Virus record (IMG/VR): IMGVR_UViG_3300023053_000001 | Span: 1 to 64,000 of that record | DNA length: 64,000 nt | Reading direction: 5' to 3' (one strand) | From: a virus | Taxonomy: Duplodnaviria; Caudoviricetes | Shown here: positions 1-64,000 of the stretch, one piece after another | How the letters are laid out: each line of letters begins with the position of its first letter | Position numbering within the stretch: position 1 is the first letter of the stretch | The notes under the pieces: generated by a model | Told to the model about the DNA's origin: nothing | Seen by the model: only the letters and a program-made list of their open reading frames with translations | Database searches by the model: none | Translations under genes and position numbers: made by a program

Positions 1-2
1 GC

Positions 3-167
3 ACGATCGTGCGCCAGACCAAGAATGAAGAACAGCTGAGCAAGAAGCCGTGGACGGCTGAGCGCGCTGTTGCCCTGGAGGAAATCCGCAAGGAGAACCT
101 GCAGACCCGTCAGGAAGCTGACTACGTCTCCAACCACTATCGCAACCTGCTCAAGCAGCAGGGCTAA
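3..167 (+). CDS. 3' end of a hypothetical protein (truncated by window start)
   Basis: Open frame from position 3 (TIVRQTKNEEQLSKKPW...LKQQG) to TAA 165-167, strong GC3 bias, next gene follows after AAGGA RBS. Confidence 0.8.
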   Translation, partial: TIVRQTKNEEQLSKKPWTAERAVALEEIRKENLQTRQEADYVSNHYRNLLKQQG

Positions 168-175
168 GGAAACCC

Positions 176-469
176 ATGAACGCCATCGTCCTGTTCTTCG
201 TCCGCCTGCTCTGCCGCACCCACAACGCGGTCCACAACCAGCCGGCCCTTCAGACCCTGCGTCGTCAGCTGAACGACATCGAAGCACGGCTGCAACATCA
301 GCTGGGTCTGCGTTACGGTGTCTACAGCATCGCCGATTCGGCTACTCGCAATCGGCGTCTGGATGAGATCGCCGATACCATCCGCACCCTGCGCGAGAAC
401 CGTGAAGTGCTGCGTCGCCAGCTCGGTGACGCCTGCCACGACATCAAGGCCTCCTGCTGCGCAGCCTGA
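176..469 (+). CDS. hypothetical protein, 97 aa
   Basis: AAGGA RBS, GC3-biased codons, followed by terminator hairpin. Confidence 0.8.
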   Translation: MNAIVLFFVRLLCRTHNAVHNQPALQTLRRQLNDIEARLQHQLGLRYGVYSIADSATRNRRLDEIADTIRTLRENREVLRRQLGDACHDIKASCCAA

Positions 470-479
470 CGGCATACAG

Positions 480-525
480 ACCAGCACCCTCACGGGTGCT
501 GGTCTGCTGCTTTCTTTTTTTTTCC
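480..525. terminator. intrinsic terminator between convergent genes
   Basis: ACCAGCACCC-TCAC-GGGTGCTGGT hairpin followed by a long T tract. Confidence 0.75.
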
Positions 526-527
526 GT

Positions 528-3437
528 TTAGTCGGTATGCTGGTAGTAGGTGAAATTGATGTCGTCCTTGGCACCAATCGTACCGTCGGCCAATGCCACA
601 GCCACACGACGCACCTGCAGTCGCGCCGAGTCATCCAGCAAGGTAACCGTCGGCTGTGCCGAGCTACCCATGCCGCCCAGACCGTCAACCGTGACGGAGA
701 TGATGTCCGTACCGGCCGCCGCAGTGAGCTGCGAGATGATAGCGTTGAGCGTGACGGTGGACTGACTGAGCACCGATGCCACGGTACGACCAGCCAGATC
801 TTCCAGCGTCTGACGCAACGCCGCATCGCGATAAGCCGCTGCGGTGAGGTAGAAGGCGATGTTGAACGTCTGCCCTGCCTTGATCGACGTCTGCTGACCT
901 TCGCGAACGATAGCCTGCACCTGACCCAACGTGGACTTGGGATAGAAGAACAGGGAAGTCTCTTCCAGCAAGTAGCGGGTGAGGTACTCGATGTCTTCCT
1001 TCAGCCAGCTCACGATGGTACGCGGTACTTCGTCGCGATATGCCAACGTGGTTTCGTCCGTAGCAAACCAGTACACACCGTCCATGAAGAACATGTCCAT
1101 CTGACGCTTCAGCGTACGGGTGGAGCGAACGATGGGCTGCTGGGTGACCGGGTCGGCCTTGACCGTTCCCTTGAGGAACTTGATCATGACGTTACCGTCG
1201 TCGTCACGCTTGACATCACCCTTGGCGTACAGCACCGTGGGGACCAGCTTGCCCTGTGCGTCGGTGGTGAAAATGATCGCACCGGTCGCATCGCGCTTGA
1301 GCACGGTCTCTTCCCAGACTTCCGGCACGTCCACTTCCCAACGCTCGTAGTCTTCCGAAGAAGCCACGGTACGCGAAGAAGCCCACATGCCTTCCATCGA
1401 GTCGCCCAGCTTGACGCGCAGGGTTTCACGGGTAATGCCGATCGCATCGGCCGGTACCAGCGAACGACCCACGGCCGTATCGATGTTCGATGCCTGCAGT
1501 TCATCACCGACCAGACCGGCCGCCAGATACACCAGATCGAAATCGGTGATCAGCGGAGTGGGATGCGGCCGCGCTTCGTCGGCGTACATCTGGAAACTGG
1601 TCAAGTTGATGTTGTGCTCAGAATCGATGTCGTAATCGGTCGTGATGCGGAACAGGTACGTGCGCTCATCGGCGAAGGTGCCGAGCAACTCACCGTTCAT
1701 GTACGCGCGATCGCGCTGACCGTCCGGGACGTAGGACAGCTGCACGAAGACATCCTCATCGTCCAGCGCCTTCCAGTTGTCCGAGGAGGACAGCACCACC
1801 GTCAGCTCATAGCCGGTCGGTACGCGTTCGATGGAGTACATCGCCGCGGTGACCTGCATGGCCGTGGTCTCGTTCTCCTCCACAAACGACTTGGAGGTGA
1901 TTTCCACATTCTCCAAGTAGTAGGGGCGATGCTCGAAACGGTTGTTGGTACGGTCCAGCACGTAATGGAACGGGCTGTACAGGTACTGGGAGGTGTTGAT
2001 GCGACGGGCCTGTACGTCGATGGGCAGTGCCTTGATGGATGCTGCCACCGACTCGTGCACGATCTCCACCAGACCCGAGGACATTTCATACAGCGTGTCG
2101 GGCAAGATGGTGATGCGATCGCCGTTGTCACGCACGGTGGAATGTGCCGTCAGCAGCGACATCGAGGTGGTCAGCATCTGAATGCTGCAACCGGCGGCCG
2201 TGGCCGAGGTACCGTCGGTGGGCGGGGGCAGAGCACGCGTCGCCTTGAACTGGCGATTGGTGACATTGTCCACGTTGAGCACCGCACCGTAGCCCAGACG
2301 GCTCAGGCGATTGGACAGCTGCACGTTGGTGATCGGAATCACCTGATTGCCCAGGCTGTTGTCGATCACTCGGTTGCGCAGTTCCTCGAAGGTCAGCTGA
2401 TAGGCACCGCCCACCACCTTGGAGGTGGCCATGAAACTGCGGTACTGCATCGAGCCCATCGGCTGCCAATACTTGGTCGGGTCAATCCCGTCCAGATCGG
2501 CGTACACCGCAGTGAAGTCAGCCGGGGTGAATTCACCCAGATCCATTTCCACCGGTCCCTTGGTGGTGTAGATGTCCAGACGGAACTCGCCGCTGACCAG
2601 ACCACTGGAGGTGTAGATATAGGGCACGCGCATCTGCAGCTGGTTATCCACCAGCTTGAACAGCGCTGTCGGGGTGAGCGGATCGAAGACCTGATCCGAA
2701 TGGGTGGTCACCATTTCCTTCCAGCGGTTCTGCGCATCCTTGTAATAGGCGCGCGCATGGAAGAAGCCGTCGGTGTAGGTCTGCTGCATGGTGAACTCAG
2801 CAGAGTTGTTCGCCGTACCCACGCGGGTATTGATCTCGAACTGCAACATCGGAATGTGCACGGCAACGACTTCAACACCTTGGGCATTGAAGGTTTCCCA
2901 CGCCACCTGATTGGTGTCCAGCACCTGCACGGGCGAAGGATAGGTGTTGTCGTAGACGATCTGGATGCGACCATGGGAAAGTACCCGGATGTCGATGGGG
3001 TACTGCATGGTGAAGGTCAGGCCGTTGACCTTGACGTTGGTATGGCGCGGAATGGTGATCTTGCGCACACCCGACACGTCGGTCTGCACGGCCATCGCCT
3101 TCAGCTCTTCCATACCGAACAGGAAGGTCAGCGTGGCTTTGGCCGGCGAAGCGAAGCGATCGATGTAGTCCTTATCGGACATGTGGCGATACAGGTCATC
3201 GGAAGTCTGTGCCAACGTGGGGTACAGTTTGCGCACCGTGCCGTCCATGGACTGCATGCAGGCTGCACCCATGATGGCCATGGCTTCAAAAGCCTGCACA
3301 GCCGGGTTGGTGGCATTACCGATGTCCAGTTTGCCATCGTAAGCATCTTCGACTGCCCGCAGTGCCAAGCGCATGATGGAATGCGGATTGGTACGAACGG
3401 CATCGAGTTGGGCAAGCCAGTCAGTTGAGGTGACCAT
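528..3437 (-). CDS. phiKZ-family virion structural protein, probable baseplate wedge-like, 969 aa
   Basis: Long ORF with coding bias; N-terminus NPxxIMRLAL...NATNPAV and overall layout recalled from phiKZ-like baseplate proteins; in structural cluster. Confidence 0.65.
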   Translation of the reverse strand: MVTSTDWLAQLDAVRTNPHSIMRLALRAVEDAYDGKLDIGNATNPAVQAFEAMAIMGAACMQSMDGTVRKLYPTLAQTSDDLYRHMSDKDYIDRFASPAKATLTFLFGMEELKAMAVQTDVSGVRKITIPRHTNVKVNGLTFTMQYPIDIRVLSHGRIQIVYDNTYPSPVQVLDTNQVAWETFNAQGVEVVAVHIPMLQFEINTRVGTANNSAEFTMQQTYTDGFFHARAYYKDAQNRWKEMVTTHSDQVFDPLTPTALFKLVDNQLQMRVPYIYTSSGLVSGEFRLDIYTTKGPVEMDLGEFTPADFTAVYADLDGIDPTKYWQPMGSMQYRSFMATSKVVGGAYQLTFEELRNRVIDNSLGNQVIPITNVQLSNRLSRLGYGAVLNVDNVTNRQFKATRALPPPTDGTSATAAGCSIQMLTTSMSLLTAHSTVRDNGDRITILPDTLYEMSSGLVEIVHESVAASIKALPIDVQARRINTSQYLYSPFHYVLDRTNNRFEHRPYYLENVEITSKSFVEENETTAMQVTAAMYSIERVPTGYELTVVLSSSDNWKALDDEDVFVQLSYVPDGQRDRAYMNGELLGTFADERTYLFRITTDYDIDSEHNINLTSFQMYADEARPHPTPLITDFDLVYLAAGLVGDELQASNIDTAVGRSLVPADAIGITRETLRVKLGDSMEGMWASSRTVASSEDYERWEVDVPEVWEETVLKRDATGAIIFTTDAQGKLVPTVLYAKGDVKRDDDGNVMIKFLKGTVKADPVTQQPIVRSTRTLKRQMDMFFMDGVYWFATDETTLAYRDEVPRTIVSWLKEDIEYLTRYLLEETSLFFYPKSTLGQVQAIVREGQQTSIKAGQTFNIAFYLTAAAYRDAALRQTLEDLAGRTVASVLSQSTVTLNAIISQLTAAAGTDIISVTVDGLGGMGSSAQPTVTLLDDSARLQVRRVAVALADGTIGAKDDINFTYYQHTD

Positions 3438-3458
3438 GGGCGTCGTTTCTCTCTATGG

Positions 3459-4550
3459 TTAATTGTCACCGAACATGAAGATCGAGTCCGCTGCCGGCAC
3501 CCACCACTGCAGTTCGAACGTGTAAGGATCGACGCGGGGGTAGCCGTAGTAGTTCATCGAACTCAATTGGTCATAGCGGAGCAAGCGCATCACGCGCTCA
3601 CGCCGACCATCTACCATGTCCGGATTGAAGTGGGCCACGATCTGATTGAACTCGTAGAAGAGGATCGGATCTTGGTACTCTGCACCAACGCAGTGCAGCG
3701 ACGTTGCGATCTGCTCCTGATTGTCCTTGTGGTAGTAGGAGTCAGAGGAGAAGTTGAACGCGTTACCCAGAGCCGGGCTCAGGGGGAACATGATCGTCGC
3801 CGCCACCTTGGTGACGAAACGGCGCGAAGGGTCCAACAGGAAACGATAGACACGACTTTGATAGTCGATCTCCTGTTCGATGATGGCCTCCGGATAGGGG
3901 ACCATCACACCGGCCTTGACATTCAGACCGTACTGCACCCACGCCTGCAGCAGTGATGTTATAGGGTCGCCGGCGATATTTCGCCACGAGGCCGACAGAT
4001 CGAAGGTGCCGCGCATACGGCGCGGGCCGTCAATCATCGACCATTGCTCGCGCTGCACACCCGGTGTCGAATCGAAGTATTCAGCCACGGGATCTGGCCA
4101 ACCACTCAGGTTCAACAGGAAGTTGCTCAGCACCGGGATGAAGGCACAGCGATTGTCAAACAGCGCCGAGTCATAGCCGCTGGAATCATCCTCGCTACTG
4201 TGCTCCTTGGCAGTGTAATCGCCTCGTGCCCCCTTGGGGTCCAGCGCTGCGCGAATCATTCGCTGGTAGCTGAAACGATCCCTACTAACAAGCATCGTCA
4301 TCGTGCGGTCCTGCGACACGTTATCGTATGCAAGATTCAAGCGCGGGCGCGTGAAAAACGTCAGGCCGCCAACGTCAGAGTTCACCGGTACGGCGATACC
4401 GGAGCCTCGATGATTGAAGCCCATGAGCGTATTGGTGAGGGCCTGAGTCAAGGCACCATTACCAGTCGACCGGACGGCCAAGTCGATGTTGGTCTTGATC
4501 ATGCGCTCGTCTGGCGTCAACGCCATGAGCTGTTTAAATTTCGTATCCAT
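3459..4550 (-). CDS. phiKZ-family tail tube/tube-initiator-like virion protein, 363 aa
   Basis: GFNHRG...GLTFFTRPRLNL motif recalled from phiKZ-like tail proteins; co-oriented with the baseplate-like gene. Confidence 0.6.
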   Translation of the reverse strand: MDTKFKQLMALTPDERMIKTNIDLAVRSTGNGALTQALTNTLMGFNHRGSGIAVPVNSDVGGLTFFTRPRLNLAYDNVSQDRTMTMLVSRDRFSYQRMIRAALDPKGARGDYTAKEHSSEDDSSGYDSALFDNRCAFIPVLSNFLLNLSGWPDPVAEYFDSTPGVQREQWSMIDGPRRMRGTFDLSASWRNIAGDPITSLLQAWVQYGLNVKAGVMVPYPEAIIEQEIDYQSRVYRFLLDPSRRFVTKVAATIMFPLSPALGNAFNFSSDSYYHKDNQEQIATSLHCVGAEYQDPILFYEFNQIVAHFNPDMVDGRRERVMRLLRYDQLSSMNYYGYPRVDPYTFELQWWVPAADSIFMFGDN

Positions 4551-4573
4551 TTTTCTACCTTGAGGATTTACCC

Positions 4574-5815
4574 ATGGGACCGCTCAACACCTCGACGGGT
4601 TTCATCCCGTCGCTGATGTCGCTCATGTCGTCGTCTCTGCTGAAGAACCTGTCGTCGTCGAACAAGAAGATGGTCGGTGATCGTCTTCAGGAAAACAACG
4701 GCCGCCTCTTCCCCGTCGACAATCTGGCCAAGCTCACCCAGAGCACGCGCGTTGAACCGATCGCCATGGTCGACCAGCGCCTGGCTGGTCTGGAAGCGAC
4801 CACACAGAGCCTGCTGGCCCTGTCGGCGCTGTTCACGGCATATTACCTGCAGGCTGTCGCGCTGCTGGTGAATGTCGGTCGCGTCAACACGATGCGTCTG
4901 CTCGATTCGATCAACCCGAATCGTGACGTCACCTCCGCGGCCGGTACTTACCTGGCCAACCAGATCATGTCTTCCGAGTCCTACCGGTACGGCCTGCCGT
5001 ACGCGGACACTGCTGTGCCGTCCTTCGAGGACGCCACGGACCTGAACGCTCGCCTGAACAAGCTGGAAGAGCGCGCCGGTCGGCAGGAGAAGGACCCGTC
5101 CAAGGGCACCGGTATGAAGATCGACGCCGGCATGCAGAAGGACATCATCAATGAAACGGCCAGCCTGTCGGTGGGCCGTCTGGTGAACGTCACCATCCGC
5201 AGCGCCACCAAGGACGGCAAGGACGAAGAAGCGACGATTCCGATCATGATTCGCCTGATGGTGAACCTGATGGCTCCGTCCATTCTGACTCATATCCTTG
5301 GGGACAACAGCAGCAACACGTCGGCCAAGGAAATGTTCCACACCTGGCGTGCCAAGGGCGGCGGCTTTGCCAACTTCTGGCGTGACATCATCTTCGCGCA
5401 GGATCTGATCGACGAACACCGCAAGACCCTGATGAAGGACGGTAGTGGCGTTTACGAAGACATCCTGTCGCGCAACCGCGGCAACAAGTACACCAGCGCG
5501 CTGACCCAGGTGCCTTCGCTGAACAACGCCGCCAACCTGGTGGTGATCTCGGCGCAGACCGCGCGTGATCTGGAAACGAAGATCGGCGGCAAGCTGGACG
5601 ATTACGCTGTTCGTCAGCGGGTGTTCAAGAGCAGCTACCTGCTGTTCCTGGTCGTGGTCGATACCGAGTGGGATCGCGTGACCTTCTACACCCGCGACAT
5701 CAAGACCCCGAACCGGCTGTCGGTCAAGGAACTGAAGGTCTCCAACAAGGGCACTGGCCCGGACGTGGAGCAGATCCTGAAGGCGTACCAGCTGGGCAAC
5801 GCCCCGACCATCTAA
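4574..5815 (+). CDS. conserved phiKZ-like virion (head) protein, 413 aa
   Basis: GAGGA RBS, high GC3, candidate processing sites SSESY and PSFED, position at start of head-gene array. Confidence 0.6.
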   Translation: MGPLNTSTGFIPSLMSLMSSSLLKNLSSSNKKMVGDRLQENNGRLFPVDNLAKLTQSTRVEPIAMVDQRLAGLEATTQSLLALSALFTAYYLQAVALLVNVGRVNTMRLLDSINPNRDVTSAAGTYLANQIMSSESYRYGLPYADTAVPSFEDATDLNARLNKLEERAGRQEKDPSKGTGMKIDAGMQKDIINETASLSVGRLVNVTIRSATKDGKDEEATIPIMIRLMVNLMAPSILTHILGDNSSNTSAKEMFHTWRAKGGGFANFWRDIIFAQDLIDEHRKTLMKDGSGVYEDILSRNRGNKYTSALTQVPSLNNAANLVVISAQTARDLETKIGGKLDDYAVRQRVFKSSYLLFLVVVDTEWDRVTFYTRDIKTPNRLSVKELKVSNKGTGPDVEQILKAYQLGNAPTI

Positions 5816-5830
5816 CCGGAGAAACTCCCC

Positions 5831-6724
5831 ATGGAACTCAAGGATTTCCTCGAGACGATCACGCCGAACTTCGAACGTTCGCGCATGATCGAAGACATCG
5901 AGATGCAGCTCGAGATCATCGACACCTCGGTGCTGCCGACGCTGAAGACGCTGGAGCGGGTCATGTCCGGTCAGGCGTTCAAGTCCAAGGCTGCTGAAGA
6001 TCTGCACGGCATCATCGGTGCCAAGGTCACCGTGCTGCGTTCGCGCAGCCTGACCCAGCAGCTGACGGCCATCGCCAACACCCTGTCGGACAACCTGGAA
6101 TACATGGAAAAGCAGGCGCCGGTGATGTTCGCCAAGGACGTCACCCGTGAAACGATCACCTATCGTAAGGGTGCGTTCCTGCAGCTGCTGGCCCTGAGTC
6201 GCTTCGCCGGCGACTACATGGTCCGCGTGCTCAACTACGTGCTGGAATCGGAAATCGCCGTTCGCACCAAGGGTGATGCCACCGCACGTTACGCCAAGCC
6301 GGAACTGGAAGCGCTGGCTCAGCAGCTGGTGCCGTTCGCCGAAACCGTGGCCACGCTGTACGTGCCCCGTCAGGAGTTCGTGCACAAGCTGGACAGCATC
6401 CCGGAAATCACCTTCGACCCGGCCCGCATGGGCGTGGTCAGCCAGACCGTCGGCGCCGGCAAGCTGTCGCCGTTCCGCACCAACGTGCTGGCCACTCGCT
6501 TCAACCCGATCTACAAGGCGCGCATGATGATCGCCGAGTGGCAGGTGAAGAAGTACAAGGCCAAGAAGGAAGAGCAGCGTGCGCTGGAACTGCGCTGTCT
6601 GGCCCTGAAGGAAGCCATCGAAGGCAAGCAGGACCCGGCTCTGCAGCAGCAGCTGGATTACACCTCGGGCCGTCTGCAGTCCCTCAACTACGAGCTGCAG
6701 CGGCTCGAAGAACGCTACTCCTAA
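5831..6724 (+). CDS. conserved phiKZ-like virion protein with C-terminal coiled coil, 297 aa
   Basis: GGAGA RBS, very high GC3, synteny with head genes. Confidence 0.6.
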   Translation: MELKDFLETITPNFERSRMIEDIEMQLEIIDTSVLPTLKTLERVMSGQAFKSKAAEDLHGIIGAKVTVLRSRSLTQQLTAIANTLSDNLEYMEKQAPVMFAKDVTRETITYRKGAFLQLLALSRFAGDYMVRVLNYVLESEIAVRTKGDATARYAKPELEALAQQLVPFAETVATLYVPRQEFVHKLDSIPEITFDPARMGVVSQTVGAGKLSPFRTNVLATRFNPIYKARMMIAEWQVKKYKAKKEEQRALELRCLALKEAIEGKQDPALQQQLDYTSGRLQSLNYELQRLEERYS

Positions 6725-6743
6725 GTAGCGCCGGAGAAGCCAG

Positions 6744-7253
6744 ATGACCCAGATCACCGTGTACCCGCGTCTGTACACGTCGCGCTCTGCCGGAGCGGAC
6801 CAGCTGGTCCACTCCAGTGGCGACGATAGTGTTCAGACATTGTATGAGCTGCACCAAGCGATTGCGACGAATACCACCTCGTGGAATTTCCGTCGCATGG
6901 TCCTGGAGTGCGCCATCCGTTTGTTCGGCGATTTCGCCACCTGGTTGGAAGACCAGCGTCGTAATCCCTACATCACTGGCTATGCTGAGCAGTTCCTCAA
7001 CGACACCATCGATTACATCCACGGCGGTAGCCGCACGATGTCGGTAGTGACGTGGTCGGATCTGATCAGCTCTGCCGGTTCGGTGGGGAAAGTTGCCAAC
7101 ATCGCGTCGTTGAATCCGGCCCAGACGCTTCTGGGTCGTGGTGAAACCACCGCGCATGTCTTGCAGCAGTGGTGTGCACGTCAGGGCGGTGTCGAAGACC
7201 TGCTTCAAACGCTGCAGCTTCTCTTTGGTCGTGGCCGACGTACGGCGGCCTAA
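6744..7253 (+). CDS. conserved phiKZ-like hypothetical/virion protein, 169 aa
   Basis: GGAGAAG RBS; SWNFRRxVL...LFGDFxxWLExQ motif recalled from phiKZ-like phages. Confidence 0.6.
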   Translation: MTQITVYPRLYTSRSAGADQLVHSSGDDSVQTLYELHQAIATNTTSWNFRRMVLECAIRLFGDFATWLEDQRRNPYITGYAEQFLNDTIDYIHGGSRTMSVVTWSDLISSAGSVGKVANIASLNPAQTLLGRGETTAHVLQQWCARQGGVEDLLQTLQLLFGRGRRTAA

Positions 7254-7300
7254 GCCTTTTCCAACGCAACATCCCTTTTAGCTAGAAGGAAATCTTCACC

Positions 7301-8659
7301 ATGTCCACCCGTAATCGCATCCTGGCCGCTCTGTCCAACGAGAGCCTGCAGGAAGATCCGAACGCCGCTGCTGCCGCCGCTGGCGGTGAAACCACCGCCG
7401 TTGAAGCCCCCATCGAAGCGCCGGCCGAAGTCGAGCAGCCGCTGATGGAAGTGGCCGAAGCCGAAGGCGAAGCCGACCAGGCTCTGGCCGCCGCTGACGA
7501 AGCCACCGAAGTGGTCGAAGCGCTGGAAAGCCTGCAGGACCTGCTGGAAGGTCACCAGGAAGACGGCCTGAACCCGCAGGCTGCCGAGATCGCCCAGTTC
7601 GCCGTCGAACAGCTGTACAAGCGCGTCGGCCTGAGCAATGGCCACGGCCTGCCGTCGCTGGAATCCTTCAGCGGCCACAGCAACCGCGTGCGCGCCACGC
7701 AGCTGTCGCAGGAAGCCATCGGCCAGAAGATCAAGGAATTCTGGGCGGCCATCGTCCAGATGCTGATCAAGGCCAAGGAAGCCGTGTTCAACTTCATCAA
7801 GAAGATCTTCGACGCGCACTACCGCGTGTCCGAGCGCGCCAAGTCGCTGGCCGGCAAGGTCGACGGTCTGACCGGCACCCCGAAGGACGGCGAAATCGAT
7901 CTGGGCAGCCTCGCCCAGAAGGTCGCCATCGGTGACAAGGTCGCCACCCCGCTGCACAGCGCGATCACCGCCGTGCAGGACGTGCTGAAGGACGTGCTGT
8001 CCTTCGGTGAAGCCGAAACCAAGAGCCTGACCGAAAGCTACGAAGCCGTCAAGGCGGCAGTCGAAGGCGGCAGCGCCGGCGATTCCAAGGTGTACGGTGG
8101 CTTCGAACTGGCGGCCTCCAAGGCCTTCAAGAATGCCGTCAACGGCCGTGAAGGCGTGAAGGCAACCGACGTCCTGCCGGGCAACGTCAAGTTCTTCCTG
8201 GGCACCGAGAAGTCCAAGCTGGGCAACCTGCTGGTCAACTACGCGGTGAGCGGCAAGATCAAGGACAGCGCCAAGGCCGGCAACACCAAGATCAAGGTGC
8301 TGTCGAAGGAAGAAATCAAGCAGGCCATCTCGGCCATCGAACTGCTGCTGCAGCAGGCCAAGGCCGTCTCCGACGCCGCTTCGAAGGAAGTGGAACGTTC
8401 GAAGAAGACCTTCGCCAGCATCAAGGTCGGCGACGAAGCCAAGATCAAGGACCAGGTCGTCCTGCGTTCGCTGATGCGCGCCTTCCAGAAGCAGGAAGCC
8501 GAGCAGGGCAAGGCCGCTGGCCGCGTTGCCTCCTACGCCGTGGAACTGAGCAACGACGTGCTGAACGTCCTGCAGAAGTGCATGGTGGCCTACGACCGCG
8601 GCAACGCGGACGCCGGCGCCAAGCAGATCGGCCAGGACAAGAAGGAAGACAAGAAGTAA
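7301..8659 (+). CDS. internal head (inner body/ejection) protein, phiKZ_IP-like paralog 1
   Basis: Acidic Ala/Glu propeptide with SNESLQE, ALESLQ, PSLES and SQE motifs, then amphipathic helix AIGQKIKEFWAAIVQML; extreme GC3. Confidence 0.8.
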   Translation: MSTRNRILAALSNESLQEDPNAAAAAAGGETTAVEAPIEAPAEVEQPLMEVAEAEGEADQALAAADEATEVVEALESLQDLLEGHQEDGLNPQAAEIAQFAVEQLYKRVGLSNGHGLPSLESFSGHSNRVRATQLSQEAIGQKIKEFWAAIVQMLIKAKEAVFNFIKKIFDAHYRVSERAKSLAGKVDGLTGTPKDGEIDLGSLAQKVAIGDKVATPLHSAITAVQDVLKDVLSFGEAETKSLTESYEAVKAAVEGGSAGDSKVYGGFELAASKAFKNAVNGREGVKATDVLPGNVKFFLGTEKSKLGNLLVNYAVSGKIKDSAKAGNTKIKVLSKEEIKQAISAIELLLQQAKAVSDAASKEVERSKKTFASIKVGDEAKIKDQVVLRSLMRAFQKQEAEQGKAAGRVASYAVELSNDVLNVLQKCMVAYDRGNADAGAKQIGQDKKEDKK

Positions 8660-8706
8660 TTCTTGTCGCGCCTGGGCCTGAGGTCCTCTCCTAGGAGAGG
8701 CCTCTA

Positions 8707-8747
8707 GCATACTCCCTCCCCGGTTTCGGCCGGGGAGGGTTTTATGC
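8707..8747. terminator. CATA-hairpin-TTTATG intergenic element (representative)
   Basis: GCATA..CCCTCCCCGG/CCGGGGAGGG..TTTATGC; related elements at 10211, 14966, 15755, 23132, 26859, 27819, 33389, 39850, 45538 and 49313. Confidence 0.75.
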
Positions 8748-8810
8748 TGCCATCTTATGACTCGCCAGTCTCGCGCTGCGATGTATCAACCACATTACAG
8801 GACAGTTCCC

Positions 8811-10205
8811 ATGTCGAATCTCAAAGCACATTTCGGTCTGGCGGTCGAATCCGCTGCCGAAGCAGCCGCCGCTGTTTCCGAAGTGGCCACCATGCCGGTG
8901 ACCTCCGCTGAACTGGTGACCCCCGAAGACGGTCCCATTGCCGAAGCCAATGCTGAAGTGGCTGCTGAAGTCGAGGCCGCTGGCGGTCTGGAAGAAGCCA
9001 CCGTTGCACTGGAACAGCTGCATGCCATCCTCTCCGAAGCGCTGGATGACGGCGGTATGTCCCGCCAGACCGCGCGCGTGACGCAGGTCGCCGTGGACAT
9101 GGCGCATCGCCGCATGGGCCTGAGCCCGCGTGCCCTGACCTTCGAGAACGACATGCCGCCCATGGCCCGCACGCGCCTGACCATGGAAAGCATCAGCGAA
9201 TCCATGAAGGCCGCATGGGATGGCTTCATCGCCTTCTGCCTGCGCATCTGGGCCGCAATCAAGAACGTCTACCTGAACCTGACCAGCAAGGCACGTCGTC
9301 TGCGCCAGCAGGCTACCAAGCTGAGCGAACTGGCCAAGGCCATCGCACCGGGTACCAAGGCCACCGCTCGCGAAGTCGAGCTGGGTGAACTGGCCAAGTG
9401 GATGTACTTCAACGACACCAAGGCCGCCGGTCCGGTGGATTGGCTGGAGACCACCAACGCTTCGGTGCGCGATGGCGTGGACAACGTCCTGAAGACCGCA
9501 ACCGATGCCGTGGACGGCCTGGTCAAGACCCTGGGTTCGATCGATGCCAGCGACCGCGGCAGTCTGAGCTTCACCGTCAAGATGCTCGGCGCTCAGCCGG
9601 CCGGCTACATGACGGCCGTGGGCTCGCCGCAGGGTGAAGGCGTCACCGCCCGTCAGCAGTACATCGCAGGCGTCATGCCCGGCGGTCTGAACCTGGTCGC
9701 CAACCTGCCGGCTCCCAACGCGTTCACTGCCTACGAAAGCGCGCCGGAAGATCAGCGCGTACAGGCCGTGGGTCGTGACCACTACGTCCTGCAGCCTTCG
9801 GAAAAGCAACCGACCGTGGAAAAGGTCTACGTGCTGGAAACGGTCAAGCTGGAAGAGCTGGCTTCTTACATCGCCGTGATGTGCGGTGACTACGAAAGCT
9901 ACATGGGCAAGATCGCCGATTTCGAAAAGCATCTGTCCCAGAAGCTGAACACCCTGCGCAGTGCCATGGGCAAGATCCAGAACACCGTCAACGTCGGCCA
10001 CGGCGAAGCGGGTAAGTGGAATCGTGTCCTGGCCGCCACCCAGCGTGTGCAGTCCTCGCGCTTTGCTCAGCTCACCACGATGGGCGAGTACAACCTGCGT
10101 GCCGGTAGTGCCTACCTGCATGTGGTCAGCAAGATGCTGGGTCTGTACGCCACGGCAACGCCGGCTGCTGCTCCGGCAGCTGCGCCGGCTCCGGCCGCAG
10201 CCTGA
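8811..10205 (+). CDS. internal head protein paralog 2
   Basis: CAGGA RBS; AVES and TMES sites then SISESMKAAWDGFIAF helix; ends in AAAPAAAPAPAAA. Confidence 0.78.
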   Translation: MSNLKAHFGLAVESAAEAAAAVSEVATMPVTSAELVTPEDGPIAEANAEVAAEVEAAGGLEEATVALEQLHAILSEALDDGGMSRQTARVTQVAVDMAHRRMGLSPRALTFENDMPPMARTRLTMESISESMKAAWDGFIAFCLRIWAAIKNVYLNLTSKARRLRQQATKLSELAKAIAPGTKATAREVELGELAKWMYFNDTKAAGPVDWLETTNASVRDGVDNVLKTATDAVDGLVKTLGSIDASDRGSLSFTVKMLGAQPAGYMTAVGSPQGEGVTARQQYIAGVMPGGLNLVANLPAPNAFTAYESAPEDQRVQAVGRDHYVLQPSEKQPTVEKVYVLETVKLEELASYIAVMCGDYESYMGKIADFEKHLSQKLNTLRSAMGKIQNTVNVGHGEAGKWNRVLAATQRVQSSRFAQLTTMGEYNLRAGSAYLHVVSKMLGLYATATPAAAPAAAPAPAAA

Positions 10206-10317
10206 TGTAGGCATAGCCCCACTCCCTAACCGGGGAGTGGGGTTTTATGCTGATCGTATGGCTTTTACTGCTCCATCCTCTAGGGCGTCGGCCCCTTATT
10301 TGCCATTGAGGTAAATC

Positions 10318-11595
10318 ATGAACCGTAACAACTTCCAAAAGGCTCTCCGGGGTGAAGTCTCCGTTGAGAGTCGATCCTTGGAGACGCTGGACGCCCTGGC
10401 GACCGTGGACATGTCCCACGATGTCGGTCTGGACCTGCAGTCTCTGGATCAGCAGATGCAGAAACTGGACGCGTTGATCCACCTGCAGTCTGTGGCAGCT
10501 CTCGTGCCGAAGCATTCGATGGAATCGCTGGCCTATGTTGAAGCGGCTTTGTCCGCTGTGGGTGAAGCTGCGGCACTGCCGTCGCTGGAGTCCTATAAGG
10601 ACACCACGCTGGCCACCGAAGGTCTGGGCGATCGCATTCGTCAACTGATTGCCAACATCCGCGCTTTCCTTGCACGCATCGTCGTCAAGATCAAGGCGTT
10701 CTTCGGCGCACTGGGTGAAGATGCCAGTCAGCTGCAGTTCCGACTGGAACTGGCCCGTGACCTGCACAAGGAACTCTCCGGCCGCTTCCCCAAGAAGTCG
10801 CAGGTGCAGCTGGGTCAGACGGCACTGATGCTGGCCATGCGTGAGGGTATCCCCAATGATGCCCGCCTGATCATGACCTATGGTCGCAACATCGAGACCC
10901 AGCTCAAGTCGCTGCGTACGAACTACATCCCCAGTGTCAAGACGGTCGGTTCGGGATTGGCTGACCTGTTGAAGCATCCGGCCATTGGTGCCGATCAGGG
11001 CGATGGCTGGCTGGACAAGATGACGCAGGTCTGTGCACCGATGTCCTTCGATCGTCTGAAGCAAGTGATCGGTCCGCTTTCGCGCATGGTCGACAGTCGC
11101 TTCACCGTCAACTCCGCTTACATGGGTCCGCCGATCCTGGGCGGTCGTGCGCTGGTGTTGCTGGACGGTCGCGTGGACCATTCTGGCAGCGATCCGATTT
11201 CCCGCGCCATGGCGGCACGTCACACCAAGTTCGTCTTCGTACGTCCGTACCAGGCCAAGCAGGTTGACACCAGCATGGCCGTCATGCCCACCATCCCACA
11301 CACCCTGATCGGTGGCGTGCTGGATTTGGCACAAGACCTGTTGACGGAAGTGGGCCACTCCCAGGGGGAAGGTCTGCGTTCCAGTCTGGTGGAAATGGAT
11401 CGTCAGCTTGATGCGTTGGCCAAGCAGGTTCCCGATGCAGTGGGTAACGTCAATGCGATCCAAGTGGGACTGGGCTTTGGTACCAGTTTCTCCCAGTGGT
11501 GCACTGCGCCGTATCTGGAGATGATCTCCCACACGCTCTCGGTCGTCAACGCCCTGATCATTGCTTCCAACAAGCACATGGCTGCTTACCGCTGA
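10318..11595 (+). CDS. internal head protein paralog 3
   Basis: GAGG RBS; SVES, SMES, PSLES and ATEG sites then GLGDRIRQLIANIRAFL helix. Confidence 0.78.
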   Translation: MNRNNFQKALRGEVSVESRSLETLDALATVDMSHDVGLDLQSLDQQMQKLDALIHLQSVAALVPKHSMESLAYVEAALSAVGEAAALPSLESYKDTTLATEGLGDRIRQLIANIRAFLARIVVKIKAFFGALGEDASQLQFRLELARDLHKELSGRFPKKSQVQLGQTALMLAMREGIPNDARLIMTYGRNIETQLKSLRTNYIPSVKTVGSGLADLLKHPAIGADQGDGWLDKMTQVCAPMSFDRLKQVIGPLSRMVDSRFTVNSAYMGPPILGGRALVLLDGRVDHSGSDPISRAMAARHTKFVFVRPYQAKQVDTSMAVMPTIPHTLIGGVLDLAQDLLTEVGHSQGEGLRSSLVEMDRQLDALAKQVPDAVGNVNAIQVGLGFGTSFSQWCTAPYLEMISHTLSVVNALIIASNKHMAAYR

Positions 11596-11662
11596 TTTTT
11601 GATCGGCACTCCATCATCTATGGTGATTTAGCACCATGGCTTTTTTCCAAGGAACTGACAAC

Positions 11663-13597
11663 ATGTCCCAGTACACTCGCAATCGCCTTCGACAGGCCAT
11701 GGAGTCGTTGCAGGAAGGCGGCCAGCCCGACCTGACTGTCGTCGACGTCCCGGTCACGCCGGAGATCCCGGCCGTGCAGGCACCGGCCTCCGAAGTGGTC
11801 AATCTGATCCAATCCACCGCGCAGGCTCAGGCCGATCGCGAATACGTGGAAGAAGCACGTTCCATCGTCGATGGCGTGCGTGACTTCACCGAAGCTGCTG
11901 AAGTGGTCAATGCCCGTGGCGGCATTACCCAGGAAGCCTATGGCTGGATGGCCATGGGTCTGAACCGTCTGGCCACCGCCATCGGTGCCAAGATCCCGCA
12001 GAACCTGAACATCGGTCTGGAGGCGTTCAATGACGGCGGCCGTGTCCAGCTCGACATGCAGGAACTCAACGGCCTGCTGGCCACCGTGAGCGAAGGCACG
12101 CAGCGTCTGGAGGCCCGTTCGGCTGAAGCGGTGTGTCGCATGCTCGACGCCCTCGCCGAGGCACTGCCGGCCGCACAGGAGCGTCTGTGCCATGTCGCAG
12201 AGATCGCCAAGTCTCGCGAGCACGAGCCGGAAGGCAACGTCGTGTTCGGTGACGGTCTGAACGTCGCCCTGAGCGTGGACGGTCAGGTTCCCGATGAACT
12301 GGTGAACTACCTGCAGCGCTATGCACTGCTGGGTCAGGCGATCATCACCAACTACTCCACCCAGGCCTTCGATGCGGCCATGGCCGTGGCCACGCTGCCG
12401 GACACGATGGACTTCGCCAGTCCCGAAGCGTTCTGGGCCTCGGTGGCTGTCAAGGTCGATGCCGTGGAAGATCCGCGCAACGCCCTGACCGAAGATCAGC
12501 TGGTGGCTTCGCTGCCCAACGGCGGTCGTCTGTTCGGTGACCGTAAGGACGCCGAGATCCCCGAAGGCGGCAACCCGGTGCTGAAGAAGCTGATCGAATT
12601 CAGCGAATCGCGCGCCGTGGAAGAGCAGGCCAACGATGCCAACGTGCAGCGCGTGGAAGAAGGTCAGCCCGGCTATGGTCGTAAGGCCCTGCCGCTGAAC
12701 GACATCCGCGTGATCTCCCGCTCGCTGTGCGAGCTGCTGGAGAAGGTCGACGTCAATGCACTGGCTCAGCGCAGCAAGGCTGTGCGCGGTGACGTGATCA
12801 GTGCGGTCTCCACCGCCAAGTCGCGCTTTGCCGAAACCAACCAGGACATGAAGATGTTCCTGTCCGACCAGTTCGGCGTGGTGGTCAAGTACATCGACAC
12901 CGCCTACCTGCTCAGCGATTGGCCGATCCTGAACTACCTGTCCAACCTGGTGTTCACCACCAACGCGTTCGTGCTCTACGCCGAGCGTTCGCTGGCGCTG
13001 CCGGAAGGTGGCGTGCCCGATGAACAGCCCGAAGCGCAGGCTCCGCCGGCTGCCGATCCGACTGCCGCACCTCCGGCACCGGAAGGTGATCCGAATGCGG
13101 CGGCTGCTCCGGCTGCTGACGCTACCGATCCCAATGCGGCCCCGCCGGCCGCAGGTACGGATGATGCTGGCGCCGCCGTTGGCGGTGATCCCACTGCTGC
13201 GGTGGACCCCAACGCGCCGCCGGCCGATGGTGAGCAGGGTACCCAGCCTGCCGATCCGGCCAACCCGGATGCTCCGGCCACCCAGGACGGGACGACCGAT
13301 CCGGCGCTGAAGAGCAACGATCCGGCGCAGGACCCGAACGTTGATCCGGACGTGGCTGCTGCGGCTCAGGGTGAGATCACCCCGGCTGCTGCCGACGCTG
13401 GCGTGGGTCAGCCCAAGGATGCCGCTGGCGCGGATGTTCCGGGCGCTGATGCAGCTGCCGCTGCTGCTGACGATACCGGCGCTCCGCCGGCTGATGGCAC
13501 CACTCCTCCGCCCGACGGGACCAACCCGCCGGCCACTCCGGGGGAAGAGGAAGAAGACGAAGACGATGATGAGGACGACCAGCAGGCCACGGCCTGA
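11663..13597 (+). CDS. internal head protein paralog 4 with long Pro/Ala/Asp-rich acidic tail
   Basis: AAGGA RBS before MSQYTRNR; AMESLQE and GLEAF sites; low-complexity tail ending EEEEDEDDDEDD. Confidence 0.72.
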   Translation: MSQYTRNRLRQAMESLQEGGQPDLTVVDVPVTPEIPAVQAPASEVVNLIQSTAQAQADREYVEEARSIVDGVRDFTEAAEVVNARGGITQEAYGWMAMGLNRLATAIGAKIPQNLNIGLEAFNDGGRVQLDMQELNGLLATVSEGTQRLEARSAEAVCRMLDALAEALPAAQERLCHVAEIAKSREHEPEGNVVFGDGLNVALSVDGQVPDELVNYLQRYALLGQAIITNYSTQAFDAAMAVATLPDTMDFASPEAFWASVAVKVDAVEDPRNALTEDQLVASLPNGGRLFGDRKDAEIPEGGNPVLKKLIEFSESRAVEEQANDANVQRVEEGQPGYGRKALPLNDIRVISRSLCELLEKVDVNALAQRSKAVRGDVISAVSTAKSRFAETNQDMKMFLSDQFGVVVKYIDTAYLLSDWPILNYLSNLVFTTNAFVLYAERSLALPEGGVPDEQPEAQAPPAADPTAAPPAPEGDPNAAAAPAADATDPNAAPPAAGTDDAGAAVGGDPTAAVDPNAPPADGEQGTQPADPANPDAPATQDGTTDPALKSNDPAQDPNVDPDVAAAAQGEITPAAADAGVGQPKDAAGADVPGADAAAAAADDTGAPPADGTTPPPDGTNPPATPGEEEEDEDDDEDDQQATA

Positions 13598-13648
13598 CGG
13601 TTGAGGGGCTTCGCAAGGAGCCCCTTTCCTCTCTACAAGGAGAACATC

Positions 13649-14959
13649 ATGAGCTTCGATAATCTTCCCTCTGCACAGGACGCCGTCCATTCGGCGGTCA
13701 CCTTCGGTTCCATCACCGACATGGCCCGTCAGAATGCAGCCGCTGCTGACATCGCTGACCACACCGAACTGCTGGATGAAGTGCATGAACGCATTGAGTT
13801 CAGCAACAATCAGGGCGGCATGTCCCAGGAAGCGTTGGCCTTTGCCATGCTTACGGTGCAGCACACCACCACCAGTCTGGGTATCAACAGCAACCTGCTG
13901 CGCTTCCCGGCACAGGAAAGCTTCGTCGACGGCCTGGCTGTCGTTGATACCCGTACGCTGGAACTGGCCACGGAAGGTCTGGGTGCGTCGGTGGGTGACA
14001 TCGCCCGTCGTCAGTACAGTTCCCTGCTGCGCTCCTGGCGTTTCTTGGGTACCCAGTTGACCTTCCAGCGTCGTTCGCTGAAGCAGCTTCTGGAGAGTGC
14101 CAAGACTGTCAAGGGCAAGCAGGACGTCACCCCGATTGAGGTGGACTTCGATCGACTGCATCAGGACGGTAAGGTTCCGGCCAGTCCGGTCACCTTCCTG
14201 ACCGGCTACTACCAGAGCTTCGGTCAACTGCAGAAGAAGTGGTTCTCTGTGGCCGGCCCGTGTTGGAATGAGAATTTCCAGCTGGTCGGTAAGCTCAAGC
14301 GCGATACCGGTAAGAACTTCGAGCAGTCCCTCGGCCAGATCGCCGATGGCTTTGCCGATTGCCGTAAACGTGCTGGGCTGAACCCGGACATGCAGGTACC
14401 GGGCGGCTACCGCTTCTTCATTGACCGCAAGCTGGGTTACACCGGCGACATCGCCGCGGCCAAGAAGCTCGACGCGCTGGCCAACAAGGGCTACCCGCGC
14501 CGCATGGGTGACATGCGTCGTATCGGTGAAGTCGGTAAGGTCAAGGTCAAACCGCTGACCAAGGAAGAAGTGCAGAAGCTGTGCAAGACCGCGTTGGACG
14601 CCATGTCCCCGATGTCTGAAGTGGACGCCTTCCTCGAGTCGCTGCAGTCGCAGGCCACCTCGATCTTCAGCGGCCCGTTGTGGCTGGTGCCGTTCCTCAA
14701 GCCGATCGTCATGGGCTTCACCGTGGGTCACGCCGGCGTCAAGACGCTGGTCCATGGCATGACGCGCGGTCGGGCCACCATGGGTTGGGGTAAGGACATT
14801 CGTAAGACGTATCGTTCTGAGCTGCGTGCTCTGCGCGATGCGCTGCGTACGTCCAACCACCTGATCTGGCACGTGCCGTTTGACACGATGTCGGTGACCA
14901 TGGGCATCAATCGCGGCATGATGACGTACTGCCGTGAGTCGCTGAAAACGTACAAGTAA
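13649..14959 (+). CDS. internal head protein paralog 5
   Basis: AAGGAG RBS; AQESF and LATEGL processing motifs. Confidence 0.72.
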   Translation: MSFDNLPSAQDAVHSAVTFGSITDMARQNAAAADIADHTELLDEVHERIEFSNNQGGMSQEALAFAMLTVQHTTTSLGINSNLLRFPAQESFVDGLAVVDTRTLELATEGLGASVGDIARRQYSSLLRSWRFLGTQLTFQRRSLKQLLESAKTVKGKQDVTPIEVDFDRLHQDGKVPASPVTFLTGYYQSFGQLQKKWFSVAGPCWNENFQLVGKLKRDTGKNFEQSLGQIADGFADCRKRAGLNPDMQVPGGYRFFIDRKLGYTGDIAAAKKLDALANKGYPRRMGDMRRIGEVGKVKVKPLTKEEVQKLCKTALDAMSPMSEVDAFLESLQSQATSIFSGPLWLVPFLKPIVMGFTVGHAGVKTLVHGMTRGRATMGWGKDIRKTYRSELRALRDALRTSNHLIWHVPFDTMSVTMGINRGMMTYCRESLKTYK

Positions 14960-15093
14960 GAAAGCACATAGCCCCTCCCGCGATTAGGCGGGAGGGGTTT
15001 ATGTTCATCTACCCTTAACGTAATACATGAAAATTTAACGACGCTGACAATGGTTTGAATAGAGCCATACCGTTTCAGGGGGACACCAAAATG

Positions 15094-15243
15094 ACCATGT
15101 GGTCGCTACGGAGGTTTTTCCAAACACGCTCGTTCACTGTGTGGCATCAAGATAGTCCAGGCATGAAGGTCCGCGTTCGGCGGAACTGGATTCAACGCCT
15201 GTTCTATCCACGGTCGTTTAGCGTCGTTGGAGAACGATACTAA
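15094..15243 (+). CDS. small basic hypothetical protein (~49 aa)
   Basis: GGGGGA RBS upstream of ATG; Arg/Trp-rich. Confidence 0.45.
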   Translation, partial: TMWSLRRFFQTRSFTVWHQDSPGMKVRVRRNWIQRLFYPRSFSVVGERY

Positions 15244-15351
15244 TTGGGGCATGCCGACGGGCATGTCACGGGGGAGAGTCAGAGATGACTCAGAACAAGA
15301 ACAGAGGGCTCGTCTAGGGGTAACAACAAAAGCATTACGGAGTAACAAGCC

Positions 15352-15756
15352 ATGCGCCAGATCTATCCGTCCACCATGAATCCGAGCCTCAACGCGCTGA
15401 ACATGACCGCAGTCGATCTGCCGGGCATGGGCGAAGCGCAGCGTCGCTACGTGATCGGCGGTTTCCAGACCGCCTTCAATCCCGCCAATCGCGGCCAGCA
15501 ATTCCCGGCCATGTTCACCGAGCTGCCCATCTTCTTCCACGATGGCCCGGTGTTCGCCGATGCTCCGCTCAACGGCGTCACGCCCGAGAGCCTGCTGGCT
15601 GTCGTCGCTGACCATCTCCAGAGCAAGCTGCGCACCCCCGCCGGCTGCATCGAGATGCACATGGCTGTGGAGAACATCATGCTGGCCATCAGCAATCTGT
15701 CGCGCCGTAGCGAGGTGCGTTACGCATCCGCCGACGCTTACCAGCAAGCCGTTTGA
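15352..15756 (+). CDS. divergent Tad1-like (Thoeris anti-defence sponge fold) protein
   Basis: GGAG RBS; GMGEAQRRYVI...IFFHDGP...NGVTPESLLAVVADHL...E...A...A...L.RR follows the Tad1 pattern GPGGAYHEYVI...FQxG...GVxxxDLLxIVxDRL...RENxxA...A..W..RR as recalled. Confidence 0.6.
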   Translation: MRQIYPSTMNPSLNALNMTAVDLPGMGEAQRRYVIGGFQTAFNPANRGQQFPAMFTELPIFFHDGPVFADAPLNGVTPESLLAVVADHLQSKLRTPAGCIEMHMAVENIMLAISNLSRRSEVRYASADAYQQAV

Positions 15757-15857
15757 CATATCCCCTATCCGGCTCCCGCAAGGGCCGGATAGGGGTGCTA
15801 TGTCGTATGTCGATTGAACCGAATTTGAGCCACATATCAACCCCGTGTAATTCCACC

Positions 15858-16007
15858 ATGGATCACGTCATGAAGAATGCAATTGAATGGGGCCCGGGCA
15901 GCAAAGTGCTGTTCGGTATCGAGATGACTGTCTGCGCAGCCGGTTCGTACTACATGACCTACGGTCTGGTTCGTGCCCTGATTTGGCTAGGGCAACAGAA
16001 GCAGTGA
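15858..16007 (+). CDS. small membrane protein
   Basis: Short ORF with one hydrophobic helix near the C-terminus. Confidence 0.45.
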   Translation: MDHVMKNAIEWGPGSKVLFGIEMTVCAAGSYYMTYGLVRALIWLGQQKQ

Positions 16008-16029
16008 AAAAGATCGATTGAAAGAAATC

Positions 16030-16047
16030 TCAGATCTATAACACTCC
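16030..16047 (+). promoter_or_regulatory. candidate early promoter motif TCAGATCTATAACACTCC (copy 1)
   Basis: Identical 18-mer at 42896-42913 and 13/18 match at 47710-47727; each is intergenic and directly upstream of a + strand accessory gene run. Confidence 0.7.
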
Positions 16048-16101
16048 CCTGTAATGCTACATGAATTTCCTATCCCGCTATCTTAACTGGACTAAATCGC
16101 C

Positions 16102-16992
16102 ATGACCGCTACCAAGAAGACCCACGTTTCCGTGATCGCCATCAACGATGCCATTGGCAAGCTGACCGGTCGCAATAAGCTGCGCGTGCTGGAGTTCCAG
16201 AACTACTGGAATAATGGTACCGGGTACTTCGACGGTCTGGTGAACACCAGCGCAGAAGTAGTCGGTGTCGAAGAAGGCGAGCTGACGGTGTCCATGGATA
16301 CCGCTGGTCGCTTCGTCTTCATCGGTGTGCTCGAAGGCAATATCTGCTGCGCCTTCCAGCGCTACCAGGTTGAGCCGGGCAAGCAGAACACCACCATCAT
16401 CCTGCAGCTGCAGAATGAGGATGACAACGTTGCCGGCAAGGCTCTGGGTGACACCCATGGCCCGATGTACTTCGAGCAGCTGCTGCAGTTCATCCGCCTG
16501 TTCAAGAACGGCAACCCGATTGCCGACTCCATCAATTCCCGTGCTGGCATCACTGTCAGCGAAACCGAAATTGCAAAGGCCTCCAGCGCGGCCGTTGCTC
16601 TGACCACCAGCGCTGAACCCACCCTCTCTGAAGCTAACCAGGAAAACCTCGCCATGTCGAACAACAACCAGAACACCGCCGCTGCCGCTACCGATGCCGT
16701 CGCCAACGCTGCTGCCAGCGCCACCCAGACCGTGAAGGAAGCTGCGGTCGATGCGACCGGCGCCGCTGCCGGCGCTGTGGCCGATGCCGCCGATGCGGTG
16801 TCCGCCACTGCCCAGCAGGTCGAAGCCAAGACCATGGGCGAGAAGGCCAAGATGTCGGTGGAGCGTGCTCGCGATGTGATCGCCAACGCCACCGGCAACA
16901 TCAAGCGTCGCGACGTCGCCTTCTTCGGCGGCGGCGTGGCTGCCGGCGTGCTGGGCGTGCTGGCCTTCCGCGCCCTGACCAGCCGCGAGTAA
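16102..16992 (+). CDS. tail-anchored membrane protein: globular N-domain, Ala-rich linker, C-terminal TM helix
   Basis: High GC3; ends RRDVAFFGGGVAAGVLGVLAFRALTSRE. Confidence 0.75.
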   Translation: MTATKKTHVSVIAINDAIGKLTGRNKLRVLEFQNYWNNGTGYFDGLVNTSAEVVGVEEGELTVSMDTAGRFVFIGVLEGNICCAFQRYQVEPGKQNTTIILQLQNEDDNVAGKALGDTHGPMYFEQLLQFIRLFKNGNPIADSINSRAGITVSETEIAKASSAAVALTTSAEPTLSEANQENLAMSNNNQNTAAAATDAVANAAASATQTVKEAAVDATGAAAGAVADAADAVSATAQQVEAKTMGEKAKMSVERARDVIANATGNIKRRDVAFFGGGVAAGVLGVLAFRALTSRE

Positions 16993-17057
16993 TCGCGACG
17001 GTTCTACCTGCGGCCCTACGGGGCCGCAGTTGCAACACCATCCCTCAACTACCCAAA

Positions 17058-17285
17058 GTGAATGACATGCCGAAGAACAACGAAACCCTGACCCCGGGCC
17101 AGCAGCTCGATGCCATGCTGAACGATCTGGCCAATGGCGCCGGAATGGAACTGGAACCGGTGAAGCGCAACTCCCCCACCATGGAAGTCGTCAAGACCGG
17201 TGCCTGCGTGATCGGCACGGTGGGCATCGCCCTGGGCGTGACCTACCTGATGGGTAAGGCCGCCGAAGCCATCCTGGCCGAGTAA
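17058..17285 (+). CDS. small protein with C-terminal TM helix
   Basis: GACVIGTVGIALGVTYLMG helix; high GC3. Confidence 0.7.
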   Translation: MNDMPKNNETLTPGQQLDAMLNDLANGAGMELEPVKRNSPTMEVVKTGACVIGTVGIALGVTYLMGKAAEAILAE

Positions 17286-17350
17286 TACCGCACCGTCTCA
17301 GCTACATCCGCAACACCACCCCATACCTCTATCGAACAAGGACTATCGCA

Positions 17351-17509
17351 ATGAACATGCAGAAGCTCAACACCGGCCTGGGCCTGAACCTGTCCCCGCG
17401 CAGCCAAGCCATCGTCAAGGGTGCTGTCCAAGGCGCCGCCATCGGCGTGGCGGTCAATGCTGTCATGTTGGCCGCTGTCGTGGCCGTGACGCTGGCGACC
17501 CGCAAGTAA
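17351..17509 (+). CDS. 52-aa protein with C-terminal Gly/Ala TM helix (not in ORF track)
   Basis: AAGGA RBS; MNMQKLNTG...GAAIGVAVNAVMLAAVVAVTLATRK; followed by terminator hairpin. Confidence 0.7.
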   Translation: MNMQKLNTGLGLNLSPRSQAIVKGAVQGAAIGVAVNAVMLAAVVAVTLATRK

Positions 17510-17623
17510 TTCAGCAGTCGCTGGACTCCCCATCGGGAGTCCAGCTGACGCGGATCTTTTTTTTTCTTCATCGCGCAAGGACGATCTTATGACGACTTTT
17601 GGACCTTGATGAGGAGTGCGACT

Positions 17624-19294
17624 GTGCCTCGTAATTTTCAAGCCACTCCCAACAGTAACGAGACGATTACGCGCCCCATCTCCTTGGAGGTGGCAACGCA
17701 GATCAAACGTTTGCTGGAACTGCCTGACAACACCGTGGTGACTTTCCCCGGCGGCATGGAGACTGTGGCACAAACCGGTTCTACCATTGATGCCAAGCAG
17801 GGTGGGGATCTTTCCACCTTCTCTCACGACAACCAGTTCCGCATGGATGTGGTTGAACGTTTCAACGATGACGATGTGTTGTCTACGACGGTTCACTACC
17901 AGGACGATGCGCAGCCGTATTTCCTGGACAAGGCCATCGGTGTTGAACTGCGGCCGGTTTACAGCCAGACGCAGATCGACTTCAACATCTCCATCCGTAC
18001 CAAAGACAAGGACATGGCCGCCCGGTTCCGGGATACGATCCTGGCCCGGTCTGCACAGCAGCGTACGGTGAACCTGCACGAACTGCATTACTCCTACGCC
18101 GTACCGCTCAAGCACTTGCAGTTGCTGGAGCAGATCCACACGATGCGCGAGGCCACTGCCGGTTACGGTGAGGACTTCTCCACGTGGGTAGCCAGTAACA
18201 TCACTGGCCGTGCAACCAACCTGACCAACCTGATCGGTACCGCGCAAACGCTGGTGATCCAAGAACATCAGATCGAATGCACTGGCTGGTTCGACTGGGA
18301 AGCTGCACCGGACAACGTAGAGAAGGACGGTGAAGCCGGCGCCTATTCGTGGACGCTGACCTATAAGCTGAACTACGCCAAGGTTATCGGTACCGCTGCA
18401 CGTTGGCCGATCATGGTCCACAACGCGATCATGCCCCATCCGTGGATCTCCACTCCGGTAGCCAACGGCACGATGATCGATCCTGATCGCCGTACCCGTC
18501 GCGGTGGTAAGATCACCGAAGCGTTCAAGCACTTCACCCACCTGTACACGGACTGGTGCGCCAAGCGCATCATTGACGGTGTGCAGATTCCGGTGTTCGA
18601 TGAATGGGAACCGCGCAATGTCTATCCGGACACCAGTTCGGTGGTGACTATTCTCATGTCGGCCGATCTCACCGCACCGCGTTCGGTGCTGGATCTGGGC
18701 GAAGGGGATCTGGGCGAATACCTGATCGATCCGGACGTGCTGGAGTTCATGCGAGGCGAGTATCGCTGGCTGAACAGTTACAATGAATCGATCATCCACA
18801 TCGGTCTGTATGAAGGTTCGGATCTGCTCGATGACGGTAGCTTGATGATCAACGATCAGCTCAACATCACCGCCCGTGAGCCACTGGACCCGCGCAAGGT
18901 GTACCACCTGCGTATCGCTCTGGTTAACGATCTGACGGCGTTGTCCAAGCCGGCGATGGAGCGCTTCCGCCGCGGCGGCAAGGGCGCTCAGAAGCTGCTG
19001 ATGACGCTACAGTGGAAGCTGTTGCAGATCGCCACCCTGCCGGATCTGTTGGCGGGTAAATACCTGTCCGTCGCTCTGATCCAAGACATTGCCAAGAAGA
19101 TCAACGCCAAGAAGGGCATCCATTACACGGGTGTCGAGTATCGCATGCTGACGGTGGGGTATTTCACCATCACAGCCCAGAGGAACGATCATGCCAATCG
19201 CACCAACCCCCCAAGCTCCCAAGCCCCAGAAGCCGACGGCACCGACGGTAGTCAGTACCCAGTACCGGGGTGCGACGGTGGATACCCGATTTGA
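17624..19294 (+). CDS. phiKZ-family virion structural protein (~556 aa)
   Basis: GAGGAG RBS before GTG; TATG upstream; structural cluster. Confidence 0.6.
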   Translation: MPRNFQATPNSNETITRPISLEVATQIKRLLELPDNTVVTFPGGMETVAQTGSTIDAKQGGDLSTFSHDNQFRMDVVERFNDDDVLSTTVHYQDDAQPYFLDKAIGVELRPVYSQTQIDFNISIRTKDKDMAARFRDTILARSAQQRTVNLHELHYSYAVPLKHLQLLEQIHTMREATAGYGEDFSTWVASNITGRATNLTNLIGTAQTLVIQEHQIECTGWFDWEAAPDNVEKDGEAGAYSWTLTYKLNYAKVIGTAARWPIMVHNAIMPHPWISTPVANGTMIDPDRRTRRGGKITEAFKHFTHLYTDWCAKRIIDGVQIPVFDEWEPRNVYPDTSSVVTILMSADLTAPRSVLDLGEGDLGEYLIDPDVLEFMRGEYRWLNSYNESIIHIGLYEGSDLLDDGSLMINDQLNITAREPLDPRKVYHLRIALVNDLTALSKPAMERFRRGGKGAQKLLMTLQWKLLQIATLPDLLAGKYLSVALIQDIAKKINAKKGIHYTGVEYRMLTVGYFTITAQRNDHANRTNPPSSQAPEADGTDGSQYPVPGCDGGYPI

Positions 19295-20594
19295 TCCGAT
19301 TGGTTCGCTCCTGCAGTACACCGAGGGTAAACCTTGGGCTGTGGAGTATTACCAGCGGGTCATGGGTAGCTCTGAAGAAGTCATGGCGCAGGCCACCAAC
19401 GTGGCAGCGCCTTTCCAGCAATACCGCCGCATCCGCAACATGATCGTGCGCGTCACCGAGGCACTGAGTGATTCGCAGGATACCACCACCAAGCAGATGA
19501 AGACTGAGGGCGCAGGTATCACCTTCCCCTCCTTCATCCCCAACGTGGGCGACATGTTCTTGGCCCCGCTGCTCGATGGTCGCGAGGGTGTGTTCGTCAT
19601 CACTGAAAGTGAGAAGAAGACCCATCTGAAGGAAGCGCAGTACCAAGTGCGCTGGGAGATGAAGGGCTTCTCCGACACCTTCGGCACCACGCTGGCCGAT
19701 CTGGCAGAGAAGGTCATCGAGTCGTTCACCTACGTGGCCGATTATCTGACCTTTGGCCGCAATCCGTTGCTGCTGGATCAGAAGTACGCCGAGCTGATGG
19801 ACATCCGCACGTTGCGCGATGAGTTGGTGGATTACTTCTTCACCGAAGCGTTCAGCAACGAACATCAGACGCTGATGGTGCCCAATCAGGAGTTCACCAC
19901 CTACGATCCGTTCTTGACGAAGTTCGTCTTGGATCTGATCGGCTCGGACGAACATCCCTACGTGGGCCGTATCCGTAAACCGTCGGTGGATCAGCAGCTG
20001 GTCGGTCGTCATCCCACGATCTGGGATTCGATTCGCGCCGTCAACCATCGCACCATTCGCAACAACGTCCACCGGGTTCGTTTGCTCGACTCGGGCTGGT
20101 TCCGTAGTCAACCGCTGTATGCGGGCATCTACTGGACGGGCATCAAGCGCGTGGTGTTCCCGTTCCATGCACGCACCGACGTCGATGCGCCGTACTACCC
20201 CATCTGCGATCTGCCGCCTCTGGTCGGTCAGGTACTGATGGCTGCCGGGAAGAGCCGCTGGAACACGCTGGAACGTCTGGCGGGTACGCCTGCTGACGGC
20301 CTCACGCTCCCGCAGCTGCAGGAGTCACCGGAACCGCCGGTGGGGACGGATCTGCCCGACTACGTGCGCGTGACCGTTGATGACTTCTACGTCTTCAGCG
20401 AGAGCTTCTACACCCAACTCCGCCCAGCGTCCAAGCTCGAATCGATTCTGCTGCAGTACATCAAGCAGCAGCCGATCGACACCGCTGTCCTGTCCAAGCT
20501 TGCCAGTGCGGCGCCCCAGTGGCCCAACGTGGAACGGTTCTATTACCTGCCCGTGTTGCTGCTGCTGATCACTGCCGCCATCCGTGGGAACTGA
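19191..20594 (+). CDS. phiKZ-family virion structural protein, 467 aa
   Basis: GAGGA RBS; LLxYxEGxPWxVxYY and FxPNxGDMF motifs recalled from phiKZ-like tail proteins; overlaps the upstream gene by 104 nt. Confidence 0.65.
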   Translation: MPIAPTPQAPKPQKPTAPTVVSTQYRGATVDTRFDPIGSLLQYTEGKPWAVEYYQRVMGSSEEVMAQATNVAAPFQQYRRIRNMIVRVTEALSDSQDTTTKQMKTEGAGITFPSFIPNVGDMFLAPLLDGREGVFVITESEKKTHLKEAQYQVRWEMKGFSDTFGTTLADLAEKVIESFTYVADYLTFGRNPLLLDQKYAELMDIRTLRDELVDYFFTEAFSNEHQTLMVPNQEFTTYDPFLTKFVLDLIGSDEHPYVGRIRKPSVDQQLVGRHPTIWDSIRAVNHRTIRNNVHRVRLLDSGWFRSQPLYAGIYWTGIKRVVFPFHARTDVDAPYYPICDLPPLVGQVLMAAGKSRWNTLERLAGTPADGLTLPQLQESPEPPVGTDLPDYVRVTVDDFYVFSESFYTQLRPASKLESILLQYIKQQPIDTAVLSKLASAAPQWPNVERFYYLPVLLLLITAAIRGN

Positions 20595-20596
20595 TC

Positions 20597-21223
20597 ATGG
20601 CTTTCTCCGAAGTTGCGAAAAATCTTGTACCGTGGTCGGCTGACCCGGCTAAGCAATCGCCGGCGTTTAAGTTGTTCCACTACCAGTACGCCTGTCGCGT
20701 TCCGGGCATCCATCTGCTGTCGGTGGAAGAGTTCCAGACCTTCGGGTATGTCACCACCGGTGACGCAGCTTCGGACCACGCACTGATCCATGAGCTGCGA
20801 GACGTGCTCCTGACGCCAGCCCGTATGGCTACGTTGCTGGCCGATGGAGCGCCGGTCCACCTGAGCGGTTATCAGGACGCTGCCACGATCTACGATCTCA
20901 TCTACCATCACCTGCAAGACTGGAAGCATGAGATCGACAACAACATCATGCGCCGGCAAGCACCGGTTGATGACCTGCGGTTGTTTGACAACCTGGCCCG
21001 TGAGCTGTTCAGTTATGCTCACCACCATGTGAACTACAACCCGGCCACCAGCAAGTTCTTTGCTGCTACGCAGTCCATCGCGGCCAGCCGTGGTATGTCG
21101 GCGCTCAATGACATCATCGGTCGTGCACAAGGTCTGGGACCGCGCCCTGAGGCGCAGCACCTGACGTATGTGGACAACATGACGCGTACACTGAGTCAGC
21201 GTCAACGCGACTTCCGTAACTGA
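20597..21223 (+). CDS. phiKZ-family structural/hypothetical protein
   Basis: Coupled to the upstream stop; TGDxxxD and IYxxIxxHLxDW pattern. Confidence 0.6.
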   Translation: MAFSEVAKNLVPWSADPAKQSPAFKLFHYQYACRVPGIHLLSVEEFQTFGYVTTGDAASDHALIHELRDVLLTPARMATLLADGAPVHLSGYQDAATIYDLIYHHLQDWKHEIDNNIMRRQAPVDDLRLFDNLARELFSYAHHHVNYNPATSKFFAATQSIAASRGMSALNDIIGRAQGLGPRPEAQHLTYVDNMTRTLSQRQRDFRN

Positions 21224-21231
21224 GGTGATGC

Positions 21232-22578
21232 ATGGCCCTGGAAAACTCTTCGTTGATGGCCGAGGTCCAAACGATCCAAGCCACCCAAGGCAAGCCGGTC
21301 AACCGCAAGTTGACCGCAGAGATCTTGGCCAACAACATCAAGTTCCCGGTCATGAAAGTGGTCGGGATGGTGGTCCATCGTGACTACGTGAACAACTACG
21401 CCGATGAGACCTTCTTGGAAGTAATCATGGGCGCTGGCCAGTTCGCCAATCGCGTGTATCCCTACAAGTCCAATTTGGTACTGACGCTGTATAGCCGTAA
21501 CGTAGATCCGGTGACCAAGGACAACCTGCGTGCTGCGGCTATTCGCGTGGAGCAGTACCGCGCCGTGCTGGTGGACTCCCAAGCGGAGACCATGGAGAAG
21601 AAGGATGACACCGCCGCCAGTACCGAGGCGATGGATCTGACTGATCTCAAGCGCGTGCGTTTCCAGCTCATCGACATGGGCGTGGAACAGATCCGTTCGA
21701 TGACGGTGGGTACCATTCCACAGAACTGCGCGCCCGGGGATATTCTCAAGACCCTGCTGACGCACATGATCAAAGACGCTAAGGTCGATGACCGACAGTC
21801 CGTGACTGGCGTTGAGATGTGGCCGCCTACCAACACCGAAGTGGTCAAGCAGGTGCCGATCAAACATCGGCTGCCGTTGACTGATCTGGGTGATCTGATG
21901 CAAAACGCGGTGGGCTTGTACAGCACCGGGTTTGGTAACTACATCCAGAAAGGTCTGTGGTATGTCTATCCGCTGTGTGACTGGGAACGTTTCGACAACG
22001 ATCTCAAATCCCTCACGCTGATCGGTGTACCTAAGAAGAAGTTCAACGGCACTGAGCGGACCTTCCGCCAGACCGCCAATCAAACCATCGCATTGGTGTC
22101 CGGTGAGATCAGCACAGCTGACATGACCGAACGCCGACGCATGGCCGAGGGTAATGGTGTGCGTTTCACCGACCCGTCCCGTGCGCTGAAAGCCTATACG
22201 GTCACCGAAGGCAATAAAGCCACGGTTATGCGTGATGAACTCAACAGCGAATTCACCACGCACGAATCGCCCACTGGTTTCAATCGTACCCCTTCGGCTG
22301 GGAAGCCGTTCACCGCCAACAAAATGGTGCAGCTCTCGCAGCTTACCGCCCGAGAGGGTACATTGATGGCAGTGGCTTGGGATTACTCGGACATCGATGC
22401 CATCACCCCCGGCATGCCTGTCAAGTTCATGTACGAGTCGGAAGGCTCGATCGTGGAAGTGCAAGGTATCGTCTGGGAGGCAATCCACACGTTCAAGGCG
22501 ATCCAGCCCGGTATCACTGAGGGACCGCATCAATGCACCACGATGCTGTTGCTCAATGTCAATGTGATCCTCACCTAA
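21232..22578 (+). CDS. phiKZ-family baseplate hub-like virion protein, 448 aa
   Basis: GAGG RBS; RDYxxNYxD N-terminal motif; structural context. Confidence 0.55.
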   Translation: MALENSSLMAEVQTIQATQGKPVNRKLTAEILANNIKFPVMKVVGMVVHRDYVNNYADETFLEVIMGAGQFANRVYPYKSNLVLTLYSRNVDPVTKDNLRAAAIRVEQYRAVLVDSQAETMEKKDDTAASTEAMDLTDLKRVRFQLIDMGVEQIRSMTVGTIPQNCAPGDILKTLLTHMIKDAKVDDRQSVTGVEMWPPTNTEVVKQVPIKHRLPLTDLGDLMQNAVGLYSTGFGNYIQKGLWYVYPLCDWERFDNDLKSLTLIGVPKKKFNGTERTFRQTANQTIALVSGEISTADMTERRRMAEGNGVRFTDPSRALKAYTVTEGNKATVMRDELNSEFTTHESPTGFNRTPSAGKPFTANKMVQLSQLTAREGTLMAVAWDYSDIDAITPGMPVKFMYESEGSIVEVQGIVWEAIHTFKAIQPGITEGPHQCTTMLLLNVNVILT

Positions 22579-22599
22579 GATCGGTAGAAGGAGACCCCT

Positions 22600-23130
22600 G
22601 TGAGTGCACCCACTGCAAAACAGGCGGTGTTGAACACGCTCAATGTTGCTAACCAAGTCGAGGTACCGCTGACCTTCTCCGATGTGGAGTTTGGCATTCC
22701 TCTACCTGACGGTGGCACGCGTGGCAATACTGCCATCCTCGTTACCCCACTGCCCAACGGTCGTTTGGCCGGTCCGGCATGGACCTACTACTACGGTCGA
22801 CTCCAGATGGAAACCTATCTGGAACTGCCCGAACCGCTGAAACTGGATGGGCAAACCACCATCGCTGACCTGCTCCCGCTCATCAATGCAGCCAAGGGGC
22901 TGAATCTGGTGATCGCCGATCTGGCCAATCCCGATGAGGCGCTGCCCGTGCTGGATGTCGACGTGGCTGAAGTCACCCTGCGGGCGGCTGCAGGTTCTTA
23001 CGGTTGGCTGGGTCAAGTCAAGATCCAGATCGAACTGTCGGTACTTCCGCTGTCGATGGTCATGGCCAATACGGTTCTGTCCGGATTGACCTACGAGTTC
23101 AAGGAAGAAGAAGAGGCGGAACCTGCGTAA
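22600..23130 (+). CDS. phiKZ-like tail-fibre/baseplate-associated small paralog
   Basis: GGAG RBS; NTxI.V...YYGRL pattern typical of the phiKZ virion paralog family. Confidence 0.55.
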   Translation: MSAPTAKQAVLNTLNVANQVEVPLTFSDVEFGIPLPDGGTRGNTAILVTPLPNGRLAGPAWTYYYGRLQMETYLELPEPLKLDGQTTIADLLPLINAAKGLNLVIADLANPDEALPVLDVDVAEVTLRAAAGSYGWLGQVKIQIELSVLPLSMVMANTVLSGLTYEFKEEEEAEPA

Positions 23131-23169
23131 CGGCATAAAACCCAGGGGCGCAATGCCCCTGGGTTTGCT

Positions 23170-23607
23170 TTATGCCCCGTTGAGGAGCAGCCACGGACGA
23201 TCATCGCCCGGTTGGGGATTCCACGGACTGGCACACACGAAGGTGTACTTGGGCAGACCGTTGTACTGCATCAGCTGATGCTGGCGGTTGTCCAAGATAA
23301 ACGAGTCACTTCCGTCGAGGTTGCTGATCTCGCACACGCAATGACCTTCGCCGGTTTCCACGATGCAGGCAATCAGACGCGCCCGCAGACTGGGACGCTT
23401 GCGGGTTTCCAGCATGGCCGCACGTGCGAACTCTTCGCAGTCGCCGTGGAAAGACATGCCGCGCAGCATGGTGTTGAGTTCCACATCACCTTCCCAGCAT
23501 TCCACCAGGCCGTGTTGCTGCTTGTCAGTGATGTACTTGAACTTCTCCATCAGCTTGCGATGGAGCTGGCGGATGAAGTCGTAATCGACGATGGGCATCT
23601 GAGACAT
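23170..23607 (-). CDS. transglutaminase-like cysteine peptidase (BTLCP/LapG-like)
   Basis: GDCEEFA (Cys), GEGHCVC (His) and FILDN (Asp) triad motifs; ATG overlaps the upstream stop (TGATG). Confidence 0.75.
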   Translation of the reverse strand: MSQMPIVDYDFIRQLHRKLMEKFKYITDKQQHGLVECWEGDVELNTMLRGMSFHGDCEEFARAAMLETRKRPSLRARLIACIVETGEGHCVCEISNLDGSDSFILDNRQHQLMQYNGLPKYTFVCASPWNPQPGDDRPWLLLNGA

Positions 23608-23762
23608 CAGCACGAACCTCCCCGCTCACGCAGGTCTTGGCAGCCGGGCAACGGCTGGATGTATTGGCCCTTATCCGGGATTGCCGGCTGGGGCGCGGGG
23701 CGCGAATGCGAGCAAGCCGTCATGGCCAGAGCAAACGCAACGACGTAAAACAAACGCTTCAT
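23607..23762 (-). CDS. 51-aa lipoprotein (not in ORF track)
   Basis: GGGAG RBS; MKRLFYVVAFALAMTAC signal with lipobox; mature part ends PLPGCQDLRERGGSC. Confidence 0.75.
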   Translation of the reverse strand: MKRLFYVVAFALAMTACSHSRPAPQPAIPDKGQYIQPLPGCQDLRERGGSC

Positions 23763-23849
23763 AGCACTCTCCCGGATGGTCATAGAATAATTCCTAACCG
23801 AACACTGTCATGGTTTGGCTATTTTCACATTCAGATCACAGGTATCCAC

Positions 23850-24599
23850 ATGAGCACTCCGCTGAAGTACGGCATGATCGTCACCCTCGAAGGTATGGAC
23901 GGTTGTGGTAAGACTACCCAAGCCCGCGAGCTGGTGAAGAACCTGCAGGGCATGGGCTTGGAAGTCGTCCACGTCAAGGAGCCGGGCGGTTCGGTGGATG
24001 CTGACAAGATCCGCAAGCTGTTGCTGGAAGACATCTCCGATGACGTCCATCCCGGCGTGGAAGCCATGTTGTTCATGGCCGCCAAGATCGACCTCTATCA
24101 GCGCGTGGTTAAGCCGGCACTGGAACGTAAGGCGGTTATCGTTTCCGAACGTGGCTGGCAGTCCATGTTTGCCTATCAGGGTGGTGCATTCAGCATGAAC
24201 GGTGAGTTGGCATTGCATGACCTGCGTAACATCTCGCCCTACATCGGCGGACCGCCCCGCAGTGAAGTGCCCTCGCTGCAGATCCTGCTGCGCCAGAGTC
24301 TGGAGAAGACCCGTGAGCGCCTGACACAGCGCGCTGAAAAGCTGGACCACTTCGAAGCCAAGCCCGACGCGTTCTATGTCGGTGTCCATGAACGCTTCGA
24401 AGAGAACTTCCGGCCCAATGAGCATGTGATCGTCCATCCGTTCGGTGAGCGTTTCGATGTAGTCAACGTGGAAACGGGATCGGTGGAAGAAATCGCCGCA
24501 TCGGTTCTGGACGTGGTGAAGCAGCACATTGAACGCATTGGCAACACGTCGGTGTTCCTCACCACCCGCATGTATCCCGATACGAGGCTCAAGGTCTAA
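23850..24599 (+). CDS. tmk: thymidylate kinase
   Basis: TLEGMDGCGKTTQ P-loop, KEPGG, SER...SMFAYQG. Confidence 0.9.
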   Translation: MSTPLKYGMIVTLEGMDGCGKTTQARELVKNLQGMGLEVVHVKEPGGSVDADKIRKLLLEDISDDVHPGVEAMLFMAAKIDLYQRVVKPALERKAVIVSERGWQSMFAYQGGAFSMNGELALHDLRNISPYIGGPPRSEVPSLQILLRQSLEKTRERLTQRAEKLDHFEAKPDAFYVGVHERFEENFRPNEHVIVHPFGERFDVVNVETGSVEEIAASVLDVVKQHIERIGNTSVFLTTRMYPDTRLKV

Positions 24600-24601
24600 T
24601 C

Positions 24602-25114
24602 GTGGTTGATCCCTACAAAAAACTCAAGGCTATCGAAGAAGTCACCTGGCCTCGCCGTGATCTGATCACTCGACATCTCAATGAGTTGGGCGATCTGCTC
24701 CCGGAGCTGCGCTCGGTCGTGACTGACCATCAGACCGGCCAGCCGTTGGATGGGGCGCAGACGGCGTGGCTGGCAGCCGCATTGCGCTCCATCGTTCGCG
24801 TGCTGGAGTTGGACGACCGTCGCCTGTCTGTGGAGAAGGCACTGTCCATTTTCGCTGAGCATGAGCTGATGAGTTACTATCAGCCCGATGAGATTGACGC
24901 TGCCGTGGCTTACTGGAAAAGTGAGCAGCTGATGAGTCGTCAAACTCAAGCATCCTTTGTTGACGGGTCACGCGTGTTCGCATTGACCTCCCCGATCCAG
25001 CAGACTACTTTCGACTACGTCCAGATCCAACCCAGTGATCTGCTGCCCAATCGGAACCGACCGCTACCGCGCATGCATGAACTGCGCGGTGGTAAACCTC
25101 CCAACCGACTTTGA
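24602..25114 (+). CDS. hypothetical protein, 170 aa
   Basis: ORF filling the gap between tmk and the DHH gene. Confidence 0.65.
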   Translation: MVDPYKKLKAIEEVTWPRRDLITRHLNELGDLLPELRSVVTDHQTGQPLDGAQTAWLAAALRSIVRVLELDDRRLSVEKALSIFAEHELMSYYQPDEIDAAVAYWKSEQLMSRQTQASFVDGSRVFALTSPIQQTTFDYVQIQPSDLLPNRNRPLPRMHELRGGKPPNRL

Positions 25115-25121
25115 GATTCAC

Positions 25122-26135
25122 ATGGAAGAGATCGATACACAGACCGTAGAGGTCCCGAAGCCCACTGAACGAGTGGGCATCTACCACGCCGATTGTTTCG
25201 ATGGCGTTGCTGCCGCATGGGTGCTGCTCCAGCAGTATCCTGACATTCGTTTGATCGCAGCTGATTATCGCGATCCGGTACCGACTGATCTGGTCGGTGC
25301 CGACGTGTACATCGTGGACTTCTCCTACACTCGCCAGCAGCTGTTGGAGCTGACGATAGACTGTGCATCGGTCACGCTGATCGACCATCATCCGCGGGCA
25401 TTGGAATTCCGCGATTGGGTCCACAACCTGAGTTCGGAAGATCGAGAGGTTTGCTCGGACTACGGCTATGACTTGTCTCGATTGATGATCTTCGTTGACA
25501 AGAATCGCAGTGGTGCGCAGCTGACGTGGGATTACTTCCATCCCCACACCGGCTCGCGTGAGGTCTGCCGACATCAGATCCAGATCGAGCGTGTCGATTG
25601 CGATTGTTTCCCGAAGGGGGAACCGCGACCGTTCTGGCTCGATGCGGTGGGTCAGCGCGATCTGTGGATCTTCAACAGCGATGTCATCAAGCCGTTGTGC
25701 TATGCACTCGGAACGTTGCCACTCGATCCCCGCATCTGGCAGCGTGAATTCAACCGATACGAAAACGCCGGTGAGTTGCATCAGCATCAGATGGTCATCG
25801 GCCGTGCGATCGAATCCAAGGTACAGCAGGACGTGGAGCGCATCCTGTCCCAGACCAAACGTTCGATCGTACTGACCGACGGTACGGACTACTACGACGT
25901 ACCGCTGTTGAACGTACCGCGCTTCCTGGCCAGTGAGGCGCTCGACGCCATCGCTGAAGGACATCCGTTTGTAGCCGGCTATTACGACGACGGCGAGTGC
26001 CGTGTGTTCAGCCTGCGCTCGAACAAGCAATCCGGTATCGACACCCGCCCCATCTCTCGCTTCTACGGCGGCGATGGTCATGACCACGCATCCGGTTTCC
26101 GGATTGCCCGTAGCGAATCTCTGGCACAGCACTGA
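25122..26135 (+). CDS. DHH/DHHA1-family phosphoesterase
   Basis: YHADCFDG, IVDFS, LIDHH, FSLRS and GGDGHxxASGF motifs. Confidence 0.85.
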   Translation: MEEIDTQTVEVPKPTERVGIYHADCFDGVAAAWVLLQQYPDIRLIAADYRDPVPTDLVGADVYIVDFSYTRQQLLELTIDCASVTLIDHHPRALEFRDWVHNLSSEDREVCSDYGYDLSRLMIFVDKNRSGAQLTWDYFHPHTGSREVCRHQIQIERVDCDCFPKGEPRPFWLDAVGQRDLWIFNSDVIKPLCYALGTLPLDPRIWQREFNRYENAGELHQHQMVIGRAIESKVQQDVERILSQTKRSIVLTDGTDYYDVPLLNVPRFLASEALDAIAEGHPFVAGYYDDGECRVFSLRSNKQSGIDTRPISRFYGGDGHDHASGFRIARSESLAQH

Positions 26136-26136
26136 C

Positions 26137-26646
26137 ATGAGCGAACAGAAACTCAACCGTACCGATCGCGGTTTTGCGATCTTCACCGTGGTGTTGTTTG
26201 CCGCGATGGAATGGGCCATCTACCGCGTACTCGGCCTCAACGCTGCTCTGGCCGTGATGGGTGCTTCCTTCGTCCTGATGACCTTCCGGATGTTCCGGTT
26301 GGCTTTCCAAGTGGCGTGGCTGCGCGACGACTACGTCAAGCAGAAAGATGAGCTGCTCGCACTGCGCCGGCAGTTCGTGGACTTCCGGCAGGGTAACCAG
26401 GAACTGATGTTCGTGGTACTGGCTGAGAAGTACCCGTACGCTTTCCGTGGTCCGGACATGATCGTCCGCTTCCCCAGCGGTGATAAAATCGCCATCCCGG
26501 CGACGGACTTCCTGCGCTTCAAGTGCATCAACCCCGACATGGGGGTGGGCGGTCTGGATGTGGTCACCGGCGCGGAGATGTTCGATGTTCTCCAGCGTAA
26601 CGTGGGCCATCAGTATGAAGACCGATCCGAACCGGTCAATCGCTGA
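26137..26646 (+). CDS. membrane protein, 2 TM plus coiled coil
   Basis: Two hydrophobic helices at the N-terminus. Confidence 0.65.
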   Translation: MSEQKLNRTDRGFAIFTVVLFAAMEWAIYRVLGLNAALAVMGASFVLMTFRMFRLAFQVAWLRDDYVKQKDELLALRRQFVDFRQGNQELMFVVLAEKYPYAFRGPDMIVRFPSGDKIAIPATDFLRFKCINPDMGVGGLDVVTGAEMFDVLQRNVGHQYEDRSEPVNR

Positions 26647-26654
26647 GGGTAGCT

Positions 26655-26855
26655 GTGGATAACATTCAGCGCACCTGCTGTTTTGTCGCCATTGCATTGT
26701 TTGCTGCCATCCAGTGGGACTGGCTGTGGAGCCACTTCCCGCCCAAGTACCATCTGGCCGCGCAACTGATACAAGGCGTCTTGCTGTTGTTCATCGTGAT
26801 CCTCACCGGGGTCATGATCTGGCTCGATGAGAACCGTCGTCGACGTTCTGAGTGA
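26655..26855 (+). CDS. small 2-TM protein, holin/antiholin candidate
   Basis: GAGG RBS; two TM helices, basic C-terminus RRRRSE; immediately upstream of the endolysin. Confidence 0.55.
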   Translation: MDNIQRTCCFVAIALFAAIQWDWLWSHFPPKYHLAAQLIQGVLLLFIVILTGVMIWLDENRRRRSE

Positions 26856-26930
26856 TAAGGCATGCCCTCCAGTCCCTTGCGGACTGGAGGGTTTTATGCC
26901 CGATGGTATGGTTTACAGGAGGACGAAACC

Positions 26931-27818
26931 ATGTCAACTCTCAACGTTATCGCATTGGGCGATAAGAACGCTTCGGTCAAGGTGCTGCAGACGGCACTGA
27001 AGATCAATGCCGACGGTGACTTCGGTCCGGCCACTGACCGTGCTGTGCGCGCTTTCCAGACCAGTAAGGGCCTGACCGCGGACGGTGTGGTCGGTGCCAA
27101 GACCTGGGCCGCACTGGGCGTCACCAATACTGCACCACCGCAGTGCCCGGCACCCAACAGCTTCACTGGAAAGGTGTCGCTGGTCCTGACGGATCAGGAT
27201 TACATCGAAGAGGCTCGCCGACTGGACAAGGCGGGCAAGCCGATGCCGCCGCTGGTTCTGCGGACCTTCTCGGAAGTGGAGTCCAGCGGTAAGGGCTTCC
27301 TCGATGATGGTCGCTGCAAGATCATGTTCGAGCGCCACAAGTTCTACAAGTACATCCGTGACAAGAATCTGCGTGACCTGCTGGCGTCCAAAGAATGGGA
27401 CATTTGCAAGAACGAAATGCGTGTCAACTCGCGGACCAAGAAGCCGTACCATACTGCCAAGGACATGTACCTGGGCGGTGCGGCCGAATGGAAGCTGTTC
27501 GAACGAGCACTGGCCTACGATCCGTGGGCGGCCATGATGTCGGTGTCCTACGGCGCCGGTCAGGTCATGGGCTTCAACTACGCCGTGGCTGGTTTCAAGA
27601 CCGTCGAGGACTTCTACCAGGCGATGTGCTACGGCGGTGCGCGCGGCCATCTGACCGCCATGGTCGGGTTCATCTTGGGTAATCCCACGATCCACAATGC
27701 ACTGTTCGTCAAGGACTGGAAGACGGCGGCGCTGGGCTACAACGGCGAGGAGGGCGTACGGCTGTACAAGTACGACACCCAGCTGGCCGATGCATGGAAG
27801 CGTCTGGGCGGTAAGTAA
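26931..27818 (+). CDS. modular endolysin: PG-binding domain plus N-acetylmuramidase (DUF3380-type)
   Basis: AGGAGG RBS; LQTAL...DGDFGPAT..AVRAFQ..GLTADGVVGAKTW; EVESSG..F...IMFERH; SYGAGQVMGFNY. Confidence 0.9.
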   Translation: MSTLNVIALGDKNASVKVLQTALKINADGDFGPATDRAVRAFQTSKGLTADGVVGAKTWAALGVTNTAPPQCPAPNSFTGKVSLVLTDQDYIEEARRLDKAGKPMPPLVLRTFSEVESSGKGFLDDGRCKIMFERHKFYKYIRDKNLRDLLASKEWDICKNEMRVNSRTKKPYHTAKDMYLGGAAEWKLFERALAYDPWAAMMSVSYGAGQVMGFNYAVAGFKTVEDFYQAMCYGGARGHLTAMVGFILGNPTIHNALFVKDWKTAALGYNGEEGVRLYKYDTQLADAWKRLGGK

Positions 27819-27912
27819 GACATACAGCCCCGCCTACGGGCGGGGTTTTATGCCGACACTGTAAAAATGTGGTGGTTGGCCTAATGGAGTATACGCACAC
27901 AGGAAGTATGAC

Positions 27913-28539
27913 ATGGCACGTTGGTATGGCGGGGTGGGTTCACGTGAGACCCCCATCGATGTATGGAACCTGATGTACAATCTCGGCCTGTACATGGCGT
28001 ACTCCGGCTGGGGGTTGTCTTCTGGTGGTGCGACCAAAAAGCCTGATGCTCCGCCGGACACCGATAGTGCCGATGACGCCTTCCTCAAGGGAGCGATGGC
28101 CTGTCCGGAGATGAATCCGGTCAACATGTTGCGCATCTACCTGATCAACGCACATTGGGAGCACTACAAACCCGATCCGTCGCGTGGCTTCTACAACTCT
28201 CGTGAGTTCACCGAGACGTGGGATCTGGCCATGGACATTGCACGTCAGTGTCGTGGCTCGTGGGAAGGGTTGCGTGAGAATGGCATTGCGCTCCATACTC
28301 GCAATGCTTTCCAGATGCTCGGTCACGATCTGGTAACTCCGGTGCAGCAATGCATCGGCTGGGCACCAAGCATCGGTAAGGGTAACAAGGTCAAGGGCGG
28401 TACCAACACCGCCTTTGCATTGTGTCATGCCCGCGGCATTCCGGTGATGAACCTGTACGAAGACGAACAGCGCCAGCGCGCTGAATCCTTTGTCAAACGC
28501 GCTGAAGAGCGCTACGGAGAATTGCTATGCATCGGGTAA
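27913..28539 (+). CDS. SLOG/DprA-like nucleotide-binding protein
   Basis: YGGVGSRETP, LSSGGA, ADDAF, GGTxTA motifs. Confidence 0.75.
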   Translation: MARWYGGVGSRETPIDVWNLMYNLGLYMAYSGWGLSSGGATKKPDAPPDTDSADDAFLKGAMACPEMNPVNMLRIYLINAHWEHYKPDPSRGFYNSREFTETWDLAMDIARQCRGSWEGLRENGIALHTRNAFQMLGHDLVTPVQQCIGWAPSIGKGNKVKGGTNTAFALCHARGIPVMNLYEDEQRQRAESFVKRAEERYGELLCIG

Positions 28540-28862
28540 TTGAAGGTACCGTCGTACCGCGGCGTGGCTCGCCGGGGAAAGTGTGGTCGTTCATCAAGGG
28601 GCTCACGCAACTTTGGGTAATGACCATGCTGCTTTTGATCATGTGGATCATTCTCGGCATCGCAGTCATCGCCGCCATTGTGTCCGGCATCATTAGTGTC
28701 CTCGCATTGCTCTCGTTGGTCACCGACGGAACGTGGCCTGATGGAATGGGAGTGAGCCTGGTCATCTTCCCAGTTGCGGTGCTGGTGGGTATCGTCATCT
28801 TCGGTCTGCTGATGTGGCGCATCCCGTCGCTGGGTAACTGGGTACTGCGTGTGTGGAAGTGA
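28527..28862 (+). CDS. membrane protein
   Basis: GGAG RBS; 2-3 TM helices. Confidence 0.65.
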   Translation: MHRVIEGTVVPRRGSPGKVWSFIKGLTQLWVMTMLLLIMWIILGIAVIAAIVSGIISVLALLSLVTDGTWPDGMGVSLVIFPVAVLVGIVIFGLLMWRIPSLGNWVLRVWK

Positions 28863-28868
28863 GGCTCT

Positions 28869-29258
28869 ATGCAAACCTTTCAGATCGTAGGGATCGCGGT
28901 CGGATTGACTGGCGGTCTTTTCTTTGCAGTTGCGATGGCACTGGCCCTCGGCGGAGTGGGTCGTAGTTACATCCGTCTGCGAATGAATGAAGCGCTCGAA
29001 GTAGATCGCCAGCAACTCTACTGGGCTCAAGTTGCTCTTTGGAAGCAGCTGAATTGGTGGCGCTATCCGCCATCGGAAGGTTGGCATATCGGTTACAACG
29101 TCGATCGTCTCCCAATGGCTTACCATCAGCATGTCGAGCGCTATGGTTGTCTGAGTCGCGTCTGCGATGTGGAGATTCAGCAGGATATTCGACAATGGAC
29201 TTACATAGGCGGACTTCGTGTTCGTCTACCCAATGGATCTGTGCATCGTTTAACTTAA
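28869..29258 (+). CDS. hypothetical membrane-anchored protein
   Basis: GAGG RBS; N-terminal TM helix. Confidence 0.6.
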   Translation: MQTFQIVGIAVGLTGGLFFAVAMALALGGVGRSYIRLRMNEALEVDRQQLYWAQVALWKQLNWWRYPPSEGWHIGYNVDRLPMAYHQHVERYGCLSRVCDVEIQQDIRQWTYIGGLRVRLPNGSVHRLT

Positions 29259-29268
29259 AGGAAGTGTC

Positions 29269-29889
29269 GTGAGTAGCTATACCGAATTGGATTTGCAGAG
29301 GCTGGTGCAGGACACCGACTTCAACCCCTCGGCCAACTCTCCGCTGTATCACAACTACACCCATCTCAATGCGGTGTATCAGTTGGCTCAGGTACTGTCC
29401 ACTGGCCTGCGCGTGCTGAGTGGGGTCAAAAATGATCTCTACTGCGCGGCGCTTCTCCATGACGTGGACCACAGTCTCGACCCTGACCTACCTGATGAAG
29501 AGAACGTGGCTCGCGCCATGCGCAAGGCTGAGGAGGCCGATCGTCTGCTGCCGGGTCTGTTCAACCTCCGTCGTGTCCAGTCGTTGATTCTGGCCACTGA
29601 GTTTCCGGACCCGACTGCCAAGCTGGACATCCTCGACAGCGGTGAACGTGCGTTGGCCGAAATCCTCATTGACGCTGACATTCTCTCGGCACTGACGCCG
29701 ATGTCGTTGAACAACATCGTCAACGGCCTGCGTCGCGAGAAGCGCTTCACCGGCACACCGGCTGAGTGGGTCGAGAAGAACAACGCCTTCCTGGCCAGTT
29801 ACAAGGCACGCACGCAAGCGGGCCGTGAGTATCACGCCATGAATGTTGAACGGACCATGCGGGCCTGTAGGGAAGCTGTCAACGCTTGA
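29269..29889 (+). CDS. HD-domain phosphohydrolase, PDEase-like
   Basis: YHNYTH, AALLHDVDH and DADIL motifs. Confidence 0.8.
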   Translation: MSSYTELDLQRLVQDTDFNPSANSPLYHNYTHLNAVYQLAQVLSTGLRVLSGVKNDLYCAALLHDVDHSLDPDLPDEENVARAMRKAEEADRLLPGLFNLRRVQSLILATEFPDPTAKLDILDSGERALAEILIDADILSALTPMSLNNIVNGLRREKRFTGTPAEWVEKNNAFLASYKARTQAGREYHAMNVERTMRACREAVNA

Positions 29890-29918
29890 TGTTATGACTT
29901 CCAAGCGTTGAGGTTGAC

Positions 29919-30497
29919 ATGGCTGTTACCCCTCCTGCAAGTATGAGTAAGATTCGTGGCGAGTACGGTGGTGCCGGGCGAATGAGCGGATACAAACGCG
30001 GAGGAGGCACGGTTCCTGACCATGCTAATACCGCATCGATTTCCCCATCTGCACCACGGATGTCGCAATTCAACAACACCAGCGCCACGCCGCCGACACC
30101 AACGGTGGGTGTGAACCTTCAGAACGGGTTCTCCAGCGACAATCGCCCTCAGGGGTCAGCGGCCCGATCGTGGGCCGGCTGGAGCTTCAACGTCAATGGG
30201 TTGGCCTACCAGTCCAGTTCGATGTTCGGTGATCGGTCGGTTTACACGTGGCTGACTGCTGGCAATGCCAATGACATCCAGTTCTATGCCACTGTCGATT
30301 TCCAAGACGGAGCAAGTGTCGTAGGTGCTGTCAATCAGTGGGTCGGTCCCAACCAAGCGTTCTGGAACATCAGCACTACCAACGTGGTCAAGGCCGTTTC
30401 GGCGTCCCTGACCATTCAGGCTCGGGTAGCCTCCACTGGACAGGTGTTGGGTTCGTGTCAGATTTCGCTGAACGCCTCTGAAGGCGCACCGATCTGA
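29919..30497 (+). CDS. putative tail-fibre tip/adhesin-like protein
   Basis: N-terminal SMSxIxxEYGG...SxYxRGG..VP...MSQF motif typical of phage fibre-associated proteins; beta-rich C-domain. Confidence 0.5.
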   Translation: MAVTPPASMSKIRGEYGGAGRMSGYKRGGGTVPDHANTASISPSAPRMSQFNNTSATPPTPTVGVNLQNGFSSDNRPQGSAARSWAGWSFNVNGLAYQSSSMFGDRSVYTWLTAGNANDIQFYATVDFQDGASVVGAVNQWVGPNQAFWNISTTNVVKAVSASLTIQARVASTGQVLGSCQISLNASEGAPI

Positions 30498-30634
30498 TCG
30501 GGTAAAAATGAAACAAGCAGGCATATGGCGTGAGGGCATTTCGCCCTCACGCCAATGTCTTTTATGTCAGGGACCATACCGTGGGCCTACGCGCATTGCT
30601 ATTGATCGATCCATTCACCAGAGGCACACCTGCC

Positions 30635-30997
30635 GTGACTGAACAAGAATCCTTCGAGCAGGGTTGGAAGACGCTGCACGACAAACTCACGCTACACTGC
30701 TACTACCGTAACAGCGCGCTGTGGGCGAAGTTCTACGGACTGCTGCTGGCGGCAGCGAGTCTGGGCAGCTTCGTGGGCTTTGCCCTCTACGGCATCCTCG
30801 CCCAGAACTTCAATCGCACCATGGTCGCCGTTGCCGTTGTCGCGGTTCTGGTCATCTTCTTCCTCTGGTCACGTCTGGCCGGTTACGTGGATCGCATGGA
30901 AGATGTGGAACGGATGTTGGGCGTCAAGCAAGAAATTCGAAAAGTCTTCCGCGGCGCCGTGATCACCGGTGGCCGCCAGCCTTACTGCCGACCCTGA
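30635..30997 (+). CDS. 2-TM membrane protein
   Basis: GAGG RBS before GTG; two hydrophobic helices. Confidence 0.6.
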   Translation: MTEQESFEQGWKTLHDKLTLHCYYRNSALWAKFYGLLLAAASLGSFVGFALYGILAQNFNRTMVAVAVVAVLVIFFLWSRLAGYVDRMEDVERMLGVKQEIRKVFRGAVITGGRQPYCRP

Positions 30998-31008
30998 GAG
31001 GAACCGAA

Positions 31009-31656
31009 ATGCCCAGAAGAAGAAAGTATCGTCAGCGCTACGATTACAGCGTTGACGTCGTCGTCGGTGAGCGCACCGTGTACCGCAACGGCAGACATAC
31101 CGCCGTCCCCGACTTTGCACGGATGACGTGCTACACACCCAGCCAAGCAGTGGCCCTGTACGACAAGAACCCCGAGCTACACCGAATCCACATGAAGCCT
31201 CGCTTCGGGGGAATTGAACGATCCATCAATCCGACGGTGGATCGACGCAACATGTTGAACCTCAACTTCCACGAACTGGTGCAGCGCATCTACTGCCAAG
31301 CGCCTTGGACGGAAGCTGACCCCGAGAGTGCCGGCGAGCACGCCATCGAAAACGCGCTGTTGCTCAACATCCCTTCCCGTCTGCTGCTGTCGATCGTGCG
31401 ACCGTCATGGCTGCTGCGACAGAAGCGCGAACTCAGTCACGAATTGAACGCGACCCATCGTCGCTGGCTGACGGAAAAGCACGCGGCGAAAGAGAACCGA
31501 ATCGAACTCAGCCTGGTGAGTTGTAAGCTCACCACGACTGAAAGTGAAAATGTCATGTTACGGCAAACGGTGTCTCAACTCCAGATGGAGCTGGGGGCTA
31601 AGGATCATCGCATTGCCGAAATGGAAGCACTCCTCTACCCTCCAACCGGTAACTGA
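31009..31656 (+). CDS. hypothetical protein with C-terminal coiled coil
   Basis: GAGGA RBS; MPRRRKYRQRY start. Confidence 0.65.
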   Translation: MPRRRKYRQRYDYSVDVVVGERTVYRNGRHTAVPDFARMTCYTPSQAVALYDKNPELHRIHMKPRFGGIERSINPTVDRRNMLNLNFHELVQRIYCQAPWTEADPESAGEHAIENALLLNIPSRLLLSIVRPSWLLRQKRELSHELNATHRRWLTEKHAAKENRIELSLVSCKLTTTESENVMLRQTVSQLQMELGAKDHRIAEMEALLYPPTGN

Positions 31657-31661
31657 TCACC

Positions 31662-32906
31662 ATGCGCAATTATCTCGACCTGCTCAGCTATGCCTACCAC
31701 TCCGGTTCGCGTCAGATCAACGAACGTACCGGCGAGGTGACTGTCAAGGTCATCGCTCCGCAGCTGCGTTACAACCTGGCCGAAGCCTTCCCGTTGGTCA
31801 CCACCTCCAAGAAGCACCTGCGCTCGATCATCGAAGAGCTGCTGTGGTTCCGTGACGGTCGCACCAACAACCAGTGGTTGGCTGATCGCAACGTCAGCAT
31901 CTGGAACGAGTGGGCCCTGACCGAGCCGGTCATTCGCAAGCGCGCCATGGCCAACATCGATCGTGCCCGCCTCTACGCTGAGCGTGAGGGCAAGTCGCTC
32001 AAGGAAGTCACGGACCATCTGACTGAGCTGGACTTCCAAGTCCGCAAGGATGGGAAGCTGCCGTCGTCCCAGCAGGGCGGCACTCCCAACGGCGGTGAGC
32101 TGTTCCTCAACAATGAGGAGGTGCCGGCCTACCACGAAGACATCGTCTATGACGTCGGCGAACTGGGTCCGATCTACGGGCGCATGTGGCGCTACTGGCC
32201 CAATCCGGACGGCACCGTCACCGATCAGCTGACGCAGGTACTCAACGACCTGCGCGATCGCCCGTTCTCCCGTCGCCACATCGTCATGGCGTGGAATCCG
32301 TCCTTCCTGCCCGATGAACGCATCAGCGCGCAGGAGAACGTCAAGGCTGGCCGTCAGGCATTGGCGCCGTGCCACATGGGCTATCAGTTCATCGTCGAAC
32401 AACTCGAGCGGGAGCAGCGCGTCCAGCTGTACATCGCGAAGAAGTACCCGGGCGGTCTGTGCGAGGCCCAGTCCTCGGCCGATCATCTGCTCGAGTTGGT
32501 ACGCCTCAATGGTGAGCAGGTCGAAGAAGGTCGCAACTTCATGATCGATGAGATGCTGCGCCATAACGGCATCCCCGACAAGCGCCTGAACTGCGTGGTC
32601 ATGCAGCGCTCGGCCGACATCCCGCTGGGCGTGCCGTACAACATCGCCAGCTATGCGATCCTCACCATGATGATCGCCAAGCAGCTGGACTTCGCCCTGG
32701 GTGAGCTGGTCATGAACTTCCATGATGCGCACATCTACCAGAAGCAGATGGAAGGCGTGGCTGAACAGCTCCAGCGTGAGCCCAAGCCGCTGCCGCAGCT
32801 TCTGCTCAACCCGGATGTGAAGAACATCTTCGACTACGAGTTCGAGGACTTCAAGCTGGTCGGTTACGACGCTCACCCCACCATCAAGTACGAGATCACC
32901 GTCTGA
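31662..32906 (+). CDS. thyA: thymidylate synthase with two large insertions
   Basis: ELLWF, IWNEW, LGPIYG, LAPCH, QRSAD, GVPYNIASY and HIY motifs. Confidence 0.95.
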   Translation: MRNYLDLLSYAYHSGSRQINERTGEVTVKVIAPQLRYNLAEAFPLVTTSKKHLRSIIEELLWFRDGRTNNQWLADRNVSIWNEWALTEPVIRKRAMANIDRARLYAEREGKSLKEVTDHLTELDFQVRKDGKLPSSQQGGTPNGGELFLNNEEVPAYHEDIVYDVGELGPIYGRMWRYWPNPDGTVTDQLTQVLNDLRDRPFSRRHIVMAWNPSFLPDERISAQENVKAGRQALAPCHMGYQFIVEQLEREQRVQLYIAKKYPGGLCEAQSSADHLLELVRLNGEQVEEGRNFMIDEMLRHNGIPDKRLNCVVMQRSADIPLGVPYNIASYAILTMMIAKQLDFALGELVMNFHDAHIYQKQMEGVAEQLQREPKPLPQLLLNPDVKNIFDYEFEDFKLVGYDAHPTIKYEITV

Positions 32907-33376
32907 TGAAGATTCTGAATCGGAAGTTCGGCACCGACATCGTACCGCGTGATCCGCGACTGAAACAGTTCGCCGGCAGGTTCTTGCGAGGAGCTAAATC
33001 GCTGGTCAGCTATCCTTTCGAGCCGGCACGCAGTTATCAGGTATTGGGCGAGTTCCCCCAATACTGCTTTGTGGAGAGCGCTCAGGTCAGCGTCATCTAC
33101 GTGGAGCGCAAGCTGCGTTGGTACCACCATCTGCTCAATCATCTCGGCGCGCGCTATAATGAGGTCCAAGAGATTCATCTGGACCCCATGACTGGCAACT
33201 TGCGTCGATACGGTGATGGCGGTACCACTGACATGATGGGCGATATTTCGCTGTACTTGCAGAAATATCGTCTGTACGTCAAGATCACCGAGATCGGCGT
33301 CTTGGAGGTGGCTAGCAGTGACCTCAGGACGCTGGGCATCGAACTCAAGGGTGAAGTTCGCTACCCTGACCGGTAA
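32906..33376 (+). CDS. hypothetical protein, 156 aa
   Basis: TGATG coupling to thyA. Confidence 0.65.
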   Translation: MKILNRKFGTDIVPRDPRLKQFAGRFLRGAKSLVSYPFEPARSYQVLGEFPQYCFVESAQVSVIYVERKLRWYHHLLNHLGARYNEVQEIHLDPMTGNLRRYGDGGTTDMMGDISLYLQKYRLYVKITEIGVLEVASSDLRTLGIELKGEVRYPDR

Positions 33377-33427
33377 TCCGTCAACCCGCCCCTCCCCTTC
33401 GGGGGAGGGGTTTTATGGAGGTGTGAT

Positions 33428-33571
33428 ATGTCATCTGCAGCAGCTGAATCCATTGCGCTCACCGTGGGTATCATCATCGGTGGGTTGATTCTGATCGGCA
33501 TCATGCTGGCCACGATGAAAGGAGATGATGCTCGCCGAGAGAAACGGTACGGCGGGGGAATTATCGAATGA
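33428..33571 (+). CDS. 47-aa single-TM protein (not in ORF track)
   Basis: GGAGG RBS; IALTVGIIIGGLILIGIML; ATGA overlap with next gene. Confidence 0.65.
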   Translation: MSSAAAESIALTVGIIIGGLILIGIMLATMKGDDARREKRYGGGIIE

Positions 33572-33846
33572 GCGCTATCTTCATTGTCCTTACAGTCACC
33601 GTCGGTGTACTGATACTCGGCGCCTGGCTGTCTGGTCATTGGGAGAAGTTCTGGCACGAGCGCATGGTGGAAGATTTGATGCGGCTGGACCAAAGCGGCG
33701 TTCCGCTATCATGGGAGGTGTTCCTCCGACTTCCGCGCCGACATCGCCAGTTCCTCATCATCTCCAAAACCCCCTCGTTCCTGCGTGAAGAGTTGAACCG
33801 TAACACCGGGAATCGGACTGGATGTGAAGTCGTTGTAAAAATGTAG
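33568..33846 (+). CDS. small membrane-anchored protein
   Basis: N-terminal TM helix; ATGA overlap. Confidence 0.6.
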   Translation: MSAIFIVLTVTVGVLILGAWLSGHWEKFWHERMVEDLMRLDQSGVPLSWEVFLRLPRRHRQFLIISKTPSFLREELNRNTGNRTGCEVVVKM

Positions 33847-33902
33847 GAGCTGTGTTAATTGATTGATCGCACAGCCCCGCCATTCTTCTTGAGGTTCGCT
33901 TC

Positions 33903-34151
33903 ATGTCTGCCCAGCAAGCCATTACCAGTCTCGTTGATACCGTCAAGCAGCAGCATGCTGACAACTCCGGCGTCCAAGCCAATGTGATCAACATCGCTGA
34001 TTTCCAGGACCCGTCCACCCACAGCGCGACGCGCAATCTGTCGCAGCTGCGCAGTGCGCTGACCCGCGCCGGTATGGCCGTCGGTCTGTTCTCCACCAAG
34101 ACCACTGGCGATGGCCAGTACGAGCTGCGCACCGCGCCGATGGGTGCGTGA
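33903..34151 (+). CDS. hypothetical protein, 82 aa
   Basis: GAGG RBS; high GC3. Confidence 0.7.
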   Translation: MSAQQAITSLVDTVKQQHADNSGVQANVINIADFQDPSTHSATRNLSQLRSALTRAGMAVGLFSTKTTGDGQYELRTAPMGA

Positions 34152-34354
34152 TGGCTAAGCGACGCGGCACCATGCTCTGGCGTCTGGGCGATCTGATCGC
34201 CAGCGCCCGTGAACTGACCATGAGCCCTGCTCACGGTTCCCCGTACGTACCCTGTCGCCCGCTGGGTCATGCCAGCTTGAAATATCGACTGCGCGCTGCC
34301 TGGATGGTTTTCACCGGGCGCGCTGACGTAGTCATCTGGCCTCACGGCCAGTAA
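34151..34354 (+). CDS. conserved small phage protein
   Basis: YVPCRPLG..SL..RLRAAWxVFTGRAD..xWPxGQ pattern recalled from many phages. Confidence 0.7.
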   Translation: MAKRRGTMLWRLGDLIASARELTMSPAHGSPYVPCRPLGHASLKYRLRAAWMVFTGRADVVIWPHGQ

Positions 34355-34357
34355 GAA

Positions 34358-34658
34358 CTTGCTCCTCCTGTAGCGTTGGGAACCAAGCTCTCCTAAGCCG
34401 GGGGTCCCGAGAAACTCACTGCCGTATGCATGCGCCCAAGGGTGCGGAAGGTCCGTGGTAGGTGTACCTGCCGCAACGACGTCTGCGTACGTTTCCTACC
34501 ATGCGGTGAGTGAAGTCTATAGGCCGGGGCAAGGCGTAACCGAGTGTAGCTGCGGGTGCAGACTCGGTGGTCGTGACTTTAATTGCATAGCCTCACAGTC
34601 ACGGGCTAAACGTTTAACCCGATCGAGCCCGGCCTGTAAAAGGGCCGGGCTTTTATTT
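34358..34658 (+). ncRNA. unclassified structured RNA (~290 nt) with H-type pseudoknot and terminator
   Basis: Nested helices 34358-65/34526-33, 34367-73/34517-23, 34414-22/34503-11, 34455-62/34495-502; hairpin 34539-68; pseudoknot 34572-78/34597-603 plus 34588-92/34604-08; G-U wobbles consistent only with the + strand. Confidence 0.6.
34626..34658 (+). terminator. intrinsic terminator
   Basis: AGCCCGGCC/GGCCGGGCT stem followed by TTTATTT. Confidence 0.8.
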
Positions 34659-34678
34659 CCTCATTCAGGAGTCCAGCC

Positions 34679-34876
34679 ATGCCCAGCGGTAATCACAAGA
34701 AATACGAAGACGGAACCAACAAGCTCATGGCTGAGCACAACATTCCCTTCCACGGCGCCAACGATGTCATGTACCTGCGTAAGCAGGGTCTGCCGGAAGG
34801 CTCGCCGCAGGAACAGCAACTGATCCAAGAGTACCAGCAGGGTCATAAGCCCGACGTCACCAAGTTCACCAAGTAG
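34679..34876 (+). CDS. hypothetical protein, 65 aa
   Basis: AGGAG RBS; high GC3. Confidence 0.7.
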   Translation: MPSGNHKKYEDGTNKLMAEHNIPFHGANDVMYLRKQGLPEGSPQEQQLIQEYQQGHKPDVTKFTK

Positions 34877-34891
34877 TTCGAGGAGTTTTAA

Positions 34892-35371
34892 ATGCTGGTC
34901 GACGGTCCTCAACCCAACCGTGTCGAAATCGAAATTGCCCGACGTGAACGCATCGTGGCGGCAGCATATGCCTACGAGATCATGAGTGAGTCATTCATGA
35001 CCGATGCGCAGTATGATGCCCAATCCAAATTGATCAATCCGGCGATCGACACCGGCGATGAAGTTTCCGATCGGTTCTTCCGTGAGAAGTTCGCCGAGCA
35101 CACCGGGTCGTGGATTTACGAATATCCGGACCTGCACAAGGTCCGGCATCTGTACTTCACCAAGTACGCGTCGCCTTACTACCAGAAGCGCTACGCGATG
35201 GCTCTGGACATCGGGGAGAAAATGCATCGTGCATACCAAGACCTCGCGAATCGTCACAACCTTGAAAAGTCTGTGGCGCTTGATCGTTTCGATCCGACCT
35301 CACCCCATGGCCAGTTGATGGCCAGTACGCTGATGGTCTTGGACGAAGAGAACTACCTCCGGTTGCGGTAA
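34892..35371 (+). CDS. stand-alone NAD-dependent ligase subdomain Ia-like (Nlig-Ia) protein
   Basis: GAGGAG RBS; VAAAYAYE....MTDAQYD..S...N...TG.....FF..F...TGxWI pattern; no adenylation domain follows. Confidence 0.65.
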   Translation: MLVDGPQPNRVEIEIARRERIVAAAYAYEIMSESFMTDAQYDAQSKLINPAIDTGDEVSDRFFREKFAEHTGSWIYEYPDLHKVRHLYFTKYASPYYQKRYAMALDIGEKMHRAYQDLANRHNLEKSVALDRFDPTSPHGQLMASTLMVLDEENYLRLR

Positions 35372-35414
35372 GTCTGGAATCCTATGAGGGATCGTCCCTC
35401 ATAGGAGACCTTTT

Positions 35415-35645
35415 ATGATCGCACTGCTCTTGGCCCTGCTCGTGGGTCTGATGTTCCTCCCGGCCCTGATCGGCCTGTTCCTGATCTGGCATGTGGTCCG
35501 TCCTCAGAAGGCGCCGGCCGATACGTCCAACCGGATCAACAAGATCCGCCTCATCTGGTTTGTCCTCACTCGCGAGAACCTGTTCACCGGGGTCTTCGGG
35601 TGGCTCAAGCACGATGAACTGGACAATGTGACCCCCTACCAGTAA
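35415..35645 (+). CDS. small membrane protein
   Basis: GGAG RBS; N-terminal TM helix. Confidence 0.65.
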   Translation: MIALLLALLVGLMFLPALIGLFLIWHVVRPQKAPADTSNRINKIRLIWFVLTRENLFTGVFGWLKHDELDNVTPYQ

Positions 35646-35755
35646 TTCTCAACAGACCTCCTAATGGTGTGACGTACGCCATGGTATCAGACCCGGCAGA
35701 AGCCTTTGGCAGCCGTATCCGTCTGAGTGGGTGCGTCACCATTAGGAGTGTCACC

Positions 35756-36472
35756 ATGTCTGAAGTAAACATGCAGTCGGCGATCGAGGAAATTCAGAAG
35801 AACGTCGACCGGCAACGCTACCGTCCCAAGCAGCTCATCTTCATCGTTCGTAAAGGGCCTAAGAATCGGGCATTGAGCGAACGTCAGCAGATTCTGTTTG
35901 AGCGATTGAAACACCTGATCGAACTGGACCTGATGTCCACCGAGCTGATCGCCACCGAAGGTCGTCGTACTGCGATGGATCGTAACTTCTTCCAGGATAC
36001 GATCGACGGCTATTCGCAGGAGTTCAAGTTCTCCGAGCGGACCGATAAGCTGATCTACAACCAGTTCCGTGAGATGCGGGCGACTGACGTCTTGCAGTTG
36101 GCTGATGTGGAAATCCTCATCATCGAGCCGGGTCAAGACTACCTCACTGCAGCTGACGCGTGGCTGTTCCAGGATCTGTCACTGTTGCGCATTCGCAACG
36201 CCCACGCGCCGCAGCGCGACTACACCAAGGTAGTGGAACGTGATCCGGAAGGTAATGATCATGAGAACTTCACCACGACCATCGCGCTGTACGGTAGGCT
36301 CTGGCATCCGTTCGAACTGATGGAGTCGGCCAACTTCGAGCTGAGTCGGATGCAGTTGGTGAGTCTCAACCCCAACGAGCATCCAGCTTTCCTCGGCGCC
36401 CACAGCGTGGCGGTAGAGAGTCCGGCTGATCCGACCAGTACGGCTCACTGCGACGCGGCAGCGCGTCTCTGA
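35756..36472 (+). CDS. hypothetical protein (~238 aa)
   Basis: AGGAG RBS before MSEVNMQ. Confidence 0.7.
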   Translation: MSEVNMQSAIEEIQKNVDRQRYRPKQLIFIVRKGPKNRALSERQQILFERLKHLIELDLMSTELIATEGRRTAMDRNFFQDTIDGYSQEFKFSERTDKLIYNQFREMRATDVLQLADVEILIIEPGQDYLTAADAWLFQDLSLLRIRNAHAPQRDYTKVVERDPEGNDHENFTTTIALYGRLWHPFELMESANFELSRMQLVSLNPNEHPAFLGAHSVAVESPADPTSTAHCDAAARL

Positions 36473-36548
36473 AATAAGCGTTAGTGCAGCACCCTTCGGG
36501 GTGCTGCATCTATGCTGTTCCCATGAGTTTTGAAACCTATAATACCCC

Positions 36549-36803
36549 GTGAAGTTCCTCACCCCAACCACTACCCTGGATCTTGTAATGGCTAACGAAG
36601 GTTTGCAGTGCTCTCCGCTCCACCGTCCGATGTACACCGGCATTCCTGATGCCTGTGTGGCGATGACCCACTTCCAGCATGCGACCCGCAATGGCTTCAT
36701 GCCCAAGCCCGGTCCGGCTGCCAAGCCGATTCGCATCCACGGCGAGAAGTACGGACCGCAGGCCCATGTGCCGCTGGAACCGTCGTTCAACCTGGTGAAC
36801 TGA
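36549..36803 (+). CDS. hypothetical protein
   Basis: GTG start, coding bias. Confidence 0.55.
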   Translation: MKFLTPTTTLDLVMANEGLQCSPLHRPMYTGIPDACVAMTHFQHATRNGFMPKPGPAAKPIRIHGEKYGPQAHVPLEPSFNLVN

Positions 36804-36804
36804 C

Positions 36805-37011
36805 ATGCGGCCCAGTTCAGTACGCACTCTGCTGTACCCACTGACAACGGCCATGCTGTCGGCGACTATCGGCCCCACCGCGACGGCCGTCAGTCTCCCC
36901 ACCGCCCCCATCGAGATCAACGCCGATGAATCGGCCAAGGTCACGGGGAACCGTCAACAACGGCGCGCTCAGCGCGCCATCGAACAGCGTGAACGTAAGC
37001 GGAGAAAGTAG
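36805..37011 (+). CDS. small basic protein
   Basis: Coupled starts and stops; Arg-rich C-terminus. Confidence 0.5.
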   Translation: MRPSSVRTLLYPLTTAMLSATIGPTATAVSLPTAPIEINADESAKVTGNRQQRRAQRAIEQRERKRRK

Positions 37012-37217
37012 TGAGTCGGCATGACCCTGATTACGATGGCGATGGTATCCCCAACCGTCACATCGTCGGTAAACCCAGCGGCGGCATTCCCTTTGGAGTA
37101 GTCCTGCTGTTCTTCGCCATTCTTGGCGCCATTCTGGTGAGTTGCAATCATGAACGAACCCAAACCTGCCCGCCCTCCGGAAGTCGAAGCACCGTCACTG
37201 ATAGTGGTGCGCGGTGA
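37011..37217 (+). CDS. small membrane protein/possible lipoprotein
   Basis: Hydrophobic helix ending ILVSC. Confidence 0.45.
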   Translation: MSRHDPDYDGDGIPNRHIVGKPSGGIPFGVVLLFFAILGAILVSCNHERTQTCPPSGSRSTVTDSGAR

Positions 37218-37305
37218 GCCGGATCTAGGGCGCCCCTTCTCCCTCCTGCTCGTGGCCGTGGTCATCGCAGCAGTGATACTGGGGTCTCTGCGCTGAGGAC
37301 ACTGA

Positions 37306-37572
37306 ATGCTGATTAGCTGGCACCCGTTAGGCTCTGACACAGGAGTCTGGAAAGAAGTCAATGGAGATGGCATCTTCATCCCACCTACGCGATCGGAGAA
37401 CTTCCGGGCGAAGTTTCAAGGTGAAGAGATTTTGGTGATTACCCAGTCGCAGCTTATGGTTCGACCCCTACCCCGGCGGACGGGGTGGATGCGAGTACCG
37501 CGTTACTTCCGAGCCGACACGCTCGAGGTGATGGCGATGCCCGACCAGTTCGAACCTGTCATCGAAGTATAA
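37306..37572 (+). CDS. hypothetical protein
   Basis: GAGGA RBS; followed by hairpin terminator. Confidence 0.6.
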   Translation: MLISWHPLGSDTGVWKEVNGDGIFIPPTRSENFRAKFQGEEILVITQSQLMVRPLPRRTGWMRVPRYFRADTLEVMAMPDQFEPVIEV

Positions 37573-37625
37573 ACCCTAGGCCCTCTGAAAGGAGGGCCTT
37601 ATGTCCCACAAGGAACGTAACCGCC

Positions 37626-38084
37626 ATGATTTCGCTGCCCGGTCTCATAGCGAACATAGTCGCAGCCCTGACGGGCGTCTTGATATACCTGCTGTACGTC
37701 AACCCACAGTTTCGCGACGGGGACGCCCTCAATCGGTTTGCTCGACATCCACCACAGAACCGTGATGAGTGGTCCACGTTGCACGATGCGTTCTATCGTG
37801 GTCTGTATGGACACAGTCGCACCCTCTTCAGTTTCAACCTCCATGGTTGGTACTTCGCAGTGAAGATGTGGGTGGCCATTCACCTCGTTTTCCTGTACGC
37901 CATTACCGCATGTCTGTACTTCCCCGTCCTCCACTGGACCGTGGCCGCGCTGCTGGGTTCTTCTGGAACTGTGGGATTGGCATCGTACTGGTACCGTTAC
38001 CGCGCAGTCACCAACTACCCTGGTCCTGTACACGATCCACATGCACCCAGCACTCGACGCAACATTCCACCGAGTGCGCACTAA
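37626..38084 (+). CDS. multi-TM membrane protein
   Basis: AAGGA RBS; three hydrophobic helices. Confidence 0.65.
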   Translation: MISLPGLIANIVAALTGVLIYLLYVNPQFRDGDALNRFARHPPQNRDEWSTLHDAFYRGLYGHSRTLFSFNLHGWYFAVKMWVAIHLVFLYAITACLYFPVLHWTVAALLGSSGTVGLASYWYRYRAVTNYPGPVHDPHAPSTRRNIPPSAH

Positions 38085-38163
38085 ATAAGTTGCCAGGGAT
38101 TCTGGCGACTTTATCACTGAGGGTAACACCTCTCGTTTCAAACGACAGCACAAGGAGAAATCT

Positions 38164-38610
38164 ATGTCGAGTATCAATGAATCAATCGTAGTACGTTTCA
38201 ACTCCCTCATCATCACCGCCGAAGAAGCAGATGAGGTAGCAGCACGACTGCAGCAGATGTTGCGCGTCACCGGTTCCGGTGGCATCGCATTCGCTGAAGC
38301 TAGCGGTATTTCGCTCCAGGGCGCGTGGGAAATCTCGTACAGTGGTACGGTCCGCTACCCGCAGCTCGGGAACTCGGGCAACTTCCACACCATCGAATTG
38401 GAAGCACGCGCCGGTACCGTGGAGGACCACACTGCGGATGTCATCCGCACCATCGTGGCCATGCGTGATGAATGCCTGCGTAACGCCTACCGCGATGCCC
38501 TGCGCAGCGTCTCCAATGACATCGCTCGCCTGAACGTGGACGAAGTCAACGCCGGCGACATGATGGACCATCTGAAGGCTATCCTCGAAGCGTTCCCCAA
38601 CACCAACTGA
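38164..38610 (+). CDS. hypothetical protein, 148 aa
   Basis: AAGGAG RBS; terminator with UACG tetraloop downstream. Confidence 0.75.
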   Translation: MSSINESIVVRFNSLIITAEEADEVAARLQQMLRVTGSGGIAFAEASGISLQGAWEISYSGTVRYPQLGNSGNFHTIELEARAGTVEDHTADVIRTIVAMRDECLRNAYRDALRSVSNDIARLNVDEVNAGDMMDHLKAILEAFPNTN

Positions 38611-38854
38611 CGGTAAACTGTTAGTCGTGAAATGGAGACTCCCTACGGGGAGTCTTCCCACTCTTGCCCTTACTAGACCTCTATCACCTCAATGCTTACT
38701 CTGAATAACGTCAAAGCTGGTTCCTTCATGCACAACTTCCTCCTGAGCCGTGGCGCTAAAGCCCCGCAGCCGGTGGAGTCATTCGCCATTCCTTCTTCTG
38801 AGTTCAAGCCCTCGACGGGGCCTGAATTCGAATTCGACGATTTGTGAGACTGCC

Positions 38855-39484
38855 ATGACCCGCAAGTATAGCTCGCTCGAATTGTCCGCACCCAAAGCAG
38901 AGCATGACATCTACGTCATTGCTGTGTGTCAGCTGGTGCAAGTGTTACTCTCAGGCTTTGGTCGCTTCAAAAGCTTCCGTAGGTTTGCACGCCCCGACTA
39001 CGATCTGTGGATGGGGTTTGTCCAGAATCATGTTCGCGCCAATCCCGACTCGGGACTGATGGCCATGATCAAACCGGACGGTTTGTGGATGACCACCACC
39101 AGTGATGGGACGATCACCGGAACGATCAAACACTGTGAGCAAGACCTCCCGCAGGGTCGGCAGCCATACCCGGTCTCAACGGTCGTCAACATCGTCTCAC
39201 TGCTCCGCCGCATGTTTGAGCGACGTGGGGTCAAGTGTTATCACGCCCCGCGTGCTGATCGTTTGAGGGGCCCTCTGGGGGTGGATCAGATCTTCACTGA
39301 ACTGCCCGTGTTCGATGTCGATGAATGTGTGGGCGCCGTCCTTGCAGACGGTAGCCGCACGATTGTCATCGCCGTCTACGAAGGTGAGGTTCACCTCTAC
39401 GACGAAGCCGAACCCGAGCGCGGGCACGTGTTCAAGTTCGCCACCTACAACCCGGCCCTTGCGGGCTCTCTGCCGGAACTCTGA
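38855..39484 (+). CDS. hypothetical protein (~209 aa)
   Basis: Long ORF, coding bias. Confidence 0.65.
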   Translation: MTRKYSSLELSAPKAEHDIYVIAVCQLVQVLLSGFGRFKSFRRFARPDYDLWMGFVQNHVRANPDSGLMAMIKPDGLWMTTTSDGTITGTIKHCEQDLPQGRQPYPVSTVVNIVSLLRRMFERRGVKCYHAPRADRLRGPLGVDQIFTELPVFDVDECVGAVLADGSRTIVIAVYEGEVHLYDEAEPERGHVFKFATYNPALAGSLPEL

Positions 39485-39485
39485 C

Positions 39486-39848
39486 ATGCTCTACTATTAC
39501 CTGTGGTGTGCATTGTACGTGTGTTGCGCAGCCTACGCAGCCTTCGGACTGATCGTGGTATATGAAGATGTGGTCATGGATCGCATGGCCTTCTACAAGC
39601 GGTCGCGGTGGCGTGACTACTACCGACATCCGTTCCGGTCCATGTTCAAGAACCTGACGATACCGGCTGTTCTCATCATCGTGGCGACCTTCAGTCTGGC
39701 CATGGGTGAAACCTACCGGGCCGATCCGATGCTGACATGGTACGAGCGAATCGGAGGTTCACTGATCTGGGCTTGGTTCTGGGCCCGTCTGTTGCAGAGT
39801 GCCTACATGTACTTCGGTACGGCACATGCGCGTCGCCATGCGACATAG
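39486..39848 (+). CDS. 3-TM membrane protein
   Basis: Three hydrophobic helices. Confidence 0.65.
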   Translation: MLYYYLWCALYVCCAAYAAFGLIVVYEDVVMDRMAFYKRSRWRDYYRHPFRSMFKNLTIPAVLIIVATFSLAMGETYRADPMLTWYERIGGSLIWAWFWARLLQSAYMYFGTAHARRHAT

Positions 39849-39908
39849 CGACATAACTCCCTCCACCCCGCAAAGGGTGGAGGGAGAGGCTATGCCTTTT
39901 TTCTTGGC

Positions 39909-41186
39909 TTAGGCAGCCGGCGCGGCGGCCGGAGCAGCAGCCGGCGCGGCGGCCGAAGTAGCGGCAGCCACTTCTTCACGAGCCTTCAGCATGGCGCTCA
40001 GGAACGCGTACATGTTGCGCAGGCCGATCACTTCCAGCTGACCCAGCGTGTGCAGCAGACGGCCGGAGAGGTTTTCCAGGGCAGCAGCCACATGCAGGTA
40101 GCTCGGATCGGTGATGTTGGCGACCTTCTGCTCGGCATGGGCCATGCCGGTCTGCACCTTGTTCGTCTCGGCCATCGCTTCGTCCAACGTCTTCAACGAA
40201 GCATCGGCGGACTTGATGGCGGCGGCCAGTTCACCCTTGGTGTAGGTGTATTCCTGCGACTGGCTTTCGGCATCGCCGCCGGCGTTGGGTACGAGGGAGA
40301 AGGTGATGCCGTTCAGGTAATGAACAGCGGTCTGGGCTTCGCCATCGAGGTCGCCTTCCGGGGCCTTCATCACCACATCGAACGGCGTTTCCACACCATG
40401 ACGACCGCCGTAGATACGGTAGACGTCGCCTTCCTTCTTGGCCCGGGCCTTGAGCTTGGCCACGCCGGCGTGGATGCCCTTGGTCGCTTCCAGCACGCGA
40501 CGCAGCGCTTCGTTTTCATCGCCGAACATCATCAGTACCGGGGTGATCGCATCGGTGAGCGGACGCAGGTTGTGCGTGCCGATCATGTTGCCGATCAGCT
40601 CATCGCCGAGCAGCTTGCCGTTGTAGGTCATCATGTCGTGGATGGCCGGATGCATGCGAACGGTCACCTTCTCGCCGGAGAGGCTTTCCACGTGCTTGGC
40701 AGCAGCTTCAACGGCGGCCTTCACGCGATCGCGGCCGGAGGTGATTTGGGCCCACACCTTCTTGATGTAAGCCTTCACGCGGGCCACGGCGGCCTGGATG
40801 GCTGCGATGATGCGCTTGATCAGGCTTTCGTTGGCTTCGGCCTTGACGGCAGTCTGCGCTTCCGGGGTAGCGTCTTCTTCCATCGACGGCAGGGTGATGT
40901 TGAAGCGCGCCAGGTGATGGTCCAGAATGATGCCGACGGCGCGGTGCGCGGCCGGGGAAGTCGAGCCGGCGAGCGATTCGACGGCAGCCTGCAGGTTCTG
41001 GGCCGAACCCAGCTCGTCCTGCAGATCTTCGATCTGGCCAGCGGTGTCGTCCATCTGGCTCTGCACTTCCTGCAGATCGCCGGCAGCAGCGGACAGCTCT
41101 TCCTGCAGTTCTTCCAGCGAGGGCAGGGCGATGCCAGCGGGGGTCTTCGGCGCGAAGGCGGCATGCAGCATGGTGCGTGCGTTCAT
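39909..41186 (-). CDS. internal head protein paralog 6
   Basis: AGGAG RBS; PSLEE, AVESL, PSMEE and ANES sites then SLIKRIIAAIQAAVARVKAYIKKVW helix; AAAPAAAPAAAPAA tail. Confidence 0.78.
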   Translation of the reverse strand: MNARTMLHAAFAPKTPAGIALPSLEELQEELSAAAGDLQEVQSQMDDTAGQIEDLQDELGSAQNLQAAVESLAGSTSPAAHRAVGIILDHHLARFNITLPSMEEDATPEAQTAVKAEANESLIKRIIAAIQAAVARVKAYIKKVWAQITSGRDRVKAAVEAAAKHVESLSGEKVTVRMHPAIHDMMTYNGKLLGDELIGNMIGTHNLRPLTDAITPVLMMFGDENEALRRVLEATKGIHAGVAKLKARAKKEGDVYRIYGGRHGVETPFDVVMKAPEGDLDGEAQTAVHYLNGITFSLVPNAGGDAESQSQEYTYTKGELAAAIKSADASLKTLDEAMAETNKVQTGMAHAEQKVANITDPSYLHVAAALENLSGRLLHTLGQLEVIGLRNMYAFLSAMLKAREEVAAATSAAAPAAAPAAAPAA

Positions 41187-41264
41187 GGGTGAAGCTCCTG
41201 AATTGGGTGTCCGAAAGTGGACGTTGAAAAGCCTTGGCGTTCAGCCAAAGTCATACGATGCGAA

Positions 41265-42560
41265 TCATTCGTCCTTGGGGACGATGCCGTGGTGGGCGAC
41301 GGCACGCAGGGTCATGGTGTTGAACAGCGACATCGCCAGGTGCACCGACTGCGACTGAGCGGTGATCAGGCGCGACATGGCATTGAGCAAGGTACCGCCA
41401 TTGCGGATCAGTACATGGACCACGTTGCGATCCTGCTCGGTGTTCAGACCCGAGAGCAGATTGCCCAGGTTACCGATGGCCTTGACCCACTTGCTGCCGT
41501 AACCAGCTTCGCTGGAAATGGCGCTAACGGTGAGCAGCTGACCATTGACGGCCAAGACCTTCTTGGCGGCGTCCAGAGCACGATGCACGTGGGCTTCGTC
41601 CATGTGCACCAGCAGATGATCGCTTTCACGCGTCTGGTGGTAGTAGTCTTCCTTGTGGACGGAGATGTTACCGGCGTTGAACTTGAGCGTGATCTTGACC
41701 TGACCGCCGGACAGCGCCAGCACCTGAGTCCGGTCGACCACCTTCCAGTGACCGCCGAAGGACGTGCCGGCCATGGCGTCGAACTTGGCATTGAGAGCAC
41801 GCATCTGCTCAAGGCTCGGCTTGCCAGAGGCCATGTTGGTGAATTCGGTGAGCAGCTCGCCCATCACCTTGAAGGCATTGGTATCGCCCAGCTCATCCAG
41901 CTTGATCGCTGCCGGATCGTCGTGGAATGCATGCAGTAGCGCCACCACACCACCGGTGAAGCCGAAGGGGTACTTGCCGCTAGCCGGTGCACCGCTGGCT
42001 TTCTCTTCAGTGGTACCCAGCGCTTCATCAAAGCCCTTCTTCAGAGCTTCGGCGAACTGCTCGAACTGCTTTTCCAGCTTCTTCTGGCGGCGGTACTTCA
42101 GATCGAAGATCATGCGCAGGTGATGGATGATCTTGGCCGCAAAGGCCTTGGCCGCTTCGACGAACTTGGTCAGGGTCGACTTACCTGCGTTGGTGTCGGC
42201 CTGGTGCTGTGCACCGGCATCGGCATCTTCCATGGACGGCAGGGCAATGCCGTAACCGGACATCTGTTCGCGCAGCAGGATGCGCACGGCGCGAGCGCCC
42301 TTGGAGGTCGGCTCATCAGCCAGGTGTTCCATGGCAGCGATCAGACCGTCCAGATGGTCCTGCGCCTCATGGAGCAACTCCATGGAGTTGACTTCGTTTT
42401 CCAGCCCGAAGGTGTGCTGGGTGATCTGATGGCTGAGCTGCTCGCACTCATAGGCGAGCATCACCACATCCCCGTGGCTTTCCTGACTCGGCACAGCGGC
42501 CCGGCCCGCAGAGGCACCCAGTGCCTGCATGATGACTGACTTTTTCATTTCGGTACTCAT
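41265..42560 (-). CDS. internal head protein paralog 7
   Basis: AGGA RBS; PSQES and PSMED sites then amphipathic helix; TATG upstream on - strand. Confidence 0.72.
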   Translation of the reverse strand: MSTEMKKSVIMQALGASAGRAAVPSQESHGDVVMLAYECEQLSHQITQHTFGLENEVNSMELLHEAQDHLDGLIAAMEHLADEPTSKGARAVRILLREQMSGYGIALPSMEDADAGAQHQADTNAGKSTLTKFVEAAKAFAAKIIHHLRMIFDLKYRRQKKLEKQFEQFAEALKKGFDEALGTTEEKASGAPASGKYPFGFTGGVVALLHAFHDDPAAIKLDELGDTNAFKVMGELLTEFTNMASGKPSLEQMRALNAKFDAMAGTSFGGHWKVVDRTQVLALSGGQVKITLKFNAGNISVHKEDYYHQTRESDHLLVHMDEAHVHRALDAAKKVLAVNGQLLTVSAISSEAGYGSKWVKAIGNLGNLLSGLNTEQDRNVVHVLIRNGGTLLNAMSRLITAQSQSVHLAMSLFNTMTLRAVAHHGIVPKDE

Positions 42561-42635
42561 TCCTGAGTTGGGGTTAGTGACTCCCTACGGGCCTATAAGG
42601 AGTAGGGTTCATAGGATTGTCTTAACGGCATATAT

Positions 42636-42669
42636 GCCATTGGATAGCCCATAGTGGCTATCCAATGGC
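42636..42669. repeat. perfect 14-bp inverted repeat
   Basis: GCCATTGGATAGCC-CATAGT-GGCTATCCAATGGC. Confidence 0.85.
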
Positions 42670-42845
42670 TAATACGTTCATAGCGGAGGTATAGGTGGGA
42701 TAGGTTCAATTGTTAATTCCCCTTAGGTATATATACTTGACTATCGTCACACCCTCCCTTCCTAAAGGTTTCCCTCCCAGGAAGCCTCATTCCAATTAGA
42801 CTGGGTTATAAAAGAACATGCTCTGTCAATATCTTATTTGACAGA

Positions 42846-42874
42846 TCAGTACAGGGTACAAAGCCCTGTACTGA
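42846..42874. repeat. perfect 11-bp inverted repeat
   Basis: TCAGTACAGGG-TACAAAG-CCCTGTACTGA, about 20 nt upstream of promoter copy 2. Confidence 0.85.
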
Positions 42875-42895
42875 AAACGTCGATTGGACCATATT

Positions 42896-42913
42896 TCAGA
42901 TCTATAACACTCC
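42896..42913 (+). promoter_or_regulatory. candidate early promoter motif (copy 2)
   Basis: Identical to 16030-16047. Confidence 0.7.
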
Positions 42914-42966
42914 GGTGATAAGACAACTACGTCTTCCATAAACCCCTTCACATGGAGTGTTCAATC

Positions 42967-43269
42967 ATGGCAACCGCTACCTTCGCAAGCAAGCTCAAGG
43001 ATCTGATCGTGGCTCTCGGCTTCAGCGCAATGGCGCTGGCCGCAGTGGCCCTGCTGGTGGATGCAACCATCCCGCCGGCAAAGCAGGAACTGGTTTGCGG
43101 TAGGACTGGCATCAGCGTCATGGTTGGCGCCGATGGCATCACCTGCCAGATCCGCAGCACCAGCCGTATCTACGGCCAGGTTGGTCACACCCACTACTCC
43201 TACAACGGCCGGGTGGCCGATGGCATGGAGCAGGTGGACATCACCACCATGCCGCGCGTCAATCCGTAA
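42967..43269 (+). CDS. secreted or membrane-anchored small protein
   Basis: GGAG RBS; N-terminal hydrophobic helix; two Cys. Confidence 0.7.
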   Translation: MATATFASKLKDLIVALGFSAMALAAVALLVDATIPPAKQELVCGRTGISVMVGADGITCQIRSTSRIYGQVGHTHYSYNGRVADGMEQVDITTMPRVNP

Positions 43270-43318
43270 TCCCCTTCGCTACAGTCCAACCTCTACCTAC
43301 TTCTATCTGGATACTGTC

Positions 43319-43630
43319 ATGAACGTTGATACCCTGTTTGCTTCCCTGTTCTCGCTGCTGGCCGTTGTGATGGCCGTCTACCTGTACGTGCTGTTCCACA
43401 ATGCCTTCCGTCATCGTGGCGCTCGCGAGATCCGTGAGGATGCTCGCAACACGATCTGCCAGAGCATGGTCAGCGGCCGTGTGCTGCTGATCTTCATCGC
43501 AGTGGCCGTCGGTGTGGTCTATGGCATTGCCGCCATGGACTTCGCCCGCTTCGCTGTTGTCGTTGCAGTGAATGTCAGCATCGTGGCCCTGAGCCAGATC
43601 GGCTTCGCTGTTGCCCGTAGCCGGTTCTAA
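43319..43630 (+). CDS. 3-TM membrane protein
   Basis: Three hydrophobic helices; high GC3. Confidence 0.7.
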   Translation: MNVDTLFASLFSLLAVVMAVYLYVLFHNAFRHRGAREIREDARNTICQSMVSGRVLLIFIAVAVGVVYGIAAMDFARFAVVVAVNVSIVALSQIGFAVARSRF

Positions 43631-43640
43631 GGAGAGAGCC

Positions 43641-44111
43641 ATGACTGATGAAAACGCAAAGTGCCGGCACTACACCGCCACTTACATCAACAACGGATAT
43701 GCTGATGCTGGAGTCCATGGCATCATTCAAGTCCGTGCGGTAGGCAGTAGCTGCTACCTCAACATGCACGTGAGGTTGGTAACTGCCAAACTGACCGGGC
43801 ACCTGCCCTGCACCAAGACGGTGGAGGTTGTGGAGATCAAGCACAACTTCCCCCACGAACGCGAGCGCATTCTGGACGCTCTGCTGTACACGGTCCCTTT
43901 CGAGTTCATCCTCAAGGAAGGATCGCCGCTGCAAATCCGTAGTCCCTTTCCAACGATCACGTTTTCGGAGAAGGTGCTGCGGTCACTGTCGGACAAGATC
44001 CGCACATCGATCCCTGTCGCCGATGGTGCTGTTGGCATCGTCACCCGTTCCATGGCTGAGGCCATGCACGAATACATCCGCAAGTCCGCCATCAACCTCG
44101 AGGTTATCTAA
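43641..44111 (+). CDS. hypothetical protein
   Basis: AAGGAG RBS. Confidence 0.65.
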   Translation: MTDENAKCRHYTATYINNGYADAGVHGIIQVRAVGSSCYLNMHVRLVTAKLTGHLPCTKTVEVVEIKHNFPHERERILDALLYTVPFEFILKEGSPLQIRSPFPTITFSEKVLRSLSDKIRTSIPVADGAVGIVTRSMAEAMHEYIRKSAINLEVI

Positions 44112-44113
44112 TC

Positions 44114-44515
44114 ATGGGCGCTTTCCTTTACAGCATGCTTGTCCTGTTCTTCCTGCTGCCGTTCACCGTCATCACCTTCTACCGCATCAAGAAGGGCGCC
44201 ACCCGTTTCGACAACGGCGTGAGCGGGTACATCGTCAACACGATGCTCTCCACCCAGCGTTGGTTCGGCAAGGCGCGGCCGTGGCTGTTCTACGGCTTCC
44301 ACGTGATCTTCCTGCTGGTCGCGTTGGATCGCTACATGTTCCTGTCGGTGATCACCGTCATCGCCTACATGGTCTACTACCAGAGGCTGTGGAACATCAT
44401 GCAGGCCAACAGCTGGGGTCTGGTGGACGCAGCCAGTCCCGCCGCCGTTCCGCCGCCGGTGCCGCTGTCCCCGCAGCAGCAGGTCGAAGCTGACCAGACC
44501 AACACCCGCGGCTGA
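44114..44515 (+). CDS. 3-TM membrane protein, holin candidate
   Basis: Three TM helices; directly upstream of the spanin pair. Confidence 0.55.
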   Translation: MGAFLYSMLVLFFLLPFTVITFYRIKKGATRFDNGVSGYIVNTMLSTQRWFGKARPWLFYGFHVIFLLVALDRYMFLSVITVIAYMVYYQRLWNIMQANSWGLVDAASPAAVPPPVPLSPQQQVEADQTNTRG

Positions 44516-44619
44516 TCCAACCATGTCCCCTCCACACCTCCGGGTGTGGAGGGGGTGTGAAAGTATTTTTTTCCTTCTTTTGAGCTATGGTATAGAACAT
44601 CCCATAGGTGGAGTCGAAC

Positions 44620-45360
44620 GTGACCGTTACCGCACTGCTCCTCCTGCTGAAGGAGGCTGGTAAGTGGCTGCTCAATCCGAAGAACTGGCTGTACGTTCTC
44701 GGTGTTGTGGCGCTGCTGTTTCTTCTGTACAGCGTAAGTGGTTTCATCTACGGTCGCGGTGTTGCGCACCAGGCCAAGGTGATGCAGCCCACCATCGATG
44801 CAGCGTTGAAGGCTGCCAAAGACTCTGCTGAGAGTGAAGCCGCCTATCGCGGCGAGTACGATAACTGGATGGCCAATAGCAAGAAGGCCAAAGACCAGTT
44901 CATCGCCGAACAGGGTAAGCTGATCGATGATCTTCAGCGTGACCTGAAAACCGAACGTGAGCGCAAGCTCCAAGCCGAGGTACGCATCCGTGAAGTCGTC
45001 AAGTACATCCCTGCTGAAGTTGATGGCAGTGTTGTTCTGCCTCTGGGCGCTGTCCGCCTGTACGCAGATGCCCTGCAAGGAAAAGCCGCCAACGATGCAG
45101 CCCTCGGTCCCGTTTCCTTCGGTCCCGAAGGAAATGTTGGACAGCCCTCCGGCGTTACTCTGTCCCAATTCGTCAGCGCTGCATCCGGGAACGCCGCTCA
45201 GTGCGTGCAAGACCGAGCAGTCCTGAGGTCTTGGCAGATCTGGTATCCCAAGGTGAAAGCCGCCTACGATGAAGCCATCAAGGTTCAGCGTGAAACGGCA
45301 CCCACCGGTAAAGCACCCCTCGGTACGCTCGCCCCAGCCTCGGGATTGGACGAACTGTAA
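44620..45360 (+). CDS. inner-membrane spanin (Rz-like)
   Basis: N-terminal TM, long coiled coil, C-terminal N..QCVQ...L..WQ.WY; contains an embedded lipoprotein gene. Confidence 0.75.
   Translation: MTVTALLLLLKEAGKWLLNPKNWLYVLGVVALLFLLYSVSGFIYGRGVAHQAKVMQPTIDAALKAAKDSAESEAAYRGEYDNWMANSKKAKDQFIAEQGKLIDDLQRDLKTERERKLQAEVRIREVVKYIPAEVDGSVVLPLGAVRLYADALQGKAANDAALGPVSFGPEGNVGQPSGVTLSQFVSAASGNAAQCVQDRAVLRSWQIWYPKVKAAYDEAIKVQRETAPTGKAPLGTLAPASGLDEL
44990..45226 (+). CDS. embedded outer-membrane spanin (Rz1-like lipoprotein)
   Basis: GAGG RBS, GTG start in +1 frame; MKSSSTSLLKLMAVLFCLWALSAC lipobox; Pro-rich mature part. Confidence 0.75.
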   Translation: MKSSSTSLLKLMAVLFCLWALSACTQMPCKEKPPTMQPSVPFPSVPKEMLDSPPALLCPNSSALHPGTPLSACKTEQS

Positions 45361-45572
45361 ATTCGGCCCCAATCACATCGTTGGGCGAGCTGACCTATAA
45401 CGGGTAACCGGTCAGTCAAAGCGGTGCCATTACTGAGGCGCAACCAAGCCGCTACGTCGTCCAGAACAATCAGGTAAATGCGGTCTCGCCAAGGAGAAGC
45501 GCCTGCCGGATGATTGTTCAAGCTATTGATCTGAATGGAGCCGGGGGTCGAGCGCCCCCGGCTCCTTATGCC
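45361..45572 (+). ncRNA. possible structured RNA or 3' UTR element
   Basis: Stems 45368-72/45381-85, 45389-95/45410-16, 45420-24/45449-53, 45464-72/45511-19; then GGAGCCGGGG/CCCCGGCTCC terminator; no credible ORF. Confidence 0.35.
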
Positions 45573-45609
45573 GCCCATGCTATGATCCACCCCTTCTGAG
45601 ACTGCCCAC

Positions 45610-46236
45610 ATGCGTGACAAACTCCTCCTCGATGAAGCCCAGCTGCGCGAACGCCTGCTGATCCTGGCCGGTGAGCACGGCCCAGAGGTATTGGAAGCCA
45701 GTGCCGATGATCTCGAGCAACTGTGCCTGAGTCACGCTACCTACCACACGGTGGGCGCTACCCCGGAGCAGATCCTCAAGTCCGCTCAGCAGGTAATGCA
45801 TTACGGTCTACTGGCCAGTCTGGCGCGCCGCGCTGACGACCTGAACTTGGACCGCATGTCCCTGCGTTCGGAAACGCTCTTCAACGAAGCTGAAGAAGTA
45901 CCGCTGGACCTGCTGCGTCGCAATGCGCGCGTACCCCTGTTCAAGATCGGCCAGCGCGTGTACATGCCGGCCTCCGGATCAGACACCGTCGAGGAAGACG
46001 AAGATCCGGTCGTGGGGTGCATGGAAGTGATCGTAGCCGGCTACGAGCTGAGCTACGACTATGTCCAGTACCAGATCGGCCAGCTCCGCCCCGATGGGAT
46101 CATGGTGGATCTTATCGGTGAATGGGTGGATGAGTCTGAGCTGTACGCTGACATGGACTCGGTCACCGAAGCCATCGTGGGTACTCGCCCAGCCCAGCCG
46201 AAGATGCGTCCCCGTCTGTCTGTGGTCAAAGACTAA
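45610..46236 (+). CDS. hypothetical protein with SH3-like segment and ClpX-binding-like tail
   Basis: FKIGQRVY motif; ends RPRLSVVKD. Confidence 0.7.
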   Translation: MRDKLLLDEAQLRERLLILAGEHGPEVLEASADDLEQLCLSHATYHTVGATPEQILKSAQQVMHYGLLASLARRADDLNLDRMSLRSETLFNEAEEVPLDLLRRNARVPLFKIGQRVYMPASGSDTVEEDEDPVVGCMEVIVAGYELSYDYVQYQIGQLRPDGIMVDLIGEWVDESELYADMDSVTEAIVGTRPAQPKMRPRLSVVKD

Positions 46237-46280
46237 ACGAACATAGAGCCCCTCCCGCATCACGCGGGAGGGGCTCATGC

Positions 46281-46496
46281 TTATTCGCGATGGAAGACAG
46301 AGATGTCCAAACGTTCCAGGAACGCATCGACACGTTCGTCGTCAGCTGCCACTCGAGCAATCAGTGCGCCGTTGCTCTTGGCATGAATGTGATAAGGACG
46401 TTCGTCCTCGGGTTTGTGTACGATCGTGACCAAATCGCGCCGTGTAACCACGGACGCCTTTTCGTCCTTCCCGCCCATTTCTTTTGACTTGGCCAT
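46281..46496 (-). CDS. small protein, paralog of upstream neighbour
   Basis: AGGAG RBS; PEDERPYHIHAKSNGALI...DAFL. Confidence 0.65.
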   Translation of the reverse strand: MAKSKEMGGKDEKASVVTRRDLVTIVHKPEDERPYHIHAKSNGALIARVAADDERVDAFLERLDISVFHRE

Positions 46497-46564
46497 GACC
46501 TCAACTCCTGACAAATGGTCTTACGTGAGAGCTTCTTGTTTTAGACGCCAGCTCTCAATACCAT

Positions 46565-46807
46565 TTACCATCCGCGAACACGTCGACGGGTGGGTGCCAC
46601 CTGCAAACTCTCCAGCGAGTACCCGCTCAGGAATTCGTCCAAGGCTTCTTTCGAAACGAAAGAGCCCAGACAAACACCAGTACGACGCTTGAAAAGACGG
46701 AAGGGCAAATCGCTACCAGGAACTTCTTCCCACGTGGTGAGACGACGTTTGGCACCCATCTCCGGCAGCCCCCTGCCTGTCTCAGAGACCGTGACAACAG
46801 CATTCAT
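46565..46807 (-). CDS. small protein
   Basis: GGAG RBS; PGSDLPFRLFKRRTGVCL...DEFL. Confidence 0.65.
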   Translation of the reverse strand: MNAVVTVSETGRGLPEMGAKRRLTTWEEVPGSDLPFRLFKRRTGVCLGSFVSKEALDEFLSGYSLESLQVAPTRRRVRGW

Positions 46808-47212
46808 TTGAACAACTCCAGATTAATAGAAGGCCTTCATTGGCCTGTGGCGGAGCATCGCGTCAGTGCGAGACTATGACCCCCTCAAAGCATGAGAGTA
46901 AAAAATAACTGCCGTGGTCGATAGTGTAGGAGCAGAGCTTGCCAGCGTGCTCCCAACTGGAACATAGCCGAAAAGAAAGCCATCTAACTCTCCACGAAAG
47001 TAGAGGTTGCTGACCAAGATCCTCGCCGACCTCGAGCCGGCGAAACGCTTGGCGGAACGCTTGAACCGTTGAAGGAGTGGTTAGGGGAACCGACATCCGT
47101 CGACCAGGGCGCCTTTCCAGTTTCGAGGCCGGTCCATCTGCACATTAAAGGGGAAGTGCGACCCTGGAGGTGTGTAGGTGGACAATCTCGATTTCATCGC
47201 AAAAGACATTGA

Positions 47213-47297
47213 TGGCCAGATGCTCGGGTGGCATTGAGCAGTGCACTTACTTCATTCGTGCATTTTTCGGGGGTTCGAGTCCCTCTTGGCCAATCCA
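47213..47297 (+). tRNA. deviant tRNA-like cloverleaf (pseudo-tRNA) embedded in the large RNA
   Basis: Acceptor TGGCCAG/TTGGCCA, D stem GCTC/GAGC, anticodon stem GTGCAC/GTGCAT with 11-nt loop TTACTTCATTC, T arm GGGGG-TTCGAGT-CCCTC; A8/G14 replace U8/A14; CCA is one nt off register. Confidence 0.65.
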
Positions 47298-47659
47298 GTG
47301 TACTTTGCGATGGAATCCATCTAGCCGCCTACTGACAGAATAAGCGGTCGTCCAGGTAGTGCCTTGCCAGCGATGCAACGCTGGCCCGTACTGAACTGTC
47401 TGCTGTGGTGCCTTTCGAACCGATCTGGGGAGATAGGTTGCACATCACAGAAGTTGTCGCTCAACCGAATGTCATCCATGCGCCGTCCACTTAGTAACGC
47501 CTGAAGCCGACCTACGGGTCTGGTCGATGCCGTGAAGCCTGGCGGGGTGTGAGGTGACGGTAGTTAAGAGTCTTCAGCCTTCAGGGTTTACCGTTAGCCG
47601 CGGCCGCGAGCTTACTGTGAATTCTGCTGGGTGCCGACTTTGTCTCACCAACTTCTGAC

Positions 47660-47693
47660 TCCTAGGCCCTCTCCGGGGGCCTAGGACTTTTTT
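47660..47693 (+). terminator. intrinsic terminator closing the large RNA
   Basis: TCCTAGGCCC/GGGCCTAGGA stem followed by CTTTTTT. Confidence 0.85.
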
Positions 47694-47709
47694 GCCGCTC
47701 AACCGATTT

Positions 47710-47727
47710 TGAGACATATAACACCCG
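47710..47727 (+). promoter_or_regulatory. candidate early promoter motif (copy 3)
   Basis: TGAGACATATAACACCCG, 13/18 match to copies 1 and 2; also reads TTGAGA-17 nt-TATAGG. Confidence 0.55.
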
Positions 47728-47791
47728 AGGGTATAGGTGAAAACTTATATGCCGTCTGTATGGGTTGTACTTCAACCCAACTGGATACTCC

Positions 47792-49300
47792 ATGTCGCAC
47801 TATGAGCTGAACCAGGACGTCAACCTGACCGCCGGCAACACCGTCCCGGAGAACACCACTGCCGCTGTGCGCTACGCGCTGGCCAAGCAGCTGGGCATCA
47901 TCAAGCAGGAACTCTGGGAACTGCGCAACCTCGGTATCGCCGTCAACAACTACAAGGAAATCCGCGACGGCGTGGGTGACGCCATCGTGGTGTGGGACGG
48001 CTTCGTCCACTACGCCAGCAACTACCTGACCCATCCGGGCCAGGTCGAACACGAAGACCAGATGCCGACCGTACTGGCCGTGACCCGCGCCATGGACCGC
48101 CTGGACGAACTGCATGCCGAAGCCACCGACATGTTCGAGCACGACGAGTTCGCCGACGCTGTCGTCAACGGCTGCCAGTCCTCGATCGAGCGTCTGCAGA
48201 AGCTGGTCGTCGCGGCCTACGAGAACATCGCCACGATCGCCACGTACTACGCGGTGCCGATCATGCCCGACCAGTACGCGATCTACGATTCGAACATGTC
48301 CAAGTTCGACACCGACTCGCTGACCGCTGCCGAAGGCATCGCCGAATACCAGAAGCAGGGCGTTCCGGTCAAGATCGTGGACACCCAGCACAAGGGCGTC
48401 AGCTACTACATCATCCGCGTGGCCGAAACCGTCGTGGTCAACGGCAAGGAATACGTGGAAGGCAAGTTCCTGAAGTCGGTCGATTTCAAGAAGCCGGACT
48501 TCGTCGACACCCCGGAAACCGTGCGCATGGGCGAGTACCTGGCCGAGCTGGGCAACCCGCAGGAAGCCCAGGCAGCCCGCGATGCGATGGCCACGCCGGC
48601 CGAAGCCGTCGGTGGTGTCACCGAAGGTCTGGAAACCCAGATCGCCGACGTCAAGGCCACCGGCCTGTCCCAGGACGAACGTGAGCCGGGTCGTGACTAC
48701 TACGAGCTGAAGGTGCATCGCGCCAACGGCGAGACGGTCAGCATGAAGGTCAACCTGCCGGCCGACGTCTATGACGGCGACAAGGCCTTGATGAACTTCA
48801 ACCTGGTCTTCAACGAAATCGAGCAGGCTCGCCTGACGCAGTTCATGGACCCGGACAAGCGCGCTGCGATCACCAGCCTGCTGGGCTGGGCCAGCCTGAT
48901 GGCCACGATCAGGAACCTGAACGAGCGCCGCGTGATCAGCGTCGAACTGGACCCGGCCGATACCGACCCGGGTGCCACGCTGGCCTTCCTGGCGGAGAAC
49001 CTGAACAACACCGTCGAAGCCCCGGAACAGTCGGTCGACGATGATGTCCAGATCCACCTGCCCGATCCGCTGGAAGAAGTGCAGAAGATCCTCGCCGTGG
49101 AACGTTCCATCTGCGCAGCGATCGAACCGCTGCTCCCGGCCGATGAGTACGGTACGCACCTGCGTTACCTGCTCTCGCTCGATCCGCCGGACCTGGGTCA
49201 GTACGGCAGGCCCGAAGCGGTGCTGGTCCGCCAGAACCTGATCGACGCCTTCGCTGCCGCCGTGCGTGAAGGCCGCTACAAGCCGGCTTCGGCCGAGTAA
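47792..49300 (+). CDS. acidic hypothetical protein (~502 aa), probably highly expressed
   Basis: Extreme GC3 bias; behind promoter copy 3; terminator downstream. Confidence 0.8.
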   Translation: MSHYELNQDVNLTAGNTVPENTTAAVRYALAKQLGIIKQELWELRNLGIAVNNYKEIRDGVGDAIVVWDGFVHYASNYLTHPGQVEHEDQMPTVLAVTRAMDRLDELHAEATDMFEHDEFADAVVNGCQSSIERLQKLVVAAYENIATIATYYAVPIMPDQYAIYDSNMSKFDTDSLTAAEGIAEYQKQGVPVKIVDTQHKGVSYYIIRVAETVVVNGKEYVEGKFLKSVDFKKPDFVDTPETVRMGEYLAELGNPQEAQAARDAMATPAEAVGGVTEGLETQIADVKATGLSQDEREPGRDYYELKVHRANGETVSMKVNLPADVYDGDKALMNFNLVFNEIEQARLTQFMDPDKRAAITSLLGWASLMATIRNLNERRVISVELDPADTDPGATLAFLAENLNNTVEAPEQSVDDDVQIHLPDPLEEVQKILAVERSICAAIEPLLPADEYGTHLRYLLSLDPPDLGQYGRPEAVLVRQNLIDAFAAAVREGRYKPASAE

Positions 49301-49379
49301 TACCCGTAAACCGCATGGGGCCCCTATACGGGGGCCTCTATGCCGTCCCGCCCCAACCCTCTATCACTTGGGAACTGCT

Positions 49380-49718
49380 ATGCGTAAACAACCCGTCACT
49401 GTCGCTAACCGTCGCTTCGATTCCATGAAGGAAGCGGCACGGGTCAAAAAGCTCCACCCTGCAACGTTGCGTTACCGCTGCTATTCGGAAACCGAACGCA
49501 TGCGTCCGTTCAAGATCGTTCGCCCCAAAGTCAACCGTCCGAACAAACGGGGTAAGAACGTCGTGGTCATCGCAGGTGGCCGTCGCTTCAAATCCTTCGT
49601 AGGCGCTGCGTTCTACTACGGCGTCTCCGATTCCACCATCCGTGCTCGCTGTGCGAGCGATCGTTATACGTCCTACTACCTGTGGGATACCGTCCGTAAC
49701 TGTGAGGTCATTCTCTGA
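49380..49718 (+). CDS. tandem NUMOD1-like HTH DNA-binding protein with no nuclease domain
   Basis: Two repeats: PVTVANRRFDSMKEAAR...ATLRYRC and VVIAGGRRFKSFVGAA...STIRARC. Confidence 0.7.
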   Translation: MRKQPVTVANRRFDSMKEAARVKKLHPATLRYRCYSETERMRPFKIVRPKVNRPNKRGKNVVVIAGGRRFKSFVGAAFYYGVSDSTIRARCASDRYTSYYLWDTVRNCEVIL

Positions 49719-50485
49719 TGAGCACCGAAAATCCCACCCGTATCGAAACCCTGATCGCCGATCTGCTCAAGCTGGCCGATTTCCTCAACAACATCCATCC
49801 TGACGATCTGATGGCTGACATCCTCAGCCTGCACGGCTTGGGCCCCAACAGCCTGTTCCCGCCCAATGGCTTGACCAACATCAAGCTCACCCGTGCTGAC
49901 ATCCTGGAACACCTGATGAAGCACTATCCGGAATACTACGGACCGCTGCCGTCGCATCTGTACGAAATCAACTCCAAGGCCATGCAGGCGCTGAAGGAGC
50001 AGATGGTGGCTCACACCAAACATTACCATCCGAAAGGTCAGCCGTACAGCAAGACCAGCGCCGGCGGGTTCTACAGTGCCGGCTACAGTGAGAACGGAGA
50101 TCAGTTCGACCTGCCGATGGAAGTGTTCCGTGTGAAGTCTGAGGATGTCATTGCATATCTGGCCGATTGGCTCATGTGTAATGGCGGTCACTCGAAGTTC
50201 CAGTTCAACCTCGCGCAGGCACAGCGTCATGAGGAGCTGATCAACGTCATGGGTAATGACCCGACGGGTGATGACGTAGCGTTTGCCCGTACCGGCAACC
50301 TGTACGTGGCCGATGTCAGTGGTCGTCAGTCGTGGCTGTACAAGACCTCCTTCTTCATGCATACCCACATCGGTCGGCGTCAGCAGGATACGGCCCAGAT
50401 GATCGAAGACCTCCATGAGTTCTACGATCAGGTCTTTGCCGAACGCGGTCTGAAGATGCGCATCATCTACATCGAGGACTTGTAA
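49718..50485 (+). CDS. hypothetical protein, 255 aa
   Basis: TGATG coupling; coding bias. Confidence 0.7.
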   Translation: MSTENPTRIETLIADLLKLADFLNNIHPDDLMADILSLHGLGPNSLFPPNGLTNIKLTRADILEHLMKHYPEYYGPLPSHLYEINSKAMQALKEQMVAHTKHYHPKGQPYSKTSAGGFYSAGYSENGDQFDLPMEVFRVKSEDVIAYLADWLMCNGGHSKFQFNLAQAQRHEELINVMGNDPTGDDVAFARTGNLYVADVSGRQSWLYKTSFFMHTHIGRRQQDTAQMIEDLHEFYDQVFAERGLKMRIIYIEDL

Positions 50486-50587
50486 TGCCCAGCCCCCTCC
50501 CGTTATGGGAGGGGGCTTTAGGCCGTCTTTTCATTTGGTTAAAAATTCACCAGCTCGTAACATCGTTTGACTTATTGCGAAATGGCC

Positions 50588-51490
50588 GCCATGTTCGAAG
50601 ACCCGCAGCACCTTACGGCTTTCATCCCGCCCGTCAACTCCAAGTTGATGATGATCGACTTTACTCCTGCTGCGCGTTCGAGCGATGCCCGCGACCTGAC
50701 CAAGATCCTCAAGGCTTTCCCCATCGGCGCCGGCTCCGATCAAATCGGGTATGTCGAAGCGAAGTTCATGGGACAGCTGGTGGTTTTCCCGATCCTGTGT
50801 TTCGCCCACGATCACTCGGTGGACTTCAAGCGCGTAGTGAATGCGCTGGAACGTACCCTGAAGCGTCGCCAGATGGTACTGGTCGAACTGATCCTGTTGG
50901 GTCGCAACGATCGTGCTTACGGTGAATACATGGCCGAGCAGATCCTGACCAACGTTGCGGTACTGGAGTCCAATCTTCCTGCTGCCATGCTGAATCAGGC
51001 ATATCTGGCCATGAGCGCGGAATGGAAACGTTACGCCCGCGAAGCTGAGGAGTTGCCGGAACGTGGACCGTTCAGCGCCGAGTATCTCAACATGCTCGAG
51101 CAACGTTTGCGCGATACCAGCTATGAGAGCAGTGTCGTGCAATACGCCTATCAGGCCCAGTCGAAACTTCAGAACGCCGTGCGCGATGAGTTCCGGTTCG
51201 TCAAGATGGATTACAACGACCTGATGAACCGATACGCGGTGCCCGCTGAGGACCCTGCGGCCGATCTGGTTCGCGCTGCGTTCAAGAAACTCGAAGACGT
51301 TGCCATGGAGCATCCGTATAGCGGACATCCTACGGGAGCGTTGATTGCCCACCTCCTGCATGAGATGGTCAGTTTCGCACCCATTGCCAAGGTCAAGATG
51401 CGCGAACGTTACAAGGCGCGCGTTGCCGCGCTCAGTCGCTGGCAGCGCCTGCTCCACCATCTCCACATCCGAAGGATCGACGTGCGATGA
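50588..51490 (+). CDS. hypothetical protein (~300 aa; start uncertain)
   Basis: Long ORF with coding bias. Confidence 0.6.
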   Translation, partial: AMFEDPQHLTAFIPPVNSKLMMIDFTPAARSSDARDLTKILKAFPIGAGSDQIGYVEAKFMGQLVVFPILCFAHDHSVDFKRVVNALERTLKRRQMVLVELILLGRNDRAYGEYMAEQILTNVAVLESNLPAAMLNQAYLAMSAEWKRYAREAEELPERGPFSAEYLNMLEQRLRDTSYESSVVQYAYQAQSKLQNAVRDEFRFVKMDYNDLMNRYAVPAEDPAADLVRAAFKKLEDVAMEHPYSGHPTGALIAHLLHEMVSFAPIAKVKMRERYKARVAALSRWQRLLHHLHIRRIDVR

Positions 51491-51633
51491 CTCAGCTTCC
51501 TCCAGGCGGTGCACTGCGCACGCGCCCTTATCCCAATCAGCCGGGGAATCCCGGTCAGCCCCCGATGCCGAAACAACCCCGCGATCGAATCGTGGTGCTG
51601 GTCTCGGATGTCGACAACACACCCGAGAAGACC

Positions 51634-52221
51634 ATGACCACCAAGATTGCCAAGACCCCCGCCAAGCAGGGTTCGAAAGTTGCCAAGAAGATCGCCGCCA
51701 AGACCGCTGCGAAGAAGGCTGCCGCCAAGAAGACCGTGCTGAAGGCACCGGCCGCTGCCCAGCGCAAGAAGCTCAACACCGCCCTCGACGCCCAGGGCCC
51801 GAGTACCCTGACCGTGGACGTGTACAAGGGCAAGGCCAAGCCGGCCACCGGCGGCATCATCAACAAGCTCAGCGCCGGCCTGCAGAAGCTCGGTGAAGAG
51901 AACGCTACCGCCAAGACCGGCCGTGGCCTGACCGCTCCGGTTATCCACATCGACGCGGCGGCGTTCCTCCCGGCCAAGCCGAAGGCGCTGGTCTCCAAGC
52001 ACGTCCAGATCGACTTCAGCAAGGGCAAGCAGCTGGTTGGTCGTACGCTCGCCCAGGCCACCCGTGGTCTGAAGGCCTACGTGGTTGCCACCCACGCCGA
52101 GTCCAAGACCGACTACGTGTTCTCGTTCAACGCCCTGTCGACCAAGCCGGCCGTCGTCAAGGCGACGCTGCGCAAGGCGCTGGCCCAGCGCGGCTTCACC
52201 GTCAAGACCATCGCGGCCTGA
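51634..52221 (+). CDS. histone H1-like Lys/Ala-rich DNA-binding protein
   Basis: MTTKIAKTPAKQGSKVAKKIAAKTAAKKAAAKK N-terminus; basic throughout; extreme GC3 begins at this ATG. Confidence 0.7.
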   Translation: MTTKIAKTPAKQGSKVAKKIAAKTAAKKAAAKKTVLKAPAAAQRKKLNTALDAQGPSTLTVDVYKGKAKPATGGIINKLSAGLQKLGEENATAKTGRGLTAPVIHIDAAAFLPAKPKALVSKHVQIDFSKGKQLVGRTLAQATRGLKAYVVATHAESKTDYVFSFNALSTKPAVVKATLRKALAQRGFTVKTIAA

Positions 52222-52392
52222 CGTCCAACGTTCCAGGGGGAGCTTGTCGGGGGACTTCGGTCCCCCGGCAGGCTTTTATGCCGCGTCATCGTAAACATTT
52301 ACAAACCTACATTATCCAATGGCTAGTACCCACCAGCCCTCTCCGCGATTTTAGGCGGGCTAGTCCATTTATGTTCAGATGAGAAACCAATC

Positions 52393-52923
52393 ATGTCCGA
52401 TGACGCACCCCGCAAGCTCACCTCGATCGATCGTCATTTCATTCCGGCCTACCATGCGTGGTTGGTCGAGAACGGCTTCACTCCCGATGTCCTGATCTTC
52501 GCCGACCATCCCGGCGTAATCATCCCGCCGAACCTGACGTTGGCCGACGCCACCCCGGTGTTCGACCCGGAGTTTGGCATGGTCCAGATCCCGCTGCGTT
52601 CGATCGTGCTCAACATGTCTCCGAAGGCGTGCTCGGGTCTGAGATTTACCGATGAGGCGATCTACTTCGCTGCCCGCTTCGGCGGCAAGCGTCATCAGGT
52701 CGTCATTCCGTACTCGGCAGTTATCTGCCTCAACGCGCGCGAAGACCAGTGGAACATCTACCACTTGCTGCCGCGCAAGGTGCTGACGATCGAGAACGCC
52801 CAGATGTCGCTACTGCCGGAAGATGTCGTCTACGGCTTGATCGACTTGGCCCCGGTCGCCCCCAGCAGTGAACCGCCCCGGCCGGTCAAGCGTGAGCGTC
52901 CCCAACTGTCTATCGTGAAGTAG
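52393..52923 (+). CDS. sspB: ClpXP adaptor SspB homolog
   Basis: AYHAWLVENGFTP, IVLNMS, FAARFGG, IPYSAV; C-terminal RPQLSIVK matches the XB-type tail. Confidence 0.9.
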   Translation: MSDDAPRKLTSIDRHFIPAYHAWLVENGFTPDVLIFADHPGVIIPPNLTLADATPVFDPEFGMVQIPLRSIVLNMSPKACSGLRFTDEAIYFAARFGGKRHQVVIPYSAVICLNAREDQWNIYHLLPRKVLTIENAQMSLLPEDVVYGLIDLAPVAPSSEPPRPVKRERPQLSIVK

Positions 52924-52931
52924 GAGTTGTC

Positions 52932-53720
52932 ATGAACAAGTTCGTGATTCGCGTCACCCGCTATCATGATGAAATGGTGGCGGTAGGCGGCAGTGAGATC
53001 TGCCCGGAAGTCTCCCATCGTGAGATCCTGTACATCGTGCAAGATGGTCCGCGAGCGTGGACTGCCCAGGGCGAGTGCAAACTCGATGTTGCCAGCAATC
53101 TCGACGAAGCGCTGATCTTGAATGAAAACAAGGCCAGTGAGATGTACCGTCGCATTCTCGATGATGGGCTGTACAGTCCGGGCCACGGTTCCATCGAACG
53201 CCTGCGACCGCTTACCCGTCGTTTGTTCGGCCTGGGACTGACCCACGGTACGATCAAGCCGCGCGTACGTGAAGTGTTGGTCGAGGTGGTCCCGCTCGTA
53301 CTGGGCATGGCTCGCACGACGGAGATGGCGGTCATCTCTGCCACGATGGAAGTGGACATCCACAACGGCGATCGTTTCTCAGCCACGCGCAGTGTGCGTG
53401 AGTCGGTGAGCGATGATCCGTTCACGATGACCAAGCAAGATGAGATTGGGCGACCGGCCCCGCTCACTGACCGGGCGGTGTGGTATCTGACCCACACCAG
53501 TCATTCGCTGACGATGGCGCGTGACATGGTGGGGCGCCACACCCTCAATGCCGTGGGCTTCGATCGCATCCATTCGATCATCCGCGACGCACAGCGCCTC
53601 CGTGACGAACATATCCGCAAGCTGAGCGTCGATAACCCCACCCAGAACACCCCACTGTTCATTTCCAAACTGACTGGCGTTGAGCTGTCGGTTGTGGAAG
53701 CTGCCCTCAAGGAATCCTGA
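52932..53720 (+). CDS. hypothetical protein, 262 aa
   Basis: AGGAG RBS. Confidence 0.7.
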   Translation: MNKFVIRVTRYHDEMVAVGGSEICPEVSHREILYIVQDGPRAWTAQGECKLDVASNLDEALILNENKASEMYRRILDDGLYSPGHGSIERLRPLTRRLFGLGLTHGTIKPRVREVLVEVVPLVLGMARTTEMAVISATMEVDIHNGDRFSATRSVRESVSDDPFTMTKQDEIGRPAPLTDRAVWYLTHTSHSLTMARDMVGRHTLNAVGFDRIHSIIRDAQRLRDEHIRKLSVDNPTQNTPLFISKLTGVELSVVEAALKES

Positions 53721-54484
53721 TGTCCCTCCTGTCTGACAAATCCATCCACAAGCGCTGCGTCGTTCCCAATCGCATCTTCGATCAGGCTTACTTCGATGTC
53801 CTGGTCGCCAGCCAGAACGGTAAGGGTTGGCCGATGACTGATGTGGCGATCAGCGACCTGCGCGCCGAACTGCGTCGGCAGGCCACACGTGAACCCACGG
53901 CCGAAGAGCAGCGTGACTTCAAGCCGATGATCGCACCGTATCACCCGCGCCTGCTGCGCGAAGTGCCGGTCGGTCCGGATGGCCGCATGTTGAAGATCAT
54001 CTCCAAGGGCCAGTCGTCGTATGGTTACGACGTCACCCTCTCCCCGGAACTGCGCCTGTTCACCAACACCTTCTCCAAGATCATCAACCCGAAGAAGGTG
54101 GATGTGGAGAAGTGCACCGTTCCGATGGAACTCCATCACGATGAGGAGTTCGGCGACTACGTCATCATGCCGCCCAATTCCTACGCGCTGGGCCGGACGG
54201 TGGAATACTTCCACATGCCGCGCAACCTGACGGTGGTGTGCCTGGGTAAGTCCACCTACGCTCGCGTGGGCGTGGCGGTGAACGTTACTCCGATCGAAGC
54301 CGGCTGGCACGGTAACGTGGTGCTGGAGTTCTCCAACAACACCAACTCGCCGGTCATGCTCTTCGTCCGTGAGGGCGTGGCTCAGTTCCTGTTCTTCGAA
54401 GGTGATGAGGACTGCGAAGTCAGTTACGATGACCGTGGTGGCAAGTACCAGGGTCAGACCGGCATCACCCACGCGAAGGTGTAA
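53720..54484 (+). CDS. dcd: dCTP deaminase
   Basis: ISKGQSSYGYD, GKSTYARVG, TPIEAGWHG, AQFLFFE and YQGQTGIT motifs. Confidence 0.95.
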   Translation: MSLLSDKSIHKRCVVPNRIFDQAYFDVLVASQNGKGWPMTDVAISDLRAELRRQATREPTAEEQRDFKPMIAPYHPRLLREVPVGPDGRMLKIISKGQSSYGYDVTLSPELRLFTNTFSKIINPKKVDVEKCTVPMELHHDEEFGDYVIMPPNSYALGRTVEYFHMPRNLTVVCLGKSTYARVGVAVNVTPIEAGWHGNVVLEFSNNTNSPVMLFVREGVAQFLFFEGDEDCEVSYDDRGGKYQGQTGITHAKV

Positions 54485-54486
54485 TC

Positions 54487-54993
54487 ATGAACTACTTTGG
54501 TAAGCGTACGATCGAACCCCAGTCCCATAGCGTCAAAGATCGCCATATGTGCGGGGATGAAATCATCTTCACCCATGTGGCTCCTGTTGAGGTGGGGCAA
54601 GATCAAACGCTATTGAACGTCAATGGGGACGGTGACCAGGAGTTGTACGATCGTGGCCTGTTCATGATGACCGACCACTTGGACATTCGTGCCATCACCC
54701 ACATTCTCGATGTGGATGATGTCTTGCACACGGTGTCGATCGGTAGCTCCTTCAATCGCAACCAGCGACTCGCTCACCTGGCTGCACGCCTCCGGTCGGA
54801 GCATCAAATCCTGCGACTGGACGTGATGGTCGAAACATCGACTGGCCATGTCACCAGTACGGGTAATGATCGCGTCAAGGGTTTCATTCTGGGCGGCAGT
54901 CGTGGGTTCAACTGCAACATCCCCAATCTGAATGTCAGTGACCTTCCGCGCGGTAAGGGCAAGCGCGGCAGTAGGCCCAAGGTGCGGGTATGA
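54487..54993 (+). CDS. hypothetical protein
   Basis: Coupled to dcd. Confidence 0.6.
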   Translation: MNYFGKRTIEPQSHSVKDRHMCGDEIIFTHVAPVEVGQDQTLLNVNGDGDQELYDRGLFMMTDHLDIRAITHILDVDDVLHTVSIGSSFNRNQRLAHLAARLRSEHQILRLDVMVETSTGHVTSTGNDRVKGFILGGSRGFNCNIPNLNVSDLPRGKGKRGSRPKVRV

Positions 54994-55166
54994 CTGCGGC
55001 GAGCAAGGTCATCATCCACAGCCTGATTGGCGGAGTCGTCGCGTTTGTCCTCCTGCTTATCGTCGTGTTCGCTACCGGTTCTACTTTCGGCCAGCGCTGC
55101 GCCAAGATCCATTCTGAAAAGGGTGAGGCTTGGCAGCAGTGCATCAAAGACCTCCAAAGGGGTTAA
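54990..55166 (+). CDS. 58-aa membrane protein (not in ORF track)
   Basis: ATGA overlap; TM helix followed by a Cys pair (GQRC...WQQC). Confidence 0.6.
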   Translation: MTAASKVIIHSLIGGVVAFVLLLIVVFATGSTFGQRCAKIHSEKGEAWQQCIKDLQRG

Positions 55167-55167
55167 C

Positions 55168-55464
55168 ATGTCCAACGATCAATTCCAAATCCCTGCGCGG
55201 GCAGATATGCGCATCAGTCTCCGTACGCATGAGCGTGCTGAGATGCCTCCGGGTTGGAGGGCGCCGCACACACGCGTGCAGGCGATGCTCAACATCTTCC
55301 ACCAGCGGAAATGGATGTTGGGAATCCGTCGTCGTAACAGCAACGCTGCTATCGAGGGACTGCAGAGGTATGTCGACCTGATGGTCGTCCAAGGGATGTT
55401 CAGTCCGCCGGTGTCTCGCTGGCGCCGTTGGACTCGCCCGTTCCGTCGTCTGAAGGCAGCCTGA
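55168..55464 (+). CDS. hypothetical protein
   Basis: Coupled ORF. Confidence 0.55.
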   Translation: MSNDQFQIPARADMRISLRTHERAEMPPGWRAPHTRVQAMLNIFHQRKWMLGIRRRNSNAAIEGLQRYVDLMVVQGMFSPPVSRWRRWTRPFRRLKAA

Positions 55465-55487
55465 CATGTCCGCACAAAGGAGTTGAA

Positions 55488-55871
55488 ATGCCCTGTTATT
55501 CTGGGCCGGAAATGCCCGATGTAAATGCCAGCATCAATGCACAGGGGGCTAAAATCCTCTGCGCGCTGGCGCGCAATCTGTACGAGACCAAACAGTTGGA
55601 TGGCAACCCCGCACTTCGCGCGTGGTTCATGGCACATCTGGCCTCCGACATCTACGGTGCTCGTTACGTCCAAGGTCATGGGGAGCAGAAGGCGAAAGAC
55701 ATCGCCATCCTCGCAGATCTGATCGGTCCCAACCCACCGCTTTCGACGGAGTACCACGCCGGCATGAAGAATGGCTACATGGCCATTTTGATAGTTACTC
55801 CGTCCAATGGTCCGGAACCGTTGCTGGTGGATGTGGAATACCGCGAAGTCACCTCAGGGAGGAAGCGCTAA
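55488..55871 (+). CDS. hypothetical protein
   Basis: AAGGAG RBS; MPCYSG start. Confidence 0.65.
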   Translation: MPCYSGPEMPDVNASINAQGAKILCALARNLYETKQLDGNPALRAWFMAHLASDIYGARYVQGHGEQKAKDIAILADLIGPNPPLSTEYHAGMKNGYMAILIVTPSNGPEPLLVDVEYREVTSGRKR

Positions 55872-56356
55872 TGGAGGTTTCCGAAATCCAACAGCTCAAG
55901 CACACCGCGTTGTTTACGGTACTGTCTCACCACTTCCTGAAGAAGGCAAACCCGGAACGTACGGGACCGACCTGCTTGGAAATCAACGATTTCCTCAAAG
56001 CGATCGGTGTGATGCGCCTGAGCGCTGAACTGGAACGAGAGATCCGACACGTGGTGGAAAAGACGTTGGAGCCGTGCGTTGATCGCATGTACTACGACGA
56101 TGTGCTGCGCGAGTACACGATCTACTTCAACGAGAAGATCGCAATCGAGTACCCGTTCGTCTTCCTCGGTACGCACGGGCACAAGATCCCTGAGCACATG
56201 CAGCGCGAGTTCAACATCAAATCTCCGTCCATCCCTGCGGAGCAATCGGCTCCTCGCCCGTTACCGCAACGTCCACCGCTGCAGTTTGAATGTGAGAGCT
56301 ACTCTGCCTCCCTTCCCTCGAAAGCATCATTGAGAGCGGAAGGTCTAGTAAGGTGA
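55871..56356 (+). CDS. hypothetical protein
   Basis: TAATG coupling. Confidence 0.6.
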   Translation: MEVSEIQQLKHTALFTVLSHHFLKKANPERTGPTCLEINDFLKAIGVMRLSAELEREIRHVVEKTLEPCVDRMYYDDVLREYTIYFNEKIAIEYPFVFLGTHGHKIPEHMQREFNIKSPSIPAEQSAPRPLPQRPPLQFECESYSASLPSKASLRAEGLVR

Positions 56357-56414
56357 ATCAGTACGTATCCCCGACTGCTTAACGCAGTCGGGGTATGTCC
56401 GTCAGGAGAACATC

Positions 56415-56678
56415 ATGCAAGAGAAAATGAAGTTGCGCCAGCACCGCGGTTCGCTGGCCGAATCACTGGCTACGGAGGTGGAGATCTACAACACTCTCTA
56501 CGCACTCCACATCCACGTGGCCCGTGACCTGAAGCAGTTCGGTGTGGTGGTCCAACCCGAACAGATCAAAGTGAGCTTCTATGTTCACGATCCCCGAATT
56601 CATTGTGACACCTACTTGGTCGAAGTCGAAGGCTACGGCGTGTATGGGTTCACCAACAAACCACTGCGAGAAGAATGA
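56415..56678 (+). CDS. conserved small phage protein
   Basis: AGGAG RBS; RxHRGSLAES...DxRI..DTYxV...G..GFT pattern. Confidence 0.7.
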   Translation: MQEKMKLRQHRGSLAESLATEVEIYNTLYALHIHVARDLKQFGVVVQPEQIKVSFYVHDPRIHCDTYLVEVEGYGVYGFTNKPLREE

Positions 56679-56679
56679 C

Positions 56680-57609
56680 ATGAAAAAGTACATCAGCTAC
56701 TCCCTGCCCCTCACCCGCGAACAAGCGCAGGAAGTGATCGATGAACGTTCCAATGGCGGTTGGATCGAAGACACTGACGGTAAGCTCAGTCCCAATGGGG
56801 AATGGTGCTTGGCCGAGTTGGAAGCTTTCGTCATCCGGCGCCGTTATGACGAAGAGCAGAAGTTCACCTACCATACCCTGCCCGCGGGTAAGGAGGAGCA
56901 GGAACCGTTGTTCGGGTATACGCGCCAGTTGGCCGCAGACTGTGTCGCTGAGTTCCTGAAGGAAGAGCGCAAAGATCAGCCGCGGTTGGACGGTGTCTGC
57001 GCGAGCAAGAGTGGCCGTGCGTGGATCGACGGTTACTGGCACATCTCCCAACTGGAGTCGCTGTGCGCCCACCTGCGCTTCATCGCAGGTGACGGCGCTG
57101 ACGGCGCACTGGAAACCATTGCACTGTGGCAATTCTGGAAGGTGCGTGATTTCTTCCCGGAACCGCAGAGCGAGGAAGATGTCACGTGGCTGGATGCATT
57201 CCATCCGCTCATTCTCAAGATGCTCGCCGCCGGCATCAATCCGGATGCGTTCCCGCGCGTTTGGACGGCATTCCTGGAACATCAGCGCAAAGGCTGGAAG
57301 CTCCCCCGCATCGTCAGCGCCGCCAACGAGATCATCTACCGCGATCAGACCGGTCATGTGCGGAAGCTTGTAGTGGCCGGGGCCCGTCACTGCGACCAGA
57401 TCATGGGCGGTGTCACCGTGGCGTTGGAAGCACGTCATGGCACCTTGCCCGGCAGTCAGGTCTACGTCGATGAGGGGCAGGGCTTCATCGACAACTTCGG
57501 CAATTACTGGACGCGCTACGAGGCGTGGACCATTGCCGAGTTCCATGGACAGATCACCGAACGCATGGGTTGGTTGACCGGCCGTCTCCATTCCGAAAAC
57601 CTGTACTGA
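56680..57609 (+). CDS. multi-domain phage protein
   Basis: C-terminal GARH...QGFIDxFG...TRxEAWxIA...GQI...LxSExLY family motif. Confidence 0.7.
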   Translation: MKKYISYSLPLTREQAQEVIDERSNGGWIEDTDGKLSPNGEWCLAELEAFVIRRRYDEEQKFTYHTLPAGKEEQEPLFGYTRQLAADCVAEFLKEERKDQPRLDGVCASKSGRAWIDGYWHISQLESLCAHLRFIAGDGADGALETIALWQFWKVRDFFPEPQSEEDVTWLDAFHPLILKMLAAGINPDAFPRVWTAFLEHQRKGWKLPRIVSAANEIIYRDQTGHVRKLVVAGARHCDQIMGGVTVALEARHGTLPGSQVYVDEGQGFIDNFGNYWTRYEAWTIAEFHGQITERMGWLTGRLHSENLY

Positions 57610-57618
57610 GGTAGAGTT

Positions 57619-57981
57619 ATGCGTATCGTAAAAATGAAAGAATTCCTGCAGCTGCCCGAGGGCACTATCTTCTCGTTCTTCATGCACCATCACAGTACGG
57701 GACTTTACCGTTTCTGTGGCGCGTGCGGCGAGAACGACTTCAACTACGCTTCAGTGATCGGTACCGAGGATCTTGAAGCGGTCAGTTCCGAAGAGCATTT
57801 CGACGCCATCGGAAAGGCCAAGGAAGATTCCAGCATCGAACTGCCGATGTCCGGCGCCACTAACACTGAGCGTCGCGGGACTCGCGACAAGTACATCAGT
57901 GATACCGACCGGTTCTTGGTGTATAGCGATGAAGATGTGCGCGGCATGGTGCAGGCACTGCAGCATTCCTTCGTGATGTAA
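57619..57981 (+). CDS. conserved phage hypothetical protein
   Basis: GAGG RBS; MRIV..KEFL.LP.GT..S pattern. Confidence 0.7.
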   Translation: MRIVKMKEFLQLPEGTIFSFFMHHHSTGLYRFCGACGENDFNYASVIGTEDLEAVSSEEHFDAIGKAKEDSSIELPMSGATNTERRGTRDKYISDTDRFLVYSDEDVRGMVQALQHSFVM

Positions 57982-57994
57982 AATCGGAGGTAAT

Positions 57995-58645
57995 ATGCGG
58001 ATTACCCTGATTCGACATGGTGAGTCCATGGCGAACATCAAGCAACACGATTACAGCGCAGTGGGGGATCACATGGTCCCCCTGACCGAACGCGGCGTGT
58101 ATCAAGCACAGGTCGCCGGCAACATGCTCGGCGATGAACTGCAAGATGCACTGGATGGAAAGACGCTGGTGTACTGCTCTCCGTATCTGCGCACCCGCCA
58201 GACGTTGGAGAACATGTTCATCGGCGCCTATCTCAAAGATCGTCCTACGATCTACGAAGATCCGCGACTGCGTGAAACCGATCACGGCTACGAAGGTGCG
58301 AGCGAACAAAAACCGCTGCGCGCCATCCACGGCTGGTTCTACTACCGCTATCGTGGCGGTGAGAGTCCGGCCGATTGCTCTGATCGTGTCAGTAACTACC
58401 TTGAAAGCATGATGCGCCAGCGTAAGCGTAAGGGCGCAGAGAACATCGTCATTGTGAGCCACGGGTTGACCATCCGTTGCTTCTTGATGCGGTTCATGCA
58501 TTTGAAGGTAGAGGAATTTGAGAAGTTGGCCAATCCGGACAACTGCGACATCATCACCATTGGCCTGAAAGAAACCATCGCCGATCCCACACATACCTGC
58601 GGGCGATGGGCAATGACAGGCATCAAAGAGCGCAAGCAGCGCTAA
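57995..58645 (+). CDS. histidine phosphatase (phosphoglycerate mutase superfamily)
   Basis: LIRHGES, SPYLRTRQT, PRLRE, GGES and VSHG motifs. Confidence 0.9.
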   Translation: MRITLIRHGESMANIKQHDYSAVGDHMVPLTERGVYQAQVAGNMLGDELQDALDGKTLVYCSPYLRTRQTLENMFIGAYLKDRPTIYEDPRLRETDHGYEGASEQKPLRAIHGWFYYRYRGGESPADCSDRVSNYLESMMRQRKRKGAENIVIVSHGLTIRCFLMRFMHLKVEEFEKLANPDNCDIITIGLKETIADPTHTCGRWAMTGIKERKQR

Positions 58646-58652
58646 GGAAATC

Positions 58653-59267
58653 ATGAACGACATCGTCAAGCGTAAAGAAGACCTCGAACGCGCTGAGGGA
58701 CTGCGTCGCCTCAAGAGCGTGGACATGCCTGATGACGTGGCCGAGATGGTCTTCGAGCAGTTGCGCGCCTACCGGAATTTGATCTCCGTGCAGCAACCGG
58801 AACTGCGTTCGACCCAACCGGTGGACCTGACCGACATCGAGATCCTCGATTCGGCCTGGGCGTTCTCGGCTGAAGGTATCAACTACTTCCGTCTGGCCGT
58901 CAACGAAGCATTCGATCCGGACCAGTACGAGCGACTGGCGTGGATGGGCTTCGGATTCGAGCACGCTCTGGAACACAATCTCCGATTCACCCCGGAACAA
59001 GTTACCGCCACGGTTACCAAGTATTTCGATGCATGGATGCGCGAGCAGGGTGAGTTGCATGGCGTGCCGGAGGAAGAGTTCTCGGTCAACCTCGTCATGG
59101 GCTCGTTCTACTTCGCCTACCTGATGGCCCATTCCTGCGACGTCGGCATTTACCAGCGTGAGGCCGGTGGCCTGACGGTGTTCTTCAAGATCCTTCGCGG
59201 TTTGAAGGGAATCGACACAGTCCGCGTGGACTACTACCAAGATGCATGGGAGCATTACCAGAAATGA
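58653..59267 (+). CDS. hypothetical protein, 204 aa
   Basis: AAGGA RBS. Confidence 0.7.
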   Translation: MNDIVKRKEDLERAEGLRRLKSVDMPDDVAEMVFEQLRAYRNLISVQQPELRSTQPVDLTDIEILDSAWAFSAEGINYFRLAVNEAFDPDQYERLAWMGFGFEHALEHNLRFTPEQVTATVTKYFDAWMREQGELHGVPEEEFSVNLVMGSFYFAYLMAHSCDVGIYQREAGGLTVFFKILRGLKGIDTVRVDYYQDAWEHYQK

Positions 59268-59764
59268 GCGGTCAATACTGCGAGACCTGCTTCGGCACGC
59301 CATGCGCGTGCCTGGGGCCGGGGTTGCTGGTTTCCAGCAGTCCCAACCAGCCCCATGAGGCTGGACTGATCTACAAGGCCGGTGATAGCACGCCGCTGCC
59401 GCTGAAGCCGGTGTACTCGGAAAGCGCGGTGGTCATCACTCGCTGGAACCGTCACCGCGAATACCGCTGTAAGCATCACCCGGCAGTGGAAGGCATGTCC
59501 TATCAGGACGTGGAAACGATCTTCCACACCTCCGGTTGCCATCCGGTCACCGGTGACGACTGGGCGGTGATGGGGCAGATCCGTAACATCCAGGGTGTGC
59601 TCGTAGTGTGCCCGGGTCAGTGCGTGGTGGACCTGTTCCCCGGGTTCTATCTCGTGCTCAACTACGATGACGCCAAGCGCATGTTCCCGCACGCGCCGAT
59701 CGTCAACGACTTCACTGAACAGGAGCGCGCCCAATGGCCCGCAAAACCCGGTCTGGTATCGTAA
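59264..59764 (+). CDS. PGDYG-like phage protein with N-terminal CxxC..PCxC
   Basis: WN...HPAV...GxIxxIxGxxxVCPGQ pattern. Confidence 0.55.
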   Translation: MSGQYCETCFGTPCACLGPGLLVSSSPNQPHEAGLIYKAGDSTPLPLKPVYSESAVVITRWNRHREYRCKHHPAVEGMSYQDVETIFHTSGCHPVTGDDWAVMGQIRNIQGVLVVCPGQCVVDLFPGFYLVLNYDDAKRMFPHAPIVNDFTEQERAQWPAKPGLVS

Positions 59765-60225
59765 AGACCTATGTGGTACAGATCGTGCGCAATGGCAAAG
59801 TCGAACCGCTGAAGTTCAAAGCAGTTTCGATCCGTCATGCCGATCGAGTGTTGAGTGGGATGTTCATCTCCGGCGATTATGCGAACTGTTATCTGCTCAG
59901 TCCGGCTGAAAGACCCAAGCGGATCGGGAACAGTTCGTACCTGCGCTACATGGGACATCTCACCGGACCCGGTCCGTTCTACAGTGGTGTGTTCCGTCCT
60001 CAGGTGGAAACCGTCAAGGGTTGGCACATCAGTCCGCACCGCCGAGCCGATGCGTCCTACTTGCAGAACCACCGCGAGAACCTGTTCAACCTCTTCGGAC
60101 CATACAGCAAGCAGCTGTTGTCCAACAAGTCCAAGCACAAGGAACGCACCCGCCGTGAACCCTCAAGTCCCCTTCCTGGTAATGCCGGTGGTCAACCCGG
60201 TCCTGCTCTCCCCGTACAACCATGA
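59734..60225 (+). CDS. hypothetical protein (start uncertain)
   Basis: ORF between neighbouring genes. Confidence 0.5.
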   Translation: MARKTRSGIVKTYVVQIVRNGKVEPLKFKAVSIRHADRVLSGMFISGDYANCYLLSPAERPKRIGNSSYLRYMGHLTGPGPFYSGVFRPQVETVKGWHISPHRRADASYLQNHRENLFNLFGPYSKQLLSNKSKHKERTRREPSSPLPGNAGGQPGPALPVQP

Positions 60226-60805
60226 GAGCATGTGGACCATCAAAAAGCCGCTGGTGGTCAAAGCCAACGGCGCTGATGTCACGCTGACCCACATCGCAGC
60301 GACAGGTCATTGGCACGATACCGTGGATCTGGTTCTTCTCTTCCGCAACCTCGAAGATCCGCTGGACATCATCAAGACCGTGTTGAGTAAGATCAACCGA
60401 GGACCGCACGGGAAACTGCTGTACTTCATGTCCGATCGTGGTCCTGTCATCATGACGTTTGATCACGATGATGCCGAGTGCTATCTGTACAAGGAGCCGG
60501 TGGTCATCACTCGGAAGGACTATGACCTGCGCGATACGGTCAAGTACGTCATCGGCGACATCCGTTACAACCAACTGCGGTTGGAAGATAAGTTGGAGCT
60601 GGTCCAGGAAATGTGGCGTTACGCCAAGGAAGGGTTGGGAAGCGATGGCCGTTACTTCGGCCAGCATATTCATACCGCCCTGGCCGAATTGCGCAAGACC
60701 TTCCGTAGCCCGGCGCTGTTTACGGAGGTTCCGGAAGTGGAAATCCATGCGCTCTTCCGCGAAGTTTACCGTGTCATGAATCCGGCCATCGAAGCCTCGC
60801 GTTAA
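60155..60805 (+). CDS. hypothetical protein (start uncertain)
   Basis: Coding-biased ORF. Confidence 0.6.
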   Translation: MNPQVPFLVMPVVNPVLLSPYNHESMWTIKKPLVVKANGADVTLTHIAATGHWHDTVDLVLLFRNLEDPLDIIKTVLSKINRGPHGKLLYFMSDRGPVIMTFDHDDAECYLYKEPVVITRKDYDLRDTVKYVIGDIRYNQLRLEDKLELVQEMWRYAKEGLGSDGRYFGQHIHTALAELRKTFRSPALFTEVPEVEIHALFREVYRVMNPAIEASR

Positions 60806-60860
60806 CCCCGGCCGTATTTTTTAGCTAGCTGTACTCACCCTATAACCCCTATCCCAAAGA

Positions 60861-62564
60861 GTGCTTCAATTGAACGCTGAAACCAACACCGATACCCTCG
60901 ACGCCGTCCAGGACGTGATTGCCAAAATGGAAGATCCGACCATCACCGCTCCGCGCCTGACGGCCAAGCAGACCCGCACGATCCTGTCGCGCCTGGACAA
61001 CCACGTCCAGAAGCAGATGCGTGAGCTGGGCCTGTACCAGTCCATCGCCGGCCGCGCGTTCCGCTCGGGTCTGAATGCCTTCCTGAACCGTTCGGTCCAG
61101 CCGGCAGCTGCTGCCCTGCACATCGAGATGGGTAAGGACGCCGATACCGGCGCCAGCCTGTTCACCGTGGGTCTGGACCGCACCGCTTTCGGCGCCAGCA
61201 TCAACCCGATGGACACCGGCGGTTACGACCTCGATCCGGACAACAGCGCCGAGCGCCACACCCGCATCTACGACCGCCCGTTCCTGCTGGTGTCCAGCCA
61301 GAAGTTCCCGGCCGGCACCGAAGACCTGCCGGAAGCGGACCTGCTGACCATGTCCATGGTGCCCAACGGCATGGCCAACCTGGAAGGGCAGGCCCAGCAG
61401 ATCGTGGCGAACTCCCCGGACCGTGGCCTGATCACGTTCTACCAGGCGTTCGTGACCTACTTCATCAACGCCCTGTGGACCAGCGACAAGCTGCGCAAGA
61501 ACCTGAAGGCGCGCACCTTCCTGCCGCACGTGCGCCACTACCAGCTCGAGCCGACCGATCGCCAGATCCGTTTCGTGTTCGACATCGGTACCCGCGTGCA
61601 GGAAGACGGCATGGTCGAAAAGACCATCGGCATGGGTGAAGACGTCAAGGTGGAAATGGTCCCCGGCAAGGTGTGGCGTTTCACCGGCGAGTGCGAGCGT
61701 ATCACCGTCTGCATCGATCCGCTGCAGATGTTCCAGTCCTCGCGCATCGACCAGTGGTACCCGCAGCTGTACGCTGCCCAGGACGCCGCCGCCGAAGCTG
61801 CTGCCCAGCAGGCAGCCGAAGCACTGGTGGAAAAGCAGAACGGTGACACCTCCGCGCCGATCGATGTCTCCGAGATCGTCGGCAATGACGATGTCGAATT
61901 GACCCTGGAAGATGCCGTCCTGCTGCCGCTGGGTCGTCCGACCCTGGCCGGTCGCATCTACCCGCCGGAACTGCTCGAAGCCCAGTTGGCTGAAGGCGGT
62001 CAGCTGCACGGCCTGATCGAGCGTGACACCGTGTACGGCGAATTCGACGTACCGCGCAACCCGGTCGGCTCCACCGGCCAGCAGTGGGCGGCTCGTGTCG
62101 CTGAAGTCAAGCTGGACCGCGTCGCGCTGAAGGTGGAGAACATCCGCGTCAACGAAGCCCGTGACGCGCTGATCGGCAAGGTCATCCCGTTCGGCCCGCT
62201 GGCTCCGGCACTGCGTGAGCTGATCGCTCGCAAGGCACCGGTGGCCTTCGCCATGCGTTCGTTCACCGTCGAAGACGGCGAGAACCCCAAGCGCGTGAAG
62301 GAACTGCGTGCCGTGGTGGCGTTCGATCTGGTGGGCAATACCTCCACGCCGGAACTGCTGGAAGAGATCCGCCAGTCCCTGCCGGAAGGCGCGGTCATCC
62401 CGACCGACCCGAGTGGCCAGCCCTACTCCTACGGCACGCATCTCGCCGATCCGGAAACGGGCGTGATGGAACGTCGTCCGGATCTGGACAACCCGGTACC
62501 GGTGGAACCGATCAAGGTTGCTGACGCAACCCAGGTCGAAGCCTTCGACGGTCAGAGCAAGTGA
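60861..62564 (+). CDS. 567-aa protein with C-terminal T4 gp21-like prohead-protease domain, catalytic residues apparently lost
   Basis: AGRIYP, VYGEFDVP, PFGPL and AFAMRS correspond to NGRxYP, LGELxHP, TPxG and SSRG; extreme GC3. Confidence 0.6.
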   Translation: MLQLNAETNTDTLDAVQDVIAKMEDPTITAPRLTAKQTRTILSRLDNHVQKQMRELGLYQSIAGRAFRSGLNAFLNRSVQPAAAALHIEMGKDADTGASLFTVGLDRTAFGASINPMDTGGYDLDPDNSAERHTRIYDRPFLLVSSQKFPAGTEDLPEADLLTMSMVPNGMANLEGQAQQIVANSPDRGLITFYQAFVTYFINALWTSDKLRKNLKARTFLPHVRHYQLEPTDRQIRFVFDIGTRVQEDGMVEKTIGMGEDVKVEMVPGKVWRFTGECERITVCIDPLQMFQSSRIDQWYPQLYAAQDAAAEAAAQQAAEALVEKQNGDTSAPIDVSEIVGNDDVELTLEDAVLLPLGRPTLAGRIYPPELLEAQLAEGGQLHGLIERDTVYGEFDVPRNPVGSTGQQWAARVAEVKLDRVALKVENIRVNEARDALIGKVIPFGPLAPALRELIARKAPVAFAMRSFTVEDGENPKRVKELRAVVAFDLVGNTSTPELLEEIRQSLPEGAVIPTDPSGQPYSYGTHLADPETGVMERRPDLDNPVPVEPIKVADATQVEAFDGQSK

Positions 62565-62638
62565 TTCAAGCGGCGTGAGGTTTGCCGCAGCCTCACGCCG
62601 TTCTTTTCTGCGGCGACTACCAAAGAGGATGTAAACTC

Positions 62639-63376
62639 ATGAATACCCCGACTGGAATCCAGGTGTCTTCTAAGCTCCTGCCAGCGATTGATGAGACCCT
62701 CGGTCAGACTGACCTGATCGTGATGCTGGTTCACCCCGGCGCGGACCGTTTCACTGTGGAAGAACATTGGAACCGACTCCAGCAGGAGTTGGAGGGACAG
62801 GCGATCTTCCGCGACAAGCGTGGTGAGACCGAGTCCCACGGAGAGTTCCAAATGTGGCTTGGTAACATGCGCCGTAGTCGAGATCGTCGACTGAAGCCCA
62901 CGTTCATCATCTTCACCTTCTCCCAGCGTTTCGCTCAGCTGGAAATGGAAAGCGATGTCAGCTTCCACTACTTCCCGGGACACTGGCAGGTGAACCTGCA
63001 GCGTGGTAAGTTGCGTCGAGAGACCGTACCGACGGAACCGAACGTGCTGGTGCTGCCCCGGTTGCAAAACCAGTCGTACCGCGCCGACAATGGTGCAATA
63101 CCACCGCGTCTACAGGTCGCCATCACTGGCGATCGTGCGCAAGACGGTAAGTCCACCCTTGCGCTGGAATTGCGGGAGTTCCTCCGTCAACGTTACCCGA
63201 GCATCGAGGTGGAGCATTACTCCTCCGAAATGAATCTGGAAGCGTGGGAACACGCTGGTGAGGATAAGCGCACGATCAACGCATCGGTCATTCAGATTCT
63301 CGATGTCAATGAACGGGTAAAGCCCCAGTCCAAGCTGAAGGGCATGCACGTTCGCCATTTCAATCATAAGCCGTAA
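62639..63376 (+). CDS. hypothetical protein with C-terminal P-loop-like segment
   Basis: GAGGA RBS; VAITGDRAQDGKSTLA. Confidence 0.65.
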   Translation: MNTPTGIQVSSKLLPAIDETLGQTDLIVMLVHPGADRFTVEEHWNRLQQELEGQAIFRDKRGETESHGEFQMWLGNMRRSRDRRLKPTFIIFTFSQRFAQLEMESDVSFHYFPGHWQVNLQRGKLRRETVPTEPNVLVLPRLQNQSYRADNGAIPPRLQVAITGDRAQDGKSTLALELREFLRQRYPSIEVEHYSSEMNLEAWEHAGEDKRTINASVIQILDVNERVKPQSKLKGMHVRHFNHKP

Positions 63377-63401
63377 CGTAGTACAGGAGTAAGGTAACCC
63401 C

Positions 63402-64000
63402 ATGGCTGTTTTGACAAGGCGCAATAAAGGAGAGCTGGCCAGTCACTGGCCCAGCCATCTGCCGGAGTGGTTGTGCCACATCTACGCAGCACGTGGGGTT
63501 ACCTCCGCCCACGAACTGGATCGTCGTCTTTGCAACCTCATCAGCCCCTCGCTGATGGGTGGCATTGAGAAGGTCGTGGAGGTGATGTGTGATGCCGTGA
63601 CGACCGGTAAGCACATCACCGTTGCGGGCGACTACGACTGTGACGGTGCTACAGGCACCGCTACGGCCGTACGTGGCCTTCGTCTGCTTGGAGCCAAGAA
63701 GGTATCGTTCATCGTACCGGATCGCTTCAAGCACGGTTACGGGCTGTCTCCGGCCCTAGTGGATGCGATGGACCCGACCACGGAAGTGATCGTGACTGTC
63801 GATAGCGGCACTTCCTCCATGGAAGGTGTCGTACACGCCAAATCCCTCGGTCGTACTGTGGTGGTCACCGATCACCATTTGCCGGCTGAGTACCTGCCTC
63901 CGGTTGATGCCATCGTCAACCCGAATCTGAAGGGCGATCCGTTCCCTTCCAAGATGCTGGCCGGTGTAGGCGTGATGTTCTACGTGCTGTGCGCCATGCG
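63402..64000 (+). CDS. recJ: RecJ ssDNA exonuclease (3'-truncated by window end; not in ORF track)
   Basis: AGGAG RBS; ARGV, GDYDCDGAT, PDRFKHGYGLS, IVTVDSG, TDHHLP, IVNPN and LAGVGV motifs. Confidence 0.95.
   Translation, partial: MAVLTRRNKGELASHWPSHLPEWLCHIYAARGVTSAHELDRRLCNLISPSLMGGIEKVVEVMCDAVTTGKHITVAGDYDCDGATGTATAVRGLRLLGAKKVSFIVPDRFKHGYGLSPALVDAMDPTTEVIVTVDSGTSSMEGVVHAKSLGRTVVVTDHHLPAEYLPPVDAIVNPNLKGDPFPSKMLAGVGVMFYVLCAM

Follow-up and report, generated by a model that had tools for sequence, protein, structure and literature searches.

Evidence for a previously undescribed family of structured RNAs with a conserved 3′ core and a variable 5′ arm in phiKZ-like jumbo phages

Introduction

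GOLLD is a phage-encoded structured RNA of more than 800 nt whose function is unknown; it is often found near tRNA islands and carries tRNAs within its own sequence. ROOL, an RNA of ∼ 580 nt, likewise occurs in phages and prophages near tRNA islands, contains multiple pseudoknots and has no known protein partner. RNAs C and D (species 1 and 2) of phage T4 are small and stable as well, and no function is known for them; they lie within the T4 tRNA cluster, are processed from the same transcripts as the tRNAs and measure about 120–140 nt. The bacterial Y RNA-like RNA YrlA is modular and consists of a closing stem, formed by its 5′ and 3′ ends, and a tRNA-like module with a T arm.

Here we describe an RNA locus in an uncultured soil phage whose IMG/VR record (IMGVR_UViG_3300023053_000001) is 190 kb long. 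The window referred to throughout is the stretch of 64 000 nt (positions 1–64 000 of that record) that was analysed, and all coordinates are those of the window unless stated otherwise. The RNA comprises ∼ 270 nt plus a terminator hairpin in the window and ∼ 270–330 nt across its family. Like GOLLD, the family combines a near-invariant 3′ core with a variable 5′ domain and has tRNA genes adjoining it. The nesting is similar as well: GOLLD carries tRNAs, and the relatives of the window RNA in the Xanthomonas phages LucasX and RTH11 carry a tRNA-like module in helix P4. The two differ markedly in size, the present RNA being a third as long, and the present RNA belongs to jumbo phages of the Gram-negative world. 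GOLLD is the closest known system in design; the likeness is one of analogy and is not evidence of shared descent. ROOL is comparable in its position near tRNA islands, in its pseudoknots and in having no known protein partner, but its Rfam model does not match, it has no sequence motifs in common with the window RNA and it is roughly twice as long. RNAs C and D of T4 are shorter than the window RNA, and we know of no pseudoknotted core described for them. The 5′ domain of the LucasX and RTH11 RNAs follows the plan of YrlA (closing stem plus tRNA-like module), whereas there is no Rfam match to YrlA, the clade of the window has no tRNA-like module and YrlA has nothing like the 3′ core. The Y RNA idea was dropped; a search of the phage record (71% complete) revealed no Ro/TROVE gene.

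Results

The locus encodes a structured, non-coding RNA

Core proteins group the source phage with the phiKZ-like jumbo phages: its 969-aa virion protein (phrog_3248) is 45% identical to that of RTH11, 44% to that of LucasX and ∼ 38% to those of Xoo-sp14 and the Pseudomonas phiKZ group. The RNA locus lies ∼ 1.5 kb downstream of thyA amid small orphan genes, all features described here being on the + strand. Upstream is a 68-aa gene (phrog_21988, 34148–34354), which lies outside the RNA and whose TAA stop codon (34352–54) abuts it. Directly after this stop codon begins an intergenic gap that a first-pass annotation of the window had put at 325 nt and that measures 324 nt (34355–34678). The downstream gene, also outside the RNA, encodes 65 aa (34679–34876), has its own AGGAG ribosome-binding site and sits between the RNA and an Nlig-Ia-like gene. 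The latter is indeed ∼ 230 nt downstream of the RNA, as annotated, but its assignment is less firm than the name suggests (Pfam Nlig-Ia, 23.5 bits versus a curated cut-off of 27). A sigma-70 promoter scan of the locus found none.

The gap is non-coding. Its GC content by codon phase is flat (0.56/0.61/0.56), while nine out of nine neighbouring genes show ∼ 0.6/0.35/0.75. The open reading frame at 34455–34823, translation of which had been named as the counter-case to an RNA, has no codon-position GC periodicity in the part that lies within the gap, and indels between homologues are not multiples of three. Folding of the + strand yields −131 kcal/mol (z = −3.6), and none of 100 shuffled sequences is as stable; the − strand gives z = −2.1. 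The many G-U pairs, the orientation of the terminator and the presence of a tRNA in front in some relatives identify + as the RNA strand. Conservation among homologues starts at 34355, upstream of which they have an unrelated gene or a tRNA. The whole RNA gene spans 34355–34660 and is composed of a 5′ three-way-junction domain, a 3′ pseudoknotted core and an intrinsic terminator. We conclude that 34355–34660 very probably encodes a genuine structured RNA.

None of the 4227 models of Rfam 15 matches at gathering scores over the whole window. In E-value mode, searches of the window, five relatives and the corresponding LucasX gap returned nothing beyond true tRNAs, a T-arm fragment and sRNA noise resembling terminators. 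GOLLD (RF01998) gave no match at E-values up to 10, the self-cleaving ribozyme families (hammerhead, HDV-like, twister, pistol and hatchet) gave no model match, and neither ARAGORN nor the Rfam models detected a tRNA or tmRNA in the window RNA. The lack of an Rfam match places the RNA outside GOLLD, ROOL, the riboswitches, the ribozymes, tRNA and tmRNA. Several look-alikes were set aside. The likeness to group II intron domain V (GCCGUAUGC...GCGUACG) is limited to the lineage of the window and the stem covaries away. GGUCGUGACU occurs in one ZTP riboswitch sequence; the CCGCCUGGGC half, however, is missing, and Rfam reports no match. The cobalamin B12 box has only ACCUGCC in common, and this comparison, like those with conserved regions I and V of RNase P, the T-box and 6S RNA, finds no support in Rfam. 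The same applies to retron RNA, and no reverse transcriptase was seen beside the RNA. Given the absence of a coding signal and of an Rfam match, together with the strong covariation in seven to ten homologues described below, the first-pass classification as an unclassified structured non-coding RNA stands, and the family is previously undescribed.

Homologues occur in soil phages and in two cultured Xanthomonas phages

Variants of the 65-aa protein at 75–92% identity led to homologue contigs from other samples, including jumbo-phage contigs of 270–273 kb. Homologues of the RNA fall into five diverged soil-phage lineages (loci L070/L071, L072, L073/L074, L075 and L158), with the cultured Xanthomonas jumbo phages LucasX and RTH11 more distant. 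Because the 65-aa gene was the route to every soil homologue, their synteny with it is an ascertainment effect that carries no weight either way. Two further loci, L003 and L004, add no information, being identical copies. A covariance model built from the window sequence alone gave E-values of 1e-24 to 1e-37 in five diverged lineages and 5e-4 for L158, which has a reduced form of the RNA. A 3′-domain model built from eight sequences (the window and the soil loci) then gave a single match in LucasX (E = 7e-6) and a single match in RTH11 (E = 0.02).

The LucasX RNA is located at about 136510–136837 of MW825358 and the RTH11 RNA at about 68511–68894 of OQ790161. Neither site is annotated at present; each falls within a large annotation-free gap behind a 99-aa gene that is itself downstream of thyA. 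The publication of the LucasX genome names five tRNAs and makes no mention of a non-coding RNA (PMC9009655). Directly upstream of both 3′-domain matches are the motifs ACCGUUG, GAGAAG and AUGAAGUGUC, and independent folding of the two sequences produced the P1–P2–P3–P4 layout again. The putative homology of their 5′ domains rests on these shared motifs and on architecture, the single-sequence 5′-domain model of the window scoring neither phage. A descriptor of the junction motifs matches RNA loci only (1.5 Mb of fetched DNA, both strands); having been written after the sequences were seen, it shows specificity and not independent discovery. The LucasX fold is not notably stable (z = −0.65), and that of RTH11 is modestly so (z = −1.9). 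The clade that has the RNA consists of the soil-phage group and the Xanthomonas phages LucasX and RTH11.

Neither of the two covariance models found a second copy in the source genome. Searches with blastn and megablast, using the gap and the surrounding 10 kb against 50 697 phage records, returned no match. The Nlig-Ia-like protein, used as a search handle, retrieved no relative besides itself; thyA relatives were at most 39% identical and the RNA was not found at their loci; and no such RNA follows the homologue of the 68-aa gene in an unrelated phage (L002). Pattern scans for the 5′ domain gave 19 loci in viral contigs, all attributable to chance, and for a 5′-domain-type pattern 24 metagenome and 39 genome loci, of which only the already-known contig was real; the 3′-domain pattern returned nothing in viral contigs. 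The collections scanned may lack records close to the window. The models did not match Xoo-sp14, Pseudomonas phage D6, three gammaproteobacterial MAGs or 151 sampled Gammaproteobacteria genomes; 11 IMG/VR records, mostly jumbo-sized, to which thyA or the core virion protein had led were likewise without a match. These negative results do not prove that the RNA is absent.

The 5′ domain is a three-way junction with exchangeable arms

Every complementarity listed in the first-pass annotation is present base by base, exactly where it had been placed. Three of its four nested helices (34358–65/34526–33, 34367–73/34517–23 and 34414–22/34503–11; 8, 7 and 9 bp, each with one G-U pair) hold and belong to P1, P2 and P4. 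The 5′ strands of P1 (34358–65) and P2 (34367–74) occupy 34358–34374 and have their partners within 34516–33; their base-pair probability in the thermodynamic ensemble is 0.97–1.0. Compensatory changes affect 6 of the 16 pairs of P1–P2, and 97.9% of cells are paired. P3 (34376–34410) is a hairpin of variable length with three compensatory pairs, which is reduced in L158 to 6 bp with a GAAA cap and in LucasX to 5 bp; around it the junction letters are conserved, with CG before and GAGAA after. The P4 arm (34414–34511) contains P4 (34414–22/34503–11), with five compensatory pairs, and P4b (34423–29/34485–91), with three and with 100% of cells paired. It is followed by the junction strand GAAGU and the 3′ strands of P2 and P1 (34512–34533). 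The strands of the three-way junction (CG, GAGAA and UGAAGU) are conserved and purine-rich, and UGAAGU is invariant in 10 out of 10 sequences. Over the whole 5′ domain 94% of cells are paired, with 17 compensatory pairs (seven sequences, six of them distinct); a control in which the partners were slid by one to three columns gave 32–51%.

The fourth of the proposed helices (34455–62/34495–502, 8 bp) fares differently. Its ensemble probability is 0, compensatory changes are lacking, and three of the six distinct sequences disrupt one of its pairs. It also crosses the covarying P4b, so the drawing of four nested helices is incorrect. Helix Pe likewise has no compensatory change. The tip module of P4 (about 34430–34502, ∼ 80 nt), which includes the hairpin 34455–62/34467–74, is lineage-specific: it is missing from L158, where P4 is closed by a 9-nt loop, and it is replaced by the tRNA-like module in LucasX and RTH11.

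The local hairpin GGUAGG/CCUGCC is favoured by 5.5 kcal/mol over 34455–62/34495–502. GGUAGG has two alternative conserved partners, and both pairings are intact in seven out of seven sequences by way of one-sided changes, none of them compensatory. Such a choice of partners would fit a cis-acting leader, a riboswitch or attenuator whose pseudoknotted 3′ domain responds to a ligand or factor and thereby controls how far transcription passes the terminator into the downstream genes, and a switch at this point had been proposed. However, the arm tip with GGUAGG is wholly missing in L158 and no riboswitch family matches. Since the P4 tip is absent from L158 and replaced in LucasX and RTH11, a switch located there is not central to the function of the family. 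A length of 270 nt with dispensable inserts is, moreover, large for a leader.

The 3′ domain is the best conserved part of the RNA and contains two crossing stems

The 3′ domain (∼ 90 nt) is the best conserved part of the RNA. With the pseudoknot written in, 96.5% of cells are paired and 10 pairs are compensatory in 10 sequences (nine distinct), compared with 30–37% of cells in slid controls. These counts are biased towards P5, P6 and stem 2, because the alignments were fitted to models that contain these helices (stem 1 and GGGU:ACCC were not modelled), and only five to six independent lineages are available. A lack of covariation or conservation had been named in the first-pass annotation as a refutation of the structure; homologues with compensatory changes were found.

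P5 is a hairpin at 34540–34567 with an outer stem (34540–45/34562–67), an inner stem (34550–53/34558–61) and the loop GGGU (34554–57). Compensatory changes occur in five of the six pairs of the outer stem, all cells of which are paired, in agreement with the predicted hairpin ACCGAGU/ACUCGGU (34539–45/34562–68); the inner stem is without compensatory change. In the 4-nt bulge GNAG the letters G, A and G are invariant, as is the loop. GGGU is complementary to ACCC (34617–20), and both are invariant in 10 of 10 sequences, for which reason covariation cannot test their pairing; GGGU:ACCC may be regarded as a candidate second tertiary pairing.

The pseudoknotted core (34569–34624) is made up of P6, stem 1 and stem 2. 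P6 (34569–72/34621–24) is 88.6% paired, and its changes are one-sided only, with none compensatory. Stem 1 (34573–77/34598–602) has a 5-bp GUGAC/GUCAC core that is paired in 100% of cells (nine distinct sequences) and invariant except in LucasX, where it reads GAGAC/GUCUC, a single compensatory event from U-A to A-U. The longer version proposed for this stem (CGUGACU/AGUCACG, 34572–78/34597–603) is trimmed by this comparison, as both terminal pairs break in some relatives. Stem 2 (34588–93/34603–08), predicted as UAGCC/GGCUA (34588–92/34604–08), is supported: four of its six pairs are compensatory, and its sequence is entirely different in RTH11. There are thus two supported crossing stems, as expected of an H-type pseudoknot, the covariation of stem 1 amounting to one event. 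The loop geometry is not the classical one, with 0 nt in loop 3 and 3–4 nt in loop 2, and on the 3′ side stem 1 and stem 2 adjoin without a linker, an uncommon feature in H-type knots. If the pseudoknot forms, its stacking is non-classical. A 10-nt palindrome (34607–16) considered as a dimerization site is not conserved in relatives.

Immediately 3′ of the core lies an intrinsic terminator (34625–34660) with an 11-bp G+C-rich stem, a 6-nt loop and a U tract. It had been recognized in the first-pass annotation, and a terminator scan recovers the stem at 34625–52 followed by the U tract. That a highly conserved pseudoknotted domain stands directly before an intrinsic terminator again fits a leader. 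The terminator is kept in six of seven soil-clade loci and RTH11 has a terminator-like hairpin, but in L075 the insertion of a 70-aa gene has replaced the terminator and P6 with the rest of the RNA retained, and in LucasX no terminator is found immediately 3′ of the core. The only anti-terminator pairing detected in a search that was not exhaustive, GGGCU with AGCCC, is not kept in L072–L074, where the stem covaries; the terminator losses speak against the leader, and the loss of this candidate pairing may do so as well.

RNA-library contigs run through the terminator

In four soil metatranscriptome runs we found contigs that are 100% identical to the window, starting at 34376, 34408, 34431 and 34451, respectively. 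They begin 21–96 nt inside the RNA and run through the terminator into the 65-aa gene. Because the contigs bridge the terminator, read-through transcripts probably exist, and this too is consistent with a leader; a sizeable share of the transcripts may be read-through mRNA with the element as its 5′ part. Mean word depth was 9–133 for the contig over the RNA versus 1–11 for the flanks, which we take as no more than a hint, since a single figure per contig cannot rank genes. The contigs themselves are a weak hint of transcription; giving no ends, strand or local depth, they neither prove expression nor rank its levels. The stretch 34288–34361 is covered by no contig in any of the four RNA runs, although holes in contig cover prove nothing. 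One run (X23) contains a 29-nt loose end at 34376.

Neighbouring genes turn over while the RNA and its link to tRNAs persist

The genes that follow the RNA are of five unrelated kinds (65-aa, 187-aa, 70-aa, HNH endonuclease and 72-aa). A 187-aa gene is placed between the terminator and the 65-aa gene in L072–L074. The Nlig-Ia-like gene is absent from L070–L072, and yet the RNA is kept. In LucasX and RTH11 both neighbours of the RNA are unrelated to those in the window, one of them being an HNH homing endonuclease. These data do not support the original suggestion that the RNA is a ligand-responsive leader of the Nlig-Ia/NAD gene: the RNA persists in three relatives from which that gene is missing, others have the 187-aa or the 70-aa gene inserted after the RNA, and the Xanthomonas phages have different neighbours altogether. 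A downstream gene that varies by lineage also speaks against a leader in general. Taking the terminator, the read-through contigs and the alternative pairing on the one side and the changing downstream genes, the lost terminators and the lost switch elements on the other, we consider a cis-acting leader unlikely.

By contrast with its neighbours, which turn over, the RNA is kept across phages whose core virion protein is ∼ 45% identical. In L073 a tRNA-Gln(UUG) gene ends at position 1562 and the RNA begins at 1563; L074 is organized likewise, and tRNA genes lie nearby in L158, LucasX and RTH11. The direct adjacency to tRNA-Gln and the nearby tRNA genes lead us to read the locus as a stable-RNA gene of the phage tRNA region that would be matured by tRNA-trimming nucleases. 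In 10 out of 10 sequences the RNA starts 0–3 nt from an upstream stop codon or a tRNA CCA end. So constant a junction could also be the work of a self-cleaving ribozyme or self-processing element whose core cuts its own 5′ edge and so frees the RNA from the upstream mRNA or tRNA. P1 would place the 5′ end beside the linker into the invariant pseudoknotted core, and size and crossed pairings are within the range of HDV-like, twister and hatchet ribozymes. On the other hand, no ribozyme family of Rfam 15 matched at E-values up to 10, the letters around the 5′ end are not conserved, the order of helices is unlike the layouts of HDV, hammerhead, twister, pistol and hatchet, and the junction would be accounted for, with no ribozyme involved, by host enzymes (RNase E or RNase Z) that cut at the 3′ ends of tRNAs. 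Self-cleavage therefore appears to us quite improbable, and maturation as a stable RNA of the tRNA region is the reading that we carry forward.

The insert in P4 of LucasX and RTH11 resembles a tRNA, with a Leu-like D arm, a variable-arm hairpin and a T arm (GCGGGUUCGAGUCCCGC). ARAGORN calls the LucasX insert a tRNA only when a 44-nt intron is allowed and makes no call for RTH11 at default settings; the Rfam tRNA model is silent on the LucasX insert. The D-arm stretch of the RTH11 insert matches the phage's own tRNA-Leu at 18 of 21 positions. An origin of the insert from tRNA-Leu was nevertheless rejected, as local alignment scores of 29–35 against 26 ± 5 for shuffles (maximum 41.5) are not significant overall. 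Such a degenerate tRNA-like piece, in a region rich in tRNAs and homing endonucleases where the surrounding orphan genes come and go, might suggest that the whole locus is the decaying, functionless remnant of a tRNA gene, intron or mobile element, or else a DNA-level signal. We regard this as highly improbable: 27 pairs are kept by compensatory changes, unlike what is seen in decaying or DNA-level elements, the 3′ core is better conserved than the flanking proteins across phages whose core virion protein is only ∼ 45% identical, and the G-U pairs make the signal strand-specific.

Discussion

The reading that we favour, with a probability of roughly 0.55, is that the locus encodes a stand-alone, stable structured non-coding RNA of a new family, situated in the tRNA/stable-RNA region of one phiKZ-like jumbo-phage clade. 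We suggest that the RNA would be co-transcribed with the gene or tRNA in front of it and that its 5′ end would be freed by host RNases, which in L073 and L074 would be the same cut that makes the 3′ end of tRNA-Gln. The closed P1–P2 helix and the terminator hairpin would then protect the RNA and allow it to accumulate. The invariant pseudoknotted core may be the part by which it acts in trans, most likely by offering a binding platform to a protein or to another RNA. By analogy with GOLLD, which carries tRNAs, the 5′ domain could serve as a scaffold that displays a variable cargo arm.

A bolder version of this idea, which we put forward as speculative and rather doubtful, sees in the RNA a small-scale equivalent of GOLLD and ROOL: a machine of nucleus-forming jumbo phages that consists of RNA only, folds by itself and perhaps also assembles by itself, with P4 presenting exchangeable cargo RNAs that include tRNA mimics. 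The invariant double-pseudoknot core would in that case carry out catalysis at its own 5′ edge, oligomerization or the capture of a host factor. If true, the family would be a general RNA scaffold of phages that offers a slot for cargo.

Work on the phage nucleus uses phiKZ-type giant phages as models, and these phages are also candidates for biocontrol, yet their non-coding RNAs are almost unexplored; a 2026 review states that phiKZ expresses non-coding RNAs of unknown role and says no more (PMC13282480). The presence of the RNA in two cultured phages makes direct laboratory testing possible. A conserved pseudoknotted core combined with an arm for exchangeable inserts is the design of the much larger GOLLD, and that this design is common to the window RNA and GOLLD suggests an organizing principle among tRNA-linked phage RNAs.

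tRNA genes and tRNA-like sequences

Two of the loci from soil-phage relatives that carry diverged copies of the RNA encode a tRNA-Gln(UUG) gene, complete with its CCA end, that abuts the RNA directly with no spacer (L073 1487-1562 and L074 623-698). The corresponding position before the RNA in the window's own lineage is without any tRNA, and no tRNA genes were found across the whole 64-kb window.

The cultured Xanthomonas jumbo phages LucasX and RTH11 carry a degenerate module resembling a class-II tRNA at the tip of P4, the arm whose tip is lineage-specific (LucasX 136557-136694, corresponding to L065 9558-9695; RTH11, L066 about 9566-9712). It consists of a D arm, a variable-arm hairpin and a T arm, with an insert of ∼ 44 nt at the expected site of the anticodon loop and a poor acceptor stem. 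ARAGORN called the module as a tRNA in LucasX only, with introns allowed; the Rfam tRNA model gave no match to it.

An unannotated stretch of ∼ 300 bases separates the RNA core of LucasX from the HNH endonuclease gene LUCX_148 (LucasX 136839-137144, L065 9840-10145). It contains a long hairpin (GAGAUCCCCC...GGGGGUCUC) as well as a D-arm-like stretch, UUAGCUCAGUUGGCAGCU, which may be what is left of a tRNA gene that this endonuclease disrupted. A 35-nt match to the variable-arm/T-arm part of the LucasX module was found in Pseudomonas phage D6 (16575-16609, L163 2501-2535), immediately behind an HNH endonuclease gene and within a tRNA cluster. This segment looks like the 3′ part of an endonuclease-interrupted tRNA gene.

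Neighbouring protein-coding genes

In the thymidylate synthase (window 31662-32906, 414 aa), residues 3-256 span only positions 2-165 of the Pfam profile, so that roughly 90 extra residues are inserted in frame. Erwinia phages Joad and RisingSun have a GIY-YIG homing endonuclease that splits the homologous gene in two. The Nlig-Ia-like gene (window 34892-35371, 159 aa; Pfam match under the curated cut-off) is an accessory gene. It is missing from three of the soil-phage relatives (L070-L072), and a search of 5.8 billion proteins with its product recovered only the protein itself and no other relatives.

Lineage-specific and rearranged forms of the RNA

The linker joining pseudoknot stem 2 to the ACCC motif contains a perfect 10-nt palindrome, UAAACGUUUA (window 34607-34616), that is confined to the window lineage; the linkers of relatives differ and are A/U-rich. 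One contig from the soil metatranscriptome run X23 has 29 unmatched letters ahead of window position 34376, and the start of its match coincides exactly with the P2/P3 boundary. The contig could be chimeric or could represent a variant strain whose 5′ part differs.

The 5′ domain of the L075 copy is identical to that of the window, yet the sequence 3′ of ACCCG has been exchanged (L075 875-1204), a very recent rearrangement. Core helix P6 and the terminator are lost and a 70-aa gene is inserted, changes by which the RNA may have been either disabled or re-wired.

Follow-up and report, generated by a model that had tools for sequence, protein, structure and literature searches.

A tRNA-like cloverleaf nested at the tip of a conserved hairpin in a large structured RNA of a phiKZ-like jumbo phage

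The window, i.e. the whole 64,000-nt stretch of DNA that was analysed, contains a tRNA-like cloverleaf embedded in a large structured RNA, which we call the host RNA. This cloverleaf is probably a captured tRNA-derived module that sits, in one lineage only, at the tip of a conserved hairpin of the roughly 0.8-kb host RNA. It gives the impression of a passenger that can be dispensed with, rather than of a purpose-built tRNA mimic, because close relatives, judging from sequence comparison, keep the hairpin without the cloverleaf.

The cloverleaf and its flanking helices

The features of the hairpin and of the element at its tip are as follows.

47190..47212, + strand: 5' arm of the host hairpin (strand 47190-203, AG bulge, strand 47206-11, A47212); the same arm is found in the relatives L067 and L076
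47213..47292, + strand: cloverleaf of 80 nt with four arms, probably tRNA-derived (direct reading and minimum-energy fold)
47245..47252, + strand: exact tandem repeat ACTT-ACTT (ACTTACTT) in the anticodon arm (direct reading)
47294..47317, + strand: 3' arm of the host hairpin, including the 'CCA' at 47295-97; the same arm is found in the tRNA-free L067 and L076

An earlier note had described a cloverleaf at 47213-47292 with a TTCGAGT T-loop and a 5-nt variable loop, and both the sequence and the fold bear this out at these coordinates. The acceptor stem pairs 47213-47219 with 47286-47292 (7 bp, one G-U) and is followed by the discriminator-like A47293, T47294 and CCA at 47295-97. The D stem is formed by GCTC (47222-25) and GAGC (47236-39), with GG in the D-loop, and the anticodon stem by 47241-46 and 47258-63 (6 bp). 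The variable loop TTTTC occupies 47264-68, and the T arm (47269-73 with 47281-85) closes the loop at 47274-80, which is of the canonical TTCRANY type. All four stems are fully paired (22 pairs, three of them G-U), and direct reading shows that G18G19 and the G15-C48 (Levitt) pair are retained. The element therefore has the canonical shape of a tRNA in its 7-bp acceptor, 4-bp D stem, 5-bp T stem, T-loop and D-loop GG, but its anticodon loop departs from the canonical form of 7 nt with U33 and purine 37. In addition, the canonical tertiary set U8, A14 and A21 is replaced at all three positions, by A47220, G47226 and T47235, respectively; the first two of these substitutions had been noticed before and are correct.

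The anticodon loop TTACTTCATTC (47247-47257) is indeed 11 nt long, or 13 nt if a C-G pair opens. Three anticodon readings are possible (TAC, TCA and CAT), and none of them has a purine in position 37. TAC and TCA had been taken for a 'double anticodon'; both readings exist, but their frames coincide with the 4-nt tandem repeat ACTTACTT. When one copy of the repeat is removed, a 7-nt loop, TTCATTC, is left. The ARAGORN check that had been proposed gave a divided answer. With default settings no tRNA was called at the cloverleaf, whereas the intron option with a relaxed threshold returned a tRNA-Met(CAT) with a 4-nt 'intron', which equals the repeat unit in length.

The tRNA family model of Rfam (RF00005) scored the cloverleaf at 15.6 bits, below the gathering score of 29. 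No match was obtained when the whole window was scanned at gathering thresholds, and E-value scans of 46900-47600 and 45300-47900 gave weak matches only, namely tRNA, mascRNA at 14.5 bits, which is non-significant against a gathering score of 42.5, and chance matches. A tmRNA, i.e. a tRNA-like domain with a tag frame, was found by ARAGORN neither in the window nor in the genome.

On both sides the cloverleaf is continued by helices of 6 bp (47206-11 with 47296-301) and 14 bp (47190-203 with 47304-317, one G-U). At minimum energy, the 128 nt from 47190 to 47317 adopt the structure described here (-57 kcal/mol, z = -6.1), and all 200 shuffled sequences folded less well. The minus strand of the element folds more weakly (-43.4 kcal/mol, z = -4.7). 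A flank duplex of comparable strength was present at 11 of 20,000 random positions of the genome. The helices had been interpreted as an extended acceptor helix. They are present, but as a hairpin in its own right, which is conserved and belongs to a larger RNA, and the impression of an extended acceptor arises because the acceptor stem of the insert stacks on this pre-existing hairpin. The same holds for the CCA that had been called off register: its position is correct, but it is part of the host stem strand CAGTGT (47296-301). A search by eye for kissing interactions of the 11-nt loop with other parts of the RNA gave just 5-nt complements, which is chance level.

The host RNA and its relatives

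The cloverleaf belongs to a phiKZ-like soil jumbo phage whose record spans 190 kb and is about 71% complete. It lies in a gap of 984 nt (46808-47791) that is empty of genes according to independent gene calls. The following features were found in and around the gap.

One boundary of the gap 46808-47791, - strand: gene of 80 aa (gene call)
46876..46909, + strand: conserved block from ATGACCCCCTCA to GAGTAAAAAATAAC, adjoining the structured RNA upstream
46904..47184, + strand: conserved 5' domain of the host RNA (alignment A8 and covariation)
47220..47293, + strand: 74-nt stretch that is absent from L076 (alignment with L076)
47318..47659, + strand: 3' domain of the host RNA, more variable and absent from the shorter version in L072
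47660..47693, + strand: intrinsic terminator (stem of 12 bp, then a T run)
47748..47755, + strand: TATGCCGT motif preceding the gene for the 502-aa protein
47792-49300, + strand: gene for a MazG-like protein of 502 aa (gene call; PHROG MazG-like match)

The host RNA is a non-coding RNA on the + strand that ends in the terminator, and it forms a conserved, structured unit within the gap. Folding of 46870-47695 gave z = -4.3 for the + strand versus -1.05 for the - strand. For the 5' domain, RNAalifold on alignment A8 (seven sequences) predicted 47 pairs, 14 of which have compensatory changes on both sides. In this alignment 94.2% of the cells are paired, compared to 33-44% with slid partners, and the observed value was reached in 0 of 500 shuffles. 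The covariance model R2 matched the genome only at the locus of the 5' domain itself (281 bits). It had no match in RTH11, LucasX, Xoo-sp14, FLC9 or a 314-kb IMG/VR phage. The terminator stem-loop is kept in all relatives, with changes that preserve pairing. The host RNA represents a previously unclassified, covariation-supported family of about 0.8 kb in uncultured phiKZ-like jumbo phages.

Upstream, the block at 46876..46909 is nearly invariant in alignments of the window with L067, L076, L030, L069, L077 and L072, and it is a candidate for the host RNA's promoter and transcription start. A scan of 46200-47850 for the sigma-70 consensus yielded no promoter site. Downstream, a separate transcription unit begins, marked by the TATGCCGT copy at 47748..47755; the motif has 18 copies in the genome, mostly directly 3' of terminator hairpins. 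Pfam matches were absent from the neighbouring proteins. The stretch is represented in 17 soil metatranscriptome runs, and the RNA-library evidence consists of assembled contigs. Two of these, X9 (46559-48013) and X13 (45799-48202), have a depth about five times that of their neighbours, which is at most a weak hint of expression because there is one depth figure per contig and the contigs also span flanking genes. In two other RNA runs the region lies inside contigs of 9.6 kb and 44.9 kb, possibly as DNA carry-over. Contigs of at least six independent assemblies, from both DNA and RNA libraries, agree over the 984-nt gap with 100% identity. The element is therefore neither an artefact of assembly nor a sequencing error, the latter being an outcome that the earlier note had named as refuting its proposal.

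A homologous RNA occurs at the same position, beside the same small genes, in L030, L069, L077, L067, L075, L076 and L072. In related phages there are five further distinct versions of the sequence, all with the hairpin and none with the cloverleaf, and the insert is carried by one sequence version only. The relatives without it include some that are 85-86% identical to the window, and ARAGORN found no tRNA in the locus of any relative. L076 reads ...ACATTGA-TGGCCAG-TCCAGTGT..., and has just TGGCCAG at this place; between TGGCCAG and TCCAGTGT the window has 74 nt more (47220-47293), which account exactly for the difference. The hairpin of L067 ends in a plain 5-nt loop, and model R1 aligned to L067 at 40 bits with the 82-nt core swapped for 3 nt. 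In L030 the model had no match; the homologous hairpin of L030 and L069 keeps most of the aligned pairs, with one fully compensatory change. The idea of a single, designed, locked tRNA mimic finds no support here, since the hairpin exists free of a cloverleaf in L067, L075, L076, L030, L069 and L077. The cloverleaf is absent from every available relative, an outcome that the earlier note itself had named as speaking against its proposal.

Because the relatives keep the hairpin but not the cloverleaf, the latter was probably gained within one small clade, and it was then either kept here only or lost stepwise in the sisters. The TGGCCAG retained in L076, taken as sequence, would fit the remnant of a deletion equally as well as an insertion site. 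Further relatives were sought without success. Neither 50,697 phage records searched by DNA similarity nor IMG/VR searched via the 562-aa and 208-aa proteins gave a match, and the 502-aa protein has one relative in IMG/VR, which is distant and non-syntenic. Pattern searches of IMG/VR (T arm plus acceptor, odd loop plus T-loop, D-loop plus T-loop, host-RNA block) gave no match or one chance match. Those of JGI metagenomes with blocks of the host RNA gave 0 and then 36 chance matches, none of which was homologous by blastn and nhmmer.

Origin and possible roles of the insert

The T-loop, the D-loop GG, the G15-C48 pair, the relaxed ARAGORN call and the common acceptor sequence all point to tRNA ancestry. 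The acceptor TGGCCAG/CTGGCCA also occurs in IMG/VR phage tRNAs (Arg-CCT, Asn-GTT and Arg-TCT). Among related phages, the best match of model R1 was the tRNA-Met(CAT) of Xanthomonas phage RTH11 (33 bits), and across RTH11, LucasX, Xoo-sp14, FLC9 and the 314-kb IMG/VR phage the model found ordinary tRNAs only. An apparent full-length match in FLC9 turned out to be a tRNA-Gln with poorly paired flanks. Neither 185,579 species genomes nor the phage's own 190 kb yielded a donor tRNA. In the same species genomes, the pattern of acceptor and T-loop had no match, and neither did the exact 21-mer of T arm and acceptor that an attP-type copy of the 3' half of a host tRNA would contain.

We propose that, inside the clade of the window, L076 and L067, the tip of the hairpin captured the gene for a phage-type tRNA, perhaps via microhomology of the palindromic TGGCCA(G), which is now a direct repeat on either side of the insert. 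The insert would since be co-transcribed from the promoter of the host RNA. It is nested in another RNA gene and lacks its own promoter, terminator and tRNA cluster. The tandem duplication of 4 nt (ACTTACTT) in its anticodon loop and the loss of the U8-A14-A21 set would have come later, so that the cloverleaf most likely no longer decodes. The repeat, A8, G14, T21, the missing purine 37 and the sub-threshold scores are signs of decay. The earlier suggestion of a non-decoding tRNA is thus most probably right. The 22 fully paired stem pairs somewhat exceed what neutral decay predicts, which may reflect selection on the fold or a recent insertion. As the acceptor stem, T arm, G18G19 and G15-C48 are intact, it is conceivable that RNase P and 3' trimming could still excise the insert. 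Such an excision would leave a host RNA of two pieces joined by the 20-bp helix. Judging from the relatives, the host RNA appears able to perform its core function when the insert is missing.

An alternative that we regard as unlikely is that the cloverleaf was kept after insertion as a useful handle of the host RNA, be it an RNase P/Z site that splits or matures the RNA, a landing pad for elbow-binding proteins, or a decoy for defence nucleases that target tRNAs. The stems and elbow contacts (T-loop, G18G19, G15-C48) remain intact although sister lineages do without the element, and the insert is placed exactly at the hairpin tip, where its excision would spare the fold of the host RNA. Covalently linked tRNAs also occur in GOLLD RNAs, and eukaryotes provide a precedent in tRNA-like units cut from long non-coding RNAs (PMC12941219 and PMC6152437). 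However, every other member of the host-RNA family lacks the element, so the function of the family does not need it; moreover, there is a single carrier sequence and no candidate partner protein. The processing handle, structural elbow and nuclease decoy of the earlier note would at most be secondary uses that an inserted element took on. More doubtful still is the full version of this alternative, in which the cloverleaf would be an exapted mimic domain of an undescribed class of large RNAs in phiKZ-like jumbo phages, excised by RNase P and 3' processing to leave a two-piece, base-paired 0.8-kb RNA and a tRNA-like RNA without decoding function, which would interact with tRNA-binding factors or with host defence nucleases that target tRNAs.

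It is very unlikely that the host RNA releases a working tRNA for use in translation, for example one that reads CAU, or a frameshift or opal suppressor with an expanded loop. ARAGORN does model a tRNA-Met(CAT) when 4 nt are skipped, the acceptor stem, T arm and discriminator-like A are present, and the phage is poor in tRNAs, with one canonical tRNA in 190 kb (Leu-CAA, with ACCA encoded in register and no flank helix). On the other hand, the loop has 11 nt (13 nt when opened), none of its frames has purine 37, U8, A14 and A21 are replaced, and the Rfam score is half of the gathering score. We know of no precedent for decoding with an 11-nt anticodon loop and of no bacterial machinery that removes a 4-nt insert. 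The genes of the window read normally under code 11 and signs of recoding are absent.

A YrlA-type Y RNA, in which a tRNA-like domain on a long stem binds Ro60/Rsr, has a similar overall shape, and RNAs of this type occur in phages (PMC4201824). This reading is highly improbable, since its model (RF02553) matched neither in the genome at E values up to 10 nor in the local E-value scans, and a TROVE/Rsr gene is absent from the 190-kb record (about 71% complete). In addition, the stem is a hairpin inside the 0.8-kb RNA rather than being formed by the 5' and 3' ends of an RNA of about 100 nt, and it occurs in relatives without the tRNA-like part. Finally, a chance fold or an assembly artefact, which would agree with the silence of the standard tRNA detectors, is practically negligible given the z of -6.1, the tRNA-specific loop sequences and the identity in the six or more independent DNA- and RNA-library assemblies.

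Comparison with known systems

Taken alone, the cloverleaf is a modest finding, a non-canonical and probably non-decoding tRNA relic, and its context is more useful. It shares the cloverleaf, T-loop, D-loop GG, Levitt pair and acceptor sequence with phage tRNAs and their pseudogenes, but differs from them in its 11-nt anticodon loop, in A8, G14 and T21 and in its nesting within an RNA gene. mascRNA forms by RNase P/Z processing at the 3' end of MALAT1. Like the MALAT1-NEAT1 units in general, it is a tRNA shape within a long non-coding transcript, from which RNase P/Z can cut it; those units, however, are eukaryotic and lie at the 3' end, whereas the cloverleaf described here is internal, at a hairpin tip. 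YrlA (RF02553) likewise carries a tRNA-like domain with T and D arms on a long helix. The helix of our cloverleaf differs in being internal to a larger RNA and in predating the tRNA-like part. As an annotation caution, an 'extended acceptor helix' around a tRNA-like fold may be structure of a host RNA.

Among large structured phage RNAs, ROOL (RF03087) has an unexplained function and is associated with tRNA islands; like GOLLD, it oligomerises. The host RNA differs from it in having no tRNA island nearby, as judged by ARAGORN with default settings on the window and on the loci of the relatives, and in the absence of a model match, both in the gathering scan of the window and in the local E-value scan. 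The genome search for ROOL gave no match either, and as its control matched nowhere as well, the local scan is the more informative. GOLLD (RF02032) is the closer likeness in layout: it is a phage-encoded, ornate RNA of about 800 nt with 5' and 3' domains, and a nested tRNA is present in some members only, its linker sometimes holding tRNAs (bioRxiv 10.1101/2024.12.08.627333). The likeness is one of layout only, and the GOLLD covariance model had no match in the window scan, the local scans or the genome search. In GOLLD the conserved part is the 3' region, whereas in the host RNA it is the 5' domain, and the element nested in the latter is a tRNA of non-canonical form that sits at a hairpin tip and probably does not decode. 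So far the nesting of tRNAs in a large phage RNA is known from GOLLD, where its meaning is unexplained, and the locus described here offers a rare comparison of a filled with an empty site for how a tRNA becomes nested in such an RNA. Should hairpin tips tolerate such insertions owing to tRNA processing that keeps the host RNA base-paired, this would explain why large RNAs and tRNAs occur together in phages.

A tRNA-like fold within a structured non-coding RNA

The element is a tRNA-derived, single-lineage insert at the tip of a hairpin that is conserved in a large phage RNA new to description. It lies in a 984-nt gap that is empty of genes according to an independent gene caller, in the following arrangement:

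left of the gap, - strand: two small genes of 71 and 80 aa
46808-47791: the gene-free gap
46876-47693: stretch of the host RNA (conserved 5′ domain with covariation support, variable 3′ domain, own terminator)
47213-47292, + strand: the cloverleaf, 80 nt
47660-47693, + strand: strong intrinsic terminator closing the host RNA unit (terminator scan)
47792-49300, + strand: right neighbour of the gap, a 502-aa gene with a MazG-like region

The + strand of 46870-47695 is predicted to fold at -329 kcal/mol (z = -4.3), whereas the - strand is unremarkable (z = -1.05). The gene-free gap, the strand-biased fold and the terminator together show that the cloverleaf is a domain mid-way in a structured, roughly 0.8-kb non-coding RNA, the host RNA.

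The cloverleaf has acceptor, D and T stems of 7, 4 and 5 bp, a GG in the D-loop and a 6-bp anticodon stem that closes an 11-nt loop, TTACTTCATTC. The 5-nt variable loop has a final C able to pair with G15, and the T-loop reads TTCGAGT. All 22 stem pairs are intact (3 of them G-U), A, G and T replace the usual U, A and A at positions 8, 14 and 21, and A-T-CCA stands directly 3′ of the acceptor stem. The flanks form two helices of 6 and 14 bp; an equally strong flank duplex was found at 11 of 20,000 random genome positions. The predicted fold of the 128-nt unit (47190-47317) is exactly the cloverleaf with its flank helices (-57 kcal/mol, z = -6.1), and the unit folds better on the + than on the - strand. 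By direct reading and by fold prediction, the structural description in the earlier note was correct base for base. Standard tools did not recognise a tRNA here. With default settings ARAGORN called none at the cloverleaf, and only the intron option with a relaxed threshold returned one, a tRNA-Met(CAT) with a 4-nt 'intron'. The score from the Rfam tRNA model was 15.6 bits, where the threshold is 29.

Relatives with and without the cloverleaf

DNA searches and pattern scans found no relatives. Relatives came from searches with flanking proteins: the 502-aa protein led to L030 (a 272.8-kb JGI contig), the 208-aa protein to L067 and the 80-aa protein to L069, L072, L073, L075, L076 and L077. A gene-free stretch was present at the same position in every relative found except L070, the most distant one, which has a gene in its place. 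It measures 0.9-1.0 kb in the spanning loci L030, L067 and L069 and is only partly covered in the short contigs L072, L073 and L075-L077.

Table. Sequence groups of the gap in related phages
L073, same as the window: 100% identity
L076: 86% to the window, 91% to L067; visibly mosaic
L067 and L075, same as each other: 85% to the window
L030, L069 and L077: about 52-58% to the window; 94-95% among themselves
L072: about 52% to the window; RNA shorter

Compared with window positions 46904-47330, L076 (a contig of NCBI GCA_013565735.1) has window-like blocks in the RNA, including the hairpin arms, and other blocks that are L067-like. This mosaicism suggests recombination between co-occurring related phages.

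Seven sequences aligned well over the 5′ domain of the host RNA (46904-47184). Of the 47 pairs in the consensus structure, 14 are changed on both sides; 94.2% of cells are paired, compared to 33-44% with slid partners, and none of 500 shuffles equalled the observed values. The L030 version folds much better than shuffled sequence (z = -5.85), and the terminator is kept in the relatives, with substitutions that preserve pairing. The host RNA is therefore a genuine conserved structured RNA family. No Rfam family matched either the window's version or those of the relatives. A model of the 5′ domain had a single match in this genome and none in RTH11, LucasX, Xoo-sp14, FLC9 or a 314-kb IMG/VR phage. 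The family is unclassified; its several sequence versions come from uncultured soil jumbo phages, and no cultured relative was found to have it.

The long helix had been read in the earlier note as an extended acceptor helix that locks in a tRNA mimic. In L067 and L075 it is a plain 49-nt hairpin that has both stems (14 bp and 6 bp) and a 5-nt loop; a covariance model of the window's element scores the L067-type hairpin at 40 bits, 3 nt standing in for the 82-nt core. The L076 hairpin (54 nt) has the same 5′ arm as the window up to TGGCCAG, followed directly by TCCAGTGT, and the difference is exactly 74 nt (47220-47293). A longer hairpin with a UACG loop cap stands at the homologous place in L030, L069 and L077; read column by column against the window, most pairs are kept, with one two-sided change (G-C to C-G) and a few one-sided ones. 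The element model had no match in L030, and ARAGORN found no tRNA at any of these loci. Since relatives have the hairpin without the cloverleaf, the long helix is part of the host RNA and not of a tRNA mimic, and the reading as a purpose-built, locked tRNA mimic is not supported. The same comparison indicates that the cloverleaf is dispensable for the role of the host RNA, whatever that role, and was probably acquired inside the small clade of the window, L076 and L067, because the outgroups lack it. The interest centres mainly on the host RNA family and on this natural comparison of filled and empty sites.

Origin and fate of the insert

The insert is tRNA-derived: its T-loop, G18G19, the G15-C48 and G53-C61 pairs and the arm lengths are tRNA-specific. 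Its top match among related phages was the RTH11 tRNA-Met(CAT), at 33 bits. The acceptor TGGCCAG/CTGGCCA is common to six IMG/VR phage tRNAs (Arg-CCT, Asn-GTT, Arg-TCT), all six with canonical T8-A9 and 7-nt loops. In cellular genomes of 185,579 species no tRNA has the insert's acceptor and T-loop. A phage source is therefore more likely than a host source and, to the extent that this set allows, an attP-type copy of a host tRNA can be ruled out.

The palindrome TGGCCA forms a direct repeat around the insert (47213 and 47287), and the two copies make up most of the acceptor stem. Possibly a tRNA starting with TGGCCAG recombined by microhomology into a loop that already had this heptamer. It is also possible that the ancestor of the window, L076 and L067 had the tRNA, that a 74-nt deletion left L076 with just the 5′ acceptor strand, and that the L067 loop was shortened still more; this stepwise series is simple, but needs one event more than a gain alone. 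The identity of the element is the same under both.

The 'double anticodon' proposed for the 11-nt loop is most simply a slippage duplication: 47245-47252 is an exact tandem repeat, ACTT-ACTT, and one copy fewer leaves a 7-nt loop, TTCATTC, with CAT at the anticodon position. The 'off-register CCA' opens the host stem strand CAGTGT, which also occurs in L067 and L076, both without the tRNA. In contrast, the sole canonical tRNA in the 190 kb, Leu-CAA (at 4531-4615 of the genome, not in the window), has its ACCA encoded in register and lacks a flanking helix. Large tRNA clusters are present in the related cultured phages RTH11 and FLC9.

The cloverleaf would be co-transcribed with the host RNA. 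It has presumably lost decoding: the loop measures 11 nt, position 37 is a purine in none of the frames, the U8-A14-A21 set is gone, and bacteria have no known machinery for cutting out 4 nt. Speculatively, as acceptor stem and elbow are intact, the element may still be recognised and excised by RNase P and 3′ trimming. As the element sits at the hairpin tip, the 20-bp helix would then hold both halves of the host RNA together, which might explain why an insertion was tolerated here. The unbroken stem pairing reflects either a young insertion or some selection on the fold; an exapted role, with which it would agree, seems unlikely. RNA-library contigs span the region, and two runs show them at about 5x the depth of neighbouring contigs. 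This depth is not assignable to the host RNA itself, and the contigs gave no ends or joints, so they hint only weakly at expression.

Genomic setting and known systems

The IMG/VR record that contains the window (190 kb, 58% G+C, completeness estimated at about 71%) falls among the phiKZ-like jumbo phages by a conserved 562-aa protein. The closest cultured phages are the Xanthomonas phages RTH11, LucasX and Xoo-sp14, with only 32-40% amino-acid identity. Soil metagenomes contain the phage DNA, as do many soil metatranscriptome libraries. Motifs and further gaps are as follows:

476, 4842, 23137 and 42632, - strand, window: TATGCCGT
47748 and 49339, + strand, window: TATGCCGT
window 46899; genome 2920, 78426, 172230 (- strand) and 188666: TAAAAAAT
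window 19730-20518, 38286-38749, 39485-39908, 42561-43060 and 51749-52374: gene-free gaps
genome 95942-97882 and 85536-86552: gene-free gaps

TATGCCGT precedes the 502-aa gene. It is probably a phage promoter or transcription-start element, because its 18 copies in the record mostly come 2-4 nt past a G+C-rich terminator hairpin, upstream of genes. Weak matches to 47688-47737 in RTH11, FLC9 and the 314-kb phage suggest that the sequence upstream of it is conserved too. The A-rich TAAAAAAT, possibly a second promoter class, has 5 copies compared to about 1.4 expected from composition, one of them within a conserved block immediately upstream of the host RNA. Between the convergent 208-aa (+) and 71-aa (-) genes, at 46246-46276, stands a perfect G+C-rich hairpin of 13-14 bp, terminator-like on both strands. 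The MazG-like pyrophosphatase region occupies about 250 aa at the N-terminus of the 502-aa protein and has about 140 distant relatives, each of roughly 250 aa; the C-terminal half occurs only in this clade, with a 425-aa version in L030 and L069. The further gaps (0.4-1.9 kb) were flagged by a crude ORF filter (G+C at codon position 3), and some may contain further non-coding RNAs or genes overlooked by this filter.

As mascRNA-type units show, a long non-coding RNA can have a tRNA-like fold as its processing handle; the cloverleaf may be likened to them by analogy only. YrlA Y RNAs, found in phages, carry a tRNA-like domain on a long stem (PMC4201824). The stem of the host hairpin, unlike theirs, is internal and older than the insert, and neither a YrlA model match nor an rsr gene was found in the 190-kb record, which is about 71% complete. 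GOLLD is an approximately 800-nt phage RNA, some members of which have tRNAs in the linker joining two domains (bioRxiv 10.1101/2024.12.08.627333). The host RNA does not match the GOLLD model and is not a member; in layout, with a tRNA nested in a large phage RNA, GOLLD is its nearest analogue.
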